From assembly GCA_051382335.1 (NCBI GenBank), contig JBBCAX010000150.1, positions 30,727 to 94,726 on the forward strand: a stretch of 64,000 nt of DNA. Reading direction: 5' to 3'. The position numbers were made by a program, and so were the translations under genes. This DNA comes from Deltaproteobacteria bacterium TL4. GTDB taxonomy: Bacteria > SAR324 > NAC60-12. Under the pieces are notes generated by a model. It was given only the letters and a program-made list of their open reading frames with translations, was not told the DNA's origin and searched no databases. Shown piece after piece: positions 1 to 64,000 of this stretch (position 1 is the stretch's first letter; every line of letters begins with the position of its first letter).

Positions 1-495
1 GAAGGTTGTGGTTCTGATAGCATCCAAGGCGATTCTGAGTTTGCGACCATTCTGGGGCAAATGGGGGCGGATGTCCAGTGGGACGCGCATTCTATCACGG
101 TTACCGGAAAAACTTTGAAAGGCCTTGATGTGGATATGAATACCATGCCTGACGCCGCCATGACCTTGGCGGTTGTGGCCTTATTCGCAAAAGGAAAAAC
201 CGCCATCCGCAATATTTATAACTGGCGTGTTAAAGAAACAGAACGCTTGCACGCGGTCTCTACGGAGTTGAAAAAATTAGGCGCAATTGTCGAAGTAGGT
301 GAAGACTACCTGGTGATTACGCCTCCCGCATCAATCAGTCCCGCATCCATTGAAACCTATGATGATCATCGTATGGCAATGGCCTTCTCGCTGGCAGCCT
401 GTGGTCATCAAACCATCCTCATCCAAGATCCAGACTGTGTCCGTAAAACCTTTCCTGATTATTTTGAAATCCTCGCTTCCTTGAGTCAGTCTTAA
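1..495 (+). CDS. aroA: 3-phosphoshikimate 1-carboxyvinyltransferase (EPSP synthase), 5'-truncated by the window edge
   Basis: Frame is open from position 1. C-terminal EPSPS motifs: [40 protein letters not shown]. Confidence 0.97.
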
Positions 496-799
496 AGTAA
501 CCGTGACTGAACTGGCTCAGGCCGCTCGCTGAATTGCTGAAAACTGTATTTGGTCTGGATATGTCTCTCACTATCAGGTAGTGTAACCCTCCCAATTCGG
601 CTTTGTTAAATAAGATTTTCTGAGCCTCGCGGAGGAGCGACCGCAGGTGGTCTTCCTCTAAACGTATGTAACAAAGAAGGAATTTAACCTTTTCGCATGA
701 TTTTTGACGGGTAGCTTCGCCGCCCCCTCCTGCTTCCTAGGTAGAATCAAACCATGCTGATTAACCTTTTTAACAACCTTTAACAGACAAAATCATTTT

Positions 800-1888
800 A
801 TGGACGATTTACAAGAACAATTCATTGCTGCATTTTCTGAAATTATGGATGCAGATACAGGAAAAGACCTGACAGAAACGGAGATCATTTATAGCTGCCT
901 GGTCAACGGCAATTTTGCCAAAGTGATTCTGATTCTCCCTGAAAATTCGCCTCAACGTGAATCATTGCCTCCTCAGATCGAAGAAAAATTGACTCAAATT
1001 GAGGGGATTAACCGGGTTGCTGTTGAAATACATGCGGAACCGCCTCAGGCAGAAACACCAGAACCCACGGCCACCGCGGCTAAGACAGGACGTCCACTTC
1101 AACAACCGAAAAATACCGCTTATTTGGATAACTATGACGCGGTTATTGTGATTGCAAGCGGAAAAGGCGGAGTCGGGAAATCAACCGTTGCTATTAATTT
1201 AGCGTTGGCTCTTGCTCAACGGGGCAAATCGGTGTCTCTTTTTGATGCCGATATCTACGGTCCCAGTTTACCAATCATGATGGGCATCCGGGAATCCAAG
1301 CCGGTTGTGAATCAAAATTCGATCACGCCCATTGAGATTTACGGGATTCAAACCTTGTCCATTGGGAATCTGGTGGATGAAAACTCTTCAATGATCTGGC
1401 GTGGGCCGATGGTTCACCAAGCCCTATCTCAACTTTTAGGAGATACACGTTGGCCGGGTGGTGATTTCATGATTATTGACCTCCCTCCAGGGACAGGCGA
1501 CGCGCAGTTGACGATATCTCAGCTTTGTGAGTTGACAGGAGCCGTTATCGTTTCTACACCTCAAGACGTGGCGTTATTGGATGCGAGGAAGGCCATCAAT
1601 ATGTTTTCCAAAGTGGATGTTGAAATCCTGGGTATTGTGGAAAATATGAGTACGTTTATTTGTCCTCATTGTGAAAAAGAAACCGCGATTTTCGACACCA
1701 ATGGGGCCAAGAAAGCCAGTGAAGAATTGGGAATCAGTTTTTTAGGCGCAATTCCTATCGAACTGGATGTTCGTAAAGGCGGAGATCAGGGACGTCCGGT
1801 GATGACTCAGAATGTGGACTCTGCCGCAACTCAAGCCTTCCGGTCTATTGCTTCCAACCTCATAAAAATTGTTGATGAGATGGAGTAG
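800..1888 (+). CDS. apbC: Mrp/NBP35 (ApbC) Fe-S cluster carrier ATPase
   Basis: SGKGGVGKST Walker A, DADIYGPS, IWRGPM, DLPPGTGDAQL, ENMSTFICPHC. Confidence 0.95.
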   Translation: MDDLQEQFIAAFSEIMDADTGKDLTETEIIYSCLVNGNFAKVILILPENSPQRESLPPQIEEKLTQIEGINRVAVEIHAEPPQAETPEPTATAAKTGRPLQQPKNTAYLDNYDAVIVIASGKGGVGKSTVAINLALALAQRGKSVSLFDADIYGPSLPIMMGIRESKPVVNQNSITPIEIYGIQTLSIGNLVDENSSMIWRGPMVHQALSQLLGDTRWPGGDFMIIDLPPGTGDAQLTISQLCELTGAVIVSTPQDVALLDARKAINMFSKVDVEILGIVENMSTFICPHCEKETAIFDTNGAKKASEELGISFLGAIPIELDVRKGGDQGRPVMTQNVDSAATQAFRSIASNLIKIVDEME

Positions 1889-1898
1889 AGACGGGTTT

Positions 1899-3872
1899 AT
1901 GAGCCATTCTTCTCCCGAAAAAAAATCCTGGTTAGACGCGTCGTTCCTAACGTTTTTATGGATCATGCTCCTAACCTGGATTGCTTACTTTGACACGCTT
2001 CGAGCACCTTTCTTTTTTGATGATATCACCAATATCGCAGAGCAACAGAGTTTTGGCTCACTCTCTGTAGTCTGGAAAAATGTTTGGTCTGCTTTTTATC
2101 TGCCCCAACGCGGTTTGGTCAATTTAACCCTTGCCCTTAATTATCACTTTCACCAGCTTGAGGTTTGGGGATATCATGCCGTCAATATTAGCATCCACGC
2201 GATAAACGCCTTCATTCTTCTGCAACTGATCAAAATACTGGGTTCTTCACACGCGAAACCTATTCCACGCTTTTCTCTTTACTGTACTGTCGCGTATTTT
2301 GTTGTCCATCCTTTGATGACCGCGTCTGTTAACTACACCATGCAGCGTGCGACTGAAATGCTGACGATGGTTTATATGCTGACGGTAATCAGTTATCTCC
2401 AAATGAAACGCGCTCAAGCGAAAAAACAGGTTTTATGGGGATTGTCCCTCGTGGTTAATGCTTGGTTTGCGTACCAGTGCAAGGAGATTTCCTTGACACT
2501 TCCGCTGTTATTGATGAGCTATGAAATATTAATTCGTGCCCATACGTCCAGTCTGATACCGTTTGTCAAAAAACTGTTTATTCCACTGACACTCTTTGTT
2601 TTTATTGCCCTATTTTATCTTTATCAATTGGATTTCTTCAGCTCTTCCTTGCATTCTGTAGGATTTAACTCACCGCTGCTGTGGAGTCCCTGGCAACAGT
2701 TTCAAGCACAAATGCAAGCACTTCTGCATTATTGGAAGATGCTGCTCTTCCCCTTATCCCATTGGCTAAATATCGATCATGATTTCAGAATATCGACCTT
2801 GCTGATTGATGGCTGGTCCATGCTTGCGGCCTTGATTCACTTGCTTTTATTAGGAGTTGCGTGGAACTTGGCTCAAAAGCGATACCTCCTCAGTGCATTG
2901 GGTATTGTCTGGTTTTATGTAACTTTTTTCCCTTATACCCTTATTCCTGAAAATGATATCCTAGTGGATTATAAAGCGTATTTTTCTGGAATTGGCTTTT
3001 TTTTGATTTTCGCGGATCTGCTCTCTCAGCTTTATCCTTTGCTTTGCCGTCACAAATTACGAGGAGTGATCTGGGGACTTTTGGGGTTTGCCCTCCTGGG
3101 AACATGGAGCCGGAATAGCATTTATGAAAGCAGTATTTCCCTATGGACCGATGCCGCGCAGAAGTCTCCGCAAAAAGCACGGGTTCATAATAATTTAGGA
3201 GATGCTTATTTTGAAAAGGAACAATGGGCTCAAGCGACGGTTCATTTTAAAAAGGCAGTTGAACTCAATGCTACGTACTTAAAAGCAAAACTGAATCTTG
3301 CAAAAGCGTACATGCAAGCAAAGCAGTATCTTCAAGCTCAGCAGATTCACGAAGAGTTGATGGCGATTATTCCAAAAAATTATGAATTAAATTATGACAT
3401 TGCCCGACGTTTGAATCTTGAAGGAAACAAGGTGGAAGGTATTCAGCGGTATCATCAATTGCTGGAACTTATCCAGCAAAACCCGACGGATCCGCAAAAT
3501 CTCCTGTATCGTACCTCCACCTACAACAGTCTGGGAAAAACCTACCTGGAGTTAGAGCAATGGGAACAGGCCAAAGAGTCTCTCAACTTAGCTCTTGAAT
3601 TAGATCCGGATCACGCAACCGCTCATTATAATTTAGGAACCGTATGGTTAAAACAAAGGAATCCCAACCTTGCGATTCCCCATTTATTACAGTCGATCAA
3701 AATAAATCCCAACAACGTGGAAGGCCTTAACAACCTTGGGGTTGCTTACCTCCAACTCGGCTTCTTTCCACAGGCAAAATTAACATTCCAAGCCGTATTA
3801 ACGCTCTCTCCCACTCATCCGGATGCCCTCCAAAATTTAAGATTCTTAAAGCAACGATTTCCTGGGCTTTAG
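1899..3872 (+). CDS. Multi-pass membrane protein with C-terminal TPRs, TMTC-like GT-C glycosyltransferase fold
   Basis: FFFDD after TM1, YHAVNISIHAIN, HPLMTASVNY..QR, KE motif, many TM segments, then TPRs (HNNLGDAY, YNSLG, HYNLG, NNLGVAY). ATG at 1899 chosen to avoid overlap with apbC. Confidence 0.8.
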   Translation: MSHSSPEKKSWLDASFLTFLWIMLLTWIAYFDTLRAPFFFDDITNIAEQQSFGSLSVVWKNVWSAFYLPQRGLVNLTLALNYHFHQLEVWGYHAVNISIHAINAFILLQLIKILGSSHAKPIPRFSLYCTVAYFVVHPLMTASVNYTMQRATEMLTMVYMLTVISYLQMKRAQAKKQVLWGLSLVVNAWFAYQCKEISLTLPLLLMSYEILIRAHTSSLIPFVKKLFIPLTLFVFIALFYLYQLDFFSSSLHSVGFNSPLLWSPWQQFQAQMQALLHYWKMLLFPLSHWLNIDHDFRISTLLIDGWSMLAALIHLLLLGVAWNLAQKRYLLSALGIVWFYVTFFPYTLIPENDILVDYKAYFSGIGFFLIFADLLSQLYPLLCRHKLRGVIWGLLGFALLGTWSRNSIYESSISLWTDAAQKSPQKARVHNNLGDAYFEKEQWAQATVHFKKAVELNATYLKAKLNLAKAYMQAKQYLQAQQIHEELMAIIPKNYELNYDIARRLNLEGNKVEGIQRYHQLLELIQQNPTDPQNLLYRTSTYNSLGKTYLELEQWEQAKESLNLALELDPDHATAHYNLGTVWLKQRNPNLAIPHLLQSIKINPNNVEGLNNLGVAYLQLGFFPQAKLTFQAVLTLSPTHPDALQNLRFLKQRFPGL

Positions 3873-3887
3873 TGGTGACACTGAGTG

Positions 3888-6710
3888 TTATGGGGCGGGA
3901 ACGCTCCAAAGTGGAAACGATTTTTTCATAATGATGTCGTTAAGATTCCGTGCGTGGATGACGATTTCGTTGTAGCCTGGTGAGAGTTCAAGGGGAATGT
4001 CAAAAGGAAATAGTGTGGACTCTTTGTCGGAATTTAAACCATAAAATATTTTTTTCTGGTTGATAAAAACATACATATCTTTCACAGCTCGCTGCCCTTC
4101 GATCTGCCCTTTGAAGTTGACCCTTTTACTGGAGGTTTGGTAAGCGACAGGCTGGTTTGAAGTATCAAGCACCTGCATCTGTTCCAACTGAGTGGCTTGG
4201 AAAGTCCCGTTGGGAAGCTGTTGTTTGAGGGGGAGGGGAACGATCAGTTCCTGGTTTCCAAAATCAGCGTCTTGGATCTCCACGTTTAATTTTGACAAAG
4301 CGTCCTTGGTCTTTTTAAAGACCAGAAAGGCGGTTTTGCTTTCATTCGGTTTGATTTTTCCTAAAATCGATCGGCCCTTACTGATGCTGAGATCAGGACT
4401 CTGATCTTTTAAGGTGATCACGGCATTCTGGGCTTCCCCCGGTCCCTCATTGTGAATGATGGCTTGCAAGACAATCGTTTCTCCTGTTTGCAACAGTCCA
4501 TCGCCATTCCCTTCGCTGCCTTGGGTTCCGTCATCCAAGCCTGTGAGTGTGAGTTGAAACCTGGGTTCAGAGAGACACTTTATGGGAAGTAACCGGGTTT
4601 GTGAGGAAAAAGTCTGCATCTCTGAGTCTATCAGTTTGAGTGTGATGACTTCGAGCGCATTGTGACTCTCTTCTGGAATGGAAATGTTTAAGGTTTGCGT
4701 TCGTGTTTTTCCCGCCTCAAGATAACCTACAGGCAATTCCAAATGATGAAAAGCAGGATTAGGGCTTTCAGTAAGAATCAGTAATCGACTTTCAGACCGG
4801 GTACCAACGTTGGTGACTTTTATTTGAAGATGCAGCTCAGAATTTACGGGGATACTGGAATCAAAAGGTTTCCACTCATGTGGCTCTTGCGTAGCGGTCC
4901 ATTCAATGTTGGTCTTCATTTCGAAGGCAGAGGGCTCAGGGGTCGTCTCTCTTAAGTTCCAATCAACGCCCATTTGATCCAGTGCTTGAATAATTTCCTG
5001 TTCTTGCTTTTTGGCAACCTGTGGTTGAAGTGCAAGAGCGGTGTTCAGTAATTTTTCACTGCCGCCTTTTTTCAAATTTTCCAATAAAATCTGCTTGGCA
5101 AATTGAACAAAAAAATCATTTTCCAAGGTATCCAAGGAGGGTTCTGGAGAAACAAAAAACTGAGCAGAGGCGTCTGTATTCGAATAGTCATGCCGATAGT
5201 ATTGAAGTTGTGCCTCTGGAACTTCAGGTTGTGAAATCCAGGAGCTAAAACTGTCTACCTCAATTTTTTCAATAGGGAGTACATTTTTTTGTGACAATTG
5301 AATGTGTTCCTTGGAGATAATTGCTGGATACAGAAGGATATTCGGCGTGACTCCCACCGATTGAATGGATTTATTATTAGGTGTCAAATATTGAGCAATT
5401 GTGAGTTTTAATGCGCCTCCATTGTCTAAATCCCATACGGATTGTACGGACCCTTTGCCAAAAGTCTGCTCTCCAAGCAACACGGCACGTTGATGTTTTT
5501 TTAAGGCCGCCGCAACGATTTCAGAGGCGGAAGCACTTCCTGCATTGACCAAAATGACGATTGGCAATTGAGTCAGAAGATGATTTTTTAAAGGCCAATA
5601 AGACTTGTATACTTGCTGTTGTTGATGATGACTTAACGTAGAGACAATCACCTTTTCTTCGGTAAGAAAGAGATCACTCATGTTGATAGCCTGTTCCAGC
5701 AACCCGCCAGGGTTATTTCTAAGATCCAGAATAAGGCCATGGGACTCCTGCAAATTTTCCAACCCCTCATACAGTTCTTTGAGCGTGTGTTCTTGAAAGT
5801 TTTTGATTCGTATATATCGAATGGGATTGGGGCTTGTTTTCAATTCTTGGACAACCACACTATTGATCTTGATCACTTCACGGGTAAGTTCGTATTTTTG
5901 AGGTTGGGTGAAGCCTTTCCTCATGATATGAAGGATTATTTTACTTCCGGTCTCTCCACGCAAACGTGAAATACTGTCAGTCAGTGTGATGTTGGCTGTC
6001 TCTTCATTATCAATTTTAACAATACGGTCCTTGGGACGGATGTCGGCACGTGCGGCGGGACTTCCATCAATAGGTGAAATTACAATCAACTCTTGGTCCC
6101 GAATACCAATCATCAGTCCAACGCCCGCAAATTCGCCAGAGGTTACAATTTTGAATTCCTGGTAAATATCCGCTGTAAGCAATACTGAATGAGGGTCTAG
6201 CCTGGCGAGAAGGCCGCGAATCATCACAATGTCAATATCATTGGTAGCGGGGAGGGTTGTGGTTATGGTTGAATAGAGATATTGCAATACCTGATGCAGA
6301 TCCCTCAGGTTCCTGAGGTTGGAAAGATCGATTGTCTGTGAGCTGTCTCCAAGTGTAAATTGTAACTGTTTCTGTCCTGAGGTCTGGATTACGAGTTGGG
6401 TTTGAACCTCCGGGATCTCATCTTCAAGAGCGATCAAGGCCCCCTCTAGCATCGCTAAGGTATCCATGTGCTCGGGTTCGACATAGTCTAACTGAACTCG
6501 CATCAACACTTCTGAAAGCAGCGAAGATGAATGTTGCAAGCTTAAGGTTGAAGGGGATATGGTCTGAGATTCAGAGAGGCTCAACGCCAATTTTGAGGAA
6601 GAACCGCACCCTGCGGTGGCAACGATAAGTCCCCACAGAATGAGGAGGCTTCGGCATTTCAAATAACATTTTTTGTATCGAAAGGGGATCCTTTTTATGA
6701 AACGTAACAT
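3888..6710 (-). CDS. S41 carboxy-terminal processing protease (CtpA/Prc-like, MXAN_5808-like long form), probable lipoprotein
   Basis: LDPHS, PDZ (GVGLMIG..DGSPA), LDLRNNPGGLL, SASASEIVA, TFGKGSVQ, YLTP; lipobox-like TAGC; beta-rich C-terminal extension. Confidence 0.9.
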   Translation of the reverse strand: MLRFIKRIPFRYKKCYLKCRSLLILWGLIVATAGCGSSSKLALSLSESQTISPSTLSLQHSSSLLSEVLMRVQLDYVEPEHMDTLAMLEGALIALEDEIPEVQTQLVIQTSGQKQLQFTLGDSSQTIDLSNLRNLRDLHQVLQYLYSTITTTLPATNDIDIVMIRGLLARLDPHSVLLTADIYQEFKIVTSGEFAGVGLMIGIRDQELIVISPIDGSPAARADIRPKDRIVKIDNEETANITLTDSISRLRGETGSKIILHIMRKGFTQPQKYELTREVIKINSVVVQELKTSPNPIRYIRIKNFQEHTLKELYEGLENLQESHGLILDLRNNPGGLLEQAINMSDLFLTEEKVIVSTLSHHQQQQVYKSYWPLKNHLLTQLPIVILVNAGSASASEIVAAALKKHQRAVLLGEQTFGKGSVQSVWDLDNGGALKLTIAQYLTPNNKSIQSVGVTPNILLYPAIISKEHIQLSQKNVLPIEKIEVDSFSSWISQPEVPEAQLQYYRHDYSNTDASAQFFVSPEPSLDTLENDFFVQFAKQILLENLKKGGSEKLLNTALALQPQVAKKQEQEIIQALDQMGVDWNLRETTPEPSAFEMKTNIEWTATQEPHEWKPFDSSIPVNSELHLQIKVTNVGTRSESRLLILTESPNPAFHHLELPVGYLEAGKTRTQTLNISIPEESHNALEVITLKLIDSEMQTFSSQTRLLPIKCLSEPRFQLTLTGLDDGTQGSEGNGDGLLQTGETIVLQAIIHNEGPGEAQNAVITLKDQSPDLSISKGRSILGKIKPNESKTAFLVFKKTKDALSKLNVEIQDADFGNQELIVPLPLKQQLPNGTFQATQLEQMQVLDTSNQPVAYQTSSKRVNFKGQIEGQRAVKDMYVFINQKKIFYGLNSDKESTLFPFDIPLELSPGYNEIVIHARNLNDIIMKKSFPLWSVPAP

Positions 6711-6898
6711 ATTTCCAATCCACTCATCAAAGGCCTCAGAATAGCTGCTGTAAGCACCTCTGAAAGTTCTCTAGGCGCCATATCCAGAGCGTCTTTTTCA
6801 TTTTTTGTCTGTAAAATTTCATGAGACTTTGGTGAGAATAGGCTGGAAGTGATAAAGCTTTCTTCGGTAGTCTCGTCTGCAATCAGTATTTTTTCCAT
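6695..6898 (-). pseudogene. Truncated, degenerate response-regulator receiver fragment
   Basis: MEKILIADE ... LMSGLEIC resembles the first half of a receiver domain; no phosphoacceptor Asp; only 67 aa. Confidence 0.45.
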
Positions 6899-7010
6899 AA
6901 GAAATCAACGCTTAATGCCCAGGTTTGGAGTAATCATTTAAATTCTCTTTTAACTATGTAAAAACTTGGTATGGTTACATACATCAGCTAACTCTATCCC
7001 CACTGTAAAT

Positions 7011-7778
7011 ATGTCACAAGAGAATATTGCTTTCAAACGTCCTGACTCCATCAAAAAGATATCAGATAAACTCATCTACTCGCTGGAAGATAAGCGACTC
7101 GATTTTTTGTTTGAGGCCTGTCAACAATACGGGGAGGTTTATAAAAATAAACGTTTCTGGCCTCTGTTCCTGACCATTGCTTTCAGTTGGCTGGTGTTTC
7201 CCCTCATTTTTTGGCTCATCTATCGCTATCAAATTCCAGAAGGGAAACAGCTCCGTTTGTTGAAACAAGAACTCAATGAGTTGAGAGAAACACGGGAAAG
7301 ACGTACTTTTTGGAGAAAAATCTGGAATAAAAGAAATCGGCTCCCTTCAGAAAATATTCAGGAAATCAATCAGTTCTATAATGCACTCATTCAAGCAATA
7401 CGGCAATACAATATGCGTATTGACCTTTTCGATTACACCTTGGATCGTCAAAGTAAAAAATTAGATCATCCGCTCACCGTAGGCGAGTTGGAACAACTGG
7501 AGGAAACCTTCCAACGTCTTTACGATGAGCTGAGCAGTGCCATCAAACTATTGGAAATCGCGGAGCAAAACCCTGAACTGGATATCATCACCTTATTGAA
7601 AAATCAATATGGTGACACCCAAGTTTCTGTCCACTATCTTTCTCAAACCTCTGACCTCAATCACTCGGGACAATTGATACAGGACTTACTTTTATTAGAA
7701 TCAGAGCTGCGGGCTGATATTGAACAATTAACTGGTGGTTCAAGAACCCGTTTCCCTTTAGAGACCAGTGACTTTTGA
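7011..7778 (+). CDS. Hypothetical protein with one N-terminal hydrophobic segment and a coiled-coil-rich body
   Basis: Long ORF; FWPLFLTIAFSWLVFPLIFWLIY followed by E/L/Q-rich helices. ATG at 7011 preferred over TTG at 6966. Confidence 0.75.
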   Translation: MSQENIAFKRPDSIKKISDKLIYSLEDKRLDFLFEACQQYGEVYKNKRFWPLFLTIAFSWLVFPLIFWLIYRYQIPEGKQLRLLKQELNELRETRERRTFWRKIWNKRNRLPSENIQEINQFYNALIQAIRQYNMRIDLFDYTLDRQSKKLDHPLTVGELEQLEETFQRLYDELSSAIKLLEIAEQNPELDIITLLKNQYGDTQVSVHYLSQTSDLNHSGQLIQDLLLLESELRADIEQLTGGSRTRFPLETSDF

Positions 7779-7888
7779 ATTGCTGAAATCCTGCCTAGGA
7801 ATTCATGGTAGTAATTTTGAAACAAATACGCTAAGTTTGTTCTCGGTCGTGTCCTGCGCCTGAAAACCCCGTTCCCGATGGAGGATCC

Positions 7889-10800
7889 ATGCTTAATCCT
7901 TTTGGCAAAATGTTAAAAGGGAAGAAAACACCAGTCCAGACTTCAAAAACCAATATAGCGCCAACGAAGGGAAAAGTCCCTACCCATAAAGGATTAACAT
8001 CTCCTGTTTCAGAACTTGTCCCGCCAGAAAAGCTTGGTGCGCAATATCAACGACAGTGGCGAGGTCTTGTTGAATTATACCGTTCGTTTCCGTGTCATCC
8101 TTGGAACGCGGAGCTTGAACAAAGTTTGCGCCATTTGTTGAAATCACTTCAATCTCATTATTTCAGCGATGCGTTGCTTCGAACCTATGCTCAGGATGAA
8201 CTCAAAAATTACCAGACTTATGCCTCTGAGGCCTTTGAAATTATGGGACAAACGAATCGCGCCCGAATGGAAAGTTTGCTTAACCTAGCAGACGAAGACA
8301 TGCGTAAAGCGATTTTTGAATCAATTTTTTTGTTTGACCTGAATCCCGACCCTGCACTTCCACTCATCCTGGAAGAACCCTACGGCTTTGATGAAACGGG
8401 ACATCCGCTTAAGCGTAAGTATGGATATCCCGTATTTCAAAAAAACGCACTCACCGGTGTGAAAGGACATTCACGGTTTTTGCCGGAGAGCATAAACAAC
8501 GACACCTCGGGCATGATGCCCTTTTTAAAGGGGGAATACGCTTCCAGAATCGCCGAATTTGGAAAAAACGAAAAGCCCGCAATCACAGCGATCACCACGA
8601 TCGGAAGTCTGGGCGGCATTGGACATAAGCCCAATTCGGATATTGACGCGCAAGTGGTGTTCAACACGGAACCGGAATATGATTTTCGCTGGAATGATGC
8701 TGATTTTTTTATTGCCTTGATTGCTCAGATTTTTCAACAAACTTGTGCCGCTTTTTGGTCTGAGGTCCTTTCTGAGCAGCATCGCAAATCCATTACAGAA
8801 AAAACGCTTGAGGATCTGCGGTTAAAATTTAAAAAATCCTTGTCCTCAGAGGAATTGAAAATCATAGACTCTATTTTCCCAAGTTTGTACAGTCACTATC
8901 GGTTCAAAATAACGTTGGGATACTTGGGAAAACTTCCGCCCCAACAACAAATTCCGTTGATCTATAAACAAATAACAACCACCTTGAGGAAATATCCCTA
9001 TTTTGAGAAACAAAGTGCTCAGATCTTTCGTTTTTTTCCTTTCCTTAAAAAAATGGCTCCTGAAAAATTTCATACCACTTGTTTCCCCTTTTCCGCAAAA
9101 TCCCTTAATACCACCATGCTTAGCCTTGCAATGGCAGCTTTTTATCAGAAAGAACACTTGACTGAGAATGATGCGAAGCGAATTATTCTGTACACAGCCA
9201 AAAAGTATGGAGTGGAACCGAAACAAATCCCTCTGAATAAACGGCCCGCTTTGTTCCTGGCGCACTTAACGTCATCGCCAAAACGGAACCAGGTACTCAC
9301 CTCTTTTTTACATCATTTTTTGGAAAAAATTTCATTTGAAATGATTCCTAAACTGAACGAAATGCGGCCACTCTTTCAACAAATATTTGATCCCGAGGGG
9401 TTGATTTACAACGAGCGGATTTTCAAAGAATTACCCGAGAAGGCCAAGCAGCGGTTCAGGTCAACGATGGTTCAGTTGGTGGAAGGCTACATGAATCAGG
9501 AAGCTGCCAAAAATGAAGCGCAAAGCGCTTTCCCCTTGTATCAAAAGGCTCAGATCGCAGAAGCCTATCTGACTCAAAAATATCCTCATACAGAAATCCA
9601 TTATTTCATTAACATTTTACGGACACTCCGTTTGGGCCAACATACCCCTTTTTTGGTGTCTCCTGAAGGGAGTCAGGCCTATTCTTCCATGTTGAATGAT
9701 TTTTTATTGAATCCTGCGGTCTTTCTCTGTGGCTGCAATCCCATGCCTTTCGATCTTCCCCACGATTTTAAAACCTTGGGGACGATTGGAGTGATTCCAG
9801 CAGAGACCTTCAAACTGACTCAAACCGGGCCTGGCGGAGGCAAAGAAAAATTCACCCTGCAACAATTGTCCAACTGGGGTGAGATTGATATTCCACGTGA
9901 AAAAGTACTGCAGCATGCCATTCCTATCTTTTTACGAGAAAGTGAAAAAGTCAGCCATCGGAATCTGCCGAAAGCCCTGTTGAATTGCTGGTGGATTGAA
10001 ATGATCTGCTGTTTGGAAGACGAATCGACCCCACCTACCAGTTTGACAAGATTGCTGTTTAATCCCAGTGAACGATATTTTGTGAAGCAAAATTTGGAAC
10101 ACCCCTGGGTTAAGGTTCTTAAAGAGATGGAATCCCAGTTTTCTGAATTGGTCAGAGACCCTTGGTGGTTGAAGTTTACAGAAATGTTGACCCGTTTTCA
10201 GGATCCCCTCTTACAGAAACAAATTATTTTTTGTTTCGCACAGCATATTCGCATTTCTGAAGTGATTAATTATACCGATGTAGAAAAAACGATTTGGTTA
10301 GACAAGAATGATAAAACGATCTCTTGGCGGACCTGGGCGTTAGCACGTTTTTATGAATTGTTCATTCCTGACAAAAAAGATCGTATGGACTTGATGAAAT
10401 TCACTCAAGGCCGGGATGATATAGGCAATCAGATGGAAGATGAGCTCAAACAAGCGTTTGTGCAATCCATGCAAAATGTTCAAAAGAAAATCCTCAGTCT
10501 GAATCATACTCGTTCCTTGAAAGCGGTGAGTCGGTATATCTTGAGTATGAAGCAGGGTCAAACCAACAAAGAAAGGATGCAGAAACATTTGGTGAATCTT
10601 TTGAAAATTGTCAATAATACCCTGGTGATTGCTGACGAAAAAGTGATGCTCAAAGCAAAGGCGGAAGAAGCTTTAAATTCCGTGGAACAAATGCAACTGG
10701 AGGTATTGACGCTTGATCGGAAAAAAGTTCGTCAAGTGAGTGAGGAAATTGTCTATTTCCATGAACAGTTTGACATGCATCTCGATGTCAATCGAATTGA

Positions 10801-11806
10801 ACACGATATTCTCCATTCCCGCATCAAAATAGCAGGAGATCCTTTAGAAAACTTCTTGTTTGGATATCATTTTGAAAGAAATTTTAAACGTAAACCTTAT
10901 CAGGTGCCACTTCCTATTGCCAAAAGCTTGAGCATCCCACGCGATCAAATCATGATTTCCTTTGCACCGGATAATTCACAAAAGTGGGTTTTTAAATCCA
11001 TTCTCAATAAAAAAGAAGCTCGTAAAGTTGGAGGCGAAGGCGGATTTGGTATGTTTGTGGAGCACCTGGTGCAGGGGATTACCCGTTGTGTATTCAGTGG
11101 GTACGTCGGATTTGATTCCCGAAATCTGACCTCTTTTCAAAAACCTGCGGTGAATTCCAATAGTCCCGTTGCCAATAATCCGATCACAACCCAGGATATT
11201 CAAACCTTAGCCTTTGATATTCATGAATTTTTTGAACCCTTTGTTACCCCTTCCCGGGAATTGATCGAAAATATTAATTATATTCGGGATATTTTTATGG
11301 TATGCAATGTCAATCGATACAATCGGATTTCTCTCATTATTCGGGATAATTATGAGGAGGAATTCGTAATTGATTTTGACATTGACAAAATTCCAGTTAA
11401 AGTGCCACCTCATCTTGAGGCAGGTGGCGATAAAATTTTTCCAGAGTTTTATCAACGCCTCAATAGTAAAGAGGCTCGTGTTTCATTTACGCACGCATTA
11501 GGACAGTTGAATATTCCCTTATTGCCTGAATATCAACCTAGGTTCCGTATATGGGTCAACACCGGTAAGTTCTCCTTGCCTGTCAATCCTAAACATTATC
11601 GCGTCTATGCTAACGGAATCGCTCATGCCTTATGGCCTTCGGAAACGGTGGGCACGACATCGTTTATCAAACCGGTAAAATCAGAGCATTCCTTTGCTTA
11701 CTTGGGCCAGCAAGCAGTTGATGGCCTTCATAGTAAAGAAAAGACAAAAAAGCATTCCGATGAGAACTATCGTAAGCGTGCAAAAACATACTTGATTGAG
11801 CCATAG
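7889..11806 (+). CDS. Divergent class I adenylate cyclase-like nucleotidyltransferase (1305 aa)
   Basis: TIGSLGGIGHKPNSDID (GS-x10-DxD), then EIHYF, AVFLCG, PKALL, DPWW, FCF, SWR blocks in the same order as enterobacterial CyaA; GGAGG RBS. Confidence 0.72.
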   Translation: MLNPFGKMLKGKKTPVQTSKTNIAPTKGKVPTHKGLTSPVSELVPPEKLGAQYQRQWRGLVELYRSFPCHPWNAELEQSLRHLLKSLQSHYFSDALLRTYAQDELKNYQTYASEAFEIMGQTNRARMESLLNLADEDMRKAIFESIFLFDLNPDPALPLILEEPYGFDETGHPLKRKYGYPVFQKNALTGVKGHSRFLPESINNDTSGMMPFLKGEYASRIAEFGKNEKPAITAITTIGSLGGIGHKPNSDIDAQVVFNTEPEYDFRWNDADFFIALIAQIFQQTCAAFWSEVLSEQHRKSITEKTLEDLRLKFKKSLSSEELKIIDSIFPSLYSHYRFKITLGYLGKLPPQQQIPLIYKQITTTLRKYPYFEKQSAQIFRFFPFLKKMAPEKFHTTCFPFSAKSLNTTMLSLAMAAFYQKEHLTENDAKRIILYTAKKYGVEPKQIPLNKRPALFLAHLTSSPKRNQVLTSFLHHFLEKISFEMIPKLNEMRPLFQQIFDPEGLIYNERIFKELPEKAKQRFRSTMVQLVEGYMNQEAAKNEAQSAFPLYQKAQIAEAYLTQKYPHTEIHYFINILRTLRLGQHTPFLVSPEGSQAYSSMLNDFLLNPAVFLCGCNPMPFDLPHDFKTLGTIGVIPAETFKLTQTGPGGGKEKFTLQQLSNWGEIDIPREKVLQHAIPIFLRESEKVSHRNLPKALLNCWWIEMICCLEDESTPPTSLTRLLFNPSERYFVKQNLEHPWVKVLKEMESQFSELVRDPWWLKFTEMLTRFQDPLLQKQIIFCFAQHIRISEVINYTDVEKTIWLDKNDKTISWRTWALARFYELFIPDKKDRMDLMKFTQGRDDIGNQMEDELKQAFVQSMQNVQKKILSLNHTRSLKAVSRYILSMKQGQTNKERMQKHLVNLLKIVNNTLVIADEKVMLKAKAEEALNSVEQMQLEVLTLDRKKVRQVSEEIVYFHEQFDMHLDVNRIEHDILHSRIKIAGDPLENFLFGYHFERNFKRKPYQVPLPIAKSLSIPRDQIMISFAPDNSQKWVFKSILNKKEARKVGGEGGFGMFVEHLVQGITRCVFSGYVGFDSRNLTSFQKPAVNSNSPVANNPITTQDIQTLAFDIHEFFEPFVTPSRELIENINYIRDIFMVCNVNRYNRISLIIRDNYEEEFVIDFDIDKIPVKVPPHLEAGGDKIFPEFYQRLNSKEARVSFTHALGQLNIPLLPEYQPRFRIWVNTGKFSLPVNPKHYRVYANGIAHALWPSETVGTTSFIKPVKSEHSFAYLGQQAVDGLHSKEKTKKHSDENYRKRAKTYLIEP

Positions 11807-11860
11807 TGTCAGTAACATTAAAAAACGGTATAGTACCATGCATTTAGTTTGATCTGTCAT

Positions 11861-11985
11861 TGAATTTGCCGGCGGTTTGTTATGCTCACAGGGACAGGCA
11901 TCCATTTGCCTGAGCGAACCCTGTGTTCCTGACTTCACAGGAACGACACCTCCGTAATCTTGATAGCAGAACATTCCTGAATTCA
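11861..11985 (+). ncRNA. Candidate structured RNA upstream of efp (family unassigned)
   Basis: Nested pairings TGAATT/AATTCA, TTTGTTAT/ATAGCAGA (G-U valid on + strand), CACAGGG/CCCTGTG enclosing CAGGCA/TGCCTG, and GTTCCTG/CAGGAAC. Confidence 0.35.
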
Positions 11986-12017
11986 CACTAGTATAATTTA
12001 TTAAAGAGAGGTTAATT

Positions 12018-12581
12018 GTGTACGAAACATCTGATATTCGAAAGGGATTAAAAATCGAGTTAGATGGAACCCCTTATGTGATTATAGAGTTCCAATTTGT
12101 AAAACCCGGTAAAGGTACAGCATTTACTCGTACCAAAGTTAAAAATATGATGACAGGCGCGGTATTGGATCGAACCTTTAAAACTGGTGAAAAGCTCCAA
12201 CCTGCAGACACTGAGGATCGGGTAATGCAGTATCTCTATAATGACGGAGAGGTGCATTTTATGGACACACAGACCTATGAGCAAATCGTAATGACGCCTG
12301 AAAAGGTTGGAGATGCGCTTAATTTTCTGCTGGAAAACATGGAAGTCAATGTCGCTTTTTTTAATGGGCTCCCCATTGGGCTCACCCTTCCTAATTTTGT
12401 AGTCCTGGAAATAGTTGAAACTCAACCTGGCGCCAAGGGAAATACCGTTACAGGCGCAACCAAACCGGCGACACTGTCTACGGGGTACGAGGTTCAAGTT
12501 CCCTTGTTCTTTGGTGTGGGTGAGTCTGTCAAAGTCGATACCCGAACGGGGGAATATATCGAGCGGGTTAAAGTAAAATAA
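12018..12581 (+). CDS. efp: Translation elongation factor P
   Basis: VKPGKGTAF loop, KPATLSTG, VPLF, KVDTRTGEY; GTG start with AGAGAGG RBS. Confidence 0.98.
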   Translation: MYETSDIRKGLKIELDGTPYVIIEFQFVKPGKGTAFTRTKVKNMMTGAVLDRTFKTGEKLQPADTEDRVMQYLYNDGEVHFMDTQTYEQIVMTPEKVGDALNFLLENMEVNVAFFNGLPIGLTLPNFVVLEIVETQPGAKGNTVTGATKPATLSTGYEVQVPLFFGVGESVKVDTRTGEYIERVKVK

Positions 12582-13873
12582 TGCAAAGCAGGCGATCTCC
12601 TTATCGCACTCACGATAGCTCACCCGGTCGACTCACACAACCGCCTGTCCCAGGGCGTTATGCGGGAAGAGTGCTAGAAATTGAAAAAGGAACACCTTCT
12701 CGCTGGGTGATCCTGATGGAAGATACCTCCCAGGTTTTTTCTGTGCCTGATCCGGAAGACATCCCTTGTGGGACGTTAATTGGATTTCATGTGGATGCGC
12801 AGGGATGCTTACGCGACGTGGAAGTTTTCAACATCCCTGACCTTTCGTTCAAAGGAACCGGTGATACGCTCCGATGGTGCCGAAAGCACAATCAAAAAAC
12901 CCGGATGACGCTGATCAGGCAGAGGCATCTCATTTTGCAGGAACTTCGTGCCTGGTTTAATCAACAGGGTTTTTTGGAAGTCAATACGCCTCTCCTGGTC
13001 AGGGCTCCTGCTCCCGAAGCCCAATTGTTTCCTTTTCAAACAGAATCCGGATTTTTGGTAACTTCCCCTGAATTTCAAATGAAGCGAATGCTGGTTGGCG
13101 GTTTTGAAAAAATCTACCAAATCGCGTCCTGCTTCCGGGATCACGAAGTGGGAACCTATCATAACCCTGAATTTACTATGTTGGAGTGGTATCGGGCCTA
13201 TGATCATTTGTCCTCAATCGTGGCTGATGTTGAAAGCTTTGTGTATTCCATAGTGACGCGACTGTCACTTTCTTGTGTCCGGCAATTGGAAGACCAGGCG
13301 GTAGCACTGGTTTTGGAACCTCCCTGGCCTCGTAAGACGGTGGCCGAAGTCCTGTGGCAATACTTGAAGATTGAGCTCAAGGCTCAGACCTCATTAGAAA
13401 GCCTCAAAAATCAGGCGGTTGCCCAAGGTTACCAGAAATGTCTGGACGGTGCGAAAACTTATGAAGAAGTGTTTTTCAGGTTGTGGGATGAAATACAATC
13501 CAAACTCGGTATCCCAAACCCCCTTTGGGTTTATGATTGGCCTGAAATGCTTCCAAGCCTGGCTCAACCTCGTCGCGATGGCCGGGGCGTTGTGGAACGA
13601 ACCGAACTTTATATTGCTGGCATAGAGCTGGCCAATGGTTATGGAGAGTTGACCGATCCAGAAAAACAGCGGGAACGGTTTGAACAGGCGATCCAACATC
13701 GTACCATTCAAAATAGACCCAAGGTTCCGTTAGATGAAAACTTTTTAAGTAGTCTTCAAGAAGGACTTCCTCCCTGTTCCGGAATGGCAATGGGAGTAGA
13801 TCGACTTTTGATGCTTTTAACGGGTGCCCGTCATATTCGTGAAGTGCTGTGTTTTTCATGGGACGAAGTGTAA
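12581..13873 (+). CDS. epmA: EF-P lysine aminoacylase EpmA/GenX with N-terminal extension
   Basis: TSPEFQMKRML, HNPEFTMLEWYR, GIELANGYGELTD, GMAMGVDRLLM; TAATG coupling to efp. Confidence 0.93.
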   Translation: MQSRRSPYRTHDSSPGRLTQPPVPGRYAGRVLEIEKGTPSRWVILMEDTSQVFSVPDPEDIPCGTLIGFHVDAQGCLRDVEVFNIPDLSFKGTGDTLRWCRKHNQKTRMTLIRQRHLILQELRAWFNQQGFLEVNTPLLVRAPAPEAQLFPFQTESGFLVTSPEFQMKRMLVGGFEKIYQIASCFRDHEVGTYHNPEFTMLEWYRAYDHLSSIVADVESFVYSIVTRLSLSCVRQLEDQAVALVLEPPWPRKTVAEVLWQYLKIELKAQTSLESLKNQAVAQGYQKCLDGAKTYEEVFFRLWDEIQSKLGIPNPLWVYDWPEMLPSLAQPRRDGRGVVERTELYIAGIELANGYGELTDPEKQRERFEQAIQHRTIQNRPKVPLDENFLSSLQEGLPPCSGMAMGVDRLLMLLTGARHIREVLCFSWDEV

Positions 13874-14162
13874 TAAACAAAAATATTCGCTCCTCTTGAG
13901 CGGTTAAGTTGTTTCCACCTTGATAAATACGGTTGATTTTGGTAACGACTAGTCAGTGGCATTAGCCGCACGTTGAAAAGTTCCATCCTTAGACTCAACA
14001 GCAGTGGTGCAAAACCAGTCCACAGAGAAAAGGGCTGACGCTCGTTTTGAGTTTATTAAGAGTAAAGACGGGGTAAAGGGATCAATTCTCCTGGAAAACA
14101 ATTTTGAACCAAGGGGATCCTTCCATTTTCCTGATCCCCAATTGTTTCATTACAAGTGACTC

Positions 14163-15092
14163 ATGAAAAGAAATTTTGTTTCCATTTTGGATTGGAGTAG
14201 CGAAGAAATCAGGCAAAGTCTGGAACTCTCCAAGGAATTAAAAGCCTCCGCAAAGCAAGGAAACTTTCCCAAATATTTGGAAAATAAGAGTTATGCTTTG
14301 ATTTTCCATAAATTTTCCCTACGAACACGGGTCTCTTTTGAGGTGGGCATCACCCAATTAGGGGGTAATTCCATTTGTTTGACAGAAAGAGATTTTGTCA
14401 TTGGTGAGCGTGAGTCGGTTAGTGATGTTGCCAAAGTCTTGTCGCGTTATGTTGACGGTATTTTAATACGTACTTATTCCCACGATGATGCCGTTCAACT
14501 TGCGAAAAATTCCGATGTGCCTGTTATTAATATGCTAACAGACTGGACTCATCCTTGCCAAGTCATGGCGGATGTTTTGACCATTGAAGAGCATCGGGGA
14601 AGGATGGACCGTCTTAAAGTTGTCTATTTGGGAGATGGGAATAATGTTGCCAATTCATGGATCAATATGGCGGCACGTCTTCCAGTTAATCTGTGTATTG
14701 CAACTTCGCCGGAAACTCTACCGGATATGGGTTTGGTTGAACAATCACGAAATACGGGTATTTCCTCCATTGAAATCAGCCATGAGCCTTTTGAAGCGGT
14801 AAAAGACGCAGACGTTTTATATACAGACGTCTGGGCAAGTATGGGACAAAAGGACAAGGCGAAGGAAAAAAGGAAAAATTTGCAACAGTTTCAAATTAAT
14901 TCAAAACTGTTAGCTCATGCGAAGCCGGACGCTTTGGTTTTTCACTGCTTGCCTGCTGAGCGTGGACGAGAAATCACAGATGAAGTTTTAGATGGCTCTC
15001 ATTCAGTAGTTTTTGACCAGGCAGAAAATCGGATGCATGTTCAAAAAGCGATTTTAGTACAACTGGAACGGTGGATGTCATTACCATCTTGA
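14163..15092 (+). CDS. argF: Ornithine carbamoyltransferase
   Basis: SLRTRVSFE, HPCQ, GDGNNVANS, YTDVWASMG, HCLP, QAENR. Confidence 0.95.
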   Translation: MKRNFVSILDWSSEEIRQSLELSKELKASAKQGNFPKYLENKSYALIFHKFSLRTRVSFEVGITQLGGNSICLTERDFVIGERESVSDVAKVLSRYVDGILIRTYSHDDAVQLAKNSDVPVINMLTDWTHPCQVMADVLTIEEHRGRMDRLKVVYLGDGNNVANSWINMAARLPVNLCIATSPETLPDMGLVEQSRNTGISSIEISHEPFEAVKDADVLYTDVWASMGQKDKAKEKRKNLQQFQINSKLLAHAKPDALVFHCLPAERGREITDEVLDGSHSVVFDQAENRMHVQKAILVQLERWMSLPS

Positions 15093-15178
15093 GACCATCT
15101 CAAACGATGTTTCCCTCGGGGAACAGGAGTTAACTAACAATCATTCATTCCCTCAAGCGGGAATAAAGAGAGGATACT

Positions 15179-16468
15179 ATGTCAGAAAAAGCAACGCTAA
15201 CACTACCAGGCGGAAAAACTGTAGAATTACCCGTCCTTCAAGGCACGGAAAATGAGCGCGCTATTGATATTTCCAAGTTACGTGCTCAAACCGGATATAT
15301 TACATTAGATTCCGGTTTCGGAAATACAGGCTCTTGTACTAGCTCGATTACCTTTTTAGACGGCGAAAAAGGAATTCTGCGATACCGGGGAATTCCTATT
15401 GAACAGCTTGCCGAACGCTCTACTTTTGTTGAAGTGGCCTACCTCTTGATCTATGGCAACTTACCTCAAAAAGCGCAACTTGCTGAGTTTTCACAACGCT
15501 TGACCAAGCATTCGATGATCCATGAAGATATGAAGCATTTCTTTGAAAGCTTCTCGACGAGGGCCCATCCTATGGCGACCTTATCCGCAATGGTGTCTGC
15601 GCTGTCCGCGTATTACACAGACGCTTCTGGAGCCGCGAATTTAGCAGCGCTTGATCGTAATGTGGGAAGACTGCTTGCGAAAATTCGCACTATCGCCGCC
15701 TTCTCTTACAAAAAATCAGTAGGACAACCCTTTGTTTATCCCAAGGATCATCTTCCCTATTGCGCAAATTTCTTGCGCATGATGTTTGCTGTCCCTGCGG
15801 AAGAGTATGAAATTGATCCGGACGTTGTCAGAGCCCTGGATCTGCTGCTGATTTTACACGCGGACCACGAACAGAACTGCAGCACCTCTACCGTAAGAGG
15901 CGTTGGAAGCAGCCAAGCCAACGTATATGCTTCAATTGCGTCTGGAATTTTGGCACTATGGGGACCTTTACATGGCGGAGCCAATCAGCAAGTTATTGAA
16001 ATGTTGGAATTGATTCAGGCTGATGGCGGAGATGTCAATAAGTTTGTGAAGCTGGCAAAGGATAAGGATAGCAGTTTCCGTTTAATGGGCTTTGGACACC
16101 GTGTCTATAAAAACTTTGATCCACGGGCAAAAATCATCAAACAGGCCTGTGATAAAGTGTTGAGCAACCTGGGAATTCAGGATCCTTTATTGGATATCGC
16201 AAAACATCTCGAAGAAACCGCTTTATCCGATAACTATTTTATTGATAGAAAACTTTTTCCGAATGTCGATTTTTACAGCGGAATTATCTATAGAGCGATA
16301 GGCATTCCTATGAACATGTTTACGGTCATGTTTGCCTTGGGACGATTGCCTGGATGGATTGCTCAATGGAAAGAAATGATGGAGGACCCTGAAACCCGAA
16401 TTATGAGACCTCGACAAATTTATACTGGAGAAACTGAGCGGCCTTATATCCCTATGAATGAGCGATAG
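15179..16468 (+). CDS. gltA: Citrate synthase
   Basis: LHADHEQNCST, GPLHGGAN, MGFGHRVYKNFDPRA, PNVDFYSG. Confidence 0.98.
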   Translation: MSEKATLTLPGGKTVELPVLQGTENERAIDISKLRAQTGYITLDSGFGNTGSCTSSITFLDGEKGILRYRGIPIEQLAERSTFVEVAYLLIYGNLPQKAQLAEFSQRLTKHSMIHEDMKHFFESFSTRAHPMATLSAMVSALSAYYTDASGAANLAALDRNVGRLLAKIRTIAAFSYKKSVGQPFVYPKDHLPYCANFLRMMFAVPAEEYEIDPDVVRALDLLLILHADHEQNCSTSTVRGVGSSQANVYASIASGILALWGPLHGGANQQVIEMLELIQADGGDVNKFVKLAKDKDSSFRLMGFGHRVYKNFDPRAKIIKQACDKVLSNLGIQDPLLDIAKHLEETALSDNYFIDRKLFPNVDFYSGIIYRAIGIPMNMFTVMFALGRLPGWIAQWKEMMEDPETRIMRPRQIYTGETERPYIPMNER

Positions 16469-16616
16469 TCCGCTTTTTATGAGAGAACCTGAACTCTAAA
16501 ACCAACATGTGAACAATTTTTGCATACCTCCTCTATGCTTGTGTCGTAGACTCAGTACGGATTAAAACTGGAAGTTAGTCATGCGTAATTCTAAATGAGA
16601 TCAGGAAAGGAGCGTT

Positions 16617-17621
16617 ATGGGAGCCGTCTTATCACAGCAAGAAGTCGATGCGTTATTGAGAGGCGTTGCTGGCGACGATATGGATGTAGAGGAGGAAGAT
16701 GAGTATGATCCTAATGAAGTCGTTCCTTTCGACTTAACGGCTCAGGATCGTATCATCCGCGGAAGAATGCCCACGTTGGAAATTATTCATGACCGCTTTG
16801 TTCGCCTTTTTCGGCTAACTCTTTCTAATGCGTTACGCAAAGTCGTTGATATCAGCGTGCGTTCTACGGAATTGATCAAATTTGGTGAGTTTTTAAAAAC
16901 ACTTCCGGTGCCTTCTTCCTTAAACCTTTTTCGGATGAATCCCTTGCGGGGGAACGCCATTATGGTTTTGGAAACCCGTTTGGTCTTCACCTTGATTGAC
17001 TTGTTTTTTGGAGGAACAGGAGAGTTGGAAGTGAAGGCCGAAGGACGGGACTTTACGGAAATTGAACAACGAATGATCAAAAGAGTGGTCATCAGTGCGC
17101 TTGAAGATTTACAGAGTTCATGGAGACCCGTCTTCCCTATTCAAATCAACTATACCCGATCCGAAGTTAACCCTCAGTTTGTCGCCATTGTTCCTCATAG
17201 TGAAATTGTGATTGTTGTTACGTTCGATGTTGAAATTGGACGGGCTCCCATGTCCATCACGCTTTGTATCCCTTATTCCATGATTGAACCGATTCGAGTT
17301 AAATTAAATGCTGGGTTTCAAAGTGAGCAGGACGAGCAGGATAATACGTGGGTGAATCGTTTTAAGAAAAATTTGGATAAAGCTTATGCCGATGTTATCG
17401 TTCGGCTTGGAACAACAGAAATGTCTGTCAAAGAATTTCTTAATTTGCAAAGAGGCGACTTGCTTCCTATCAAGCAGGCCGTCAGTGAACCGATTGATGT
17501 ACTGGTCAACGGCGTTCGCAAATACAGGGGATATCAAGGCGTGTATAAAGGACACAAGGCGCTTAGTGTCAAAGAACTTCTTTACATTCCGCCCATGGTG
17601 GATGAGATTTTTGCCTTATAA
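16617..17621 (+). CDS. fliM: Flagellar motor switch protein FliM
   Basis: N-terminal LSQQEVDALL CheY-P-binding peptide, RIIRGRMPTLE, RDFTEIE, SEVNPQF, C-terminal SpoA-like domain; AAGGAG RBS. Confidence 0.96.
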   Translation: MGAVLSQQEVDALLRGVAGDDMDVEEEDEYDPNEVVPFDLTAQDRIIRGRMPTLEIIHDRFVRLFRLTLSNALRKVVDISVRSTELIKFGEFLKTLPVPSSLNLFRMNPLRGNAIMVLETRLVFTLIDLFFGGTGELEVKAEGRDFTEIEQRMIKRVVISALEDLQSSWRPVFPIQINYTRSEVNPQFVAIVPHSEIVIVVTFDVEIGRAPMSITLCIPYSMIEPIRVKLNAGFQSEQDEQDNTWVNRFKKNLDKAYADVIVRLGTTEMSVKEFLNLQRGDLLPIKQAVSEPIDVLVNGVRKYRGYQGVYKGHKALSVKELLYIPPMVDEIFAL

Positions 17622-17672
17622 TCCAGTTGAACCGCACGAACCGTCATGCTCGTTCGAAATCATCCTCGATTT

Positions 17673-18083
17673 TTAGTGCGGAGCCTCGCTCACAAAATTC
17701 CGATTCCATTCCGGGATCTCCACAACCAAGTCTTTGGTGCCATTTGGAATGCATTGGCACGCTAAGCGGGATTGTGCTTGTAACCCTGGAGCCATATCCA
17801 GCATATCTTCTTCATCATCGGTGGCTTCACTGCAACTTTCGCCTCCCTCTCTTACAATTACATGACAGGTAGAACAGGCGCAGACTCCGCCGCAGCTATG
17901 ATCCAGATCAATCCCATTAGCCGTCGCAATTGATAATAAGGAACCTGGAAGCCCTGTGGTTTTTTCGGAAAGCGATGTGGGATCGCATTCAACCGTCACC
18001 TTCATCGGCAGAAAAGTTATTTTATAAGAACGTTGAGGCATCTCCATCTTGGGACGCTCAATATAAGGATTGACACCAGACAT
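17673..18083 (-). CDS. fdx: Adrenodoxin/ISC-type [2Fe-2S] ferredoxin
   Basis: HSCGGVCACSTCH ... SRLACQ; AAGGAG RBS. Confidence 0.92.
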   Translation of the reverse strand: MSGVNPYIERPKMEMPQRSYKITFLPMKVTVECDPTSLSEKTTGLPGSLLSIATANGIDLDHSCGGVCACSTCHVIVREGGESCSEATDDEEDMLDMAPGLQAQSRLACQCIPNGTKDLVVEIPEWNRNFVSEAPH

Positions 18084-18107
18084 GATACTCCTTTGCTCGT
18101 TAACTGA

Positions 18108-18914
18108 TTACTTCACTTGATACGTTTCACCTTCTGACGGATACCGGACATTCTTTACATCCTCTGTCCAATGCTGAACGGCTTCTTTGGCAACTTCAAA
18201 AAGATCCGCATATTTTCTAATGAAGGAAGGCAGTTTTCCTATAGTCATGCCAAGCAAGTCATGGATCACAAGAATCTGGCCATCAACATATCTTCCAGAG
18301 CCAATGCCGATGGTTGGAATAGAAATTGTTTCTGTAATTTCTTTCGCAACGTTTTCAATCACACATTCCAGTACCAGACTAAACACTCCTGCCTCCATAA
18401 GGAGTTGTGCGTCATCTAGCAGGCGCTTTCTGTCATCATCCGTTTTTCCATCAATCTTATTCCCCCCATAAACATTCACCGATTGAGGTTGAAATCCTAT
18501 ATGCCCCATAACAGGGACCCCAATTTCATTTAACCGTGGAATTGCCTCTAAGATCGCCTTGGAGGTACCTTCCATCTTAACAGCACCTACGCCACTTTGT
18601 TTTATCGTATGAATACATTGGCGCATCGTTTCCTCCACTGAAACACCTACACTACCAAAAGGCATATCGGCGACAACCAAGGTGTCCGGAGCATTACGTG
18701 CGACAATTCGGGAATGATATATGATTTCATCCAAGGTTACAGGAATCGTGCTGTTATTTCCCTGAACAACATGGCCCAAAGTATCACCGATTAATATTAA
18801 ATCAACCTCAGACGCATTGAGTAAGGCGGCTTGAAAAGCATCATAGGCCGTTAAACATATCAACTTTTCCTGGCCTTTTGCCCGCATGAATTTTGGAATT
18901 GATTTCTTTTTCAT
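18108..18914 (-). CDS. panB: 3-methyl-2-oxobutanoate hydroxymethyltransferase
   Basis: LTAYD, LIGDTLG, VADMPFGS, VKMEG, GHIGFQPQS, TIGIGSG..DGQILV. Confidence 0.96.
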   Translation of the reverse strand: MKKKSIPKFMRAKGQEKLICLTAYDAFQAALLNASEVDLILIGDTLGHVVQGNNSTIPVTLDEIIYHSRIVARNAPDTLVVADMPFGSVGVSVEETMRQCIHTIKQSGVGAVKMEGTSKAILEAIPRLNEIGVPVMGHIGFQPQSVNVYGGNKIDGKTDDDRKRLLDDAQLLMEAGVFSLVLECVIENVAKEITETISIPTIGIGSGRYVDGQILVIHDLLGMTIGKLPSFIRKYADLFEVAKEAVQHWTEDVKNVRYPSEGETYQVK

Positions 18915-18952
18915 TTTACCTCGTTTGTTTGAACGTTAACGCACTTCGATCC

Positions 18953-20971
18953 TCAGGTTTCATTTTCTTGAGGATTACAAGGCCGTGCAAATACTTTGTG
19001 CTGCTCCAGATTGACTTGTTCTATGAGCAAATTAATCGTTTCTCCTTCGGAACACTTTGAAAGATATGGAATTTGTAAAAGATAGGCAATCTCATCAAGT
19101 TCAACTTCCGTTTTTGTTTCACGAATATGACGCCTGATGGTGGCATGAAACACTTCGCCTACATGTTGGTTTAAATACTTGGTTTTCCAATGAAATAAAA
19201 TGTTCTGCTCCACCTTGCCGTATATTTTTTGTTGTGTATCTATTTGTTGAGCCCAGTTCATTAACGGCTCCTCATTAAACAAAGGCTCTTTTTTATCTAA
19301 GTATCGATGTAATTGATGCTGAATGATCAAATCCAATAATCTACGAATCGGGGAGGTTGCCTGGATGTAAAAGTCACAGCCTAAACCCGCATGGGGTTCA
19401 GACACGGTGGAAAGTCTTGCGGCATCAATGCGAATGTGCCTCATGGTGAGTTCTTCATCGTCTTTAGGTTCTTGAACAATCTGATAAGGCGGCTGAGTTC
19501 GGTAGATGGCCGGAAATTGGTGTTGATGGAACAAACGTCCGACCTCTTGATTAACCAGAATGGCTAACTCCTGGATGATCATGTTTGAGGGCGTGTTCCG
19601 ATCAACGGAAGTAATTTGAATGTTCTTTTCATCAGAAATATCAACTTCTATTTCCTGGCGATTAATGTCGAGTGCCCCCTGAGCAATGCGGTTTTGTTTT
19701 AAAATAAGGCAATATTCATAGAGAATTTTCCAGAATTGTTCCCCAGCTTGTATTCGTTGGTCGGCTTCAGTGTAGCTGAGGTTTTCTTCAACCCTGATTT
19801 TTCCTCGTTCAATTCCGATTAACTTATATTCTCCACTTTGGAAAAGGTTTAAGTTAAAACTGATAACGGATCGGATTTTTCCCGCTTTAAGTGAAAATAA
19901 CTCATCGGCAAGAGAGGGGGGAAACATGGGAAAAACTCGTTTTAACGTATAAACCGAGGAAACTCGTTTTTCTGCCTCTTCAAAAAGAGAACTGTTGGGC
20001 GCAATAAATGAAGCAACATCCGCAATCTGAACCGCAAGTTGAATGCTGCTGTTATTCCACCCAAGGATGCTGATAGCATCATCATAATCTTTCGTTTTTT
20101 CAGAATCGATAGTAACGGTCAGGGTCTTGAGCCAATCCCGCTGATTCTCCGGAAAATTCGATTTTGTCAGGGATGCTGCTTCATTTTCAAGAGAAGATTT
20201 GAATTCCTCCCGAACATTCGCCCTTAAAAGCATCAAACGACACCAGGATATCGGTTTTCCTACTTGGAATAACCATTTCCTTAATTTACACTCATCATGA
20301 TCAGTGAGTTCATTGCCCAGATTTAAGAGGGGGGCCTGTTCTTTCCAATAGTTTGAGTTTTTTCCATGAACCAAGAGGGATTGAAGCTGTTGTAACCATT
20401 GAGCTTGATTTTCATCAATGGGGGTTTCTTTTTTCCAAACCTGAGCTTCAATAGCGTTGACCCATCCACTCACACTTTCAGACCACAGCTCCTGCTTCTT
20501 CTTTTTCTCATTTTGATGTTCAAGCTGTGCCAACTCTTCTGGTGTTCGTGGAACATATTCATTATTTTTGGTCCGTTTAAACCAGCGGGAATCGTGATAA
20601 AGCGAGAACCATAAGCTCAAACGCTGAACTGAATTTTCAGGGGAATCTAAAAAATCTGCTGCCAGAGTTTCCAACGTATACGTTTGCCCAGGCTCCGATA
20701 AGGCATGAATGGTTTCTATATCAATACTTGCAACTTGATGCTGCACGGATTCTATAATAACTTTCAATTGTTCCAGTGCTGCGTTCTCTACGTTAAGCAA
20801 CTTATTGTTTTTCCAGAACATAATGATATGGTTTGGAGCAAAAAACAACTCCTTTCCCTGAAGGGGAACGATAATCAACTTGGATTTTTGGATGTCCCGA
20901 ACCCATCCAAATGTTGGATTCCCATCTTTAAAGTAAAGACAGTAGTGGTGTAGTACAGACGTTAATTCCAT
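18953..20971 (-). CDS. RNB-domain exoribonuclease (RNase II/R family)
   Basis: TIDSEKTKDYDDA, VQIADVA, HAGLG...TSPIRR, C-terminal S1-like region. Confidence 0.9.
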   Translation of the reverse strand: MELTSVLHHYCLYFKDGNPTFGWVRDIQKSKLIIVPLQGKELFFAPNHIIMFWKNNKLLNVENAALEQLKVIIESVQHQVASIDIETIHALSEPGQTYTLETLAADFLDSPENSVQRLSLWFSLYHDSRWFKRTKNNEYVPRTPEELAQLEHQNEKKKKQELWSESVSGWVNAIEAQVWKKETPIDENQAQWLQQLQSLLVHGKNSNYWKEQAPLLNLGNELTDHDECKLRKWLFQVGKPISWCRLMLLRANVREEFKSSLENEAASLTKSNFPENQRDWLKTLTVTIDSEKTKDYDDAISILGWNNSSIQLAVQIADVASFIAPNSSLFEEAEKRVSSVYTLKRVFPMFPPSLADELFSLKAGKIRSVISFNLNLFQSGEYKLIGIERGKIRVEENLSYTEADQRIQAGEQFWKILYEYCLILKQNRIAQGALDINRQEIEVDISDEKNIQITSVDRNTPSNMIIQELAILVNQEVGRLFHQHQFPAIYRTQPPYQIVQEPKDDEELTMRHIRIDAARLSTVSEPHAGLGCDFYIQATSPIRRLLDLIIQHQLHRYLDKKEPLFNEEPLMNWAQQIDTQQKIYGKVEQNILFHWKTKYLNQHVGEVFHATIRRHIRETKTEVELDEIAYLLQIPYLSKCSEGETINLLIEQVNLEQHKVFARPCNPQENET

Positions 20972-21062
20972 AAGACTTTAGCGAAGAGTTCAAAAATGGG
21001 ATATTATCCCGTAGGAGGAAGGGAATCGCAAGCTCTGTCTTGATAAACTTGCGGTCGGATCC

Positions 21063-22022
21063 TTATAGTTTCCAGGTGACTACGGCTCGAATGACCAAAC
21101 CACCAAAACTAATATTATCGGAGGCTCCAGGAGTATACTCTTTGCCCTCTAAATCTTTCCATCCAATAAATACATTTTCCTTTCCTTCAATCACAGTTCC
21201 CTCTGAAACCAAAAGAATCGCAAAACGAAAACCGAAGGTCTCCCCATTTAAATCAATAGCGAGTCTTCTCACAGGAATCATGTCCGAGGCAAAGCGCTGT
21301 TGTTTGGTTTTTCTTTGCCAAGCATTTCGACTTTGTCCTCGAAAACCACCTTCATAAACGCCTTGTATTTTGGTAAAGCCTGCTCCGAAATTGATGTCAA
21401 TCCCCTCTTCTCCCGGAAAACCCATCGGATGAATACTCACCGTGAACATATCGTAATAAGTCTTCATTTTAATTAAAGGCCGTGAGCCACGACTCACAAT
21501 ATCACGGGATAAACGTCCTACAAGTGAGTCTAAGGCAAAAAAGGCAGTATGATAATACATGAATGAAAAGGCATTGACTAACGGAACATCATAAGGCACC
21601 ACTCTTTCAAGCGAAAATGAAGGTAACGTATCAACCACTTGTTGTTCAAGGGTCTCATTTGTTTGACATTCAACGACTGCGGGTTCAACGGTTTCATCGG
21701 TTTGACATAAAGCCTGTTCTCCTTGTCGCATGACGGTCATGGGCGTAGAGGGTTCGTCAAAAGCAGCGGAGTTGGTCATTTGTTTGTAAGGATGTGGGCT
21801 ATTGAACCGGGGAGAAGACATATCAAAAAAACCCAATTTCCAGTAGGCTTCACCTTCTTTATACGCCGTGTCCTTACCTTCAACAACTTCCTCCTGTTGT
21901 GCCGCAAGATCTTCAAACGTTGCATCTTGCGCATGAAGGGTGAAAAAAAAGCCGAAACACGCGATCATGAAGCTTATGAGAAGCATCATCTGAAACCACT
22001 TACGCTTTAAGAGCATCATCAT
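21063..22022 (-). CDS. Secreted hypothetical protein, possibly an outer-membrane beta-barrel
   Basis: Signal peptide ending LHA-Q; alternating-hydrophobic strands in the C-terminal half; ends RAVVTWKL. Confidence 0.6.
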   Translation of the reverse strand: MMMLLKRKWFQMMLLISFMIACFGFFFTLHAQDATFEDLAAQQEEVVEGKDTAYKEGEAYWKLGFFDMSSPRFNSPHPYKQMTNSAAFDEPSTPMTVMRQGEQALCQTDETVEPAVVECQTNETLEQQVVDTLPSFSLERVVPYDVPLVNAFSFMYYHTAFFALDSLVGRLSRDIVSRGSRPLIKMKTYYDMFTVSIHPMGFPGEEGIDINFGAGFTKIQGVYEGGFRGQSRNAWQRKTKQQRFASDMIPVRRLAIDLNGETFGFRFAILLVSEGTVIEGKENVFIGWKDLEGKEYTPGASDNISFGGLVIRAVVTWKL

Positions 22023-22154
22023 AAATTTAAGACCCTTAATAGATTATTGCCGAGTGAATCTCGTCCTTAAAGTCATGCATATATTATGCTTGATGGTATA
22101 ATTTACTGTCGTTCTACAGCGGATGGACCGTCAGAAAGAAGCACGCAAAATTCG

Positions 22155-22655
22155 CTACGCAGAGGGTTTTTCCGGAGGTTGGGATGAATTTCTGTGCTTT
22201 TCAATCAGACGTATTGCCGGAGTTGCGTCATCTCTTGATACTAAGACCTTCACCGTAAGTGCGCCCATCGGATGAATCAGAATGGTTGCGTTTTGTCGGT
22301 TCAGTATTTGTGTTAAAATTCCATGATTTTCGAGCATTGCGGCAACAAGATCTGCTTCCACAATGAAATGAGACTCGAAAATAGAAACCCACGGTTCATC
22401 AGACTTATCCTGATTTTTCTTCTCTTCCCTCTGCTTCCGTCTACGAATCTCATCAAGATAAACTACCTTATTTCCCCCTTGAGCTACAGAATCCTTTCCT
22501 TTCTCAGAGTGACGTGTTTGTTTATGGGCTTCCCAATAATAGAGCAAAGCCCCGATTCCCAGCACTACCATGTAAACAGGAAATGTGTCTGCAGGATGCA
22601 TCCACCAAATCAAAAGGGTTGAACTGCTTATCAATATCAAAAACGAAATCAGCAT
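22155..22655 (-). CDS. Membrane protein with a C-terminal DUF2007-like (PII-like) domain
   Basis: Two N-terminal TM segments; WVSIF...EADLVAAMLENHGI...VKVLVSRDDA..A pattern. Confidence 0.7.
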   Translation of the reverse strand: MLISFLILISSSTLLIWWMHPADTFPVYMVVLGIGALLYYWEAHKQTRHSEKGKDSVAQGGNKVVYLDEIRRRKQREEKKNQDKSDEPWVSIFESHFIVEADLVAAMLENHGILTQILNRQNATILIHPMGALTVKVLVSRDDATPAIRLIEKHRNSSQPPEKPSA

Positions 22656-22808
22656 GGCATTCTTTTTTCAGAAAGTCGATGAATCAAAGTGATACTCCAT
22701 TTATTGAGGGGCACTTTGTCTTTACCAAATAATACAATTAAAAACCAGAATAAATCCCTAACGATTGATTTTTTTGAAATTATATTTTTTATTCATAGAA
22801 AGTAATTA

Positions 22809-22837
22809 TTGCGATTCCCAATTACTTCCCGTATAAT
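22809..22837 (+). promoter_or_regulatory. Sigma70-type promoter for ssrA
   Basis: TTGCGA-N17-TATAAT about 40 nt upstream of the mature tmRNA 5' end. Confidence 0.65.
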
Positions 22838-22878
22838 GCGTATATATCTTTGATAACTCCTCAGTTTTCTTAACTTCA

Positions 22879-23255
<377 letters not shown>

Positions 23256-23293
23256 AATATCAATAGCTTACGGTGATTGGTCAACTTTTAGGG

Positions 23294-23323
23294 AAAGTCA
23301 GCTCGCAATAGCTGGCTTTTTTT
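23294..23323 (+). terminator. Intrinsic terminator downstream of ssrA
   Basis: AAGTCAGC(T)...(A)GCTGGCTT stem followed by a T run. Confidence 0.75.
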
Positions 23324-23440
23324 GATGGTTCTCAATTATTTGCCACATCCACTCTCCATTAAGATTACAAAACCAATTGTGATGGAGAAGCTCCGCTTTT
23401 CTTAAGTGATGGCTGGAGCAGCTATGAAAAAATCCTCAAT

Positions 23441-25438
23441 TTACTTTACTTGAAAGGGCTGTGTCATTCCCTGGTACAGTTTTTCTTTGGTGAGTGTTTT
23501 GATGAATCCCTGGTGCACAATGCGGTATTCGCCTTTTGCGGTATTTGAGGGGATATGCCACTCGATCTTAACTAAAGTCCCGGAAACGTCTTTGAGCCAT
23601 TGGATGGTGGTATCCCAATCATTGTCCGTGGCAATCATTTTCCAACCTCGCTCGGTTTTTACCTCCACTTTCAAATAAGTGGATTGGGTCATTAGATGAT
23701 GTTTGGGATGCACACTTTTGAAAACAGAGGCTACGGTTTCGCCAGTGACATAGGAAGCGTTAGGCTGTTGTACCACTGCTCCCAGTGAATTAGCCAATGA
23801 GCCGATATCCATAAAGACATCAGGGAGTTGAAACCATGGTTTTACGGCTTCAGGACGTTCTTCGGACTCAACTACCTTGTGACTGGCCATCGCCTGCGCG
23901 AGCCCACTATAAATTTGCTGATAGGCGGCCGAGGTATAGGGTCCAAAATGGGTCGAGGCGCCCTCATACCGTTGCAATTGATATTCTTCAGTGGTCGTAA
24001 TATAACCACTATACATATTGGCTAACCCGGTAATCACAGCGTGTGACACGCCTTGAGACTGGAGAACGTTCAAAACCTCGGCCTTTAAACGTCTTCCACA
24101 TGTCGTTGTCATTTCTCCAGGCACGGCAATCAAAGTGAGTTGTCCTATTTTCAATAGCTGAAAAGGCAAGGTTTGAGGAGTCCACGGTGTTGCCGAAATT
24201 TTTCCGGTTGGCAGCAATACGGGTTTCGGATAATGCATGGGATCCTGAGCCAGCTTTGAAATTCCCAGGACTGAGAGTTGAAGCATCTTTGCCGCGACGG
24301 AGTTCCGACTGAGCAGGATGCTGAGGGTATTCCAGCGTGCTTCTCTCCGGGTTCCTTCTTCCATACCGGGAACATTGCTAGGGCCATCGATTCCTGATCC
24401 GGCCGCAAATGAGATGCCTTTCGCTCCATACCCCAAGACTTGTTCTGATTCTTTCGTAAACTCATGTCTGACCCTGTAGCCCGGCATTTTAACCCACTGA
24501 TGACAAAAATCGATCTCTCCTGTGATCAGTTCTGTGGCTGAAGCATATAATTCCTTCGCCTTTTGGTATTGTCTTATGCCAGAATTTTGGGTTCGTTTGA
24601 ACGAATCATCTTCTTTACTTTGAAGGCCGTCAACATTGGGAGAAACATCGCCCTGCTCGCTGTTGGCAAAAGCCGCGACAAAAGTTTCTGCCGCTTGATA
24701 ATCGGTCCCTTTGTCCCGTTCAAAAAGATATTCAGCATGCCCTTTATTGTCACTGGAGATATATCTTAAATATTTATTCATGGAGGTTGAGTGTACAGCA
24801 AACCAATCAATCATCCCAATTTCATCACCAGTGGCTTTGACAAATTTCAAAATCGTCATTTCCTTGTTGGTGTCATGGGGATAATCAACATGCTCGGCAT
24901 TTTCCTGATAAGCCTCTTTGGAACGATTGATACTGGTGTTTAGAAGCTCTCCCCGGTTGATGTAAATTTTCCCCCAATCCAAATTCCCATGAGCTTTAAT
25001 AATCGCCTGAGTGATGCCGTTAACAATGATTTCAAAATTTTTATACGAGAATCCGAAAATGGTAAAATTGTACAACAGATAAGAAGAATAGCCCCCAGGG
25101 CCACTGTGAGTATGTGTGGCGCCCAACAGGGTATTTTCTTCATGATACAGATCTCCGTAAATAGCCTGGAGCCGTTCAACAACCGTAACTTTGACCAGGT
25201 GAGTGATGGCCCACAAGTCGGTATTGACAAAAACAACCCGCTTATTGGAATCGGGATGGACCACGATAAAGGCTCGTGCCCATAAGCGTGTATGCAGACC
25301 CTTTGCCAGTTGCTCGGGCATGGCATATCCCATCATCCCGACTCCTTTCACGGGACCTGTGATATCGTGGATTCCTGAGCCTATAAGATATTCACAAGCT
25401 GTTGCCTCAACTGTCTTTTGAATGCTTGCTTTCTTCAC
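23441..25438 (-). CDS. Neutral/alkaline ceramidase family protein
   Basis: DITGP..VGMMGY, GLHTRLWARAF, ATHTHSGPG, FAVHSTSM, SSDNKG, GDVSPN, PGEMTT..GRRL, YEGAST; GTG start with AAGGAGG RBS. Confidence 0.93.
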   Translation of the reverse strand: MKKASIQKTVEATACEYLIGSGIHDITGPVKGVGMMGYAMPEQLAKGLHTRLWARAFIVVHPDSNKRVVFVNTDLWAITHLVKVTVVERLQAIYGDLYHEENTLLGATHTHSGPGGYSSYLLYNFTIFGFSYKNFEIIVNGITQAIIKAHGNLDWGKIYINRGELLNTSINRSKEAYQENAEHVDYPHDTNKEMTILKFVKATGDEIGMIDWFAVHSTSMNKYLRYISSDNKGHAEYLFERDKGTDYQAAETFVAAFANSEQGDVSPNVDGLQSKEDDSFKRTQNSGIRQYQKAKELYASATELITGEIDFCHQWVKMPGYRVRHEFTKESEQVLGYGAKGISFAAGSGIDGPSNVPGMEEGTRREARWNTLSILLSRNSVAAKMLQLSVLGISKLAQDPMHYPKPVLLPTGKISATPWTPQTLPFQLLKIGQLTLIAVPGEMTTTCGRRLKAEVLNVLQSQGVSHAVITGLANMYSGYITTTEEYQLQRYEGASTHFGPYTSAAYQQIYSGLAQAMASHKVVESEERPEAVKPWFQLPDVFMDIGSLANSLGAVVQQPNASYVTGETVASVFKSVHPKHHLMTQSTYLKVEVKTERGWKMIATDNDWDTTIQWLKDVSGTLVKIEWHIPSNTAKGEYRIVHQGFIKTLTKEKLYQGMTQPFQVK

Positions 25439-25547
25439 TTTAACCTCCTTGTGATGGTTTTTCTCAATTTATGCAGGACAAATTAAGCGATAAGGAACGA
25501 ATGGCTCAGGGCCCCTACATTTCCAGAGAAACCGATGGCTTGATTAT

Positions 25548-27269
25548 CTATAAATTTTTAAAGAGTTCCAAGCGTTCTTGATAATAATTGGGGCCAGGAA
25601 CAGAAGTGGTGCCATTATCTTGTTGAGCGAGCTGAAAGGCTCGCTGAGAAGCCTCAAGTGCCTGGTCATATTCCTTGGCCAAACGATATCCCTCCGCAAG
25701 CGTATCCCATATATATGCCGCTTGGACTTGTTCCAAGGCTTGCAAAGCAAGTTGAATACTTTCTTGAATTCGTTGCGGTTCCTCAGCGTAATGCTGCGTT
25801 AACAGCCATGCCAGGTTGTTTAAAGCATGCACATCATTGGGCTGTATCGACAGGATCTGACGATAGAGGGCTTCCGCTTCTTCAAGCTCCTTTTCAAAAA
25901 AAAAGGTATCGGCTAAACTTCCTAAAAATCCAAAATCTTCGGAGGTCCATGCGCCTTCATGATTTTGCCATTTGTATTTCCATAAGGTCATTTGCAGATC
26001 GTTGGAAGCGGCAAAAATATTCAGGACAATCAGCGGGACTAACAGCCCGACACATAGTCCTTTCAGTTTCCGTACGTAGCGATGGTGCTGTTTAAGGAGG
26101 TGAGGGGATTGTTCACAATGAGTCAGAAACCGCAATCGTTGTTGAATCCCATAATGGTGCCAATTATGTTCCTCAATATTAATGCCATTCACCCAGGCTA
26201 CTTTTAAGATGGCTTGTGTAAAGGGTTCCAGACCTACGCGGATCAAGGAATTGCAGTCCGCTTGTCTTTCAAAATTCCGACTGAGAAAGCCAAATCCCAA
26301 CCGAATGAATAATAATAAGGCCCCGATCCCCATGAAAGTCATCACCCAAACAGGGATAGCCCATTCAAAGAGCAATTCCAGACTGCTCAAACCAATGGTG
26401 CCCAAAAGGAGCAGTTGAACAAAGCAAAGATAGCCCAGAATAAAATAGATGAGATGGCGTTGAATCACATGGCCGGCTTCATGGGCAATTACCGCTCTTA
26501 ATTCATTTTGATTGAGTAAATACACAAGTCTGGGACTGATCAACAAATAACGGCATCCGGGGAAAATGCCAATAATACCCGCTGTGATGCTTGGAATAAT
26601 GTGCTCCGGCCATGCGATGACCTTCGTCATGAAGATGCGGTTTGCTGCCAACTCGTCTTGAATGATCTCAACTTTGTCCTCTGCTAAAAGAGCTTTTGCC
26701 CCCCAACTCCAAATCATCATGAAGGGTGCTGCGACGCCAACCAGCAACAACCCGGAAATCAACTCAGTCACATACCAGATCCAACTGGTGGAGGTCGGCA
26801 TGATCCACTCTAACACCACCAACCATCCTATTTGTACCAGGCTCAAAATTAATAAAGGAAGTTGTAATCTCAGGTGATTGAAGCTTCGTGTCATTTTTTC
26901 AAAAAGGCCTTTAAGAGACCCCTGTTTTATGGGAGACATACAAAGGGCGTCAAGGAACCAATACTCTGCAAGCAATAACACAAAGGTAATTTGGGTGCCG
27001 TTAGTATAGGGATTGAGCTGTTGGACCAGTGTTTGGTCAATCAAGCCAAGGTAAGTGACGCCAAACCAAAAGAAATACATAAGGAATCGTTGAACGTGGG
27101 GTTGTTTGGAAGAACGTGGCCATTGTGCCAAGATCAAACTCACCAGCAACAATCCGCAAAACGCGAGCCCTGGAGTGGTTTCCAGGTTCCATCCCTGACG
27201 TGCTGGCTGTTCCAACAAAACAGATAAACTGATGAAGGCAATAATCAGGGGTAAGAAGAGTGTAAACAT
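25548..27269 (-). CDS. M48 family membrane metallopeptidase with C-terminal TPRs
   Basis: AVIAHEAGH, FERQAD, multiple TM segments, TPR (ALNNLAWLL, IWDTLAE). Confidence 0.88.
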   Translation of the reverse strand: MFTLFLPLIIAFISLSVLLEQPARQGWNLETTPGLAFCGLLLVSLILAQWPRSSKQPHVQRFLMYFFWFGVTYLGLIDQTLVQQLNPYTNGTQITFVLLLAEYWFLDALCMSPIKQGSLKGLFEKMTRSFNHLRLQLPLLILSLVQIGWLVVLEWIMPTSTSWIWYVTELISGLLLVGVAAPFMMIWSWGAKALLAEDKVEIIQDELAANRIFMTKVIAWPEHIIPSITAGIIGIFPGCRYLLISPRLVYLLNQNELRAVIAHEAGHVIQRHLIYFILGYLCFVQLLLLGTIGLSSLELLFEWAIPVWVMTFMGIGALLLFIRLGFGFLSRNFERQADCNSLIRVGLEPFTQAILKVAWVNGINIEEHNWHHYGIQQRLRFLTHCEQSPHLLKQHHRYVRKLKGLCVGLLVPLIVLNIFAASNDLQMTLWKYKWQNHEGAWTSEDFGFLGSLADTFFFEKELEEAEALYRQILSIQPNDVHALNNLAWLLTQHYAEEPQRIQESIQLALQALEQVQAAYIWDTLAEGYRLAKEYDQALEASQRAFQLAQQDNGTTSVPGPNYYQERLELFKNL

Positions 27270-27400
27270 AAAAATTCATCACGGTCAGGGCTATTTCATA
27301 AAATTTTATTTCTTTTGACTTGGCACTTTAAGCGGTTCGTCAATAGTATCATGCCCTTCAACTGACGATTCTCCTTTAAGTCCTTTAACCTAAGAGAAAT

Positions 27401-28564
27401 ATGGAATATTCGAGTAATGTACACCTTATTGAGCCTAATGATAAGAAAATATTTCTTGTTGGTACCGCTCACATCTCGCAACAAAGTGTTGATGAAGTCA
27501 TCCAGGTCATTGAAGCCGAGAAACCTGATACCGTTTGTGTGGAATTGTGCGCTTCTCGTTACGAATCGTTGATCAACGGGGATCGCTGGAAAGACATGGA
27601 CATCTTCAAAGTCGTCAAAGAAAAGAAAACTTTTCTACTGCTGACTAATTTAATCATGGCTTCATTTCAAAAAAAATTGGGAGATCAACTTGGGGTCAAA
27701 CCTGGCGCGGAAATGTTAGAGGCTATCAATACTGCCAAAAAAGTAAATGCTGAAGTTGAATTAGTTGACCGCGATGTTAGAATCACTTTGCAACGAACCT
27801 GGAGAAAACTCTCCTTTATGAATAAAGTAAACGCCTTGTCTCAACTCGTCGGAGGTTTATTCTTTCAGGAAAAGATTGACGAAGCAGAAATTGAAAAAAT
27901 GAAGGAGGTTGACATTTTATCTGACGCCATGGAACAACTTTCCCATCAGGCCCCCTCTATTAAAAAAACATTGATCGACGAACGAGATGAATATATGGCG
28001 GAAAATATTCGTAATGCGCCTGGGAAAATCATTGTCGCTGTCGTGGGAGCCGGTCATATCGCTGGTATAAAAAAAAAATTCAACCAAGCTCATGATTTAG
28101 AACTGCTTAAAGCAATTCCGTCTCCTGGGAAATTAGGCACTTTTTTTAAATGGGGGATTCCCAGTTTGATTATTGGATTAATCATTTATGGTTTTGTTAA
28201 GGTTGACGCGGACGTCAGTCTGGAAATGATTTGGCGGTGGTTCTGGATTAATGGCTCGCTTTCTGGTTTGGGGGCAGCCTTAGCGTTTGCTCACCCGCTT
28301 ACGATCCTCACTGCCTTTGTCGCTGCGCCTTTTACCTCCCTCAATCCGGCTATTGCCGCAGGATGGGTCGCGGGGTTGGTCGAGCTCTTTATTCGTAAAC
28401 CTCAAGTTCGTGATTTTGAAAGTTTAGGAGAAGACATCAGTCATTTTAAAGGGTTTTGGCAGAACAAAATCACACGGATTCTGCTAGTGGTCATTTTTGC
28501 AAACCTGGGAAGCGCCATTGGAACCTTTGTGGGAGGCATTGCGATCGCCTCGCTATTGCGTTAA
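27401..28564 (+). CDS. TraB/PrgY (pheromone shutdown) family protein
   Basis: LVGTAHIS, VCVELC..R, PGAEM, LVDRD, LIDERD, VVGAGH, C-terminal TMs with PFTSLNP. Confidence 0.92.
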   Translation: MEYSSNVHLIEPNDKKIFLVGTAHISQQSVDEVIQVIEAEKPDTVCVELCASRYESLINGDRWKDMDIFKVVKEKKTFLLLTNLIMASFQKKLGDQLGVKPGAEMLEAINTAKKVNAEVELVDRDVRITLQRTWRKLSFMNKVNALSQLVGGLFFQEKIDEAEIEKMKEVDILSDAMEQLSHQAPSIKKTLIDERDEYMAENIRNAPGKIIVAVVGAGHIAGIKKKFNQAHDLELLKAIPSPGKLGTFFKWGIPSLIIGLIIYGFVKVDADVSLEMIWRWFWINGSLSGLGAALAFAHPLTILTAFVAAPFTSLNPAIAAGWVAGLVELFIRKPQVRDFESLGEDISHFKGFWQNKITRILLVVIFANLGSAIGTFVGGIAIASLLR

Positions 28565-28569
28565 GGACG

Positions 28570-29637
28570 CTAGTTTTGAGTGGTGTGTCCTAGCAAAGCG
28601 TCAGTGCCAATGTATTCATCGCCAATATCTTGTGAATTGGTGTTATTCAGTAACGCTTTTTGGAGTAAGCGAATAAACTCATCCCGCTTTGCTTCCGCAT
28701 CCGTCCAGAGATAAAGTCCGTCCTCATCTTCTGCTGCGATAACGTGTACCGCGAAAAACCAATTTTCACGATGCCAGAGGAAGGTGGAGCGTTCTTGAAA
28801 CCTGAAAAACCAATGCCCACCGTCGCCCAGGCTGTTTTGAACGGAATAGGACATATTCAGATTACTGAACGAAAGCATATGTCTCCAAAACTTAAACGCC
28901 CGTTCATCGGAAACAAATTCAATAATCTGTAAATCAATCAGATGGCCCCCTTTTTCATACATCCATTTTTGAGCAAAACGGTAATGTTCCGGATTGAAAA
29001 TATATTCCATAAAATTCGGAACCAGATAGCTATTGATGGGCTCTTTCCCTTTATCAACCACATGCTGCAGTTTCAATTCCTGTTCCGCACGATTCAGGTG
29101 ATCCATATTCTGAGGGACAATGCGTTGAAAGGTTAAGTACCGTTGACTTGCGTCCAAAAACAAATCCGGAGGCGTTGCCCCTCGTTGATAGCGTCGAATG
29201 ATTCCCCGCAAGTTCGCCTTTGGCGCAAGTTGAAGAATTCCCCCAATTTGGGTAATATCTCCAAAAATTTCAGCACGCGATTCTACATTAAGAGCCCCTC
29301 CAGAAAAAACAATCCCATTATGCAATAAGCTATTGGGCCCTATCGTGACCAGGCAGCCCACAGAAAAAATTTGTCCTGTGACCTCTGCCTGAATCGTAAG
29401 GGTAGAGTGATTACAGGTCACATCCTTGGCGACAACATCCGAGGATAACACATAAGGCGATGAAATCTGCCAACTTTTATTTTCGTTCGCTTGCACCTCC
29501 GAAAGAGGAATGCCTAGCGAAAATACGATAAAAAGCACAGGCAGACGAAAAAACCAAGGACCAGGAAACGAAAAGACGTTCATCAAAATCAACACATAAA
29601 CCGGCTTTTTTTTCCTCTTATGATCATATCTACGCAT
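28570..29637 (-). CDS. Exported hypothetical protein with a bactofilin/beta-helix-like N-terminal region
   Basis: Signal-like segment ending VQA; repeating V.G.I...G..L.I pattern (VTGQIFSVG, LHNGIVFSGG, IFGDITQIGG). True start may be a downstream ATG. Overlaps the anti-sigma gene. Confidence 0.6.
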   Translation of the reverse strand: MRRYDHKRKKKPVYVLILMNVFSFPGPWFFRLPVLFIVFSLGIPLSEVQANENKSWQISSPYVLSSDVVAKDVTCNHSTLTIQAEVTGQIFSVGCLVTIGPNSLLHNGIVFSGGALNVESRAEIFGDITQIGGILQLAPKANLRGIIRRYQRGATPPDLFLDASQRYLTFQRIVPQNMDHLNRAEQELKLQHVVDKGKEPINSYLVPNFMEYIFNPEHYRFAQKWMYEKGGHLIDLQIIEFVSDERAFKFWRHMLSFSNLNMSYSVQNSLGDGGHWFFRFQERSTFLWHRENWFFAVHVIAAEDEDGLYLWTDAEAKRDEFIRLLQKALLNNTNSQDIGDEYIGTDALLGHTTQN

Positions 29638-30238
29638 CTTTTTTCTTATTCAAACCGTACATTTTTTGATCCGCAAGCTTTGCTTTTGCCGGAGACACTT
29701 TCATTAAAAAGGCTTGCTCTTTATGACTCAAACGCAACCCAATGGAAATTGCGGAATAATGCCAGTTGGGCGTTTCATTTTCAGAAGCTTCTTTCTCAAT
29801 CGAAAGTCCGAATTGATATTTATTCCAGACCACTCGAGTGGGACTGGAGTCCGTCATCAGCAGATCAGGTTCCAAGTCCACAACTTTATAATTAGAGGGA
29901 ATGTCGGTTATTTGCTGAGCTGAATACCACCAGCCTGAAATTCCTACGACCAACGTAACCATTGCCGCGGCCGACAGCACACGCCATTGAAATTTTTGCC
30001 ATTGTTGAGGTGGCGGATACAGCTTGGCTTGTAACTCGTCCCAAACGTCCAGTTCTGAGATAGAGGCGGGTGTGGGGTTCTCAACCTGGAGATACAATGC
30101 CAGCGAATCCTTCAAAATTTTGAGTTCTTGCTGACAATCTTCGCATTGTTCCCAGTGTTCTTTCCACTCTGGAAGGTCCAACTGTTCTGGATATTTAACG
30201 GATATCTCCTGAAGTTTCAGCATTTTTTCACATAACAT
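29630..30238 (-). CDS. Putative zinc-finger (ZAS) transmembrane anti-sigma factor
   Basis: HWEQCEDC (HxxxCxxC) followed by one TM helix; overlaps the ECF sigma stop. Confidence 0.8.
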   Translation of the reverse strand: MLCEKMLKLQEISVKYPEQLDLPEWKEHWEQCEDCQQELKILKDSLALYLQVENPTPASISELDVWDELQAKLYPPPQQWQKFQWRVLSAAAMVTLVVGISGWWYSAQQITDIPSNYKVVDLEPDLLMTDSSPTRVVWNKYQFGLSIEKEASENETPNWHYSAISIGLRLSHKEQAFLMKVSPAKAKLADQKMYGLNKKKDA

Positions 30239-30839
30239 TTTCTTCTCCTTTTTGATCTGTCACAGAAATATGTTGAAAAAATGGAGTCAACAGTTCTTTC
30301 ACTCGCGTTCGCGCATAAAATAAGCGAGATTTTACACTTCCAACGGGAACATCCAGTATTTCCGCAATCTCATGTACCGGCACATCATCCTGGTAATGAA
30401 GATACAAAACCAGTCGGTGATTATCACTCAATTTATGCAGTGCTCTTTGAATTATTTGTTTTCGCTGTGCATTCAGAACCAGACGCTCAGGAGAGGGGCT
30501 GTGATCCATATAGATCAAGGTCGCCTCCTCAAAGTTCGCTGGTAAATCGGATTCCGCCTGAAAAAAACTTTGATGCTTCCGCGCTTTTTTTAAATAACGA
30601 AGCGATTCATTGACTGAAATCTTATAAATCCATGTTTTAAAAGACGCCTCTCCACGAAATTTTTTTAATCCCCGGTACGTCGCAATAAAAACATCCTGTA
30701 CTACGTCAGGAACCATCGCTTCATTCTTTAAAATAGCATAACAAAGTCGTCCTACTAAATTTTGATACTTCTTGACTAGTATCTCAAACGCTTTTTTATC
30801 ACCACTCAAATGAGCTTTAATCAGTATCTCGTCATCCAT
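30228..30839 (-). CDS. ECF-type RNA polymerase sigma factor
   Basis: AFEILVKKY, DVVQDVF, FKTWIYKI, EIAEILDVPVGSVKSRLFYAR. Confidence 0.95.
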   Translation of the reverse strand: MDDEILIKAHLSGDKKAFEILVKKYQNLVGRLCYAILKNEAMVPDVVQDVFIATYRGLKKFRGEASFKTWIYKISVNESLRYLKKARKHQSFFQAESDLPANFEEATLIYMDHSPSPERLVLNAQRKQIIQRALHKLSDNHRLVLYLHYQDDVPVHEIAEILDVPVGSVKSRLFYARTRVKELLTPFFQHISVTDQKGEENVM

Positions 30840-31008
30840 GGGATACCATTAGGGTATACCTTAATTACGATCCCTCATGTCAGGTACTGATTATCATAGA
30901 AAGGTTATCTTTAATAAAAGATTCCTGCCTATATAGAACAGTCCCCAGCAATTGGGTTCAATGAAATTACATTTTATTTTTCAATTTCTATTTTGTCACT
31001 CTTGTTTC

Positions 31009-31605
31009 TTAGCGTATTAATTCGACATTATCCATACTGATTTTTTTATCTTTGAGCTGATAGTTTAAATTTACCCCCAAAAAAGTACTGTTTTCTTTAT
31101 GTAAAATCACTGAGTCCGGAGCTGATAAATGTTCATTTTGATAATCAAAAATTACTTTTTCTGTATTTATTTGCAAATCGCTTCCCCGTGTCCCTACCAC
31201 GTTCCCACTTAAAACCACCTGTTGTGAAGGCTCATCCACCATCCCTTGCTGTGCTTTGACATGGATATCCACTTTAGGCTCCCCTGAAATTTCTGAGGTG
31301 TAAATCAGAATTTCAACCTGTTCCAGTAAGAAACTACGCGTCTCTTCCATAAAGGTGGCGTGAGTACTTAGGATCTTCCAACGCTTATGTTCTCTTTTGA
31401 AATCTTCAATCTCCACCCCTTCCAGGGTTAACGTTTTGATTAACTCTGCAGGGGATTCAAGGGTTTCCTTTTCTATGTTAAAAATGCTGGAAAAATAAAA
31501 AAACGCACTGATGAGCAAAAAAAGCAGCGCCATTTCTTTCCGGTTTCCCCATAACACCCTGTAGTAAGGATGCGATTCTTGAATAGACTTTGAGGCTTTT
31601 ATCAT
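31009..31605 (-). CDS. lptC: LPS export periplasmic protein LptC
   Basis: Single N-terminal TM, then jellyroll-type pattern (WKILSTHA, VKAQQG, VVLSGNV, INTEKVIFD). Confidence 0.75.
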   Translation of the reverse strand: MIKASKSIQESHPYYRVLWGNRKEMALLFLLISAFFYFSSIFNIEKETLESPAELIKTLTLEGVEIEDFKREHKRWKILSTHATFMEETRSFLLEQVEILIYTSEISGEPKVDIHVKAQQGMVDEPSQQVVLSGNVVGTRGSDLQINTEKVIFDYQNEHLSAPDSVILHKENSTFLGVNLNYQLKDKKISMDNVELIR

Positions 31606-31611
31606 TTGAGG

Positions 31612-32115
31612 TCAGAAGCGCAGATAAAAAATGGTAGTTTTTACATCCCATGGAGCGGAAGCCTTGGAGGTATGAGACGCTGAGGCAAAAGAGGTGTTTT
31701 GAAAGTCTTCATTTCTATCGTAAAAAAGACCAGCCTGACGTCTTCTCAAATTGGGCAAAGGAGACTCTGGAATGATGGCAGGGTCAAAACTCAAACCTTT
31801 GATGACTAAAACAATCCCAAAACCATAACCGAAAAGTCCTCCCAGCGTGGTGCCGAGTAGCAGAGATTCCCGAAAATCAGCGGAGGAATCCGCTAAGGCG
31901 ATAGAACTCCCCATGATCGCGCCCCAAGCGGAACCCATTAAGGTATTCCAAAACACGGATTTCATCACGGGATCCTTGATTTGTATTTGAGTCTGATCCG
32001 TTTCTGCCGGCGGAACTGCCGGCAGAGCGGCTGGCGGAGTCACGGCCTGTTGGGCCAGACAAACTTGAGTCATACTCATGATGATCCACAGAAGGATACC
32101 TATTTTACGAAACAT
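31612..32115 (-). CDS. Exported glycine-zipper protein (paralogue 1)
   Basis: Signal peptide (CLA-Q); GSAWGAIMG and GTTLGGLFGYGFG; ends TIFYLRF; GAGG RBS. Confidence 0.75.
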   Translation of the reverse strand: MFRKIGILLWIIMSMTQVCLAQQAVTPPAALPAVPPAETDQTQIQIKDPVMKSVFWNTLMGSAWGAIMGSSIALADSSADFRESLLLGTTLGGLFGYGFGIVLVIKGLSFDPAIIPESPLPNLRRRQAGLFYDRNEDFQNTSFASASHTSKASAPWDVKTTIFYLRF

Positions 32116-32133
32116 GGTGCTTCCTCAGAGTGA

Positions 32134-32577
32134 TTAAAAAGTATAGTGAAGTAAGGTCAATTTCATTTTCGGGCTCCTAGGCTTTTTTGCCGAGTAGGAA
32201 TCCTTCTTGATGATAGAAAACTCGAGGGGCTGATTTTGATAACCCAGTAACTTATTCAACAAAGGATTGTCTTCCGGTTGGTCAGGATAGATGACGGCCT
32301 GCTTGAGTACATAAAATCCTGCCGCGGAACCCAAAACTGAGCCCACAACAACCCCCCAACGGATGCTGTCAATGATATCAACAATTAAGGGATCCGTCAA
32401 CCACACAACAGCTCCAATACCCGCTCCGGCCACAACACCCCCTAGTGTGAAGCCAACTTGAGTATTAAACATCAGGGGCCCCTTCTCTTGAGCACTCACA
32501 CTTTCTACCGCAATTCCCGCTAGCAATACTAATCCCATGATTAGGGAAATGAACCCATTTTTCGTATAAGCACACAT
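32134..32577 (-). CDS. Exported glycine-zipper protein (paralogue 2)
   Basis: Signal peptide (VSA-Q); GVVAGAGIG and GVVVGSVLGSAAG; ends LTLLHYTF; AAGGAG RBS. Confidence 0.75.
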   Translation of the reverse strand: MCAYTKNGFISLIMGLVLLAGIAVESVSAQEKGPLMFNTQVGFTLGGVVAGAGIGAVVWLTDPLIVDIIDSIRWGVVVGSVLGSAAGFYVLKQAVIYPDQPEDNPLLNKLLGYQNQPLEFSIIKKDSYSAKKPRSPKMKLTLLHYTF

Positions 32578-32752
32578 TCACAACTCCTTAAGCTTTGATA
32601 TTTTAATCTCTTGTTAAGAATTCTGACCCTCAATTTCTCAAAAAAGTTCACCCGAATCCAGTTTTTTTTTGATTAGTGAATAATATTTGCATTTCCCTTA
32701 TTTCACAGATGTTTTCATCCTTCTCCTTACGTTCTCATTCAAAGAAGCTCTT

Positions 32753-33379
32753 ATGCTCATAAAAAAAACTAAGATTGTCAATCTCATTATTTGTCTAATA
32801 GTCGGATTATGGTTGAGTAAAAGCACGGCTGTCTTCGCGCAATCACAATTTGAAGACGATTCCTCTTTTGACGAAACGGATCAACTTGATGACGAGGAGA
32901 CGGATTTTGGTGATGATTTTGAAAATTCAGATGGCTTTGACAGCCTCGATGAAGGAGATAGCGACGCTGATGGAGAAGGTTCCTTTCTGAATGAAGAGCA
33001 AGATACCCAGGAGCAGTATATTGATGACAGCTTGATCCCGGAAGGTGCCGAAAAGAGTTTAGAGAGCATTTTTCTCAAGCAGAGACAGTTACTATTGGAA
33101 GAAAAAATCAACGCTCCTTTAAATGTCGCTTATGGTGCGGGAACCGGTTTGATGATTGGGGGGTGGATCGCTCTTTTAGCTTCTCGGACCGCTAGAGATA
33201 CGCTGAGATCCATTGGTTTGGGGATTGTGACAGGAAGTATGGTAGGTGTTTCCATCGGAACACGTTCCGTTTGGGATCCTAACGCAAAACGTCCCGGTGG
33301 ATTCCCTCCTGACCCGGGAGCAGGACAGGGCTCTTTCTTTATTACGCCTAACGCCATAGGCTTTAACTGGAAATTCTAG
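32753..33379 (+). CDS. Exported glycine-zipper protein (paralogue 3) with an acidic N-terminal tract
   Basis: ATG at 32753; signal peptide (VFA-Q); D/E-rich stretch; GAGTGLMIG and GIVTGSMVGVSIG; ends IGFNWKF. Confidence 0.75.
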   Translation: MLIKKTKIVNLIICLIVGLWLSKSTAVFAQSQFEDDSSFDETDQLDDEETDFGDDFENSDGFDSLDEGDSDADGEGSFLNEEQDTQEQYIDDSLIPEGAEKSLESIFLKQRQLLLEEKINAPLNVAYGAGTGLMIGGWIALLASRTARDTLRSIGLGIVTGSMVGVSIGTRSVWDPNAKRPGGFPPDPGAGQGSFFITPNAIGFNWKF

Positions 33380-34343
33380 AAGTCTGGTTTTTATCGGCTA
33401 AATGGATTTTGACGAGGACCCAGGGAATCCCTAAACCGCTGACCAGTCCTAAGAGTCCATACCGAATTCCCTGTGCCCAAAGTTGTAGCGCCATAGAGTT
33501 CGGCGTGTATGATTTGAATAACAAACTCAACCCAATATGGGTCAGGGTAACAAGTCCCAATCCCACACCGCCTCGAAGCAGTTTTTGCGGAAAGGAGCCT
33601 CTGGTACTAAAGTTTAAATATTTTTCTTCAAACACAAACCCCGCTCCTAGCCCTAATAAGGCGCCGAGTGCAGTCATTGCCGCTTTTTGCGGGAAATTTA
33701 CTGCCAGAAACGTAGCCAGAACGCCAATCAGCAAATAAAGACTGTATAATTTAAGCTCCCTCTGAACTACAATTTTTTCACCCAAGAGCCATAGGCCTAA
33801 AATCACCCCCCCTACCACATATCCACCCAGAATATCTTGTGGAAAATGAACCCCCAAATACAGTCTGGAAAAAGGAATCAACAGGATCAATAACAAAGCG
33901 ATGATTCTCAGGGCCGTCTGCTTCATTTTTATAACAAGGAATCCCCATAAAACGACGGAGCCTTGAGTGTGACCGCTTAAAAAAGAATAAGTTGCTTCAA
34001 AATCAAGTGACACTAACAACGGAGTGCCAGGAAAAAGCAGTGTCTGAATTGCGGGATCGTAGGGCCGCGGGATTTGAAACACTTCCTTGATGACAAGGTT
34101 GATGATGCCGCTAAACAAAACAAGAAAGGCTAAACTTTGCCCCTGTTTTTTATGATAGGACCAGTAACAAAGGGTGAGAAAAACAATATAGCCTGCTGTA
34201 CTTCCCATACTTGTAATCGCGGTAAAAAAATAATTTAGCAAAGGCTGACGAAATTGCTGAATAGTCAGTAGGATTTGGTAGTCAGCAGGAAGATTACTCC
34301 ATAAAAACGCTTCCATAGTCTCCTGTATTTCAAAATGAATCAC
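33363..34343 (-). CDS. PAP2 family membrane phosphatase
   Basis: K-x6-RP, SFLSGH, SRLYLGVHFPQD; many TM segments. Confidence 0.9.
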   Translation of the reverse strand: MIHFEIQETMEAFLWSNLPADYQILLTIQQFRQPLLNYFFTAITSMGSTAGYIVFLTLCYWSYHKKQGQSLAFLVLFSGIINLVIKEVFQIPRPYDPAIQTLLFPGTPLLVSLDFEATYSFLSGHTQGSVVLWGFLVIKMKQTALRIIALLLILLIPFSRLYLGVHFPQDILGGYVVGGVILGLWLLGEKIVVQRELKLYSLYLLIGVLATFLAVNFPQKAAMTALGALLGLGAGFVFEEKYLNFSTRGSFPQKLLRGGVGLGLVTLTHIGLSLLFKSYTPNSMALQLWAQGIRYGLLGLVSGLGIPWVLVKIHLADKNQTSRISS

Positions 34344-34386
34344 ATGTAATTGAGCGTTGGACCCAGCAAAAGATATTGAGAGTTAT

Positions 34387-34571
34387 TAGACATCTTTCCA
34401 AAATATAAACTTTCAGATAAGTCTTTCCTGGGAACGCGGGCATCCTGCCCGCAAAAGCAGGCGGGACGCCTGCGCTCCCAGCCCAAAATACTTTTCTGAA
34501 ACACGATAGAACCTGGATTTTAGAGGATTTGTGGGTATGAGCCTCTTCCTTTACAGCTTTTCAGAATTTCA
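34387..34571. repeat. Dispersed ~82-bp repeat, here interrupted by MITE copy 1
   Basis: 34387-34403 plus 34509-34571 is nearly identical to the contiguous 58240-58321. Confidence 0.85.
34404..34508. mobile_element. 105-bp TA-bounded MITE-like element with an internal GC-rich REP-like hairpin (copy 1)
   Basis: Imperfect TIRs (TATAAACTTTCAGATAAGT / ACTTTTCTGAAACACGATA) around the hairpin at 34428-34481 (CTGGGAACGCGGGCATCCTGCCCGC-AAAA-GCAGGCGGGACGCCTGCGCTCCCAG). Confidence 0.75.
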
Positions 34572-34573
34572 AA

Positions 34574-34678
34574 TATAGTGCTCAAGATAAGTTTTGTCCT
34601 GGGAGCGCGGGTGTCCCGCCCGCTTTTGCGGGTAAGATGCCCGCGCTCCCAGGGAAAAAACTTTCCTGGACAGCTATA
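34574..34678. mobile_element. 105-bp TA-bounded MITE-like element (copy 2, inverted relative to copy 1)
   Basis: Diverged reverse complement of 34404-34508; hairpin at 34599-34652; ends TATAGTG...GCTATA. Confidence 0.75.
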
Positions 34679-34684
34679 ATTGGG

Positions 34685-34901
34685 TAGTGTCCCAGAATGA
34701 CTTACCCAGCTTTAGCTGGGTAAGTCATCCACTCTTCAGTGTTCCAGATAGGGTCAGTTAATCCAGCGGCCATAGCAGGAGTACGTTTTCTACGTTGGCC
34801 TTTGTTGTCTTTGAGACTCAAGGTTCTGACGGGTCAGGAAAAAATGTTGAAAAGACAGAATTCATATGATTTCTATAGCAGGAAGTCAATCTGGGACACC
34901 A
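34685..34901. mobile_element. 217-bp MITE-like element with 19-bp TIRs
   Basis: TAGTGTCCCAGAATGACTT (34685-34703) versus AAGTCAATCTGGGACACCA (34883-34901), 17/19 complementary; ends resemble those of the 105-bp elements. Confidence 0.65.
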
Positions 34902-35024
34902 CCGAAATATCGACTTCAAGGTAAAGTCACTCCAAACCAAAGGATATAGTGTTTCGGGTACTCCTTCGCTAGGATATGCGCCGTCTGCCAACGTAAAAAA
35001 CCAGACTCATCCATCAATTTATTT

Positions 35025-35420
35025 TTACCCGTTCTTATTAATCAAGGGCCAAAGAAACCTGACCATTTCCGGTTGATTGCTGGCGTTTGCCAGATCTAGG
35101 ACGGTTTGTCCACGCTTGTTTTTAATGGAGGGATCCGCATGATTATTGATGAGAAATTTGACGGTTTCCAAATCTCTGGATTGAACCGCGAACATGAGCA
35201 CGGTCCAGCCGTCTTGATCCCTGGCCTGGACATCGGCTCCTTTTTTAATCAACATTTGAACGGTATTGAACTCATTTTTATACACAGCCATCATTAACAG
35301 GGTCGTTCCTTTGTTGTCTATGGCCGCATTGATGTCTTTTGCCCCTGTTTGAACTTTTGCGCTCCCGCACCCTACCACCATCGACAAAACCACCAGCACA
35401 AGGACATATTTCATATTCAT
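35025..35420 (-). CDS. Small ankyrin-repeat lipoprotein
   Basis: Lipobox-like VVGC; repeats GTTLLMMA, GWTVLMFA, GQTVLDLA. Confidence 0.9.
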   Translation of the reverse strand: MNMKYVLVLVVLSMVVGCGSAKVQTGAKDINAAIDNKGTTLLMMAVYKNEFNTVQMLIKKGADVQARDQDGWTVLMFAVQSRDLETVKFLINNHADPSIKNKRGQTVLDLANASNQPEMVRFLWPLINKNG

Positions 35421-35559
35421 ATCATTCGTAAAGAGTTCAAACTATCAACTTCAGGTTCTTATACTTGGTGTAACGATACTTTTACCAGGAAATTAATGGC
35501 AGAGATCATGCATTTCATTTAGTTAACAGTGTTTGCTTGAATCCTGTATGTAGGAGGAC

Positions 35560-35763
35560 ATGATGTTGACAAGATACCATTCATATTATTGCTACCTAAA
35601 TCAGGGACAACCGGTTGTTCAAGAACATGAACCCGATGGTTTTGTGGAACTCCCCTATCACTATGCAACTCAGTGTCCAAGCTTTGATATTGCGAAAAGA
35701 GTCTATGATGCTGAGCTGAAGATTAGAAATTGGCGATCCTTCGCGGAAGCTCATCCTGCATGA
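35560..35763 (+). CDS. Small hypothetical protein (67 aa)
   Basis: Strong AGGAGG RBS; fills an otherwise empty intergenic gap. Confidence 0.6.
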   Translation: MMLTRYHSYYCYLNQGQPVVQEHEPDGFVELPYHYATQCPSFDIAKRVYDAELKIRNWRSFAEAHPA

Positions 35764-35798
35764 TCAATAGAAGCTGCCAGTGTTTATTGTTCAAAAAC

Positions 35799-37718
35799 TC
35801 AGTTTTCTAGGTTTGTCGCTTTGCTGATGATCTTGACTCGTTTTACAGGTTTGGTTGAGACCCTGTTGCCCCGGGCACTCACGCCTTTAACGGCGAGGTC
35901 ATCAAAATTAAAGAGTTCCCGTGCTTTTTGCATTTTTGCTTTTGGCACAAACTGAACTTCAACCATGACTCCCGGGCCTGCGCTAAAGTGAGCAATGACC
36001 GCTCCTTCTTGTTCTGTGAACAGCCGGTATTCTTTGTCCAGGATGAATTTTTCTACAGAAAAACGCTTGGCATAGCAGATTTGTTCCCTGTTTTCGTAGT
36101 AAATCAGATTGTAAATGAGGCCTGTGTCCACCTTGTCCACTCGAATGACATCTTTCCCAATGAATAATTTTTCAGGAACTTTAACGACGCGATACCGACC
36201 ATCTGTATGAAACACCACAATGCGATCATAAGTTGTGCAAAGGATTGTCTGCTCGGCTTTGATCACGGTTCCAATGTATCCTTCCTTTTCGTCCCAGCCT
36301 AATTTTTGATCCTTGACTACAACCTCCTTGAGATTAACCGGTTTGAATTCGCTGATTTTTGTTCGGCGAGGGTAGAGTTTTCCATACGTTTTGATCAAAT
36401 TCTTGATATAGCGGATCGTATAACGATTGACATCTTTCAAGGAATTTTGATAATTTTGAATGGTGTTTTCGAGTTGCGTCAGCTCCTCTTGACTCTTATT
36501 CAGATCAAATTTGGAGAGACGTTTGATCTGGATGGTCAGGAGTCTTTCCAGATCGTCCTTTGTGATCGCTTCCTCCAACTGTCGTCGCAGGGGTTTCATG
36601 GCATTACTGACGGTTTCCAGAACGGCCTCATAACTCTCACACTCTTCCAAGTCCCGATAAATCTTATGACTGATAAAAAACATTTCCAATTGTTTATGAT
36701 GCCATTGTTTTTTTGTTTTTGCCAAGGCGAGTTCCAATTCAAGCCCCAGCAGCTTGATTAAACGATCCGTGCTATGCCTGAGGATCTGAGCGGTTGGTAT
36801 CTGAACAGGCTGGTTATCTTGAATCACCAGGAGGTTGACAGAAATCGAAACTTCACATTGAGTGAACGCGTAAAGCTGAGGAATTACGCCTTCGGCATTC
36901 ACCCCACGAACGGTCTTTAATTCGATGGCTACGGCATCAGTGGTGTAGTCGTTGATGGAAGAAAGTTTAAATTTTCCTTTATTTACCGCGTCTTGTATGG
37001 ATTGGATCAAAGTCTCGGTGGTAACTCCATAAGGAACATCCCGGACAATCAACGTTTTATCATCCACAACTTCGATATTTGCACGAACATTAACTTTTCC
37101 GCCACCTTCCTGGTATTGACTCACATCAATCAGACCTCCACTTAGAAAGTCCGGATACAATTCGAAGGGTTGATTCTGCAGGTATGCAATTTGTGCTTCC
37201 AAGACTTCATTGAAATTATGAGGAAGAATGCGTGTTGACATCCCGACCGCAATGCCTTCTGCGCCCAATAATAAAACCGATGGAATTTTACAGGGTAATG
37301 TGACCGGTTCCTGATTACGACCATCATAGCTTGGAATAAACTCTGTGATTTCAGGGTTAAAAAGGACTTCCTTCGCCAATGGAGTCAGGCGGGCTTCAAT
37401 ATATCGTGCGGCAGACGCGGGATCTCCGGTGAGAATATTACCGAAGTTTCCCTGTTTGTCGATAAAGTATTCCTTGTTTGCCAGCACAACAATTGCCGAA
37501 CCGATGGAAGCATCCCCATGAGGATGAAGTTTCATGGAATCTCCAATAATGTTGGCAACCTTATTGAACTTGCCATCATCCATCTTCATCATCGTATGTA
37601 AAATTCGACGTTGTACGGGCTTCAATCCATCATTCAGATCTGGAATGGCGCGGTCTTTAATGACGTATGACGCATATTCCAAAAAATTCTGATCCATAAT
37701 GGGTTTCAAATATTGCAT
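35799..37718 (-). CDS. parC: DNA topoisomerase IV subunit A (short GyrA/ParC family)
   Basis: YVIKDRAIP..DGLKPVQRRIL, HPHGD, QGNFG, AARYIEARL catalytic Tyr, GIAVGM; short C-terminal domain with no GyrA box recognised. Confidence 0.9.
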   Translation of the reverse strand: MQYLKPIMDQNFLEYASYVIKDRAIPDLNDGLKPVQRRILHTMMKMDDGKFNKVANIIGDSMKLHPHGDASIGSAIVVLANKEYFIDKQGNFGNILTGDPASAARYIEARLTPLAKEVLFNPEITEFIPSYDGRNQEPVTLPCKIPSVLLLGAEGIAVGMSTRILPHNFNEVLEAQIAYLQNQPFELYPDFLSGGLIDVSQYQEGGGKVNVRANIEVVDDKTLIVRDVPYGVTTETLIQSIQDAVNKGKFKLSSINDYTTDAVAIELKTVRGVNAEGVIPQLYAFTQCEVSISVNLLVIQDNQPVQIPTAQILRHSTDRLIKLLGLELELALAKTKKQWHHKQLEMFFISHKIYRDLEECESYEAVLETVSNAMKPLRRQLEEAITKDDLERLLTIQIKRLSKFDLNKSQEELTQLENTIQNYQNSLKDVNRYTIRYIKNLIKTYGKLYPRRTKISEFKPVNLKEVVVKDQKLGWDEKEGYIGTVIKAEQTILCTTYDRIVVFHTDGRYRVVKVPEKLFIGKDVIRVDKVDTGLIYNLIYYENREQICYAKRFSVEKFILDKEYRLFTEQEGAVIAHFSAGPGVMVEVQFVPKAKMQKARELFNFDDLAVKGVSARGNRVSTKPVKRVKIISKATNLEN

Positions 37719-38299
37719 AGTCTGGTCTTACTGCTGTGTTCGTTGGGGTTAAAGGCAATTCATCATTTTGATGAGCATGTTGAGGAGGAACGTAAGGGGA
37801 TAACACAGACGAAATTAAACTGCCAGGAGAAATCAAATTATTTGGAAAAAAATTAAAATGCGGTGTTGATGAGCTCCTGTTTTTCAGGCTTCCAACGGTT
37901 ATTAACGAGGGAATTCTTGATAGCATAGCGTTTGGCTTTTGTCTGTCTTCATTGCCTGATTTTGGTTCATTAGAATATGGCTCAAGCTGATGCATAATAT
38001 GTCTTTATGCAAACAGAAATAAGCTTCAGATGGTTTAATTTTTGCTTTTGATTTACAGGAATGGATGTCGCATTTTATAAAATATATTCCCTGTGTTTTA
38101 GTGTCTTACTAAAAGGAGGGACATACTTTTAATGACTATCTATGCTATAGTGTGTCTTATGGACCTTAAAGTTTCGGTGAAAACCGGCGACTTTCTTTTG
38201 GTTCATAAACCGGGGCACAATGTTTCTTTATGCAATTCGAGTTGAGCTTGAATTGATTTGATTAATCATCATTACAGTAAACTCATTCATGGAGTGTCT

Positions 38300-39826
38300 A
38301 TGAAAGCGAAGTATGTTTTTAACGTTAAAAAAATGAAAGCGACGATACTGGTGATTCTGCTGGTATTCGGATTGGGAAGTTGTATGGAATACCCGGAAAG
38401 AAAACAAAACGCTGGCGTCACACCAGCGTTGGCTGATCCGAATACTCCGAATCCGGAAGGATTACCTGAACTTAGTAGTGCGTCATCATCCAAGATCCAG
38501 CGCATCCTGAATGATGCCACCACCAAATCCTGCCTGGATGGTTTTGATGTTGACCGATGGAAAACCCAGTATCCACGTGCGACTACCTGTGATCTGGCTC
38601 CTCCGATCGTCGGCGTGAGTGTCGCCATTAAAATGAAAGAAAACGGTGTGTACAAGCATTGGTATGGTTCCAGCGGATATGCCAATCTGGAAAAACAAAT
38701 CAAACTGGATCCTGACCGAGTGGTTCGTATCGGTAGCGGAACTAAAACGTTTACGTCCATGCTGGTGCTGATGGAGCATCTCAGTGCAACAAACCCCACC
38801 TTCCGTGCCATTCCGGAACGTGATAAATTCGGGCAAGTCATAACACCTGCCAGTAACGCATGGGATTGGTTGCCGACTCCTTATCAGGAGTATCTGGAAA
38901 CTTTGAAACATGGTTCTTTGAGCAAACCTAAGCTGAAAAAAGTAACCATCGACCGCTTGCTGGAACATACAACCTGTCTGCCAAGTTACACGGATTTACT
39001 CTTGCCCATTACCACAGAACAGTATCCTGAGTCTTACTACATCCCCTTCGCCCCAGAAACCGTCTTGTTTGCCTCCAACTCACTGCATAGTGAATGCGAT
39101 CCAACCAAGACCTTCGTTACGGAAGTGACGGCAACAGATGGTACCGTAAATCCCGCCACAACTATTTTTGAAAAAAATTACCATTACTCCAATACCAACT
39201 ACTATTTGCTGGGACTGATTGTCGAAAAACTGTACAGCACATCGTTTAAGAACGCTTTACAAACCAAACTGCTGACACCGCTTAAAATGGATAATACCTA
39301 TTTCCCTGAAGGCATCGAAATGCCCGGCTATCAGGCCAATATGTATTTTGATGACTACAACAATCCTGACGGTATCTGGGAAAACATCACCGAACAGGAT
39401 GCCTCTCTGGCGTTTTCTGCCGGACAGATTGTATCTAACGTCAAAGATCTGCTGACTTGGATTCAAGCCATGACTACCGGAGTCAATCCCCTCACCAAGG
39501 CTCCAATGCTGAGCAATGAGGTAATCGACCTGCGCAACCCGGCCAACCATCCGGAGTTGTTCTACCAGTTCCGTCCGACTCGAACCGACCTTGACTATGG
39601 GTTGGGGATTATTTTGAGAGACCGATTCTTGCTGGGGCATTCCGGGCAGATCAATGGCGGCGTATTATCCATTAACTATCATAGTGGGCAGGATGCCTGG
39701 CTGGTGGTGATTCAAAACAGCGCAAAATTTGGAATTGCCGGAGAACGCTATGTTGAAACGATCGCTTATCAAATATTCAATGAAATGTTCCCGGGCAACG
39801 GGATTCCTACCAAACCTCAGCAGTAA
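38300..39826 (+). CDS. Serine hydrolase, beta-lactamase/S12 (D-Ala-D-Ala peptidase-like) family, probable lipoprotein
   Basis: IGSGTK (SxxK), LLEHT, YHYSNTNY (YxN), GHSG; lipobox LGSC; GGAG RBS before the ATG at 38300. Confidence 0.88.
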   Translation: MKAKYVFNVKKMKATILVILLVFGLGSCMEYPERKQNAGVTPALADPNTPNPEGLPELSSASSSKIQRILNDATTKSCLDGFDVDRWKTQYPRATTCDLAPPIVGVSVAIKMKENGVYKHWYGSSGYANLEKQIKLDPDRVVRIGSGTKTFTSMLVLMEHLSATNPTFRAIPERDKFGQVITPASNAWDWLPTPYQEYLETLKHGSLSKPKLKKVTIDRLLEHTTCLPSYTDLLLPITTEQYPESYYIPFAPETVLFASNSLHSECDPTKTFVTEVTATDGTVNPATTIFEKNYHYSNTNYYLLGLIVEKLYSTSFKNALQTKLLTPLKMDNTYFPEGIEMPGYQANMYFDDYNNPDGIWENITEQDASLAFSAGQIVSNVKDLLTWIQAMTTGVNPLTKAPMLSNEVIDLRNPANHPELFYQFRPTRTDLDYGLGIILRDRFLLGHSGQINGGVLSINYHSGQDAWLVVIQNSAKFGIAGERYVETIAYQIFNEMFPGNGIPTKPQQ

Positions 39827-39868
39827 ATAATCAGGTTTTATAGATAACAGCTAAATATATGAGGATTT

Positions 39869-41203
39869 ATGAAGTTTTTAAAACGTCTTACTATGGTAAC
39901 CGCGGTGTCAGCGTTGATGGCACAACCCCTGTTTGCCGGCTCTCTGGGGGAGGATTCCACTGAACGGGACATGACTCGTTTCGATCCAAAAGAAGCGGTA
40001 ATCCAAGAACTCAAGGAAAAATTTGTAGGTTCTGTCACCATGAAAATGGATTATGAAAACGACAAAATTGAAAAAGAGTCCCAATCATCGCTCAACGGGT
40101 TGAACAAAAAAGAAATCACCAATACCGAACTGCCAAATCTGCATGGATACCTGACCCTTGTTGTACGAGGCAAGGATACCATCATGAATGATTATATTGT
40201 TGCTGGCTTGGCCAAAATCCGTATGCATACCTCCGGAGAGGCGGAAATTCGTGAAGCACGAGCCATCATTGTCAGTCCCCGGAAAAACTGGGATCTGAGC
40301 ATCGGAAAACTCGATTCCCATGATACGCCGTACTATGTGGGTCAGGATACCTTGATCGTGGTGGCGCCAGAGGCTCCAACGCCCTATACCGGAGATGACA
40401 TGCTGACCAATGGTTTTACCTGGAATATGAGAACCGAATTTGCGGGTGATTATCAGGTGTCTGTTCCTCTTGCCAACGATGGCAAGTATCAGTATCGAGG
40501 CGTTCGCCCCGGTATGCAGTATAACTTCGCTAAGGTTCTGCAAGCGACCGTCGGTTTTGAGTATCAGGAACGACGAACCGTCTACACGATGGAAATTGAG
40601 GAAGACTCCAACGAAAGCACCCAAGTCTCACCTGCTTCTTCAGTAAATCCTCAAACGGATTATACCCAATACTCTGTTTTACCCACCGTTGAGCCTAAAG
40701 AAGATTTAAACGGGATTAGCTTAGGATTGCTCTATACCTTCAGTTCAGGGGAAATCGGCTTGAGCTATGGAGGAAAAACTGTCAAATCACAGGCCGGAGC
40801 GATGAAAGATGGCGGACCTTTGTTTGCGGCGAATGGTGATCGTGTTGTTCAGCAAACAACGACTGAAAACGCCACTATCGGCTTGGCTCTGAAAGTCAAA
40901 GTTGGTCCTGGTACCTTTGGTTTTGGAGTGCATTCCGTTTCAGAAAAATCCACGGTGGATACCGGAAACTGGCACATTGCGACAGGAAAGGAATTGAAAA
41001 CAGAGACCGAAGGTACTCATCGGATCACCTATCTGTCCTATAAAGTATTCTTGTCTAAAGTGAATCTGATTGAACTTGGAGTCGCCTCCGCAAGCGGAAT
41101 CTCCCAAATTGATGAAGAAAACTTCAATGACAATAACTACGTTTATGATACTACGTCTGGTGCTGCTGGCGGATGTCTGAAATACGTCTATAAATTCCTC
41201 TAA
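39869..41203 (+). CDS. Putative outer-membrane porin-like beta-barrel
   Basis: Signal peptide (LFA-G); many alternating-hydrophobic strands; ends LKYVYKFL; GAGG RBS. Confidence 0.65.
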   Translation: MKFLKRLTMVTAVSALMAQPLFAGSLGEDSTERDMTRFDPKEAVIQELKEKFVGSVTMKMDYENDKIEKESQSSLNGLNKKEITNTELPNLHGYLTLVVRGKDTIMNDYIVAGLAKIRMHTSGEAEIREARAIIVSPRKNWDLSIGKLDSHDTPYYVGQDTLIVVAPEAPTPYTGDDMLTNGFTWNMRTEFAGDYQVSVPLANDGKYQYRGVRPGMQYNFAKVLQATVGFEYQERRTVYTMEIEEDSNESTQVSPASSVNPQTDYTQYSVLPTVEPKEDLNGISLGLLYTFSSGEIGLSYGGKTVKSQAGAMKDGGPLFAANGDRVVQQTTTENATIGLALKVKVGPGTFGFGVHSVSEKSTVDTGNWHIATGKELKTETEGTHRITYLSYKVFLSKVNLIELGVASASGISQIDEENFNDNNYVYDTTSGAAGGCLKYVYKFL

Positions 41204-41296
41204 CCTAAATATTTTTCTCACCAACGATGATTGAAGGCTGCCCCGTCTAAGTTGATATTTTCATGCGGGTGTCGTGATGTTCTTCGTGCGACAAAT

Positions 41297-41346
41297 AGGG
41301 GGATGAAGGTTTGCTCTGAAAAGAAAAAAGGCCTTCATTCCCTTTA
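41297..41346 (+). terminator. Stem-loop downstream of the porin-like gene, possible terminator
   Basis: AGGGGGATGAAGGTTT pairs with AGGCCTTCATTCCCTT; long loop and weak U tract. Confidence 0.35.
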
Positions 41347-41480
41347 CTTCAACCCGGTTTTCCGGTAAGTCTTTAACTTCCGAATATAGGCTTGTAGTGT
41401 TTTGATAGCTGTTTTAGACTCTAGGAGTTCTCCTTAGTTTTGGGTTACAGTTATTCAATGCGCTTTCCGAGTGAACTTCA

Positions 41481-44411
41481 ATGCAACAAATAAAAAGTCG
41501 CTATCTGATCGGTATAGATTTGGGAACGAGCAATTGCTCTGTTTTCTACTCAGATCAAGAAGATCTGACAAGACGGCTGCATCATTTTTTTATTTCTCAA
41601 TGGATCTCCGAAGAGCAAATACATGACCGCCCGCTATTGCCTTCCGTTTTATACATGCCAACCGCCCATGAAACCCAAGGTGAGCGTGGGAGCGCTCCCT
41701 GGAATGAGCAATCGGTTGTGGTCGTTGGAGAATGGGCCAAGCAACAACTGACAAAACATCCTGAGCGCTCCATTCATTCCGCGAAATCCTGGCTTTGCTA
41801 TCACGGAATTGATCCCCACTTAAAATTTTTACCTCAATCGGAGGCCGACCTTCCCCGCTGGTCTCCAGTCGAAGTCACCACCGCGTTATTAAATCATATC
41901 AAAGAGACTTGGAATTTTCGCTTTGCCAAGGAAAACCCTGCTTTGAAAATGGAAGCTCAAAGCCTTGTGGTCACGGTTCCCGCCTCTTTTGATGAAGTTG
42001 CCCTGGAATTAACGGATTATGCGATTAAGCAGGCCGGATTTCAAAAATACAGTTTACTGGAAGAACCTCAAGCCGCGTTTTATTCCTGGCTCGTTGACCA
42101 TTATCAAGAAGAGCCCTTCAAGGAACAAAACGAAAAACATTTAACCCTTGTCATTGACATCGGCGGCGGGACCTCAGATTTCAGTTTAATGCGGACATTT
42201 TTTAAAGCAGAGCAGCCAACACCCACTTTTGAACGCGTTGCCGTGAGTGATCATCTCCTTTTGGGGGGCGATAATATGGATTTGGCGATTGCCGCCCATT
42301 TAGAAGCACAGTTTTCAAAAGGTCAAAAGCGTTTAGTGCTCCAATTATGGGATGCCTTAGTTCAGCAGTGCCGACGTGGAAAAGAACAACTTTTTAGCGG
42401 AGATCACCGGGAGGTTATCATCACCATCGCCCGTGCTGGAAGCTCACTGTTAGGAAACACACAAAGCACCAAACTTTCCGTTGAAACGCTAAGTTCATTG
42501 CTGATAGAAGGCTTTTTGCCTAAAATTCCCTGGAATGCGCCTCCGCCCTCTCATAGCACGCAAGGGTTACGGCAAATAGGCTTGCCTTATGCGCAAGAGC
42601 CTGCGATCACACGTCACATTGGCGCGTTTTTAAAAAATTATTTAAAAATAAACCCACAAGCCTTTTTCCCGGATCAACTTCTTTTCAATGGGGGGGTGTT
42701 ATTAGCGGAGCCAATCAGGACGAGATTACTGGAACAATTGGAAGAATGGCGTCATGAGGCGATGGCGCAGGGGCTCAAGGCCAAAGAGCAACCGATGGTG
42801 GTCTTAGCCTCGTTGGATCTTCATCTGGCGGTAGCCCGGGGCGCGGCCTATTATCAGTTGGCTCGTCAAGGTTCGGGGTGGTTGATTGAAGGAGGGAGTG
42901 CACGCTCTTATTATATCAACCTCCACCTGGAAACACAGGGAACCGACTCCGGCAAAGAAGCCTGGTTGTGTGTCTTGCCCCAACACGCGACACCCCAAAC
43001 ATTAATCCCCGTTTCAACTATTACTTTTCTGTTACGGATCAATCAACCCATTCAGTTTCGAATGATCTCTTCCATTCATCGCCCCGAAGATCAACCCGGC
43101 ACCCTATTTGAGTTTTCCTCACAGAAACTCAAGGATCAGTTCATCCAGCTGCCGCCCATTCAAACCCTCATCACTCCTGACAGAGCGTTGATTCGTAAAA
43201 AAACCAAAGAAATCGAGATTCATCTGAGAGCGCAACTGAATGAGATAGGCACACTCAATCTTTACTGCGTGGATCCTGATCATCAGTTAGAATGGAAATT
43301 GGAGTTTCGTATTCGTGAGGAAACGGATCAACCGTCCTTATCTCTTCAACAAACCATGCCTGGGGCGCAGGAACTTTTCCCCGGACTGGAGCAAGCGTCG
43401 GAGTTGCTGAAACAATGGCTTCGTAAAGGGAAATCGGGGCAACCTCAACAATCGACAGAGGTTTCTGTCACCTATCGAGCCTTGGAAAATTGTTTGAATC
43501 TCCCGCGTAAAGAATGGTCGCCTCTTGTTTTACGTCAACTGTGGGAGGCCTTACACGAAGGCCTGACCCGCAGAAACCGTTCCGTCCAACATGAGTTGAA
43601 TTGGTATAAATTTGCCGGATTTTTTTTACGTCCTGGCTTGGGCGTTCCTGGCGATGAGTTGAGGATGCAACAACTGTCGGAAGTTTTCACCTCAGGAATT
43701 CATTTTCGCAATGAAAAATCGGTTGAAATTGAATGGTGGGTCATGTGCCGTCGTGTTGCCGCAGGGATCACTCCTCAACATCAGGAATTATTGTTGAAGC
43801 TTATTTTGAACAAGTTGAATGAAATCAAAACGCAGAACAAGCGCAAAACAACTGGCGTTCCAAAAACCAAAAAAGGCTCGAAAGCCCTGTTTTCTCCGTC
43901 TGCGTTAAACGAGTTGTGGCGTCTTGCCGCAAGCTTGGAACATATTTCAGCCAATCATAAGGAAGTTTTAGGGAATGAGTTGCTTCAACAAGCGAAGACG
44001 GAGGCGCTGACAGGCATTGAGGGGTGGTGTTTGGCCCGTTTAGGCGCACGAATTCCTGTTTACGGAAATACTTTGAACGTTGTCTCGCCTAAAGGGGTTG
44101 AACCGTGGGTGGAATGGTTGATCAAAAATGAAAAGGCTTTGCCCTTTAAAGCGGATTTACCTTTAATTTTAACACGGATGACTCAAATGACGGGGAACCG
44201 AAGCAAGGATGTCCATCTGGCCTTGCGTCATCAGGTATTAACGTTCCTGAAGACTCAACCGGAAACAACCGCCTTAATCCAATTATTGGAAGAGCCTCAG
44301 TCCGATCAGGGGGCCTATTCGGCCGAATCCAATGAATGGTTTCTGGGCGATTCTTTGCCCGCCGGACTGAAACTTTTGTCAAAAGACGGACTCAACAGCA
44401 TTATCGATTAA
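41481..44411 (+). CDS. Hsp70/DnaK-like ATPase with a DUF3731-like C-terminal region
   Basis: IGIDLGTSN, TVPASFD, LLEEPQAA, DIGGGTSD, LLLGGDNMD, AVARGAA; C-terminal GFFLRPG.G..GD..R and GDSLPAGL. Confidence 0.88.
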   Translation: MQQIKSRYLIGIDLGTSNCSVFYSDQEDLTRRLHHFFISQWISEEQIHDRPLLPSVLYMPTAHETQGERGSAPWNEQSVVVVGEWAKQQLTKHPERSIHSAKSWLCYHGIDPHLKFLPQSEADLPRWSPVEVTTALLNHIKETWNFRFAKENPALKMEAQSLVVTVPASFDEVALELTDYAIKQAGFQKYSLLEEPQAAFYSWLVDHYQEEPFKEQNEKHLTLVIDIGGGTSDFSLMRTFFKAEQPTPTFERVAVSDHLLLGGDNMDLAIAAHLEAQFSKGQKRLVLQLWDALVQQCRRGKEQLFSGDHREVIITIARAGSSLLGNTQSTKLSVETLSSLLIEGFLPKIPWNAPPPSHSTQGLRQIGLPYAQEPAITRHIGAFLKNYLKINPQAFFPDQLLFNGGVLLAEPIRTRLLEQLEEWRHEAMAQGLKAKEQPMVVLASLDLHLAVARGAAYYQLARQGSGWLIEGGSARSYYINLHLETQGTDSGKEAWLCVLPQHATPQTLIPVSTITFLLRINQPIQFRMISSIHRPEDQPGTLFEFSSQKLKDQFIQLPPIQTLITPDRALIRKKTKEIEIHLRAQLNEIGTLNLYCVDPDHQLEWKLEFRIREETDQPSLSLQQTMPGAQELFPGLEQASELLKQWLRKGKSGQPQQSTEVSVTYRALENCLNLPRKEWSPLVLRQLWEALHEGLTRRNRSVQHELNWYKFAGFFLRPGLGVPGDELRMQQLSEVFTSGIHFRNEKSVEIEWWVMCRRVAAGITPQHQELLLKLILNKLNEIKTQNKRKTTGVPKTKKGSKALFSPSALNELWRLAASLEHISANHKEVLGNELLQQAKTEALTGIEGWCLARLGARIPVYGNTLNVVSPKGVEPWVEWLIKNEKALPFKADLPLILTRMTQMTGNRSKDVHLALRHQVLTFLKTQPETTALIQLLEEPQSDQGAYSAESNEWFLGDSLPAGLKLLSKDGLNSIID

Positions 44412-44439
44412 ACCCCAACCTTTGCGCCAAGGAGCAGTC

Positions 44440-44832
44440 ATGAAAAAACACACTGAGTTTATGGATCCCATAACCGATCCTGTTTTATACAACATCGACC
44501 CCGAAGTTCATGACACACTCAGTACAGAACAACTCTTGGCTTTTAGAAATGCTATTCGCGCTGTCATCTGGAGGAAAAAGCACTTAATGGACTTCAGAGG
44601 AATTCTTCCGCTTTATTTTATCAAATTCTATTACTCCTTTTTTATGGGGCTGGATCATCGCCGTAACTCTTATTATTTTAAAAAAGACAGGCGTTTTTCG
44701 GTTTCGAAATTAAAAAGTGTGTTGTTCTTGCTGTTCGTCAGCCTCAGCATTTTATCGCTGGTCGGCTTTGTGGTTTATCTCATGATTTATGTCGCTCCGG
44801 AAAGTACCCTTCAAAACTATCCAACGCCTTAA
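44440..44832 (+). CDS. Small membrane protein of unknown function
   Basis: AAGGAG RBS; EQLLAF...H.MDFRG....FYY.F.G...R pattern; C-terminal TM. Confidence 0.7.
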   Translation: MKKHTEFMDPITDPVLYNIDPEVHDTLSTEQLLAFRNAIRAVIWRKKHLMDFRGILPLYFIKFYYSFFMGLDHRRNSYYFKKDRRFSVSKLKSVLFLLFVSLSILSLVGFVVYLMIYVAPESTLQNYPTP

Positions 44833-46847
44833 CGTCGCTGTATTTTGGGGAAAGGTTTGGTGATCTGACAGGCGACAAAGGTCACATCATCCTTAAATGG
44901 ATTTTGCTGATAAAAATCAGAGACGGTACTGACGAGTTTTTCGCTGAGTTCTCCAACAGAGAGTTGGTGATTTTCCCTCAAAAACCGCACGAGTCTTCGC
45001 TCTCCCCACATTTCACCGACAGGGTTGTCATTTTCAATGAGTCCATCGGTATAAAAGAATAGCTTGTCTCCAAATTCCAACTGTAAATGTTTTTCAGTAA
45101 AGATACTTTGGCAATCAAAGCCCAGGCGCTGGTTTTTATTCAAGATCGGGATGATTTGGCCATCAGCGCAGAGGAGGAAGGGAAAATTATGGCCCGCGTT
45201 GGAAAAGGTCAAAGCCCCATTCGTCAGGTCAATTTGGGCAATAAAAAAAGTCATCAGAAAATTAGGAAACCCCGTCGCATTGACAGCGGCATTGAGGTAA
45301 TCCATAAATTCTGTGGGAGAAGGATAATACTCACTGTTGCGATAGACTTTATCCAAGGTCCGACACGTTGCGCTGGCTGCCGCGGTAACCAGTGCGGCTG
45401 GGGTCCCATGCCCTGTGACATCGCCGATAAACACATACAATTTTTTTTCATTTTGATGGATGAAGCCATACCAATCGCCTCCAGATTCACTGGCGGCTTT
45501 AAAATAGGTACTAAACTCAATGTTATGGATATCAGGCAATTTTTTAGGAAAAAGTGCCTGTTGCACAGCGGCTGTGGTCAGCAATTCATTTTCCATACGG
45601 GTAAAATCCCTGATCGCCTCAATGTTTTTTTGTGCGATTTCTATTTCGTTAATCATGCTTTTGATGTACTCGATATCCGTACTGTCAAAAAAATGGCCCT
45701 TGGCGTGACGATAGAGGAGGATTAAATAATGAGGAAAATCCAGGAAATGGATGAGCACAAAATGCCAATCGGTGACATTGATTTTCATTTCGTTGAGATA
45801 AAATTGCTGAAGCACCGCTTCGGATTCCACATTGTTGAACACCACCACCTCTTCAACGGGATCTGAAAAAATTTCGCTTAATAACTTGAGCGAGGGCGCC
45901 TTGGTCAATAGCGGAGTCTTGTCATTAAACATTTCCGAAAGCGTGTGAGCCGAATCCTCTATGCCAGAAAAAAAGACGGCATTGTCCACAGAAATATGAG
46001 TACAGAGTTCCTCAAACGCGGCTCTTAACGTTACCATGTTTTCCTTAAAATCACCCAATCTATTGGAGAAAAGCCTTAAGGAGGTTGAGCGTTCTTTAGA
46101 TAATTGTAACTTGTCAACCATTGCGATAAAGGTTTGTTCCAGGACTTTAAATTCATTCATCCCTTTGGTTTGTACATCTAGTTTGAAGTCTTCCAATTTA
46201 TCCAAATCCAGGTGTCCTGTGACCGAAGTCAAAATGGAAAGTGGTCGTGACAATAAGCGTCGCGCGACAACCAAAAAAATGATCCATAACGAAAGGGTTT
46301 TGATGAAGGAGTTGATAATAATAAAAACAAAACCGTATTTAACCTTTTCAAAAACAACGTCCGCACTGGTATAAAAGGTTCCCTTCCCAACATATTTTTC
46401 AATGTCATTTCTACGTAAAATAATTCTGAAAGAATGCGAGTAAATCTCTGAAAAAAGACCCTGACTTTTGAGGGCCGTTCGTTTTCCCTCAGGGGAGACG
46501 TTTACATAGTTTCCGTCATCACTCTGAACAATTCCCATTGAGCCAAATTCTTCGCCATAATCATTATCAATTCGAGCGCCAAGGATGATGGGGACATTGA
46601 GCATTCCGAGCAAAGTTTCATGACCTAATTCTTCGTCAACATCCCACAAGATTCCTCCCAGCGCATGTTCAAAGGTGCCTTGGAAAATTTTTAAGTCATT
46701 AATAATATTTTCCTTTGTGTTATTATACTCTGCAACCATGTGGGCAAGGGTCAAACTCAGAGCCACAATAAAATAAGAGCCAAAGACGATTTTAAGCAAA
46801 CGAGTGGTGATTGAATTTTTTATGGGAACAGAGGGGTTTCTGGGCAT
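44829..46847 (-). CDS. Membrane sensor PP2C/SpoIIE phosphatase (two TMs, HAMP, GAF-like region, SpoIIE)
   Basis: SGGDWY, IGDVTGHG, SNAGH, YTDGLIE, DDVT; ATG at 46847 with AAGGA RBS. Confidence 0.92.
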   Translation of the reverse strand: MPRNPSVPIKNSITTRLLKIVFGSYFIVALSLTLAHMVAEYNNTKENIINDLKIFQGTFEHALGGILWDVDEELGHETLLGMLNVPIILGARIDNDYGEEFGSMGIVQSDDGNYVNVSPEGKRTALKSQGLFSEIYSHSFRIILRRNDIEKYVGKGTFYTSADVVFEKVKYGFVFIIINSFIKTLSLWIIFLVVARRLLSRPLSILTSVTGHLDLDKLEDFKLDVQTKGMNEFKVLEQTFIAMVDKLQLSKERSTSLRLFSNRLGDFKENMVTLRAAFEELCTHISVDNAVFFSGIEDSAHTLSEMFNDKTPLLTKAPSLKLLSEIFSDPVEEVVVFNNVESEAVLQQFYLNEMKINVTDWHFVLIHFLDFPHYLILLYRHAKGHFFDSTDIEYIKSMINEIEIAQKNIEAIRDFTRMENELLTTAAVQQALFPKKLPDIHNIEFSTYFKAASESGGDWYGFIHQNEKKLYVFIGDVTGHGTPAALVTAAASATCRTLDKVYRNSEYYPSPTEFMDYLNAAVNATGFPNFLMTFFIAQIDLTNGALTFSNAGHNFPFLLCADGQIIPILNKNQRLGFDCQSIFTEKHLQLEFGDKLFFYTDGLIENDNPVGEMWGERRLVRFLRENHQLSVGELSEKLVSTVSDFYQQNPFKDDVTFVACQITKPFPKIQRR

Positions 46848-46866
46848 ATCTTCCTTTATTGGGGAC

Positions 46867-48210
46867 TCATGATAACAATGCGTTGGACGCCATAACACTC
46901 ACACGATTCTCCTGAGCGGCGTCCTGTGGAATAAACACCGATTCTTTGGTAACCGCTAAAGGACGGACCAAAATTTCCACGGTATTGGCACCTAGCAACA
47001 GTTCCTCTGTTCCCAGATCATCAACAACTTTTTTACCTGTCGATTTGACCAATCCCAAGACAATTTTGATTCCGAAATTCACAAGTTTTTTGCCAAAATC
47101 CCCCACATTCAGCATCTCCATCGGATGGCGGATATAAAAGTTGATAGGAATATCTGCCAACTCTAACACCAGTCGAATCACTCTTTCGCTGTAGACGCCT
47201 TGTTGAGGAGACTGTTTGACTTCGTCAACCAGGTCAAATATTTTTTGCGCGTCATTTCTTGAAAGGGGACACACCGCCATATATTGGGCATCAATGGGGA
47301 CCGGCAACGTTTGAGTAAAATCCATATCTACGGGCCGAAGCATACTTTCTCCCCACTCAACCAAAGGAATCAAGCGGTCATTGGGCAAATCCCTGATGAG
47401 TTTTTTGCCTGTCCGTCTGGAGATCCCTAACGCGGTATCTACGGCTTTGACCAGTAATTTCCGCACAAAGCCTTTGAGATGAATAAGGTCCATGATATCC
47501 CCAAGAATTTTTGCAAGGGAACTATCCACAACATTCATCAATTCATCAATCATCAAATCGATATGAGGACCTGTTACCGGATTTTCTCTGATTTTTGCCA
47601 TCGCTTTAAATATTTCTGCTGATATTTCTTTAGGGATAGGTGAAATTAAAAAGTCAACGGTAACCACATCAATCAGCGGCGTTTCTTTGACAGGAGCTTG
47701 ATTGTAGAGGCCATGAACTTTTAGATTTTCCAAACGCTCGCGGACGATATTTTTGACCAAACCATTGCTCATCGAGTTTTCTAAACGATCCAGTGCAATG
47801 TTGATCAATCCATTTCGAGCGACATGCGTGATTTTGATATGATCGGTAATGGCTCCCGTGATCACATCCATGATTTCCATGTTTTCTGTAACCACCATAC
47901 GCTGACTGGATGAGGAGGGAGGAGAAACCACAGAACCTCCGGAAATACCAGCAGGAGGAGCTGGCCTGGAGGGAGTCTGAGGAACCGAGGACTGCTGAGG
48001 GGTGATCTTGGGTGGGAGTGCGGTTTCCTTGGGCTTTTTCTTTGCTTTTCGCTCGTGCATGAATGAAGCAAAGAAGACTAAGCCAATAAGGGAACTGGTT
48101 GCGGTGACAAAGCCCGCCAGTAGGCCTTTTTCTTGCGCAACCCACCAGACCGCGTACCCTATTCCTGCGTAAATGAACATCCCAAATACCATTTTGAATA
48201 AAAACTTCAT
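46867..48210 (-). CDS. Membrane-anchored hypothetical protein with internal helical repeats
   Basis: Two N-terminal TMs, P/S-rich linker, repeated ~120-aa units containing LG....TGKK and ending RP; GGAG RBS. Confidence 0.8.
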   Translation of the reverse strand: MKFLFKMVFGMFIYAGIGYAVWWVAQEKGLLAGFVTATSSLIGLVFFASFMHERKAKKKPKETALPPKITPQQSSVPQTPSRPAPPAGISGGSVVSPPSSSSQRMVVTENMEIMDVITGAITDHIKITHVARNGLINIALDRLENSMSNGLVKNIVRERLENLKVHGLYNQAPVKETPLIDVVTVDFLISPIPKEISAEIFKAMAKIRENPVTGPHIDLMIDELMNVVDSSLAKILGDIMDLIHLKGFVRKLLVKAVDTALGISRRTGKKLIRDLPNDRLIPLVEWGESMLRPVDMDFTQTLPVPIDAQYMAVCPLSRNDAQKIFDLVDEVKQSPQQGVYSERVIRLVLELADIPINFYIRHPMEMLNVGDFGKKLVNFGIKIVLGLVKSTGKKVVDDLGTEELLLGANTVEILVRPLAVTKESVFIPQDAAQENRVSVMASNALLS

Positions 48211-48331
48211 GAGGATCTCCTCTTTTCATAGATTTGTGATTATTTGCATGATGGCACTCTCCTTTACTATATATTATGTTTAGATGATACAAATCAAGGG
48301 TTGGAAATAGAAAAAACAAAACCTGTCTCAC

Positions 48332-48488
48332 TAGCTTGGGATCTTTCATTTTCCAATTGACCGTTGATCTTTAACGCAAAGTCGCGAAGACGCAAAGATC
48401 GCAAAGAAATATTTTAAAACCCTTTGCGTCCCCTTGCGTCCTGGCGCCTTTGCGTTAAATGAAGAACTGGCATTTTTTGCCCAAGCTA
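48332..48488. repeat. TA-bounded MITE/REP-like palindrome built from CGCAAAG units
   Basis: TAGCTTGGG/CCCAAGCTA ends; inner hairpin 48370-48459 (TTTAACGCAAAG ... CTTTGCGTTAAA) with repeated CGCAAAG/CTTTGCG. Confidence 0.75.
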
Positions 48489-48788
48489 TTTTTTGATTTT
48501 GAAGGGGTAAGCTTAGTCCCCGGGACTAAAAAAACATGGGGCAAAAAAGGGAAAATACACTGGAAAGATAATTATTTTCTTCCAAAAGCAGTGTTCGCGT
48601 TTTTGTCTCCGTGAATCGTGCTCATCCCAGCAAAAATACAAAACTTGCACAATTTATGGTATTCCTTAATTCTGGTGTTATTGAGGTCCCTTTCTATGCT
48701 GTGTGGAATGCCAAAGTTTGCGTTGGCACTCCTGAAAAAAGTTGTTTACGAATCACGCAACCGATAATGATTTACCGACAGGAGGCCT

Positions 48789-49631
48789 GTGAAAACTTTC
48801 TTGGATAAGATGGCCGAGATCAAACAAAAGGAAATTCAACAACGTCAAAACCACGTAAGTGAAGCACAATTACGAGAAGAAATTGCCTATCTGCTTCCGC
48901 CCCCCTCTTTCTCTCGAGCACTCAATCGTCCACCGGGATCCCCTGTTTCCTTGATTGCGGAAGTTAAAGCCAAAGCTCCTGGAACGAGTAATGTGGACAT
49001 TTTAGATCCGCAATCAGTGGTTCAGGATTACGTTGAAGGCGGCGTGAAGGCGATCTCTGTTTTGACTGATGAAACTTATTTTGGAGGGTCCTTAGCAACA
49101 CTGAAAACGGTAAGTAGTCTTACGTCCCTTCCCCTGCTTCAGAAAGAATTCATCATCCATCCTTATCAACTGCGGGAGGGACGTGTTCGAGGCGCAAGTG
49201 CCGCATTAATTTTAGCCTATTATTTTAATGAATACGAATTGGAACAGATTTTGGAAGACACCCGGGAGATAGGTCTTGAGGCCGTTGTTGAGTGCTCTCT
49301 TGAAGCAGAATTGACTCCCGTATTAAAAATGAATCCAGATATTTTGATGATTAATAACCGCCCCATTGCCTCAATTCCAGCAGAACCTAAAACCTATCAA
49401 ACAGGCAGTATCCATGTGAGTTGTCAGTGGTGGGAAAAATATGAAAAATTACGAGAGTGGAAACAAGGCTTGAACAAATTACTGATCAGTGCCAGTTGTA
49501 TTCAAAGTCCTCAAGATGTTCAAACTATTGCCCCTTTACCTTTTGATGCCGTATTAGTTGGAAATGCCGCAATGACCGCAGCAAATCGCGCTCAATTTTT
49601 ACAAGCCTTAATTAAGGCCTCTACGAGATAG
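48789..49631 (+). CDS. trpC: Indole-3-glycerol-phosphate synthase-like protein (divergent)
   Basis: LIAEVK, AISVLTDETYFGGS, LLQKEFI..YQ, INNR, AVLVG; GTG start with GGAGG RBS. Confidence 0.82.
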   Translation: MKTFLDKMAEIKQKEIQQRQNHVSEAQLREEIAYLLPPPSFSRALNRPPGSPVSLIAEVKAKAPGTSNVDILDPQSVVQDYVEGGVKAISVLTDETYFGGSLATLKTVSSLTSLPLLQKEFIIHPYQLREGRVRGASAALILAYYFNEYELEQILEDTREIGLEAVVECSLEAELTPVLKMNPDILMINNRPIASIPAEPKTYQTGSIHVSCQWWEKYEKLREWKQGLNKLLISASCIQSPQDVQTIAPLPFDAVLVGNAAMTAANRAQFLQALIKASTR

Positions 49632-49638
49632 GAATTAT

Positions 49639-50064
49639 ATGACGATAAAAGCAGGTACCAGGTTAAACATTCTTGTGGTTGATGATGATGAGAACATTCG
49701 GATTGTACTGGATAAAGCCTTAAGCAAGCTGGGCCATCACGTGAGTACGTCTAAAAGCGCGGAACAGGCTCTGGCCGTTTTGCAACGCAGTTTCTTTCAT
49801 GTAGTGATTACGGATCTCCATATGGATGAAATGAACGGGATTGAATTATTAACGGAGATTAAAGAGTTGAATTCCATGATGCAGGTGTTCATCATTACCG
49901 CGCACAGCAATTTACCCAATGTGATTCAATGTATGAAGGGTGGAGCTTATGACTATTTTGAGAAACCGCTTGAAATTGATGAGGTCATTTCCTCAATCAA
50001 TGAAGCCTCCCGTCGCGCGTCACGATGGAGTAAGCTCTATGAAAAATATACGCTGGGCAAATAG
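49639..50064 (+). CDS. Single-domain response regulator
   Basis: ILVVDDD, VITDLHM, ITAH, YFEKP. Confidence 0.93.
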   Translation: MTIKAGTRLNILVVDDDENIRIVLDKALSKLGHHVSTSKSAEQALAVLQRSFFHVVITDLHMDEMNGIELLTEIKELNSMMQVFIITAHSNLPNVIQCMKGGAYDYFEKPLEIDEVISSINEASRRASRWSKLYEKYTLGK

Positions 50065-50073
50065 CTCCTTCGT

Positions 50074-52722
50074 TCATGCGTCTAAAATTTTACGAATCAG
50101 CGTGACGACGTTATTGAGTTCGAAGGGTTTGCTTATTATGTCCCGAACCCCTTTTGCCCAAAGTTGATCTTTGTCAATATCAGTTCCGTATCCCGACATG
50201 ATGATCACAGGGAGCCCAGGGTTCTCTTGACTCAGGATCAAGGCCAGTTGTTCTCCGGTCATTTCTGGCATGGATTGATCGGTTAAAACAAGATCAAAGG
50301 CGTCTTTTTTCTGCTGTATCAAGGCCAACGCCGTCTTTCCATTATCCGCGATAGTCACGTGATAACCTATTTCCTTAAGGCCTTCCTGTAAAACCGAGGT
50401 AATGGTGTCTTCATCATCAATCACAAGAATTCGTTCGCCTTTGGTGGCCTTCCTGTAATTTCCAATGAACACAGGCGGTAATTCAACATAAACTTCAGGG
50501 AAAAATATTTCAAAAGTTGTTCCCCGCCCTTCTTCTGATTTTACCGTAATAGCGCCTCTATGATTTTCGACAATGCCATGAGCCACGGAAAGTCCCAAGC
50601 CCGCGCCTTCTCCGGGGGGTTTGGTTGTAAAAAAAGGATCAAATATCTGTTCTTTGACCGTTGCGTTCATCCCCGGACCGGTATCACTAATCACGAGTTT
50701 GATATAATCGCCAAGCGTGATATGCAACAGATTGGCTTCTTGATGACTCAACTTGACAGGTACCAAACGGATCGTTAAATCCCCTCCCGCACGCATCGCA
50801 TAAACGGCATTGGTACAGATATTCATGAAAACCTGATAAATTTGAGAATAGTTTCCCAATATTTTTGCTCCATTTTCATCAAGGTGTGTCTTGATATTGA
50901 TGTTTTTGGGCAAAATCGATTTGATCATTTTTATCGATTCCTTAATCACCGTGTTGATTTCAATAAGGGAATGCTCTTCACTGGATTGCCGGCTAAAGGT
51001 CAATATTTGTTTGACGGACTGGGCTCCTCGTTTACAATACTCAGAGGCACGCGCGATTAAGTTATGTATTTTCACATCGTCAGGTGGTGATTTCATTTTC
51101 AACATCTCCAGACTTAAGACAATTCCCTGCAGAATGTTGTTGAAATCATGCGCAATACCTCCTGAAAGTGTTCCAAGGGATTCAAGTCTTTGTGATCGTC
51201 TTAAGTGTTGCTCCAACTCCTTTTCATGAGTAATATCCTTTACGATGGCGATATAACTGATAATCCTCCCAGCCTTGTTTTTCACGGGAGAGATGGTCAC
51301 CATTTCTGTTAATAAGGCTCCATTTTTATTACGATTTATGATTTCTCCCGTCCACACTTTTCCTGACGCAATCGTTTCCCATAAATTTCGATAAAATTTA
51401 TCAGGATGTTTTTCACTTCTAAAAATACGTGGGTTTTTGCCACAAAGCTCTTGAAACGTGTAGCCTGAAATTTTTTCAAAGGAGGAATTCATGTACTCAA
51501 TGGCCCCCTCAGAATTAGTGATGAATATGCCCTCTGCCGCCTGTTCAATCGCAATGCTTAATTTATCTCTCTCTTCAGTAAGTTGACGTTGTTTTGAGAT
51601 ATCCCAGAACGCGGAGACAGAATAGACGATGTGATGTTCCTTATCAAAAACAGGCGTTGACCAAAGTTCTAAAGAGGTGGTTTGGTTTTCATAACAGAAA
51701 GCTATATCATCAGCATGTGCCTGCTCTCCGGCCAACGCTTTCATCATTGGATTTTCTTCAACAGGGTAAGCTTGAGTCACGCCTTCAAAATAAGGCTGAC
51801 GTATTTTGAACAACTGCGCCATGTCGGAACGTTGAATCACACTTTTGCCCAGTATTTCTTTGGCTTTAGTGTTGGCATAATAGGTTTTTTTCCGGGCATC
51901 CATGATGTGGACCCCTACAGGAACTGCGTCCATAAACTGCGCTAGTCTTTCTTCGCTTTTTCGTAAATCATTTTCCATCACCTGACGCATTGTCAAATCT
52001 TCCCGCATTTGAACACGCATGGAATTGATGGCATCAACCAACTCATCCAACTCATCCAACTCATCCTTTGGGGCGTCGGGCGTTATTTTACGATGGAGCG
52101 TCAAAGGCTGATCGAGTTGACCTAAACGAAGTTGCCGTGTGAAATTTCCGATTGTATTTAAATGTCGGGTTATCAGGTATTGAAAAATGAGTAGAATGAA
52201 GATCGAGATGAGAAAGGTCTTGATCGATTTTGTGACCAGAATCAATAAAATTTTGTCCAGAAGCCTCTGATAAATCGGATCCAGAGCAATCACGATCCGC
52301 ATTACGCCGAGGTCCCATTTTTCCTCTGAATGAGCGAAATACGTCAGTGGAAAGTACTTGACGGCAGGATCACTCTCGGGGGATCTGAGGTGGTTTTGAG
52401 TCCATTTAAGATCCTTGACCTCGACCTGTTGAATATTTCCCAGGCTTTTTATGCCTTTCAGTAAGAGTTCAAGCTGCTTCCGGTCAAAGTTCCACACGCT
52501 TAGCGTAACAGGCGCGACATAACTTTTTTGAATTAAGTCGAGCTGTTTGTCTATTAATTTGAGATCACTTCTGTAATCGACATACAATTGCAAGCCCGTT
52601 TCAACGAGAGTAAAAACAGTGCTGAACAAAAGAATCGCCAACAGCAAACGGTAATTAAGACGATGCGACTCTTTGTACACAGCTCGATTAAAAAGGGAAT
52701 AGTTAGGGCTTTTCATATTCAA
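50074..52722 (-). CDS. Hybrid sensor histidine kinase (two TMs, HAMP, two PAS, HisKA, HATPase, REC)
   Basis: GGIAHDFNNIL, NICTNA, DTGPGM, FDPFFTTK..GEGAGLGL; receiver LVIDDE..LTDQSMP..KP. Confidence 0.95.
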   Translation of the reverse strand: MNMKSPNYSLFNRAVYKESHRLNYRLLLAILLFSTVFTLVETGLQLYVDYRSDLKLIDKQLDLIQKSYVAPVTLSVWNFDRKQLELLLKGIKSLGNIQQVEVKDLKWTQNHLRSPESDPAVKYFPLTYFAHSEEKWDLGVMRIVIALDPIYQRLLDKILLILVTKSIKTFLISIFILLIFQYLITRHLNTIGNFTRQLRLGQLDQPLTLHRKITPDAPKDELDELDELVDAINSMRVQMREDLTMRQVMENDLRKSEERLAQFMDAVPVGVHIMDARKKTYYANTKAKEILGKSVIQRSDMAQLFKIRQPYFEGVTQAYPVEENPMMKALAGEQAHADDIAFCYENQTTSLELWSTPVFDKEHHIVYSVSAFWDISKQRQLTEERDKLSIAIEQAAEGIFITNSEGAIEYMNSSFEKISGYTFQELCGKNPRIFRSEKHPDKFYRNLWETIASGKVWTGEIINRNKNGALLTEMVTISPVKNKAGRIISYIAIVKDITHEKELEQHLRRSQRLESLGTLSGGIAHDFNNILQGIVLSLEMLKMKSPPDDVKIHNLIARASEYCKRGAQSVKQILTFSRQSSEEHSLIEINTVIKESIKMIKSILPKNINIKTHLDENGAKILGNYSQIYQVFMNICTNAVYAMRAGGDLTIRLVPVKLSHQEANLLHITLGDYIKLVISDTGPGMNATVKEQIFDPFFTTKPPGEGAGLGLSVAHGIVENHRGAITVKSEEGRGTTFEIFFPEVYVELPPVFIGNYRKATKGERILVIDDEDTITSVLQEGLKEIGYHVTIADNGKTALALIQQKKDAFDLVLTDQSMPEMTGEQLALILSQENPGLPVIIMSGYGTDIDKDQLWAKGVRDIISKPFELNNVVTLIRKILDA

Positions 52723-52880
52723 TTCGGGGCATTCAGCCTACGCTTCTACTTGGTTGAGGTAGTTCGTAAACTATTAAGTTTATAAAAGGCCGGTAACAAG
52801 GATTACGAGTATCATCCTTCTAAGCATTATACGAAAAAAATAACAAACCAAGATTAAAGCAAAAGCGAGATTTTGAACGT

Positions 52881-54176
52881 TTATTTCAGTATTTCTATTC
52901 CAAGTAAGGTACAATCATCTTTAAATAATTTTTGCTTCGAATATTCGAGACCATAAGCATAAAGTGAGTCGAGAAGCGATTGAATGGGAGAAGCACTGTG
53001 AGCCAACAAGAATTTTTCCAGTCCTTCGATTTCAAAAAGTTGTTCTTGTTCATTACAGATTTCAATAATGGCATCCGTGTATAACAACAATTTATCTCCT
53101 GGCTGCATTTGGATCGTTGCTTCTTCAATGTGTGCCATTTTGTCGGGAAAAATCCCGACTGGCATTCCTTGCGTCTTAATTGAAAGGACCTCAAGCGGAG
53201 ATTGCCTGATGATCATTCCTGGAGGATGTCCGGTACTGGTATACGTGAGTTTCTGATGCACCGTATCATAAATCGCGTAAAAAATGGACGCGTATTTCCC
53301 CGCTTGAAGTGTTTTGCACATTAAATTATTGACTTTGTTCAAGACTACCTGGGTGGAGAGGCGATTATGACAGGCTTGAGTAAAGGCGGTAGAAACCATA
53401 AACGAAATTAGCGCCGCAGAAAGTCCATGTCCGGTTACGTCCGCAACAAACAATCCAAAATAATGGTCCCTTACCTGAACAATATTATAGAGATCGCCTC
53501 CAACTTGGAGCATCGGAACATACTTGGCCGCAACGTTAACATGGGGAATTACAGGCAATTTTTTGGGGAGCAAACTCATCTGGGTTTTACGCGCTTCTTC
53601 CAACTCTTGATTGAAGATTTCCTGCTGAGACTTGATCGTTTGATAGGCGTTTTCCAACTCGGAGGTACGTTCTTTGACTTTATTTTCAAGAGAGGCATTC
53701 AGTATGAGCAATTCTTTGATGAGCCTGATATTATGCTGTCCCAGTTCATAAGCCTCTAACCCCCTTTTCACCGTTACTAACAGTTCTTTAGGATCAATGG
53801 GTTTGGTTAGGTACTTGTAAATCTGTCCTTCGTTAATACAATCAATAATGGAATTTATATCTTTAGTGGCGGTGAGGATGATACGAATGGATCTGGGAAT
53901 AAGGGGTCTAATATTCTTGAACAGTTCCACACCCGTCATTTGGGGCATTGATTGACCTGAAATAATACAATGGATGTCCTCAGGATTCTCAATATTTTTT
54001 ATCAAAGCTAAGGCTTCCTTCCCGCTTTTTGCGGTCAAAACCGTGTATTCTTTGCCCAAGATGGCGGAAAGAGAATTAAGACTCGATTCCTCATCGTTCA
54101 CAAGCAATACGTTGTACTGTTTGGTTTGATCGGTAGTGATCAGAGTTTGGATTTTTATAGAGTCGGAAACGTTCAT
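52881..54176 (-). CDS. Receiver-like domain, coiled coil and PP2C/SpoIIE phosphatase fusion
   Basis: N-terminal REC-like (LLVNDE, IISGQSMP, YLTKP); VGGDLY, ADVTGHG, YTDAI, DDCT. Confidence 0.92.
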   Translation of the reverse strand: MNVSDSIKIQTLITTDQTKQYNVLLVNDEESSLNSLSAILGKEYTVLTAKSGKEALALIKNIENPEDIHCIISGQSMPQMTGVELFKNIRPLIPRSIRIILTATKDINSIIDCINEGQIYKYLTKPIDPKELLVTVKRGLEAYELGQHNIRLIKELLILNASLENKVKERTSELENAYQTIKSQQEIFNQELEEARKTQMSLLPKKLPVIPHVNVAAKYVPMLQVGGDLYNIVQVRDHYFGLFVADVTGHGLSAALISFMVSTAFTQACHNRLSTQVVLNKVNNLMCKTLQAGKYASIFYAIYDTVHQKLTYTSTGHPPGMIIRQSPLEVLSIKTQGMPVGIFPDKMAHIEEATIQMQPGDKLLLYTDAIIEICNEQEQLFEIEGLEKFLLAHSASPIQSLLDSLYAYGLEYSKQKLFKDDCTLLGIEILK

Positions 54177-54297
54177 TGATCACCTATTTTAAAAGACCAG
54201 TTTGCTCTTCACTCAGTTGCTATAAACGTGTTTGAGCCTCTTGATTCCGAGGTGTTTGTGAAGTGCGCCCCAAAATAAAAAAAACAATCACGATTTC

Positions 54298-55440
54298 TCA
54301 GAACCCAATAAAACTTCTCAACTCTTGATAACTTTCAATAATTTTTTGAGTTTTTTCTGTGGCCATTAGCCGTCTACGCTCGTTAGTCCCAGCTTTGTCG
54401 GGATGCCAGAAAGCGAGCAAATCCTTATACGCCTGCTTCATTTCATCAGTACTTGCGCCCACAGTCAGCTCCAAAGTAGCGTAGGCTTCCAGCAGTTTTG
54501 GCGGCAAAAGCGCTTCGGTTTCTTTAATCAAAGCCTGCTTCTTTTTCTGGAGTTCCGCTTCTTTTTTTATCAGTTTTTCTTCTGCTCGTTGAAGGAGGTT
54601 GGCAATATTGTTTTTCCCCGCTTCAGTAGCAAGAACCATGGGTGTTTTTCCATTCGAGGCTTTAATTCGAGGATCCGCCCCTTGTTCGAGCAGAACTTTA
54701 ACCACCGAAATGTGCCCCAGATTTGTGGCTTCCAATAAGGCGGTGGCTTTGTCTACCTGAATGAGGGAGGTCGGTTTGCCCATTTTATTAACATCGGCAC
54801 CCAGATCAATCAGGCACTTCACTACTTCAACTTCACCACAGTACGAAGCATAAATAATCGGTAAGGTTCCCTCATGATTAGGGACATTAATGTCAATGCC
54901 GTAACCATGTAAAAATTTAATCGAAGGAATGGCTTTCTGATGTGCGGCAGGAATCACCTCATTCAGGCAATACGCGCCATCCTCAGCACTGATTTTAGCC
55001 CCACATTTCAAGAGGTATTCAGCAATATCCAATTTGTGGCGGGCGATGGCCAACCAAAAAGCATTGAGCCCCTTAAAGGGAGCGCTTTTGCATTTTGCGT
55101 TAATATCCATCCCATGCTTGACCAAAAGATCAACTAATTCCAAATCTCCTTGTCGGACCGCGATCATCAAGATATTGCCGAACTTTTCATTTTCTACATA
55201 CAGGTCCGCGCCTGCTTCTATTAACGTTTTAATTACCTCAATTTGACCTTTGCGTTCTAAAGCGGATAATGCTGCGGCTGTTAAAGCATAATTATAGTCT
55301 CCTGAAATGCTAACATCAACCTCACCCACATATTTTAAATAGTTTTTGACAACCTCCAAGTCTCCTGTGTGTGCCGCAAAAACAAAGCGTTTGGGTTGGA
55401 TCGGAAATTTCTTATGAATAATTTCATTTATCAGCCCCAT
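54298..55440 (-). CDS. Ankyrin-repeat protein with a C-terminal J-domain
   Basis: Several ankyrin repeats (e.g. TALLEATNLGH..VVKVLLEQGAD); AYATLEL...MKQAYK.L..FWHPDK. Start may be TTG at 55452. Confidence 0.9.
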   Translation of the reverse strand: MGLINEIIHKKFPIQPKRFVFAAHTGDLEVVKNYLKYVGEVDVSISGDYNYALTAAALSALERKGQIEVIKTLIEAGADLYVENEKFGNILMIAVRQGDLELVDLLVKHGMDINAKCKSAPFKGLNAFWLAIARHKLDIAEYLLKCGAKISAEDGAYCLNEVIPAAHQKAIPSIKFLHGYGIDINVPNHEGTLPIIYASYCGEVEVVKCLIDLGADVNKMGKPTSLIQVDKATALLEATNLGHISVVKVLLEQGADPRIKASNGKTPMVLATEAGKNNIANLLQRAEEKLIKKEAELQKKKQALIKETEALLPPKLLEAYATLELTVGASTDEMKQAYKDLLAFWHPDKAGTNERRRLMATEKTQKIIESYQELRSFIGF

Positions 55441-55486
55441 ACTAACTCTCAACTATTTATAATGTGTCATTACCCGGAAAAACGCA

Positions 55487-56578
55487 TCAGCCTTTTGTTC
55501 TTTCAAACTCTTTCATAAACGCGACTAAAGACTCAACACCTTCAAGCGGCATCGCATTATAAATGGATGCACGAACTCCGCCAACGTTGCGGTGTCCCTT
55601 TAAGGCGTACAAGCCTTGCGCTGTCGCGCCTTTGACGAACGCGTTCAGCAGTTCCTCATTGGGCAATACGAACGTCGCGTTCATGAGGGAGCGGTGATCT
55701 TTGTGTACGGTTGCCTTGTAGAACTGACTGTCATCCAGGCATTTATAGATCAACGCTGCTTTTTTACGGTTGACTTTCTCAATGGCTTTCACGCCGCCTT
55801 GGTCTTTCATCCATTGTAATATCAGATTGAGCATATAAACCGCAAAAGTATTGATCGTATTGGAAACGGAGTGGTTTGCCGCATAATCCGCATAGTCCAG
55901 GAGGGTAGGCGTTTCGGGAATTGCTTTTCCCAGTAAATCTTCTCTGACAAAAACCAAAGCCATTCCTGAAGGCCCCAGGTTCTTCTGCAAACCCGCATAG
56001 ATCACACCGAACTTGGAATAATCCACGGTTCTTGAAAGAATCTCAGAAGTCATATCCGCGATCAAGGGAATAGTTCCTGTATCCGGAAAGGTTTGCCATG
56101 CGGTTCCATAAATCGTATTATTGCTGGTGATGTGTAAATAAGCGGCATCCTGATCCATTTTGGCGATATCGATTTCAGGAATTCGATCAAAGCGAGTTCC
56201 TGCACTGCTTGCCAGAATTTCAGACTTTCCATAGCGCATGGCTTCTTTTTGAGCAAGTTTCGCAAAATCACCCGATTCTACATAGTATGCTTTTTTTGAA
56301 GCGCTACGACCGATGAAATTCATGGGGATGGCGGAAAACTGCATTCGGGCACCACCATGCACATACAAAATTTTGTAATTATCTGGTAAATTTGCGAGTT
56401 CTTTGATCAACGCATCCGTCTGATCCATCAGTTCAATAAATTCTTTTGAACGGTGACTGATCTCTATCAAAGAGGCTCCCAGGCCTCGGTAATCCAGGAA
56501 TTCCTGTTGCACTTTCTCCATTACCGGGGTGGGCAGCATTGCGGGACCAGCACTAAAATTATAAACTCTTGATGTCAT
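55487..56578 (-). CDS. serC: Phosphoserine aminotransferase
   Basis: YNFSAGPA, EISHRS, NNTIYG, QKNLGPSG, LKGHRNVGGVRASIYNA; AAGGAG RBS before the ATG at 56578. Confidence 0.97.
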   Translation of the reverse strand: MTSRVYNFSAGPAMLPTPVMEKVQQEFLDYRGLGASLIEISHRSKEFIELMDQTDALIKELANLPDNYKILYVHGGARMQFSAIPMNFIGRSASKKAYYVESGDFAKLAQKEAMRYGKSEILASSAGTRFDRIPEIDIAKMDQDAAYLHITSNNTIYGTAWQTFPDTGTIPLIADMTSEILSRTVDYSKFGVIYAGLQKNLGPSGMALVFVREDLLGKAIPETPTLLDYADYAANHSVSNTINTFAVYMLNLILQWMKDQGGVKAIEKVNRKKAALIYKCLDDSQFYKATVHKDHRSLMNATFVLPNEELLNAFVKGATAQGLYALKGHRNVGGVRASIYNAMPLEGVESLVAFMKEFERTKG

Positions 56579-56746
56579 TTTATACTCCTTCACAAAAAGT
56601 TATTTTTAAACAGGTAAATTTTACTTTATCCTGAAATGAGAACGTCCTTTCATTCTCATTGCTTCTCTACACATTCGCTCCAGCGGTTCAAAGGTTGGTG
56701 TCCCACTTGAGTTTTCAAGCCTGCCCCATCAAAGCGGAGCCTTCAA

Positions 56747-57916
56747 CTACAAACTACGAACTTTGATCACCCCTTCAATGTTTTCCAGAATAGAAATCAG
56801 TTCTGGAGTCGGAGGTAAATCTATATCGAGTAAATTGTAAGCAATTTCTCCTCTACTTTTATTCAACATATCACAAACATTGATGTTTTTATCCGCCAGG
56901 ATTCCGAGAACTTTGCCCAGCATTTTGGGAATATTCTTATTGGAAAGCGCAATCCGGTTACCGGTGGTTCGTTCAAGGATCAATTCAGGAAAATTGACGG
57001 AGTTATGAATGTTTCCATTTTCCAGAAAATCAATCAACTCATTTGCGGCCATAATCGCGCAGTTGTCTTCAGCTTCAGTGGTGCTGGCACCAAGATGAGG
57101 CAGCATAATCACTTCCTTGCGACCCAGTAATTCGGGCGCGGGGAAATCGCTCACATAGCGGGCAAGTTTGCCTTCATCTATTGCAGCTAAGACGGCGGCA
57201 TTATCCACAACTTCACCTCTTGAAAAATTGATCAAACAGGCTCCTGTTTGAAAAGAACGAATCGATTCTTTATTAATCAAGTTACGCGTACTTTCCATGA
57301 TAGGCAGGTGCAAGGAAATGTAGTCTGACTTTGCCAGTAACGAGGGGAGATTCTCCATTTTTTTGATCTCACTGGATAACCGCCAGGCGGCATCAACTGA
57401 AATGGCGGGGTCATAACCCAGGACCTTCATTCCCAATTTCAGGCCAACTTCAGCAACCATGGAACCGATGGCTCCCAAGCCTACAACTCCAAGGGTTTTC
57501 CCCAAAAGTTCTTGACCTCCAAATTTACTTTTTTCCTTCTCCACCAATTGATTCATTTCATTTTTATCAGTTATATGACGGAGTCCCTGGACATAATTGG
57601 CACCATCCAAAATCCCACGTGACGCCAGCAACAAAGCGACGACGCTGATTTCTTTAACAGCATTGGCATTGGCTCCCGGGGTATTAAAAACGGGAATGCC
57701 TAACTCTGTACAATGATCCACAGGAATATTATTAACACCGGCACCGGCACGACCAATGGCTTTTAAGGAAGGAACGATGTCTTCGGTGCTAAGCTTGTAA
57801 CTCCTCAACAGCACCGCATCAGGATGCTGGAGTTCACTGTCAATTTTATACTTTTCACGTGAAAATTGATCTAAGCCTTTTGCGGAAATTTGATTGAGTG
57901 TGAGTATTTTAAACAT
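56747..57916 (-). CDS. serA: D-3-phosphoglycerate dehydrogenase with C-terminal ACT domain
   Basis: RAGAGVNNI, NTPGANANAVKE, GLGAIG, PHLGAST.EAE; AAGGAG RBS before the ATG at 57916; upstream of serC. Confidence 0.95.
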   Translation of the reverse strand: MFKILTLNQISAKGLDQFSREKYKIDSELQHPDAVLLRSYKLSTEDIVPSLKAIGRAGAGVNNIPVDHCTELGIPVFNTPGANANAVKEISVVALLLASRGILDGANYVQGLRHITDKNEMNQLVEKEKSKFGGQELLGKTLGVVGLGAIGSMVAEVGLKLGMKVLGYDPAISVDAAWRLSSEIKKMENLPSLLAKSDYISLHLPIMESTRNLINKESIRSFQTGACLINFSRGEVVDNAAVLAAIDEGKLARYVSDFPAPELLGRKEVIMLPHLGASTTEAEDNCAIMAANELIDFLENGNIHNSVNFPELILERTTGNRIALSNKNIPKMLGKVLGILADKNINVCDMLNKSRGEIAYNLLDIDLPPTPELISILENIEGVIKVRSL

Positions 57917-58239
57917 GGGTTCTCCTTTGAGAATGAATTCCAAACTTTATGAGTGTACTAAAATTTTTGTATTTTGTAGGGGTCGAGATCATATTATTGC
58001 AGCCTCTGTATGGAAAGTTGTTCAAGCTAGACACGGTCACGATTAAGACACTTTATCACCTTCGAGGAACGGCCTTAGGTCTCAGGTGCTTCCCTGAAAG
58101 CGTTTTTGTTCACCCACTAATGAATTGGTTGCATCGGATTTTTTTGTCGGAAAGCCATCACCCTAACCAAGGATACAAAAAAACCTCGTAAACGAGTGAC
58201 TAATTAAAAAAATAAGCACAAAGTTACAAGCTTTTATAA

Positions 58240-58321
58240 TAGACATCTTTCCAAAAGAGAACCTGGATTTTAAAGGATTTGTGGGTATGAGCCTCCTCCT
58301 TTACAGCTTTTCAGAATTTCA
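58240..58321. repeat. Uninterrupted copy of the dispersed ~82-bp repeat at 34387-34571
   Basis: TAGACATCTTTCCAAAA-GA-GAACCTGGATTTTAAAGGATTTGTGGGTATGAGCCTC...CAGAATTTCA. Confidence 0.85.
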
Positions 58322-58389
58322 TCTGGTATATCGGCGATATATCCTTGGTCTTCTTCACAAGAAAATACATTTACAGGATAATCTTTCAT
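58321..58389 (-). pseudogene. hicB: HicB-like antitoxin, 5' fragment
   Basis: Manual translation MKDYPVNVFSCEEDQGYIADIPD; ATG overlaps the hicA stop (TAATG); cut off by the dispersed repeat. Confidence 0.7.
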
Positions 58390-58478
58390 TATTTATTCTC
58401 CATTTGAAGGTTGTATCGTTTGATTATCTGCAACAGTTGTTTAATCTGATAAGGTTTAGCTTTGCCTTTTACATTTTC
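58389..58478 (-). pseudogene. hicA: HicA-like toxin, 3' fragment
   Basis: Manual translation ENVKGKAKPYQIKQLLQIIKRYNLQMENK-stop; the GKAKPYQ.KQ motif is typical of HicA C-termini. Confidence 0.72.
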
Positions 58479-58500
58479 GCAACAGCGCGATGATTTCTAC

Positions 58501-58571
58501 GAATCGCCGTATGCGGAACCGCATGTATGATGGAGTGGGAGATGGCGGAGAAAAACCGCTACCTCCCCAAT
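58501..58571 (+). mobile_element. Group II intron (class C-like) remnant: domains V-VI only
   Basis: GAATCGCCGTATGCG-GAAC-CGCATGTATGATGG matches the IIC D5 pattern, followed by a D6-like GGGAG..GGCGG/CCGCT..CTCCC stem ending AAT; no RT ORF nearby. Confidence 0.72.
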
Positions 58572-58767
58572 TGGGGATTTTAAAATTGTACTAATTGTAA
58601 CCAAACTTATCTTAACTCCTGGTGAATACCGGTCAATTTTATTCCTACCTCAAAGCACTTTTTCTTGGAATTTTTGACGGACAGGATATGAACGATTTCC
58701 CCCATGGCCTTATAGATCAACTTACGACCATAAAATCCCAAGGTGATTTTTTCGCCTGGTGTTATTT

Positions 58768-61053
58768 TCATTCCAGGGGAATCTTGACCGTAAAAGTCGT
58801 TCCCTTGTGTAAAGTTGAGTCAATATATATTTTTCCCTTTAAGGAATCACGTATTGTGGTTAGCACAGCATCCATACCTACACCACGGCCTGAGACCGAA
58901 GTAACAGATTCGGCTGTGGAAAAGCCTGGTCGAAATATCAACTCTTGACTTTCCTTTTCTGTCAGAGCACGGGCTTCTTCGACTGAAATGAGGCCTTTCC
59001 GAAGGGCAACCTCCTTTAATTTTTCAGCATCAAGCCCCCTACCATCATCTGAAATAGAAATATTGAGGAATTGATCATCGCTACTAACCGTAAGTTTAAC
59101 CTGACCCTGTTCCGGTTTGCCTTGCGCTTTACGTTCCTCCCAAGGTTCGATCCCATGATCAAAGGAGTTGCGGATAAGATGAACAAGCGGAGTATTTAAC
59201 TCATTAGCCACATCGCAGTCAATCCTGGTTTTGTCTTCCACCGTAAAAGAAATATCTTTTTCAAGGCGTTCTATGAGTCCGGGAACGATTTTAATGGAAC
59301 GGGCCAGAGCTTTGTTAACGTCCAGTTGCCGCAATGTTCTCAGTCTGGAAACAATCTCTTTTTTAGGTTCATCCGGAATAAACATGGTCGAAATGTCATA
59401 CATCTGCTGTTTGATTTCACTGGAGGAAATACGAAGTTGAAGATCACCACTTTCGTCTAATATGTGTCCTAATAGTTTTTCTGTTTTTTCAGCCACTTCG
59501 CTCATTTCTCCAGTCAATTTAACAAGAGCCGCTTCGGTTTCTTCCATGACCTCTGCTGCGATTTCTGTACTTTCCCGCAAGTCGCTCAAGCTATTTTCCA
59601 ATTCCGCGGCAAGGCTGGCGATAGAGTCGAGATTGAAGGCTCCAGCAGTTCCCTTGATGGTGTGGACACCCCGAAACAGTTCATTAACTGCCGGGCGCGG
59701 GTCTTCTAATGTAACCATTTTATTTACCAGCGTTTTGGCATTCAGCAGTGTTTTCTTACCTTCTACCAGAAATTCACAGAAAAGATCAGCGTCTTCGGCA
59801 ATGGCTTTGAGGAAGTGGTTTTCCCCTACGGAAAGGGCCATTTCAGCTTCCATTTCTTTGGCGCTGGTGATATCTTCCATGACCACCAGGATGTCATTGG
59901 TTTTGTCTTTTCGTTCAATCACATGATATTCAAGATGAAGCCACGTACCTCTTTCATTATTCAGTTGCAGCTCAGCAAAAGGGTTCATCATCTGCATATC
60001 GTCTTCCGGCAGAAGTAATTGACGAAAAATATCCAAAAACTCCACCATCTTATTCCGATCCTCTCCTCTGCGTTTGGTGATTCCCAAAGTATCCAGGAAA
60101 TCCCGTCCCCGCAGTTCTTTCAGCCCCAGAATCTTCTCACAAGCAGAGGAATACTCAGGATTGATACGAAGATCCTGGTTGACGGAAAGAAGTCCGACTG
60201 GCACCGTATTCATAATCATTCGCATTTCCGCACTGCGTTCAGCCACGAGTTTGTCCAGATTACTCATGGTTTCGTTAATGGTTTTAAGCATGAGATTGAA
60301 AGCCTTTGCCAGTTTTCCCAGTTGTTCGTCCTCATGTTCAGGCATCTCCGCAGCAAAGTTGCCCTCAGAGACAGCGGAAATTGTATCAACAATTTCATCA
60401 ATTAAAGCGCCTCGAAAAATATCTTTTTCTTTAAGGGTTTCGCATTCCTGTTCACGTTTCTTGGTCCATGAAACATTTTGTGTTCTTAGGTTTTCATACT
60501 CTTTTTCCAGTTTTCGGATTGCGTCTATGGCCAACTCTGCCAGGTTTTGGGATGGGGGAAGCTTTTCAGCTATCTGTTCCGCACCGGCTACGATCTCAAC
60601 TTTAGACACCTCGGTTTTTGGGTCCCCGTCCGCTTGTCCGTTTTCCTTTGCCTGTGGTTTTTGTTTCACAACCATGTTTTCGGCTTTTTTGATAAGATCC
60701 TCCAACGTTGAGTTTCCATCAAACTTGGTTCCAACATCCGCACCTGTCTTTGCGACAATAAGCGCCCGTCGAGCCTGATTAACAAAACAACTGTCATTAT
60801 GGCTTTCCTCACACTGTCCACAAAGCCCTCCGACCGCTTTCAGCGCTTTGTCGAGTTCAGGCATCTCATATTGAGAGGAATCTTCGGGCAATTGTTCAAT
60901 AACATTTTCCGAATTGACCTGCCGATGATTCTTGACAAAGTCCATGAGAATATTGGCTGCCAGATTTGCCAAGGTATGCTCATTTCCCTTTCCCGCGATT
61001 TTCTTTGTTAATTGATGGGCCTTAAATGTATCTTTATGACTTCCTACCGGCAT
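58768..61053 (-). CDS. Soluble CheA-like histidine kinase: Cys/His N-terminal domain, HAMP, PAS, Hpt, HATPase; no CheW domain
   Basis: CGQCEESHNDSC; HAMP (EQLGKLAKAFNLM); PAS (MNTVPVGLL..INPEYS); LFRGVHTIKG; LVHLIRNSFDHGIE, DDGRGLD, IFRPGFSTA..VSGRGVGMD; ends FTVKIPLE; no TM. Confidence 0.92.
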   Translation of the reverse strand: MPVGSHKDTFKAHQLTKKIAGKGNEHTLANLAANILMDFVKNHRQVNSENVIEQLPEDSSQYEMPELDKALKAVGGLCGQCEESHNDSCFVNQARRALIVAKTGADVGTKFDGNSTLEDLIKKAENMVVKQKPQAKENGQADGDPKTEVSKVEIVAGAEQIAEKLPPSQNLAELAIDAIRKLEKEYENLRTQNVSWTKKREQECETLKEKDIFRGALIDEIVDTISAVSEGNFAAEMPEHEDEQLGKLAKAFNLMLKTINETMSNLDKLVAERSAEMRMIMNTVPVGLLSVNQDLRINPEYSSACEKILGLKELRGRDFLDTLGITKRRGEDRNKMVEFLDIFRQLLLPEDDMQMMNPFAELQLNNERGTWLHLEYHVIERKDKTNDILVVMEDITSAKEMEAEMALSVGENHFLKAIAEDADLFCEFLVEGKKTLLNAKTLVNKMVTLEDPRPAVNELFRGVHTIKGTAGAFNLDSIASLAAELENSLSDLRESTEIAAEVMEETEAALVKLTGEMSEVAEKTEKLLGHILDESGDLQLRISSSEIKQQMYDISTMFIPDEPKKEIVSRLRTLRQLDVNKALARSIKIVPGLIERLEKDISFTVEDKTRIDCDVANELNTPLVHLIRNSFDHGIEPWEERKAQGKPEQGQVKLTVSSDDQFLNISISDDGRGLDAEKLKEVALRKGLISVEEARALTEKESQELIFRPGFSTAESVTSVSGRGVGMDAVLTTIRDSLKGKIYIDSTLHKGTTFTVKIPLE

Positions 61054-61066
61054 AGTTTTTTCTCCA

Positions 61067-61642
61067 TTATATTTTTCCCATGGGATTCATAATATTAAAA
61101 TTTGCTGAAATCGTTGTAAATTCAAGACAACCTGAGGTACACCACCTGGCGCAAATACCACATAGGATACAAGTTCTGCTCTGTATGTGGGCAAGATTAT
61201 TCGTGACACGGATACTGGAATCGTCACAAGCAATGACACATCGTCCGCATCCAATACAACCTTGCAGACAAAATTGTTTTTGAGCTTCCTCGTCAAGTTT
61301 ACTGCGGCAAAGAACCTGAATGCGAAGGTTTCGACCTGTTAAGTTCATCGTTTTCCGTGGGCAGACGGAAACACATAAACCACAGCCAACGCATTTATCC
61401 CGATCAATGACCGGGAGCATTTTAGCCGAAAGTTGAATGGCTTCTTCCTCGCAAACTTTTTGACAATCCCCCAGTCCTAGACACCCAAAGGAACAAACTG
61501 TATCTGGTTGGCTTTCGTGAGCGGCAGCACAGGTATCAAACTGTTTAGCTAAACGTCGGCGCGAATTAAACTTTCCCCCACGACATCGGACAAGAGCAAC
61601 CTTACGTTTTTTTTCGGAACTCACTGAATTCTTTTCCACCAT
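61067..61642 (-). CDS. RnfB-like polyferredoxin lacking the N-terminal anchor
   Basis: 21 Cys; VALVRCRGG, CSFGCLGLGDCQKVC, CVGCGLCVSVCP, CIGCGRCVIAC, CILCGICARWC. ATG overlaps the upstream TGA; alternative GTG at 61645. Confidence 0.88.
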   Translation of the reverse strand: MVEKNSVSSEKKRKVALVRCRGGKFNSRRRLAKQFDTCAAAHESQPDTVCSFGCLGLGDCQKVCEEEAIQLSAKMLPVIDRDKCVGCGLCVSVCPRKTMNLTGRNLRIQVLCRSKLDEEAQKQFCLQGCIGCGRCVIACDDSSIRVTNNLAHIQSRTCILCGICARWCTSGCLEFTTISANFNIMNPMGKI

Positions 61643-62736
61643 CACCTTAGATTAAGGTCAGTTCTCATGGTGTTCACTCCTACTCCCCGTGCTAAGGAAC
61701 GGAACAACTTCTGAACAACATCATACCCCATCTCAACGCCTTCAAATGCAGAAGACACCTTCGCAATAACATCCCCTTGGCGTTTTTCGGCTTCCTGACG
61801 GCCCAAACGTTCAAGGACCTTATAGAGACGTTCCCCTTTATTGGCTTGGGATTCATACCATTCCAGAATTCGTTTGATCAACGGGACCACCTCCTTTTGA
61901 GTCACGCTCTCAGTCAGTTTAATTCCTTGAAAATGAACGGCGCTGGCCGCACCTCCCACAAAGATGGCGTAGGTTCCCTCTTGAGCGATCAAACCAATAT
62001 CGACACAAAAACATTCCATACAATTTCTGGCACAATCAGATATCGCGATTTTTACATCGAATTTCATGGGAAGACCGAACAAGGCGTTGTCTACTTCTAT
62101 GGCAAGACCTAACGCATCCGTTCCCTGGGATAAATGACAAAGAGCTCCACAGCATCCGCGAATGTTCCGGATTCCGTGATGGAGCACGCCCACGCGAAGA
62201 CCGACGGATTCCATGTCTTTTGACACGGTTTCTATCTGCTCTGGTTTAAGAAGTAAGATCACACGTTGAGCATGGGTTAATTTAGCGACCCCTGCTCCCT
62301 GTTTGGTGATTTCAGCAATCTTTGCCAACTGATCTCCATTCAGCAACCCTGCTGGAACGTTGACCAAAGTGGCAAAGGCTCCATTCGTTTGTTTAAGTCC
62401 CAAGGCCCACAGGGGGTGGTCTCCTTCGTCTTTTTTCGAACCGGATTTCCCTTTGAGAAAATTAATGGTCATTTCCGTATAGCGGTCATCTAGCGCCATC
62501 ACCTCAATAGTAATGGCGTAACCTTCGCCTGCTTCTTTACAATCGACCACCTTTCCTTTTACCTCCACAATATCGCCAATTGGCAGATCAACCCCAAAAT
62601 AAACAATAGTTTCTGATTCAGCTTCATCATCGCTTCCCACAACCGTTGTGAAAGATTCCTTTACCTCTACCAAGTTTTCTGCCAGTCCAATTTCCTCATA
62701 ATCCAGTATTACATCTTCTATAATGATCTCTGCCAT
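61642..62736 (-). CDS. Nitrite/sulfite reductase ferredoxin-like plus 4Fe-4S/siroheme-type domain protein with an extra N-terminal (PilZ-like) domain
   Basis: VPAGLLNGDQLAKIAEI..KLTHAQRV; RNIRGCCGALC; KIAISDCARNC...DIGL; GERLYKVLERLG; GAGGAG RBS. Confidence 0.85.
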   Translation of the reverse strand: MAEIIIEDVILDYEEIGLAENLVEVKESFTTVVGSDDEAESETIVYFGVDLPIGDIVEVKGKVVDCKEAGEGYAITIEVMALDDRYTEMTINFLKGKSGSKKDEGDHPLWALGLKQTNGAFATLVNVPAGLLNGDQLAKIAEITKQGAGVAKLTHAQRVILLLKPEQIETVSKDMESVGLRVGVLHHGIRNIRGCCGALCHLSQGTDALGLAIEVDNALFGLPMKFDVKIAISDCARNCMECFCVDIGLIAQEGTYAIFVGGAASAVHFQGIKLTESVTQKEVVPLIKRILEWYESQANKGERLYKVLERLGRQEAEKRQGDVIAKVSSAFEGVEMGYDVVQKLFRSLARGVGVNTMRTDLNLR

Positions 62737-62812
62737 AGGGATCTCCTCTCAGATTAATTGTGTATTAAAAATTTCATAACTCATAGATATGCTTATACAA
62801 TACCTTCGCCAA

Positions 62813-64000
62813 TTATGAGGCTTTTCGTGTTATCGATTTTAAACAATTTGCTACTAAACGCAAAGATTTTTCTGTAATCTTGGCAAACTCGATACCCACT
62901 GTTCCTTTTTCCCCGTTTTCTTTGTTTTGCGTTGGATCAGTTAGTGGTGTAATCTCAGCAAACTCGATACCCACTGTTCCTTTTTCTTCATTTTCAAGAA
63001 CTTTTGTTTCTTTTTCCCCATTTTCTTTGTTTTGCGTTGGATCAGTTAGTGGTGTTTTGTCTTTAATAATCGGCTGATTTTGAGAGTTATGGATGCGGCC
63101 AATATTTGCCATAGTTTTTTGGAGTTTTTCAAAAGAAATGATCTCTTGAATTTGAGGGTCCATTTTTAATACCTGTTCCAGGTAAAATAAGCCCTGGAAG
63201 TGTGCCTTTAAATCGAGCATACTGGTAGAATTGGCATCCTGTATTTGTGATGCGATAATGCGTGAAAAGTTCACCATAAACATCGATAAATTGGCTGCGT
63301 TTTTGACCTGAGTTTCTTCGATATTCATAAAGTCCTCAAGACCCCAATACTGTTTGGCATCTCGAAAAGTAAATTCAATTTGGAAGCGCAAACGATAATA
63401 ATGAATCATATTGTCCCAAGACAATTCGAGATCATTACTGTACAAAATAACCTGAGCCACTTTATCATCAGAAATTCGTCGATGTTGGATGATTGTAACA
63501 TTGAGAGGGTCCGGAAAATCTTTATGTAACAACTCGCTCTGATAGGTTTTTTCCTCTATTCCATCTTTCAACGTTGTTTCTACCAAATATTCAGCAGGAA
63601 GATTGCTATAGTTGACCTTGTTTCCATATTTTTTTTTGGCTCCTTTTCCATTTTGCTCTCCTTTGTAGGGAAACCACAAAGCTGACTTACATTGAAGTTT
63701 GGAGATCAATGACAATCCACAACCTTTGACCATTTGTAGGCATTCATTGTTACCAAAAGCGCCGTCATAGACAAAGTAGGCAATCTGAATCCGGGTTCCA
63801 ATCATCTTAAGCGTTTTAAGAATATGTTCTTGGAGACATTTCAAATAGTCGGTTAATTCAGCATCTTGACTGTTTTTATTTTTACTCCCTTTAGGTCGTC
63901 CTCGTTGACCCTTTCCTTTTTTTTCTTTTTTGATTTTCGTCTCTCTTTTCATATCAGGATCTAAGGGTTCCATGAGCAAGGGAGAGGCTTGTCCGGAAGA
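62813..64000 (-). CDS. DDE transposase, 5'-truncated by the window edge
   Basis: Frame open to 64000; RGRPKGSKNK, VYDGAFG, YRLRFQIEFTFRDAKQ (YxxRxxIExxFRxxK signature). Confidence 0.92.
   Translation of the reverse strand, partial: SSGQASPLLMEPLDPDMKRETKIKKEKKGKGQRGRPKGSKNKNSQDAELTDYLKCLQEHILKTLKMIGTRIQIAYFVYDGAFGNNECLQMVKGCGLSLISKLQCKSALWFPYKGEQNGKGAKKKYGNKVNYSNLPAEYLVETTLKDGIEEKTYQSELLHKDFPDPLNVTIIQHRRISDDKVAQVILYSNDLELSWDNMIHYYRLRFQIEFTFRDAKQYWGLEDFMNIEETQVKNAANLSMFMVNFSRIIASQIQDANSTSMLDLKAHFQGLFYLEQVLKMDPQIQEIISFEKLQKTMANIGRIHNSQNQPIIKDKTPLTDPTQNKENGEKETKVLENEEKGTVGIEFAEITPLTDPTQNKENGEKGTVGIEFAKITEKSLRLVANCLKSITRKAS
62883..63055. repeat. Interleaved direct repeats in the transposase 3' end
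   Basis: GCAAACTCGATACCCACTGTTCCTTTTT twice and TTTTCTTTGTTTTGCGTTGGATCAGTTAGTGGTGT twice; protein TPLTDPTQNKENGEK x2 and EKGTVGIEFA x2. Confidence 0.9.

Follow-up and report, generated by a model that had tools for sequence, protein, structure and literature searches.

We found that a NIR/SIR-like gene and a signalling gene, the latter encoding a CheA-type kinase in the 64,000-nucleotide stretch of the Deltaproteobacteria bacterium TL4 genome analysed here (the window), form a conserved pair. In each of the 27 loci whose downstream DNA was readable (30 examined), the NIR/SIR-like gene had this signalling gene after it, and the pair likely marks an undescribed in-cell sensing route for a redox or gas signal. 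The original prediction took as its unit a trio that included the ferredoxin gene lying between the two in the window, with the ferredoxin as a link in a possible electron relay. The ferredoxin, however, is an optional accessory: of 28 readable loci, one had its gene intact, one had a remnant and 26 had none, and we therefore rejected the obligatory trio.

As predicted, the three genes are tightly coupled on the minus strand (Table 1); a TGATG overlap (61640–61644) joins the NIR/SIR-like and ferredoxin genes, and the 13-nt gap ahead of the kinase gene holds the expected GGAG. The ferredoxin is counted from an ATG, and an in-frame GTG lies at 61645. The top 19-residue hydropathy windows of the three proteins (1.40, 1.15 and 0.81) indicate no membrane segment, in line with the earlier claim; signal peptides were assessed solely by reading the N-termini. 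Inside the window no che, rnf or assimilation gene lies beside the trio, again as claimed, and upstream of it there is a transposase and then the contig end. We rejected a che or rnf cluster fragment as an explanation; the unit is soluble, MCP-independent, conserved and built round a reductase-like Fe-S protein. The GC content of the operon resembles that of the genome, promoter-like sites in the region were at chance level (10 versus 9.1), and an Rfam search of the region gave no match.

Table 1. Positions of the genes, domains and signals of the operon within the window
Feature	Position	Strand	Evidence or remark
Single-repeat NIR/SIR-like protein, 364 aa (proposed sensor subunit)	61642–62736	−	Pfam NIR_SIR_ferr and NIR_SIR, fold, residues
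Acidic N-terminal beta domain, residues 1–104	62425–62736	−	Weak PilZ-like fold match, without c-di-GMP motifs
Soluble polyferredoxin, RnfB C-terminal-like, 191 aa	61067–61642	−	21 Cys, three CxxCxxCxxxC; Fer4 repeats; optional accessory
GGAG, ribosome-binding-site-like	61062–61065	−	Within the 13-nt gap ahead of the kinase; sequence
CheW-less CheA-type soluble kinase, 761 aa	58768–61053	−	Input domain, variable linker, HAMP, PAS-like region, Hpt, HATPase
Helical input domain, residues 1–125	60679–61053	−	Undescribed; Cys3-His
HAMP, residues 206–270	60244–60438	−	Accompanies the input domain in all output types
Hpt domain, His464	59524–59778	−	PF01627 E 1.4e-10; His464 invariant in 45/45
CheA-type HATPase	58771–59190	−	N, G1 and G2 box residues invariant in 45/45; protein ends here

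The 30 loci are not independent, because one assembly prefix is common to 15 of them and a further two are duplicates; among the contig-matched pairs, 20 of 27 were less than 70% identical to one another. The counts leave aside a 714-position model in which the kinase predominates; loci L034, L035, L036 and L094 alone were taken from it. The pairing was also seen in reverse. Starting from the input domain of the kinase, we found a reductase-like gene directly upstream in three of three testable new genomes, where the output was in each case a phosphatase; one further genome starts at a contig end. Of 51 input-domain proteins, 27 were contig-matched to a reductase-like match by the length of the longest contig, against a mean of 0.08 and a maximum of 2 in a control with shifted lengths. 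Among the 24 proteins with no such match are all three with HD or HisKA outputs, for which the pairing is therefore not shown. The Mantel correlation between the partners (0.83) shows shared descent, not co-evolution. In a quick tree of the reductase-like family the three ferredoxin-bearing loci fell in no single group. No conserved response regulator gene adjoins the pair, and no cognate regulator was identified.

The N-terminal domain of the kinase together with its HAMP domain is a separate swappable input module, overlooked in the original prediction. Of 51 proteins carrying it, 44 have a kinase output, 4 a SpoIIE/SiaA-like phosphatase, 2 HD and 1 HisKA, and the motility link suggested earlier therefore finds no support here. 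Different bacteria thus join this front end to a kinase, to a phosphatase or to an enzyme predicted to break down c-di-GMP. The HAMP domain, whose Pfam match in the kinase (E 1.4e-4) is below the Pfam cut-off, is unusually conserved: its identity was 52–71% in eight non-kinase proteins versus 11–28% in five related kinases that have different inputs. One kinase whose core is 48% identical carries CHASE4 in the input slot, with no reductase-like gene within 11 kb. Gene order, domain content, residue changes and the exchange of outputs behind a fixed input are read directly from the sequences. Residues H6, H13, C78, C81, H85 and C89 of the input domain are invariant in 45 of 45 kinases. The domain thus has a motif of its own that resembles metal ligands, and distant relatives of it exist without a partner; the paired subfamily carries a fixed MPVGSHKDAF...HQ in place of the N-terminal Cys cluster of stand-alone relatives, a surface that looks more like a docking site. 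The window copy of the domain matched no Pfam family, and neither a Foldseek match at E 0.001 nor a usable Atlas match was obtained; the best VIA match (Z 5.6) was to ferritin-like bundles and perhaps reflects merely a common arrangement, and a stand-alone relative matched only hypothetical-protein clusters. None of this shows a new fold.

The rest of the kinase is of CheA type, with a match to NF041336 (E 2.7e-59, residues 575–759). It gave no CheW match, and at most 66 residues follow the ATPase in 45 relatives; H-kinase_dim gave no Pfam match at E 0.05, with a model known to be insensitive. The absence of CheW, remarked on earlier, is common in this genome: 12 of the 15 CheA-like ORFs checked have the Hpt motif and end at most 61 residues after the G2 box, which gives at least 12 CheW-less kinases besides this one. 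We therefore rejected it as a novelty.

The reductase-like protein has the NIR/SIR fold (Foldseek E 1e-13) and superimposes on the Fsr reductase domain (PDB 7np8) with Z 23.4 and rmsd 2.1 over 214 aligned residues. Its four cluster cysteines (Cys195, 200, 235 and 239) are invariant. The canonical CX5C-Xn-CX3C is, however, absent: spacing is Cx4C in 61 of 61 family members and Cx5C in none. With the Fsr anion-binding positions mapped by hand on a HMMER alignment, two of four residues (R190 and K229) are kept, while L124 and D227 stand for Arg and Lys; position 227, Lys in Fsr and a true NirB, is Asp in 57 of 61, and position 124 is Arg in 0 of 61. Part of the pocket is altered, a feature that the original prediction overlooked. 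Some of these changes are older than the pairing and are compatible with retained catalysis, because the true NirB also lacks Arg at the L124 position and the stand-alone relatives P0082, P0084 and P0086, which have no N-terminal domain, carry Cx4C with Ala at 227. The NirB profile scored 96 bits against a cut-off of 578, over positions 554–753 only and without a full-length FAD/NAD match. Three full-length matches of the reductase-like protein are annotated as nitrite reductase large subunit. Elsewhere the genome encodes a 750-aa protein that matches NIR_SIR twice and could supply assimilation.

The N-terminal domain of the reductase-like protein is acidic (26 D/E versus 9 K/R in residues 1–104). 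Behind the PilZ-like label given to the protein earlier are weak fold matches, obtained with the domain not folded alone, to four PilZ-containing chains (Z 5.0–5.3, rmsd 3.4–3.8, 74–83 aligned), including the BcsA PilZ, MotI and XAC1133; there was no Pfam match to PilZ. PilZ domains that are c-di-GMP receptors have the motifs RxxxR and [DN]xSxxG. Each of these occurs in only 2 of 61 N-termini.

The ferredoxin matches approximately positions 93–265 of the RnfB profile (starting at 93–97), with all scores below the cut-off, and is 36.6% identical to the genome's own RnfB-like protein over 145 residues. It has no hydrophobic segment, and lacks the N-terminal membrane anchor and first Fe-S domain of RnfB as well as a position in an rnf operon; RnfD-family matches lie on contigs C25, C62 and C129 and not on C150, and rnf-like clusters on C25 and C62.

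We propose that the reductase-like and kinase genes encode a cytoplasmic sensor pair. The reductase-like protein, perhaps a homodimer if it resembles Fsr and other single-repeat enzymes, would hold a predicted siroheme-[4Fe-4S] centre and dock on the Cys3-His domain and HAMP of the kinase, and the redox or ligand state of the centre would switch autophosphorylation of His464. The likeliest signals are a small ligand or oxidant with access to the heme iron (nitrite, NO, sulfide, sulfite or O2) or the low-potential electron pool of the cell. In TL4 the ferredoxin derived from RnfB would either re-reduce the centre or link it to that pool. Cofactor content, physical contact and direction of control are what we infer here. 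A complex prediction with one reductase-like copy and kinase residues 1–127, without HAMP or dimer and with controls not folded, scored 0.28 against a mark of 0.32. That the reductase-like protein was repurposed as a sensor subunit for the input module seems to us an even bet. The fuller version, in which a siroheme-[4Fe-4S] enzyme turned receptor acts on the Cys3-His/HAMP adaptor to pass nitrite/NO, sulfide/sulfite or low-potential redox signals to kinase, phosphatase and c-di-GMP outputs in several phyla, is more tentative, and we would put it somewhat below even. Of the cytoplasmic redox signalling envisaged originally, the soluble, MCP-independent unit stands, and the obligatory three-protein relay does not.

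The sensor could instead be the Cys3-His domain itself, as a metal or Fe-S site that the reductase-like partner oxidises, reduces or loads; where a ferredoxin exists, it would be the donor. This comes near the relay of the original prediction. C78, C81, H85 and C89 do not vary, even among distant stand-alone relatives; in two of two loci, relatives joined to MshE-type c-di-GMP-binding motifs lacked a reductase-like neighbour; and the ferredoxin gene overlaps the reductase-like gene in the window, in L019 and, as a remnant, in L002. The general absence of the ferredoxin, and the docking-like surface of the paired subfamily, nevertheless make this explanation rather unlikely. Another explanation concerns the cofactor: a [4Fe-4S] cluster without siroheme, or with another tetrapyrrole, could report iron-sulfur, oxygen or tetrapyrrole status. 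The shortened Cx4C loop and the additional invariant residues C244, H155 and H186 would suit it, as would the presence of the same cluster domain in IspG (Z 9.0), a protein without siroheme. Siroheme supply in TL4 is, moreover, uncertain: SUMT and CbiX matches are present, and no clear match to precorrin-2 dehydrogenase was found in the genome (TIGR01470 and tblastn none, PF13241 best E 1.2e-5). TL4 is, however, the exception among five genomes checked, with a strong dehydrogenase match in four and SUMT in all five, and Q157, R158, R190, K229, E241, E302 and R303 are the same as in NirB, a pattern that points to a siroheme type. We give this explanation only a slight chance.

It is also improbable, in our estimation, that the protein is a small working reductase, like alSir or a Dsr-LP, acting on an unnamed substrate while the co-transcribed signalling gene answers the same compound with no contact between the products. 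The invariance of the four cluster cysteines, of R190 and K229 and of many basic residues shared with NirB agrees with catalysis, and for group II Fsr with replaced arginines another substrate was proposed (PMC10229431). Dsr-LPs, however, have three or four anion-binding residues (PMC3448663), against two plus an Asp in this family; near the pair there is no conserved gene for an electron donor, a transporter or a pathway, and the gene remains attached while the output domain varies.

The reductase-like protein shares its fold, the four cluster cysteines and the second and fourth anion-binding residues with the Fsr C-terminal domain (7np8), group I Dsr-LP, alSir and the NirB C-terminal domain. 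It departs from these single-repeat siroheme reductases (group I Dsr-LP and alSir: PMC10229431, PMC3448663) in its Cx4C spacing in place of Cx5C and in two anion-binding positions, the first being without Arg and the third having Asp for Lys. It also carries an extra acidic PilZ-like domain and C-terminal helices, and its signalling neighbour is constant. The kinase has the Hpt histidine motif and ATPase boxes of CheA (core as in PMC10542144, where a CheW domain was present in 100% of the CheA sequences surveyed), but no CheW domain, and its Hpt is internal, behind the input module. Its phosphatase relatives match SiaA of the SiaA/SiaB switch (E 6e-74, below cut-off), and one of them is followed by a SiaB-family kinase, a likeness confined to these relatives and not extending to the window's kinase.

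Class III histidine kinases, reportedly treated by Wuichet and Zhulin in 2010 and by Adebali et al. in 2017, begin with an input region and HAMP, followed by Hpt and an ATPase of CheA type, and lack CheW. The window kinase has this domain order, but it is soluble throughout, its Cys3-His input domain is undescribed and a partner gene is dedicated to it. Accessory sensors are paired with soluble kinases in HoxBC/HupUV with HoxJ/HupT, and in H-NOX or NosP with their kinases. There, likewise, the gene for an enzyme-like or heme protein adjoins that for a soluble signalling protein, its proposed target of control; no sequence kinship is expected, and the siroheme-type module with its docking domain would be new.

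A literature search, with class III kinase papers outside its cover, returned no description of a unit of NIR/SIR-like protein and input-domain kinase, in agreement with the original view that the combination is uncharacterised. The rarity of the module limits its ecological weight, and the annotation as nitrite reductase large subunit may falsely imply nitrite reduction in metagenome surveys. All parts are soluble, which makes testing in vitro feasible. We know of no earlier signalling role for siroheme, and a siroheme-[4Fe-4S] receptor, if true, would be the first. It would add a new sensory input, drawn from a reductase cofactor known for catalysis and an uncatalogued input domain, and would give class III-type kinases, the control of which is poorly studied, a system of two soluble proteins.

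The three minus-strand open reading frames of the original prediction, joined by a TGATG overlap and a 13-nt gap containing GGAG, are present in the window sequence, and none of their products is predicted to have a membrane segment (maximum hydrophobic window ≤1.4). The gene 1 product consists of about 104 residues without an assigned domain, followed by NIR_SIR_ferr and NIR_SIR. The gene 2 product is a polyferredoxin that matches the C-terminal part of RnfB, below every RnfB cut-off. In the gene 3 product, the domain search placed Hpt and a CheA-type ATPase along with a weak HAMP match; CheW gave no match, in agreement with the predicted CheW-less kinase. Upstream of gene 1 lie a transposase, which terminates 76 nt before gene 1 and whose C-terminal stretch is duplicated (ITPLTDPTQNKENGEK-type repeat), and then the contig end. 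Downstream of gene 3 are a serA-like gene (Pfam) and what we take to be a serC-like gene. Two short overlapping frames that look like remnants of a hicA/hicB pair gave no match in the Pfam search, and a stretch similar to a remnant of group II intron domain V/VI had no Rfam match at E 0.1. Domain matches elsewhere in the window's genome number 44 for CheW and 37 for MCP. The genome also encodes a separate NIR_SIR protein, and its rnf-like clusters sit on other contigs.

Features in the window and at related loci
Feature	Location	Strand	Remarks
Gene 1, NIR/SIR-like	window 61642-62736	-	364 aa
Gene 2, polyferredoxin	window 61067-61642	-	191 aa
Gene 3, kinase	window 58768-61053	-	761 aa
DDE transposase	window 62813-64000	-	best match IS701 family, under cut-off; runs off contig end
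Two short overlapping frames	window 58273-58480	-	no Pfam match
Group II intron-like remnant	window about 58500-58575	+	resembles domain V/VI; no Rfam match at E 0.1
Ankyrin-repeat protein with C-terminal DnaJ domain	window 54298-55452	-	domain search
Two-repeat NIR_SIR protein, 750 aa	G000 (window's genome):C173:17492-19744		genome without clear precorrin-2 dehydrogenase
Further CheW-less CheA-type kinases, at least 12	G000 contigs C30, C77, C84, C135, C238, C250, C267, C281, C322, C388, C401, C435		varied N-termini
SiaB-family kinase	L034:1769-2311		local follower of pair
DsrE-family protein	L003:11535-11885		local follower of pair
Metallo-beta-lactamase-fold hydrolase	L001:6965-7918		local follower of pair; also in 5 further related loci
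Distant input-domain relatives with MshE-type c-di-GMP-binding motifs	L138:5070-5828, L139:5899-6657		P0112, P0113
Stand-alone 210-aa NIR/SIR-like proteins	P0082-P0087		Cx4C, no Lys at third anion-binding position; nearest outgroup

The idea that the trio is a conserved unit was not borne out; what is conserved is the pair of gene 1 and a gene 3-type gene. Of the loci found in a search with gene 1, 3 came from genomes and 28 from metagenomes; removal of locus L031, a true NirB, left 30. The next intact gene after gene 1 begins with the kinase N-terminal domain in 27/30 loci, including L016 (partial only, at a contig end) and the duplicates L029 and L030 (with a broken gene 1); the remaining three stop before the next gene is visible. 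Fifteen of these carry the same assembly prefix and are thus not independent of one another. Where the DNA is readable (28 loci), a ferredoxin follows gene 1 in L019 (47% identical over 130 residues) and as a short remnant in L002, with none in the other 26. Among 51 proteins with the N-terminal domain, 27 match a gene 1 homologue in longest-contig size (control mean 0.08) and 24 have no such match; 20 of the 27 matched pairs are <70% identical to one another. Searches from the N-terminal domain located gene 1 directly upstream in genomes G406, G990 and G991; G426 starts right at the end of a contig. These sets of evidence (loci, matched contigs, N-terminal-domain start) overlap, and their counts are not additive. 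The pair is very probably a functional signalling unit. The ferredoxin, which descends from an RnfB-like gene, is an accessory of local occurrence.

The front end of gene 3 is an input module, made up of an N-terminal Cys3-His domain and HAMP. The former (residues 1-125) has no Pfam family and is confidently predicted as five helices (pLDDT 86), for which structure searches returned no clear match; H6, H13, C78, C81, H85 and C89 are invariant in 45/45 kinases. HAMP is 71.5% conserved, versus 54.5% for the ATPase, and the linker between the Cys3-His domain and HAMP is variable (6.6% identity; C89-to-H240 distance 103-151 residues). The outputs fused behind the module (n=51, 418-1332 residues) are 44 kinases, 4 SpoIIE phosphatases, 2 HD and 1 HisKA. 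Of these output types, the kinase and the phosphatase are shown to pair with gene 1; HD and HisKA are not. HAMP identity is 52-71% in 8 non-kinase proteins and only 11-28% in 5 related kinases whose inputs differ. One kinase with a 48% identical core has CHASE4 in the input-module slot and no gene 1 homologue within 11 kb, and one phosphatase version precedes a SiaB-family kinase gene. Some distant relatives of the N-terminal domain are separate proteins that bear a second Cys cluster. Others are joined to MshE-type c-di-GMP-binding motifs, and gene 1 is absent at both loci seen for these.

The lack of CheW is ordinary here: 12/15 CheA-like ORFs checked in the same genome have an Hpt motif and end ≤61 residues past the G2 box. 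CheW-less CheA-type kinases form a large expansion in this one genome. We take the gene 3 product to fit the class III kinases. CheW was found in all CheA sequences of a recent survey (PMC10542144), so the gene 3 product is not a CheA.

The model of the gene 1 product (pLDDT 92) has a structural match, at Z 23.4, in the reductase domain of Fsr. The ligand-binding residues of Fsr are R355, R423, K460 and K462, and its cluster motif is CX5C-Xn-CX3C (PMC10229431). Mapped by hand on the alignment, these residues correspond to gene 1 L124, R190, D227 and K229; in the gene 1 family, position 124 is Arg in none, position 227 is Asp in 57/61 and Cx4C is found in 61/61. Dsr-LPs retain three or four anion-binding residues (PMC3448663), whereas the gene 1 product has R190 and K229. 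It is an altered reductase-like protein. The first anion-binding Arg is also missing from a true NirB, and both Cx4C and an Ala at position 227 are already found in stand-alone relatives of 210 aa, which cautions against over-reading the pocket changes. H155, H186 and C244, invariant in the gene 1 family, are missing from these relatives. As to the predicted PilZ-like character, the N-terminal domain matches PilZ barrels weakly (Z 5.0-5.3), and the c-di-GMP motifs are absent. Together with the acidity of the domain, this makes protein contact a more likely role than c-di-GMP binding. SUMT and CbiX are present in the window's genome, where a clear precorrin-2 dehydrogenase was not found (four other module-bearing genomes have one), and siroheme supply there is uncertain.

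As the likeliest reading, at about an even chance, we propose that the reductase-like protein acts as a sensor subunit: its cofactor state would be handed to the input module, and from there pass via HAMP to the output domain. Given the variable linker, transfer of the signal probably relies on docking rather than on a rigid helix. Alternatively, the invariant Cys3-His site would itself be the sensor and the gene 1 product its redox partner, which we consider unlikely. It is quite improbable that the gene 1 product is a real enzyme, merely co-transcribed, and there is a slim chance that it senses through its cluster only or through another tetrapyrrole.

The module is rare, occurring in 1/88 genomes of the window's phylum and in 3/401 genomes of one class, the phylum of which gave 3 strong and 2 weak matches in 401 genomes. 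Its sources by name are Ca. Magnetomorum, Desulfobacterales, Syntrophobacteraceae, Ca. Riflebacteria, Ca. Wallbacteria and one Planctomycetes record. No description of the gene 1/gene 3 system was found in the literature searched, a body that left out most subscription papers. An accessory sensor encoded beside a soluble kinase is a known logic; the parts of the system are new.
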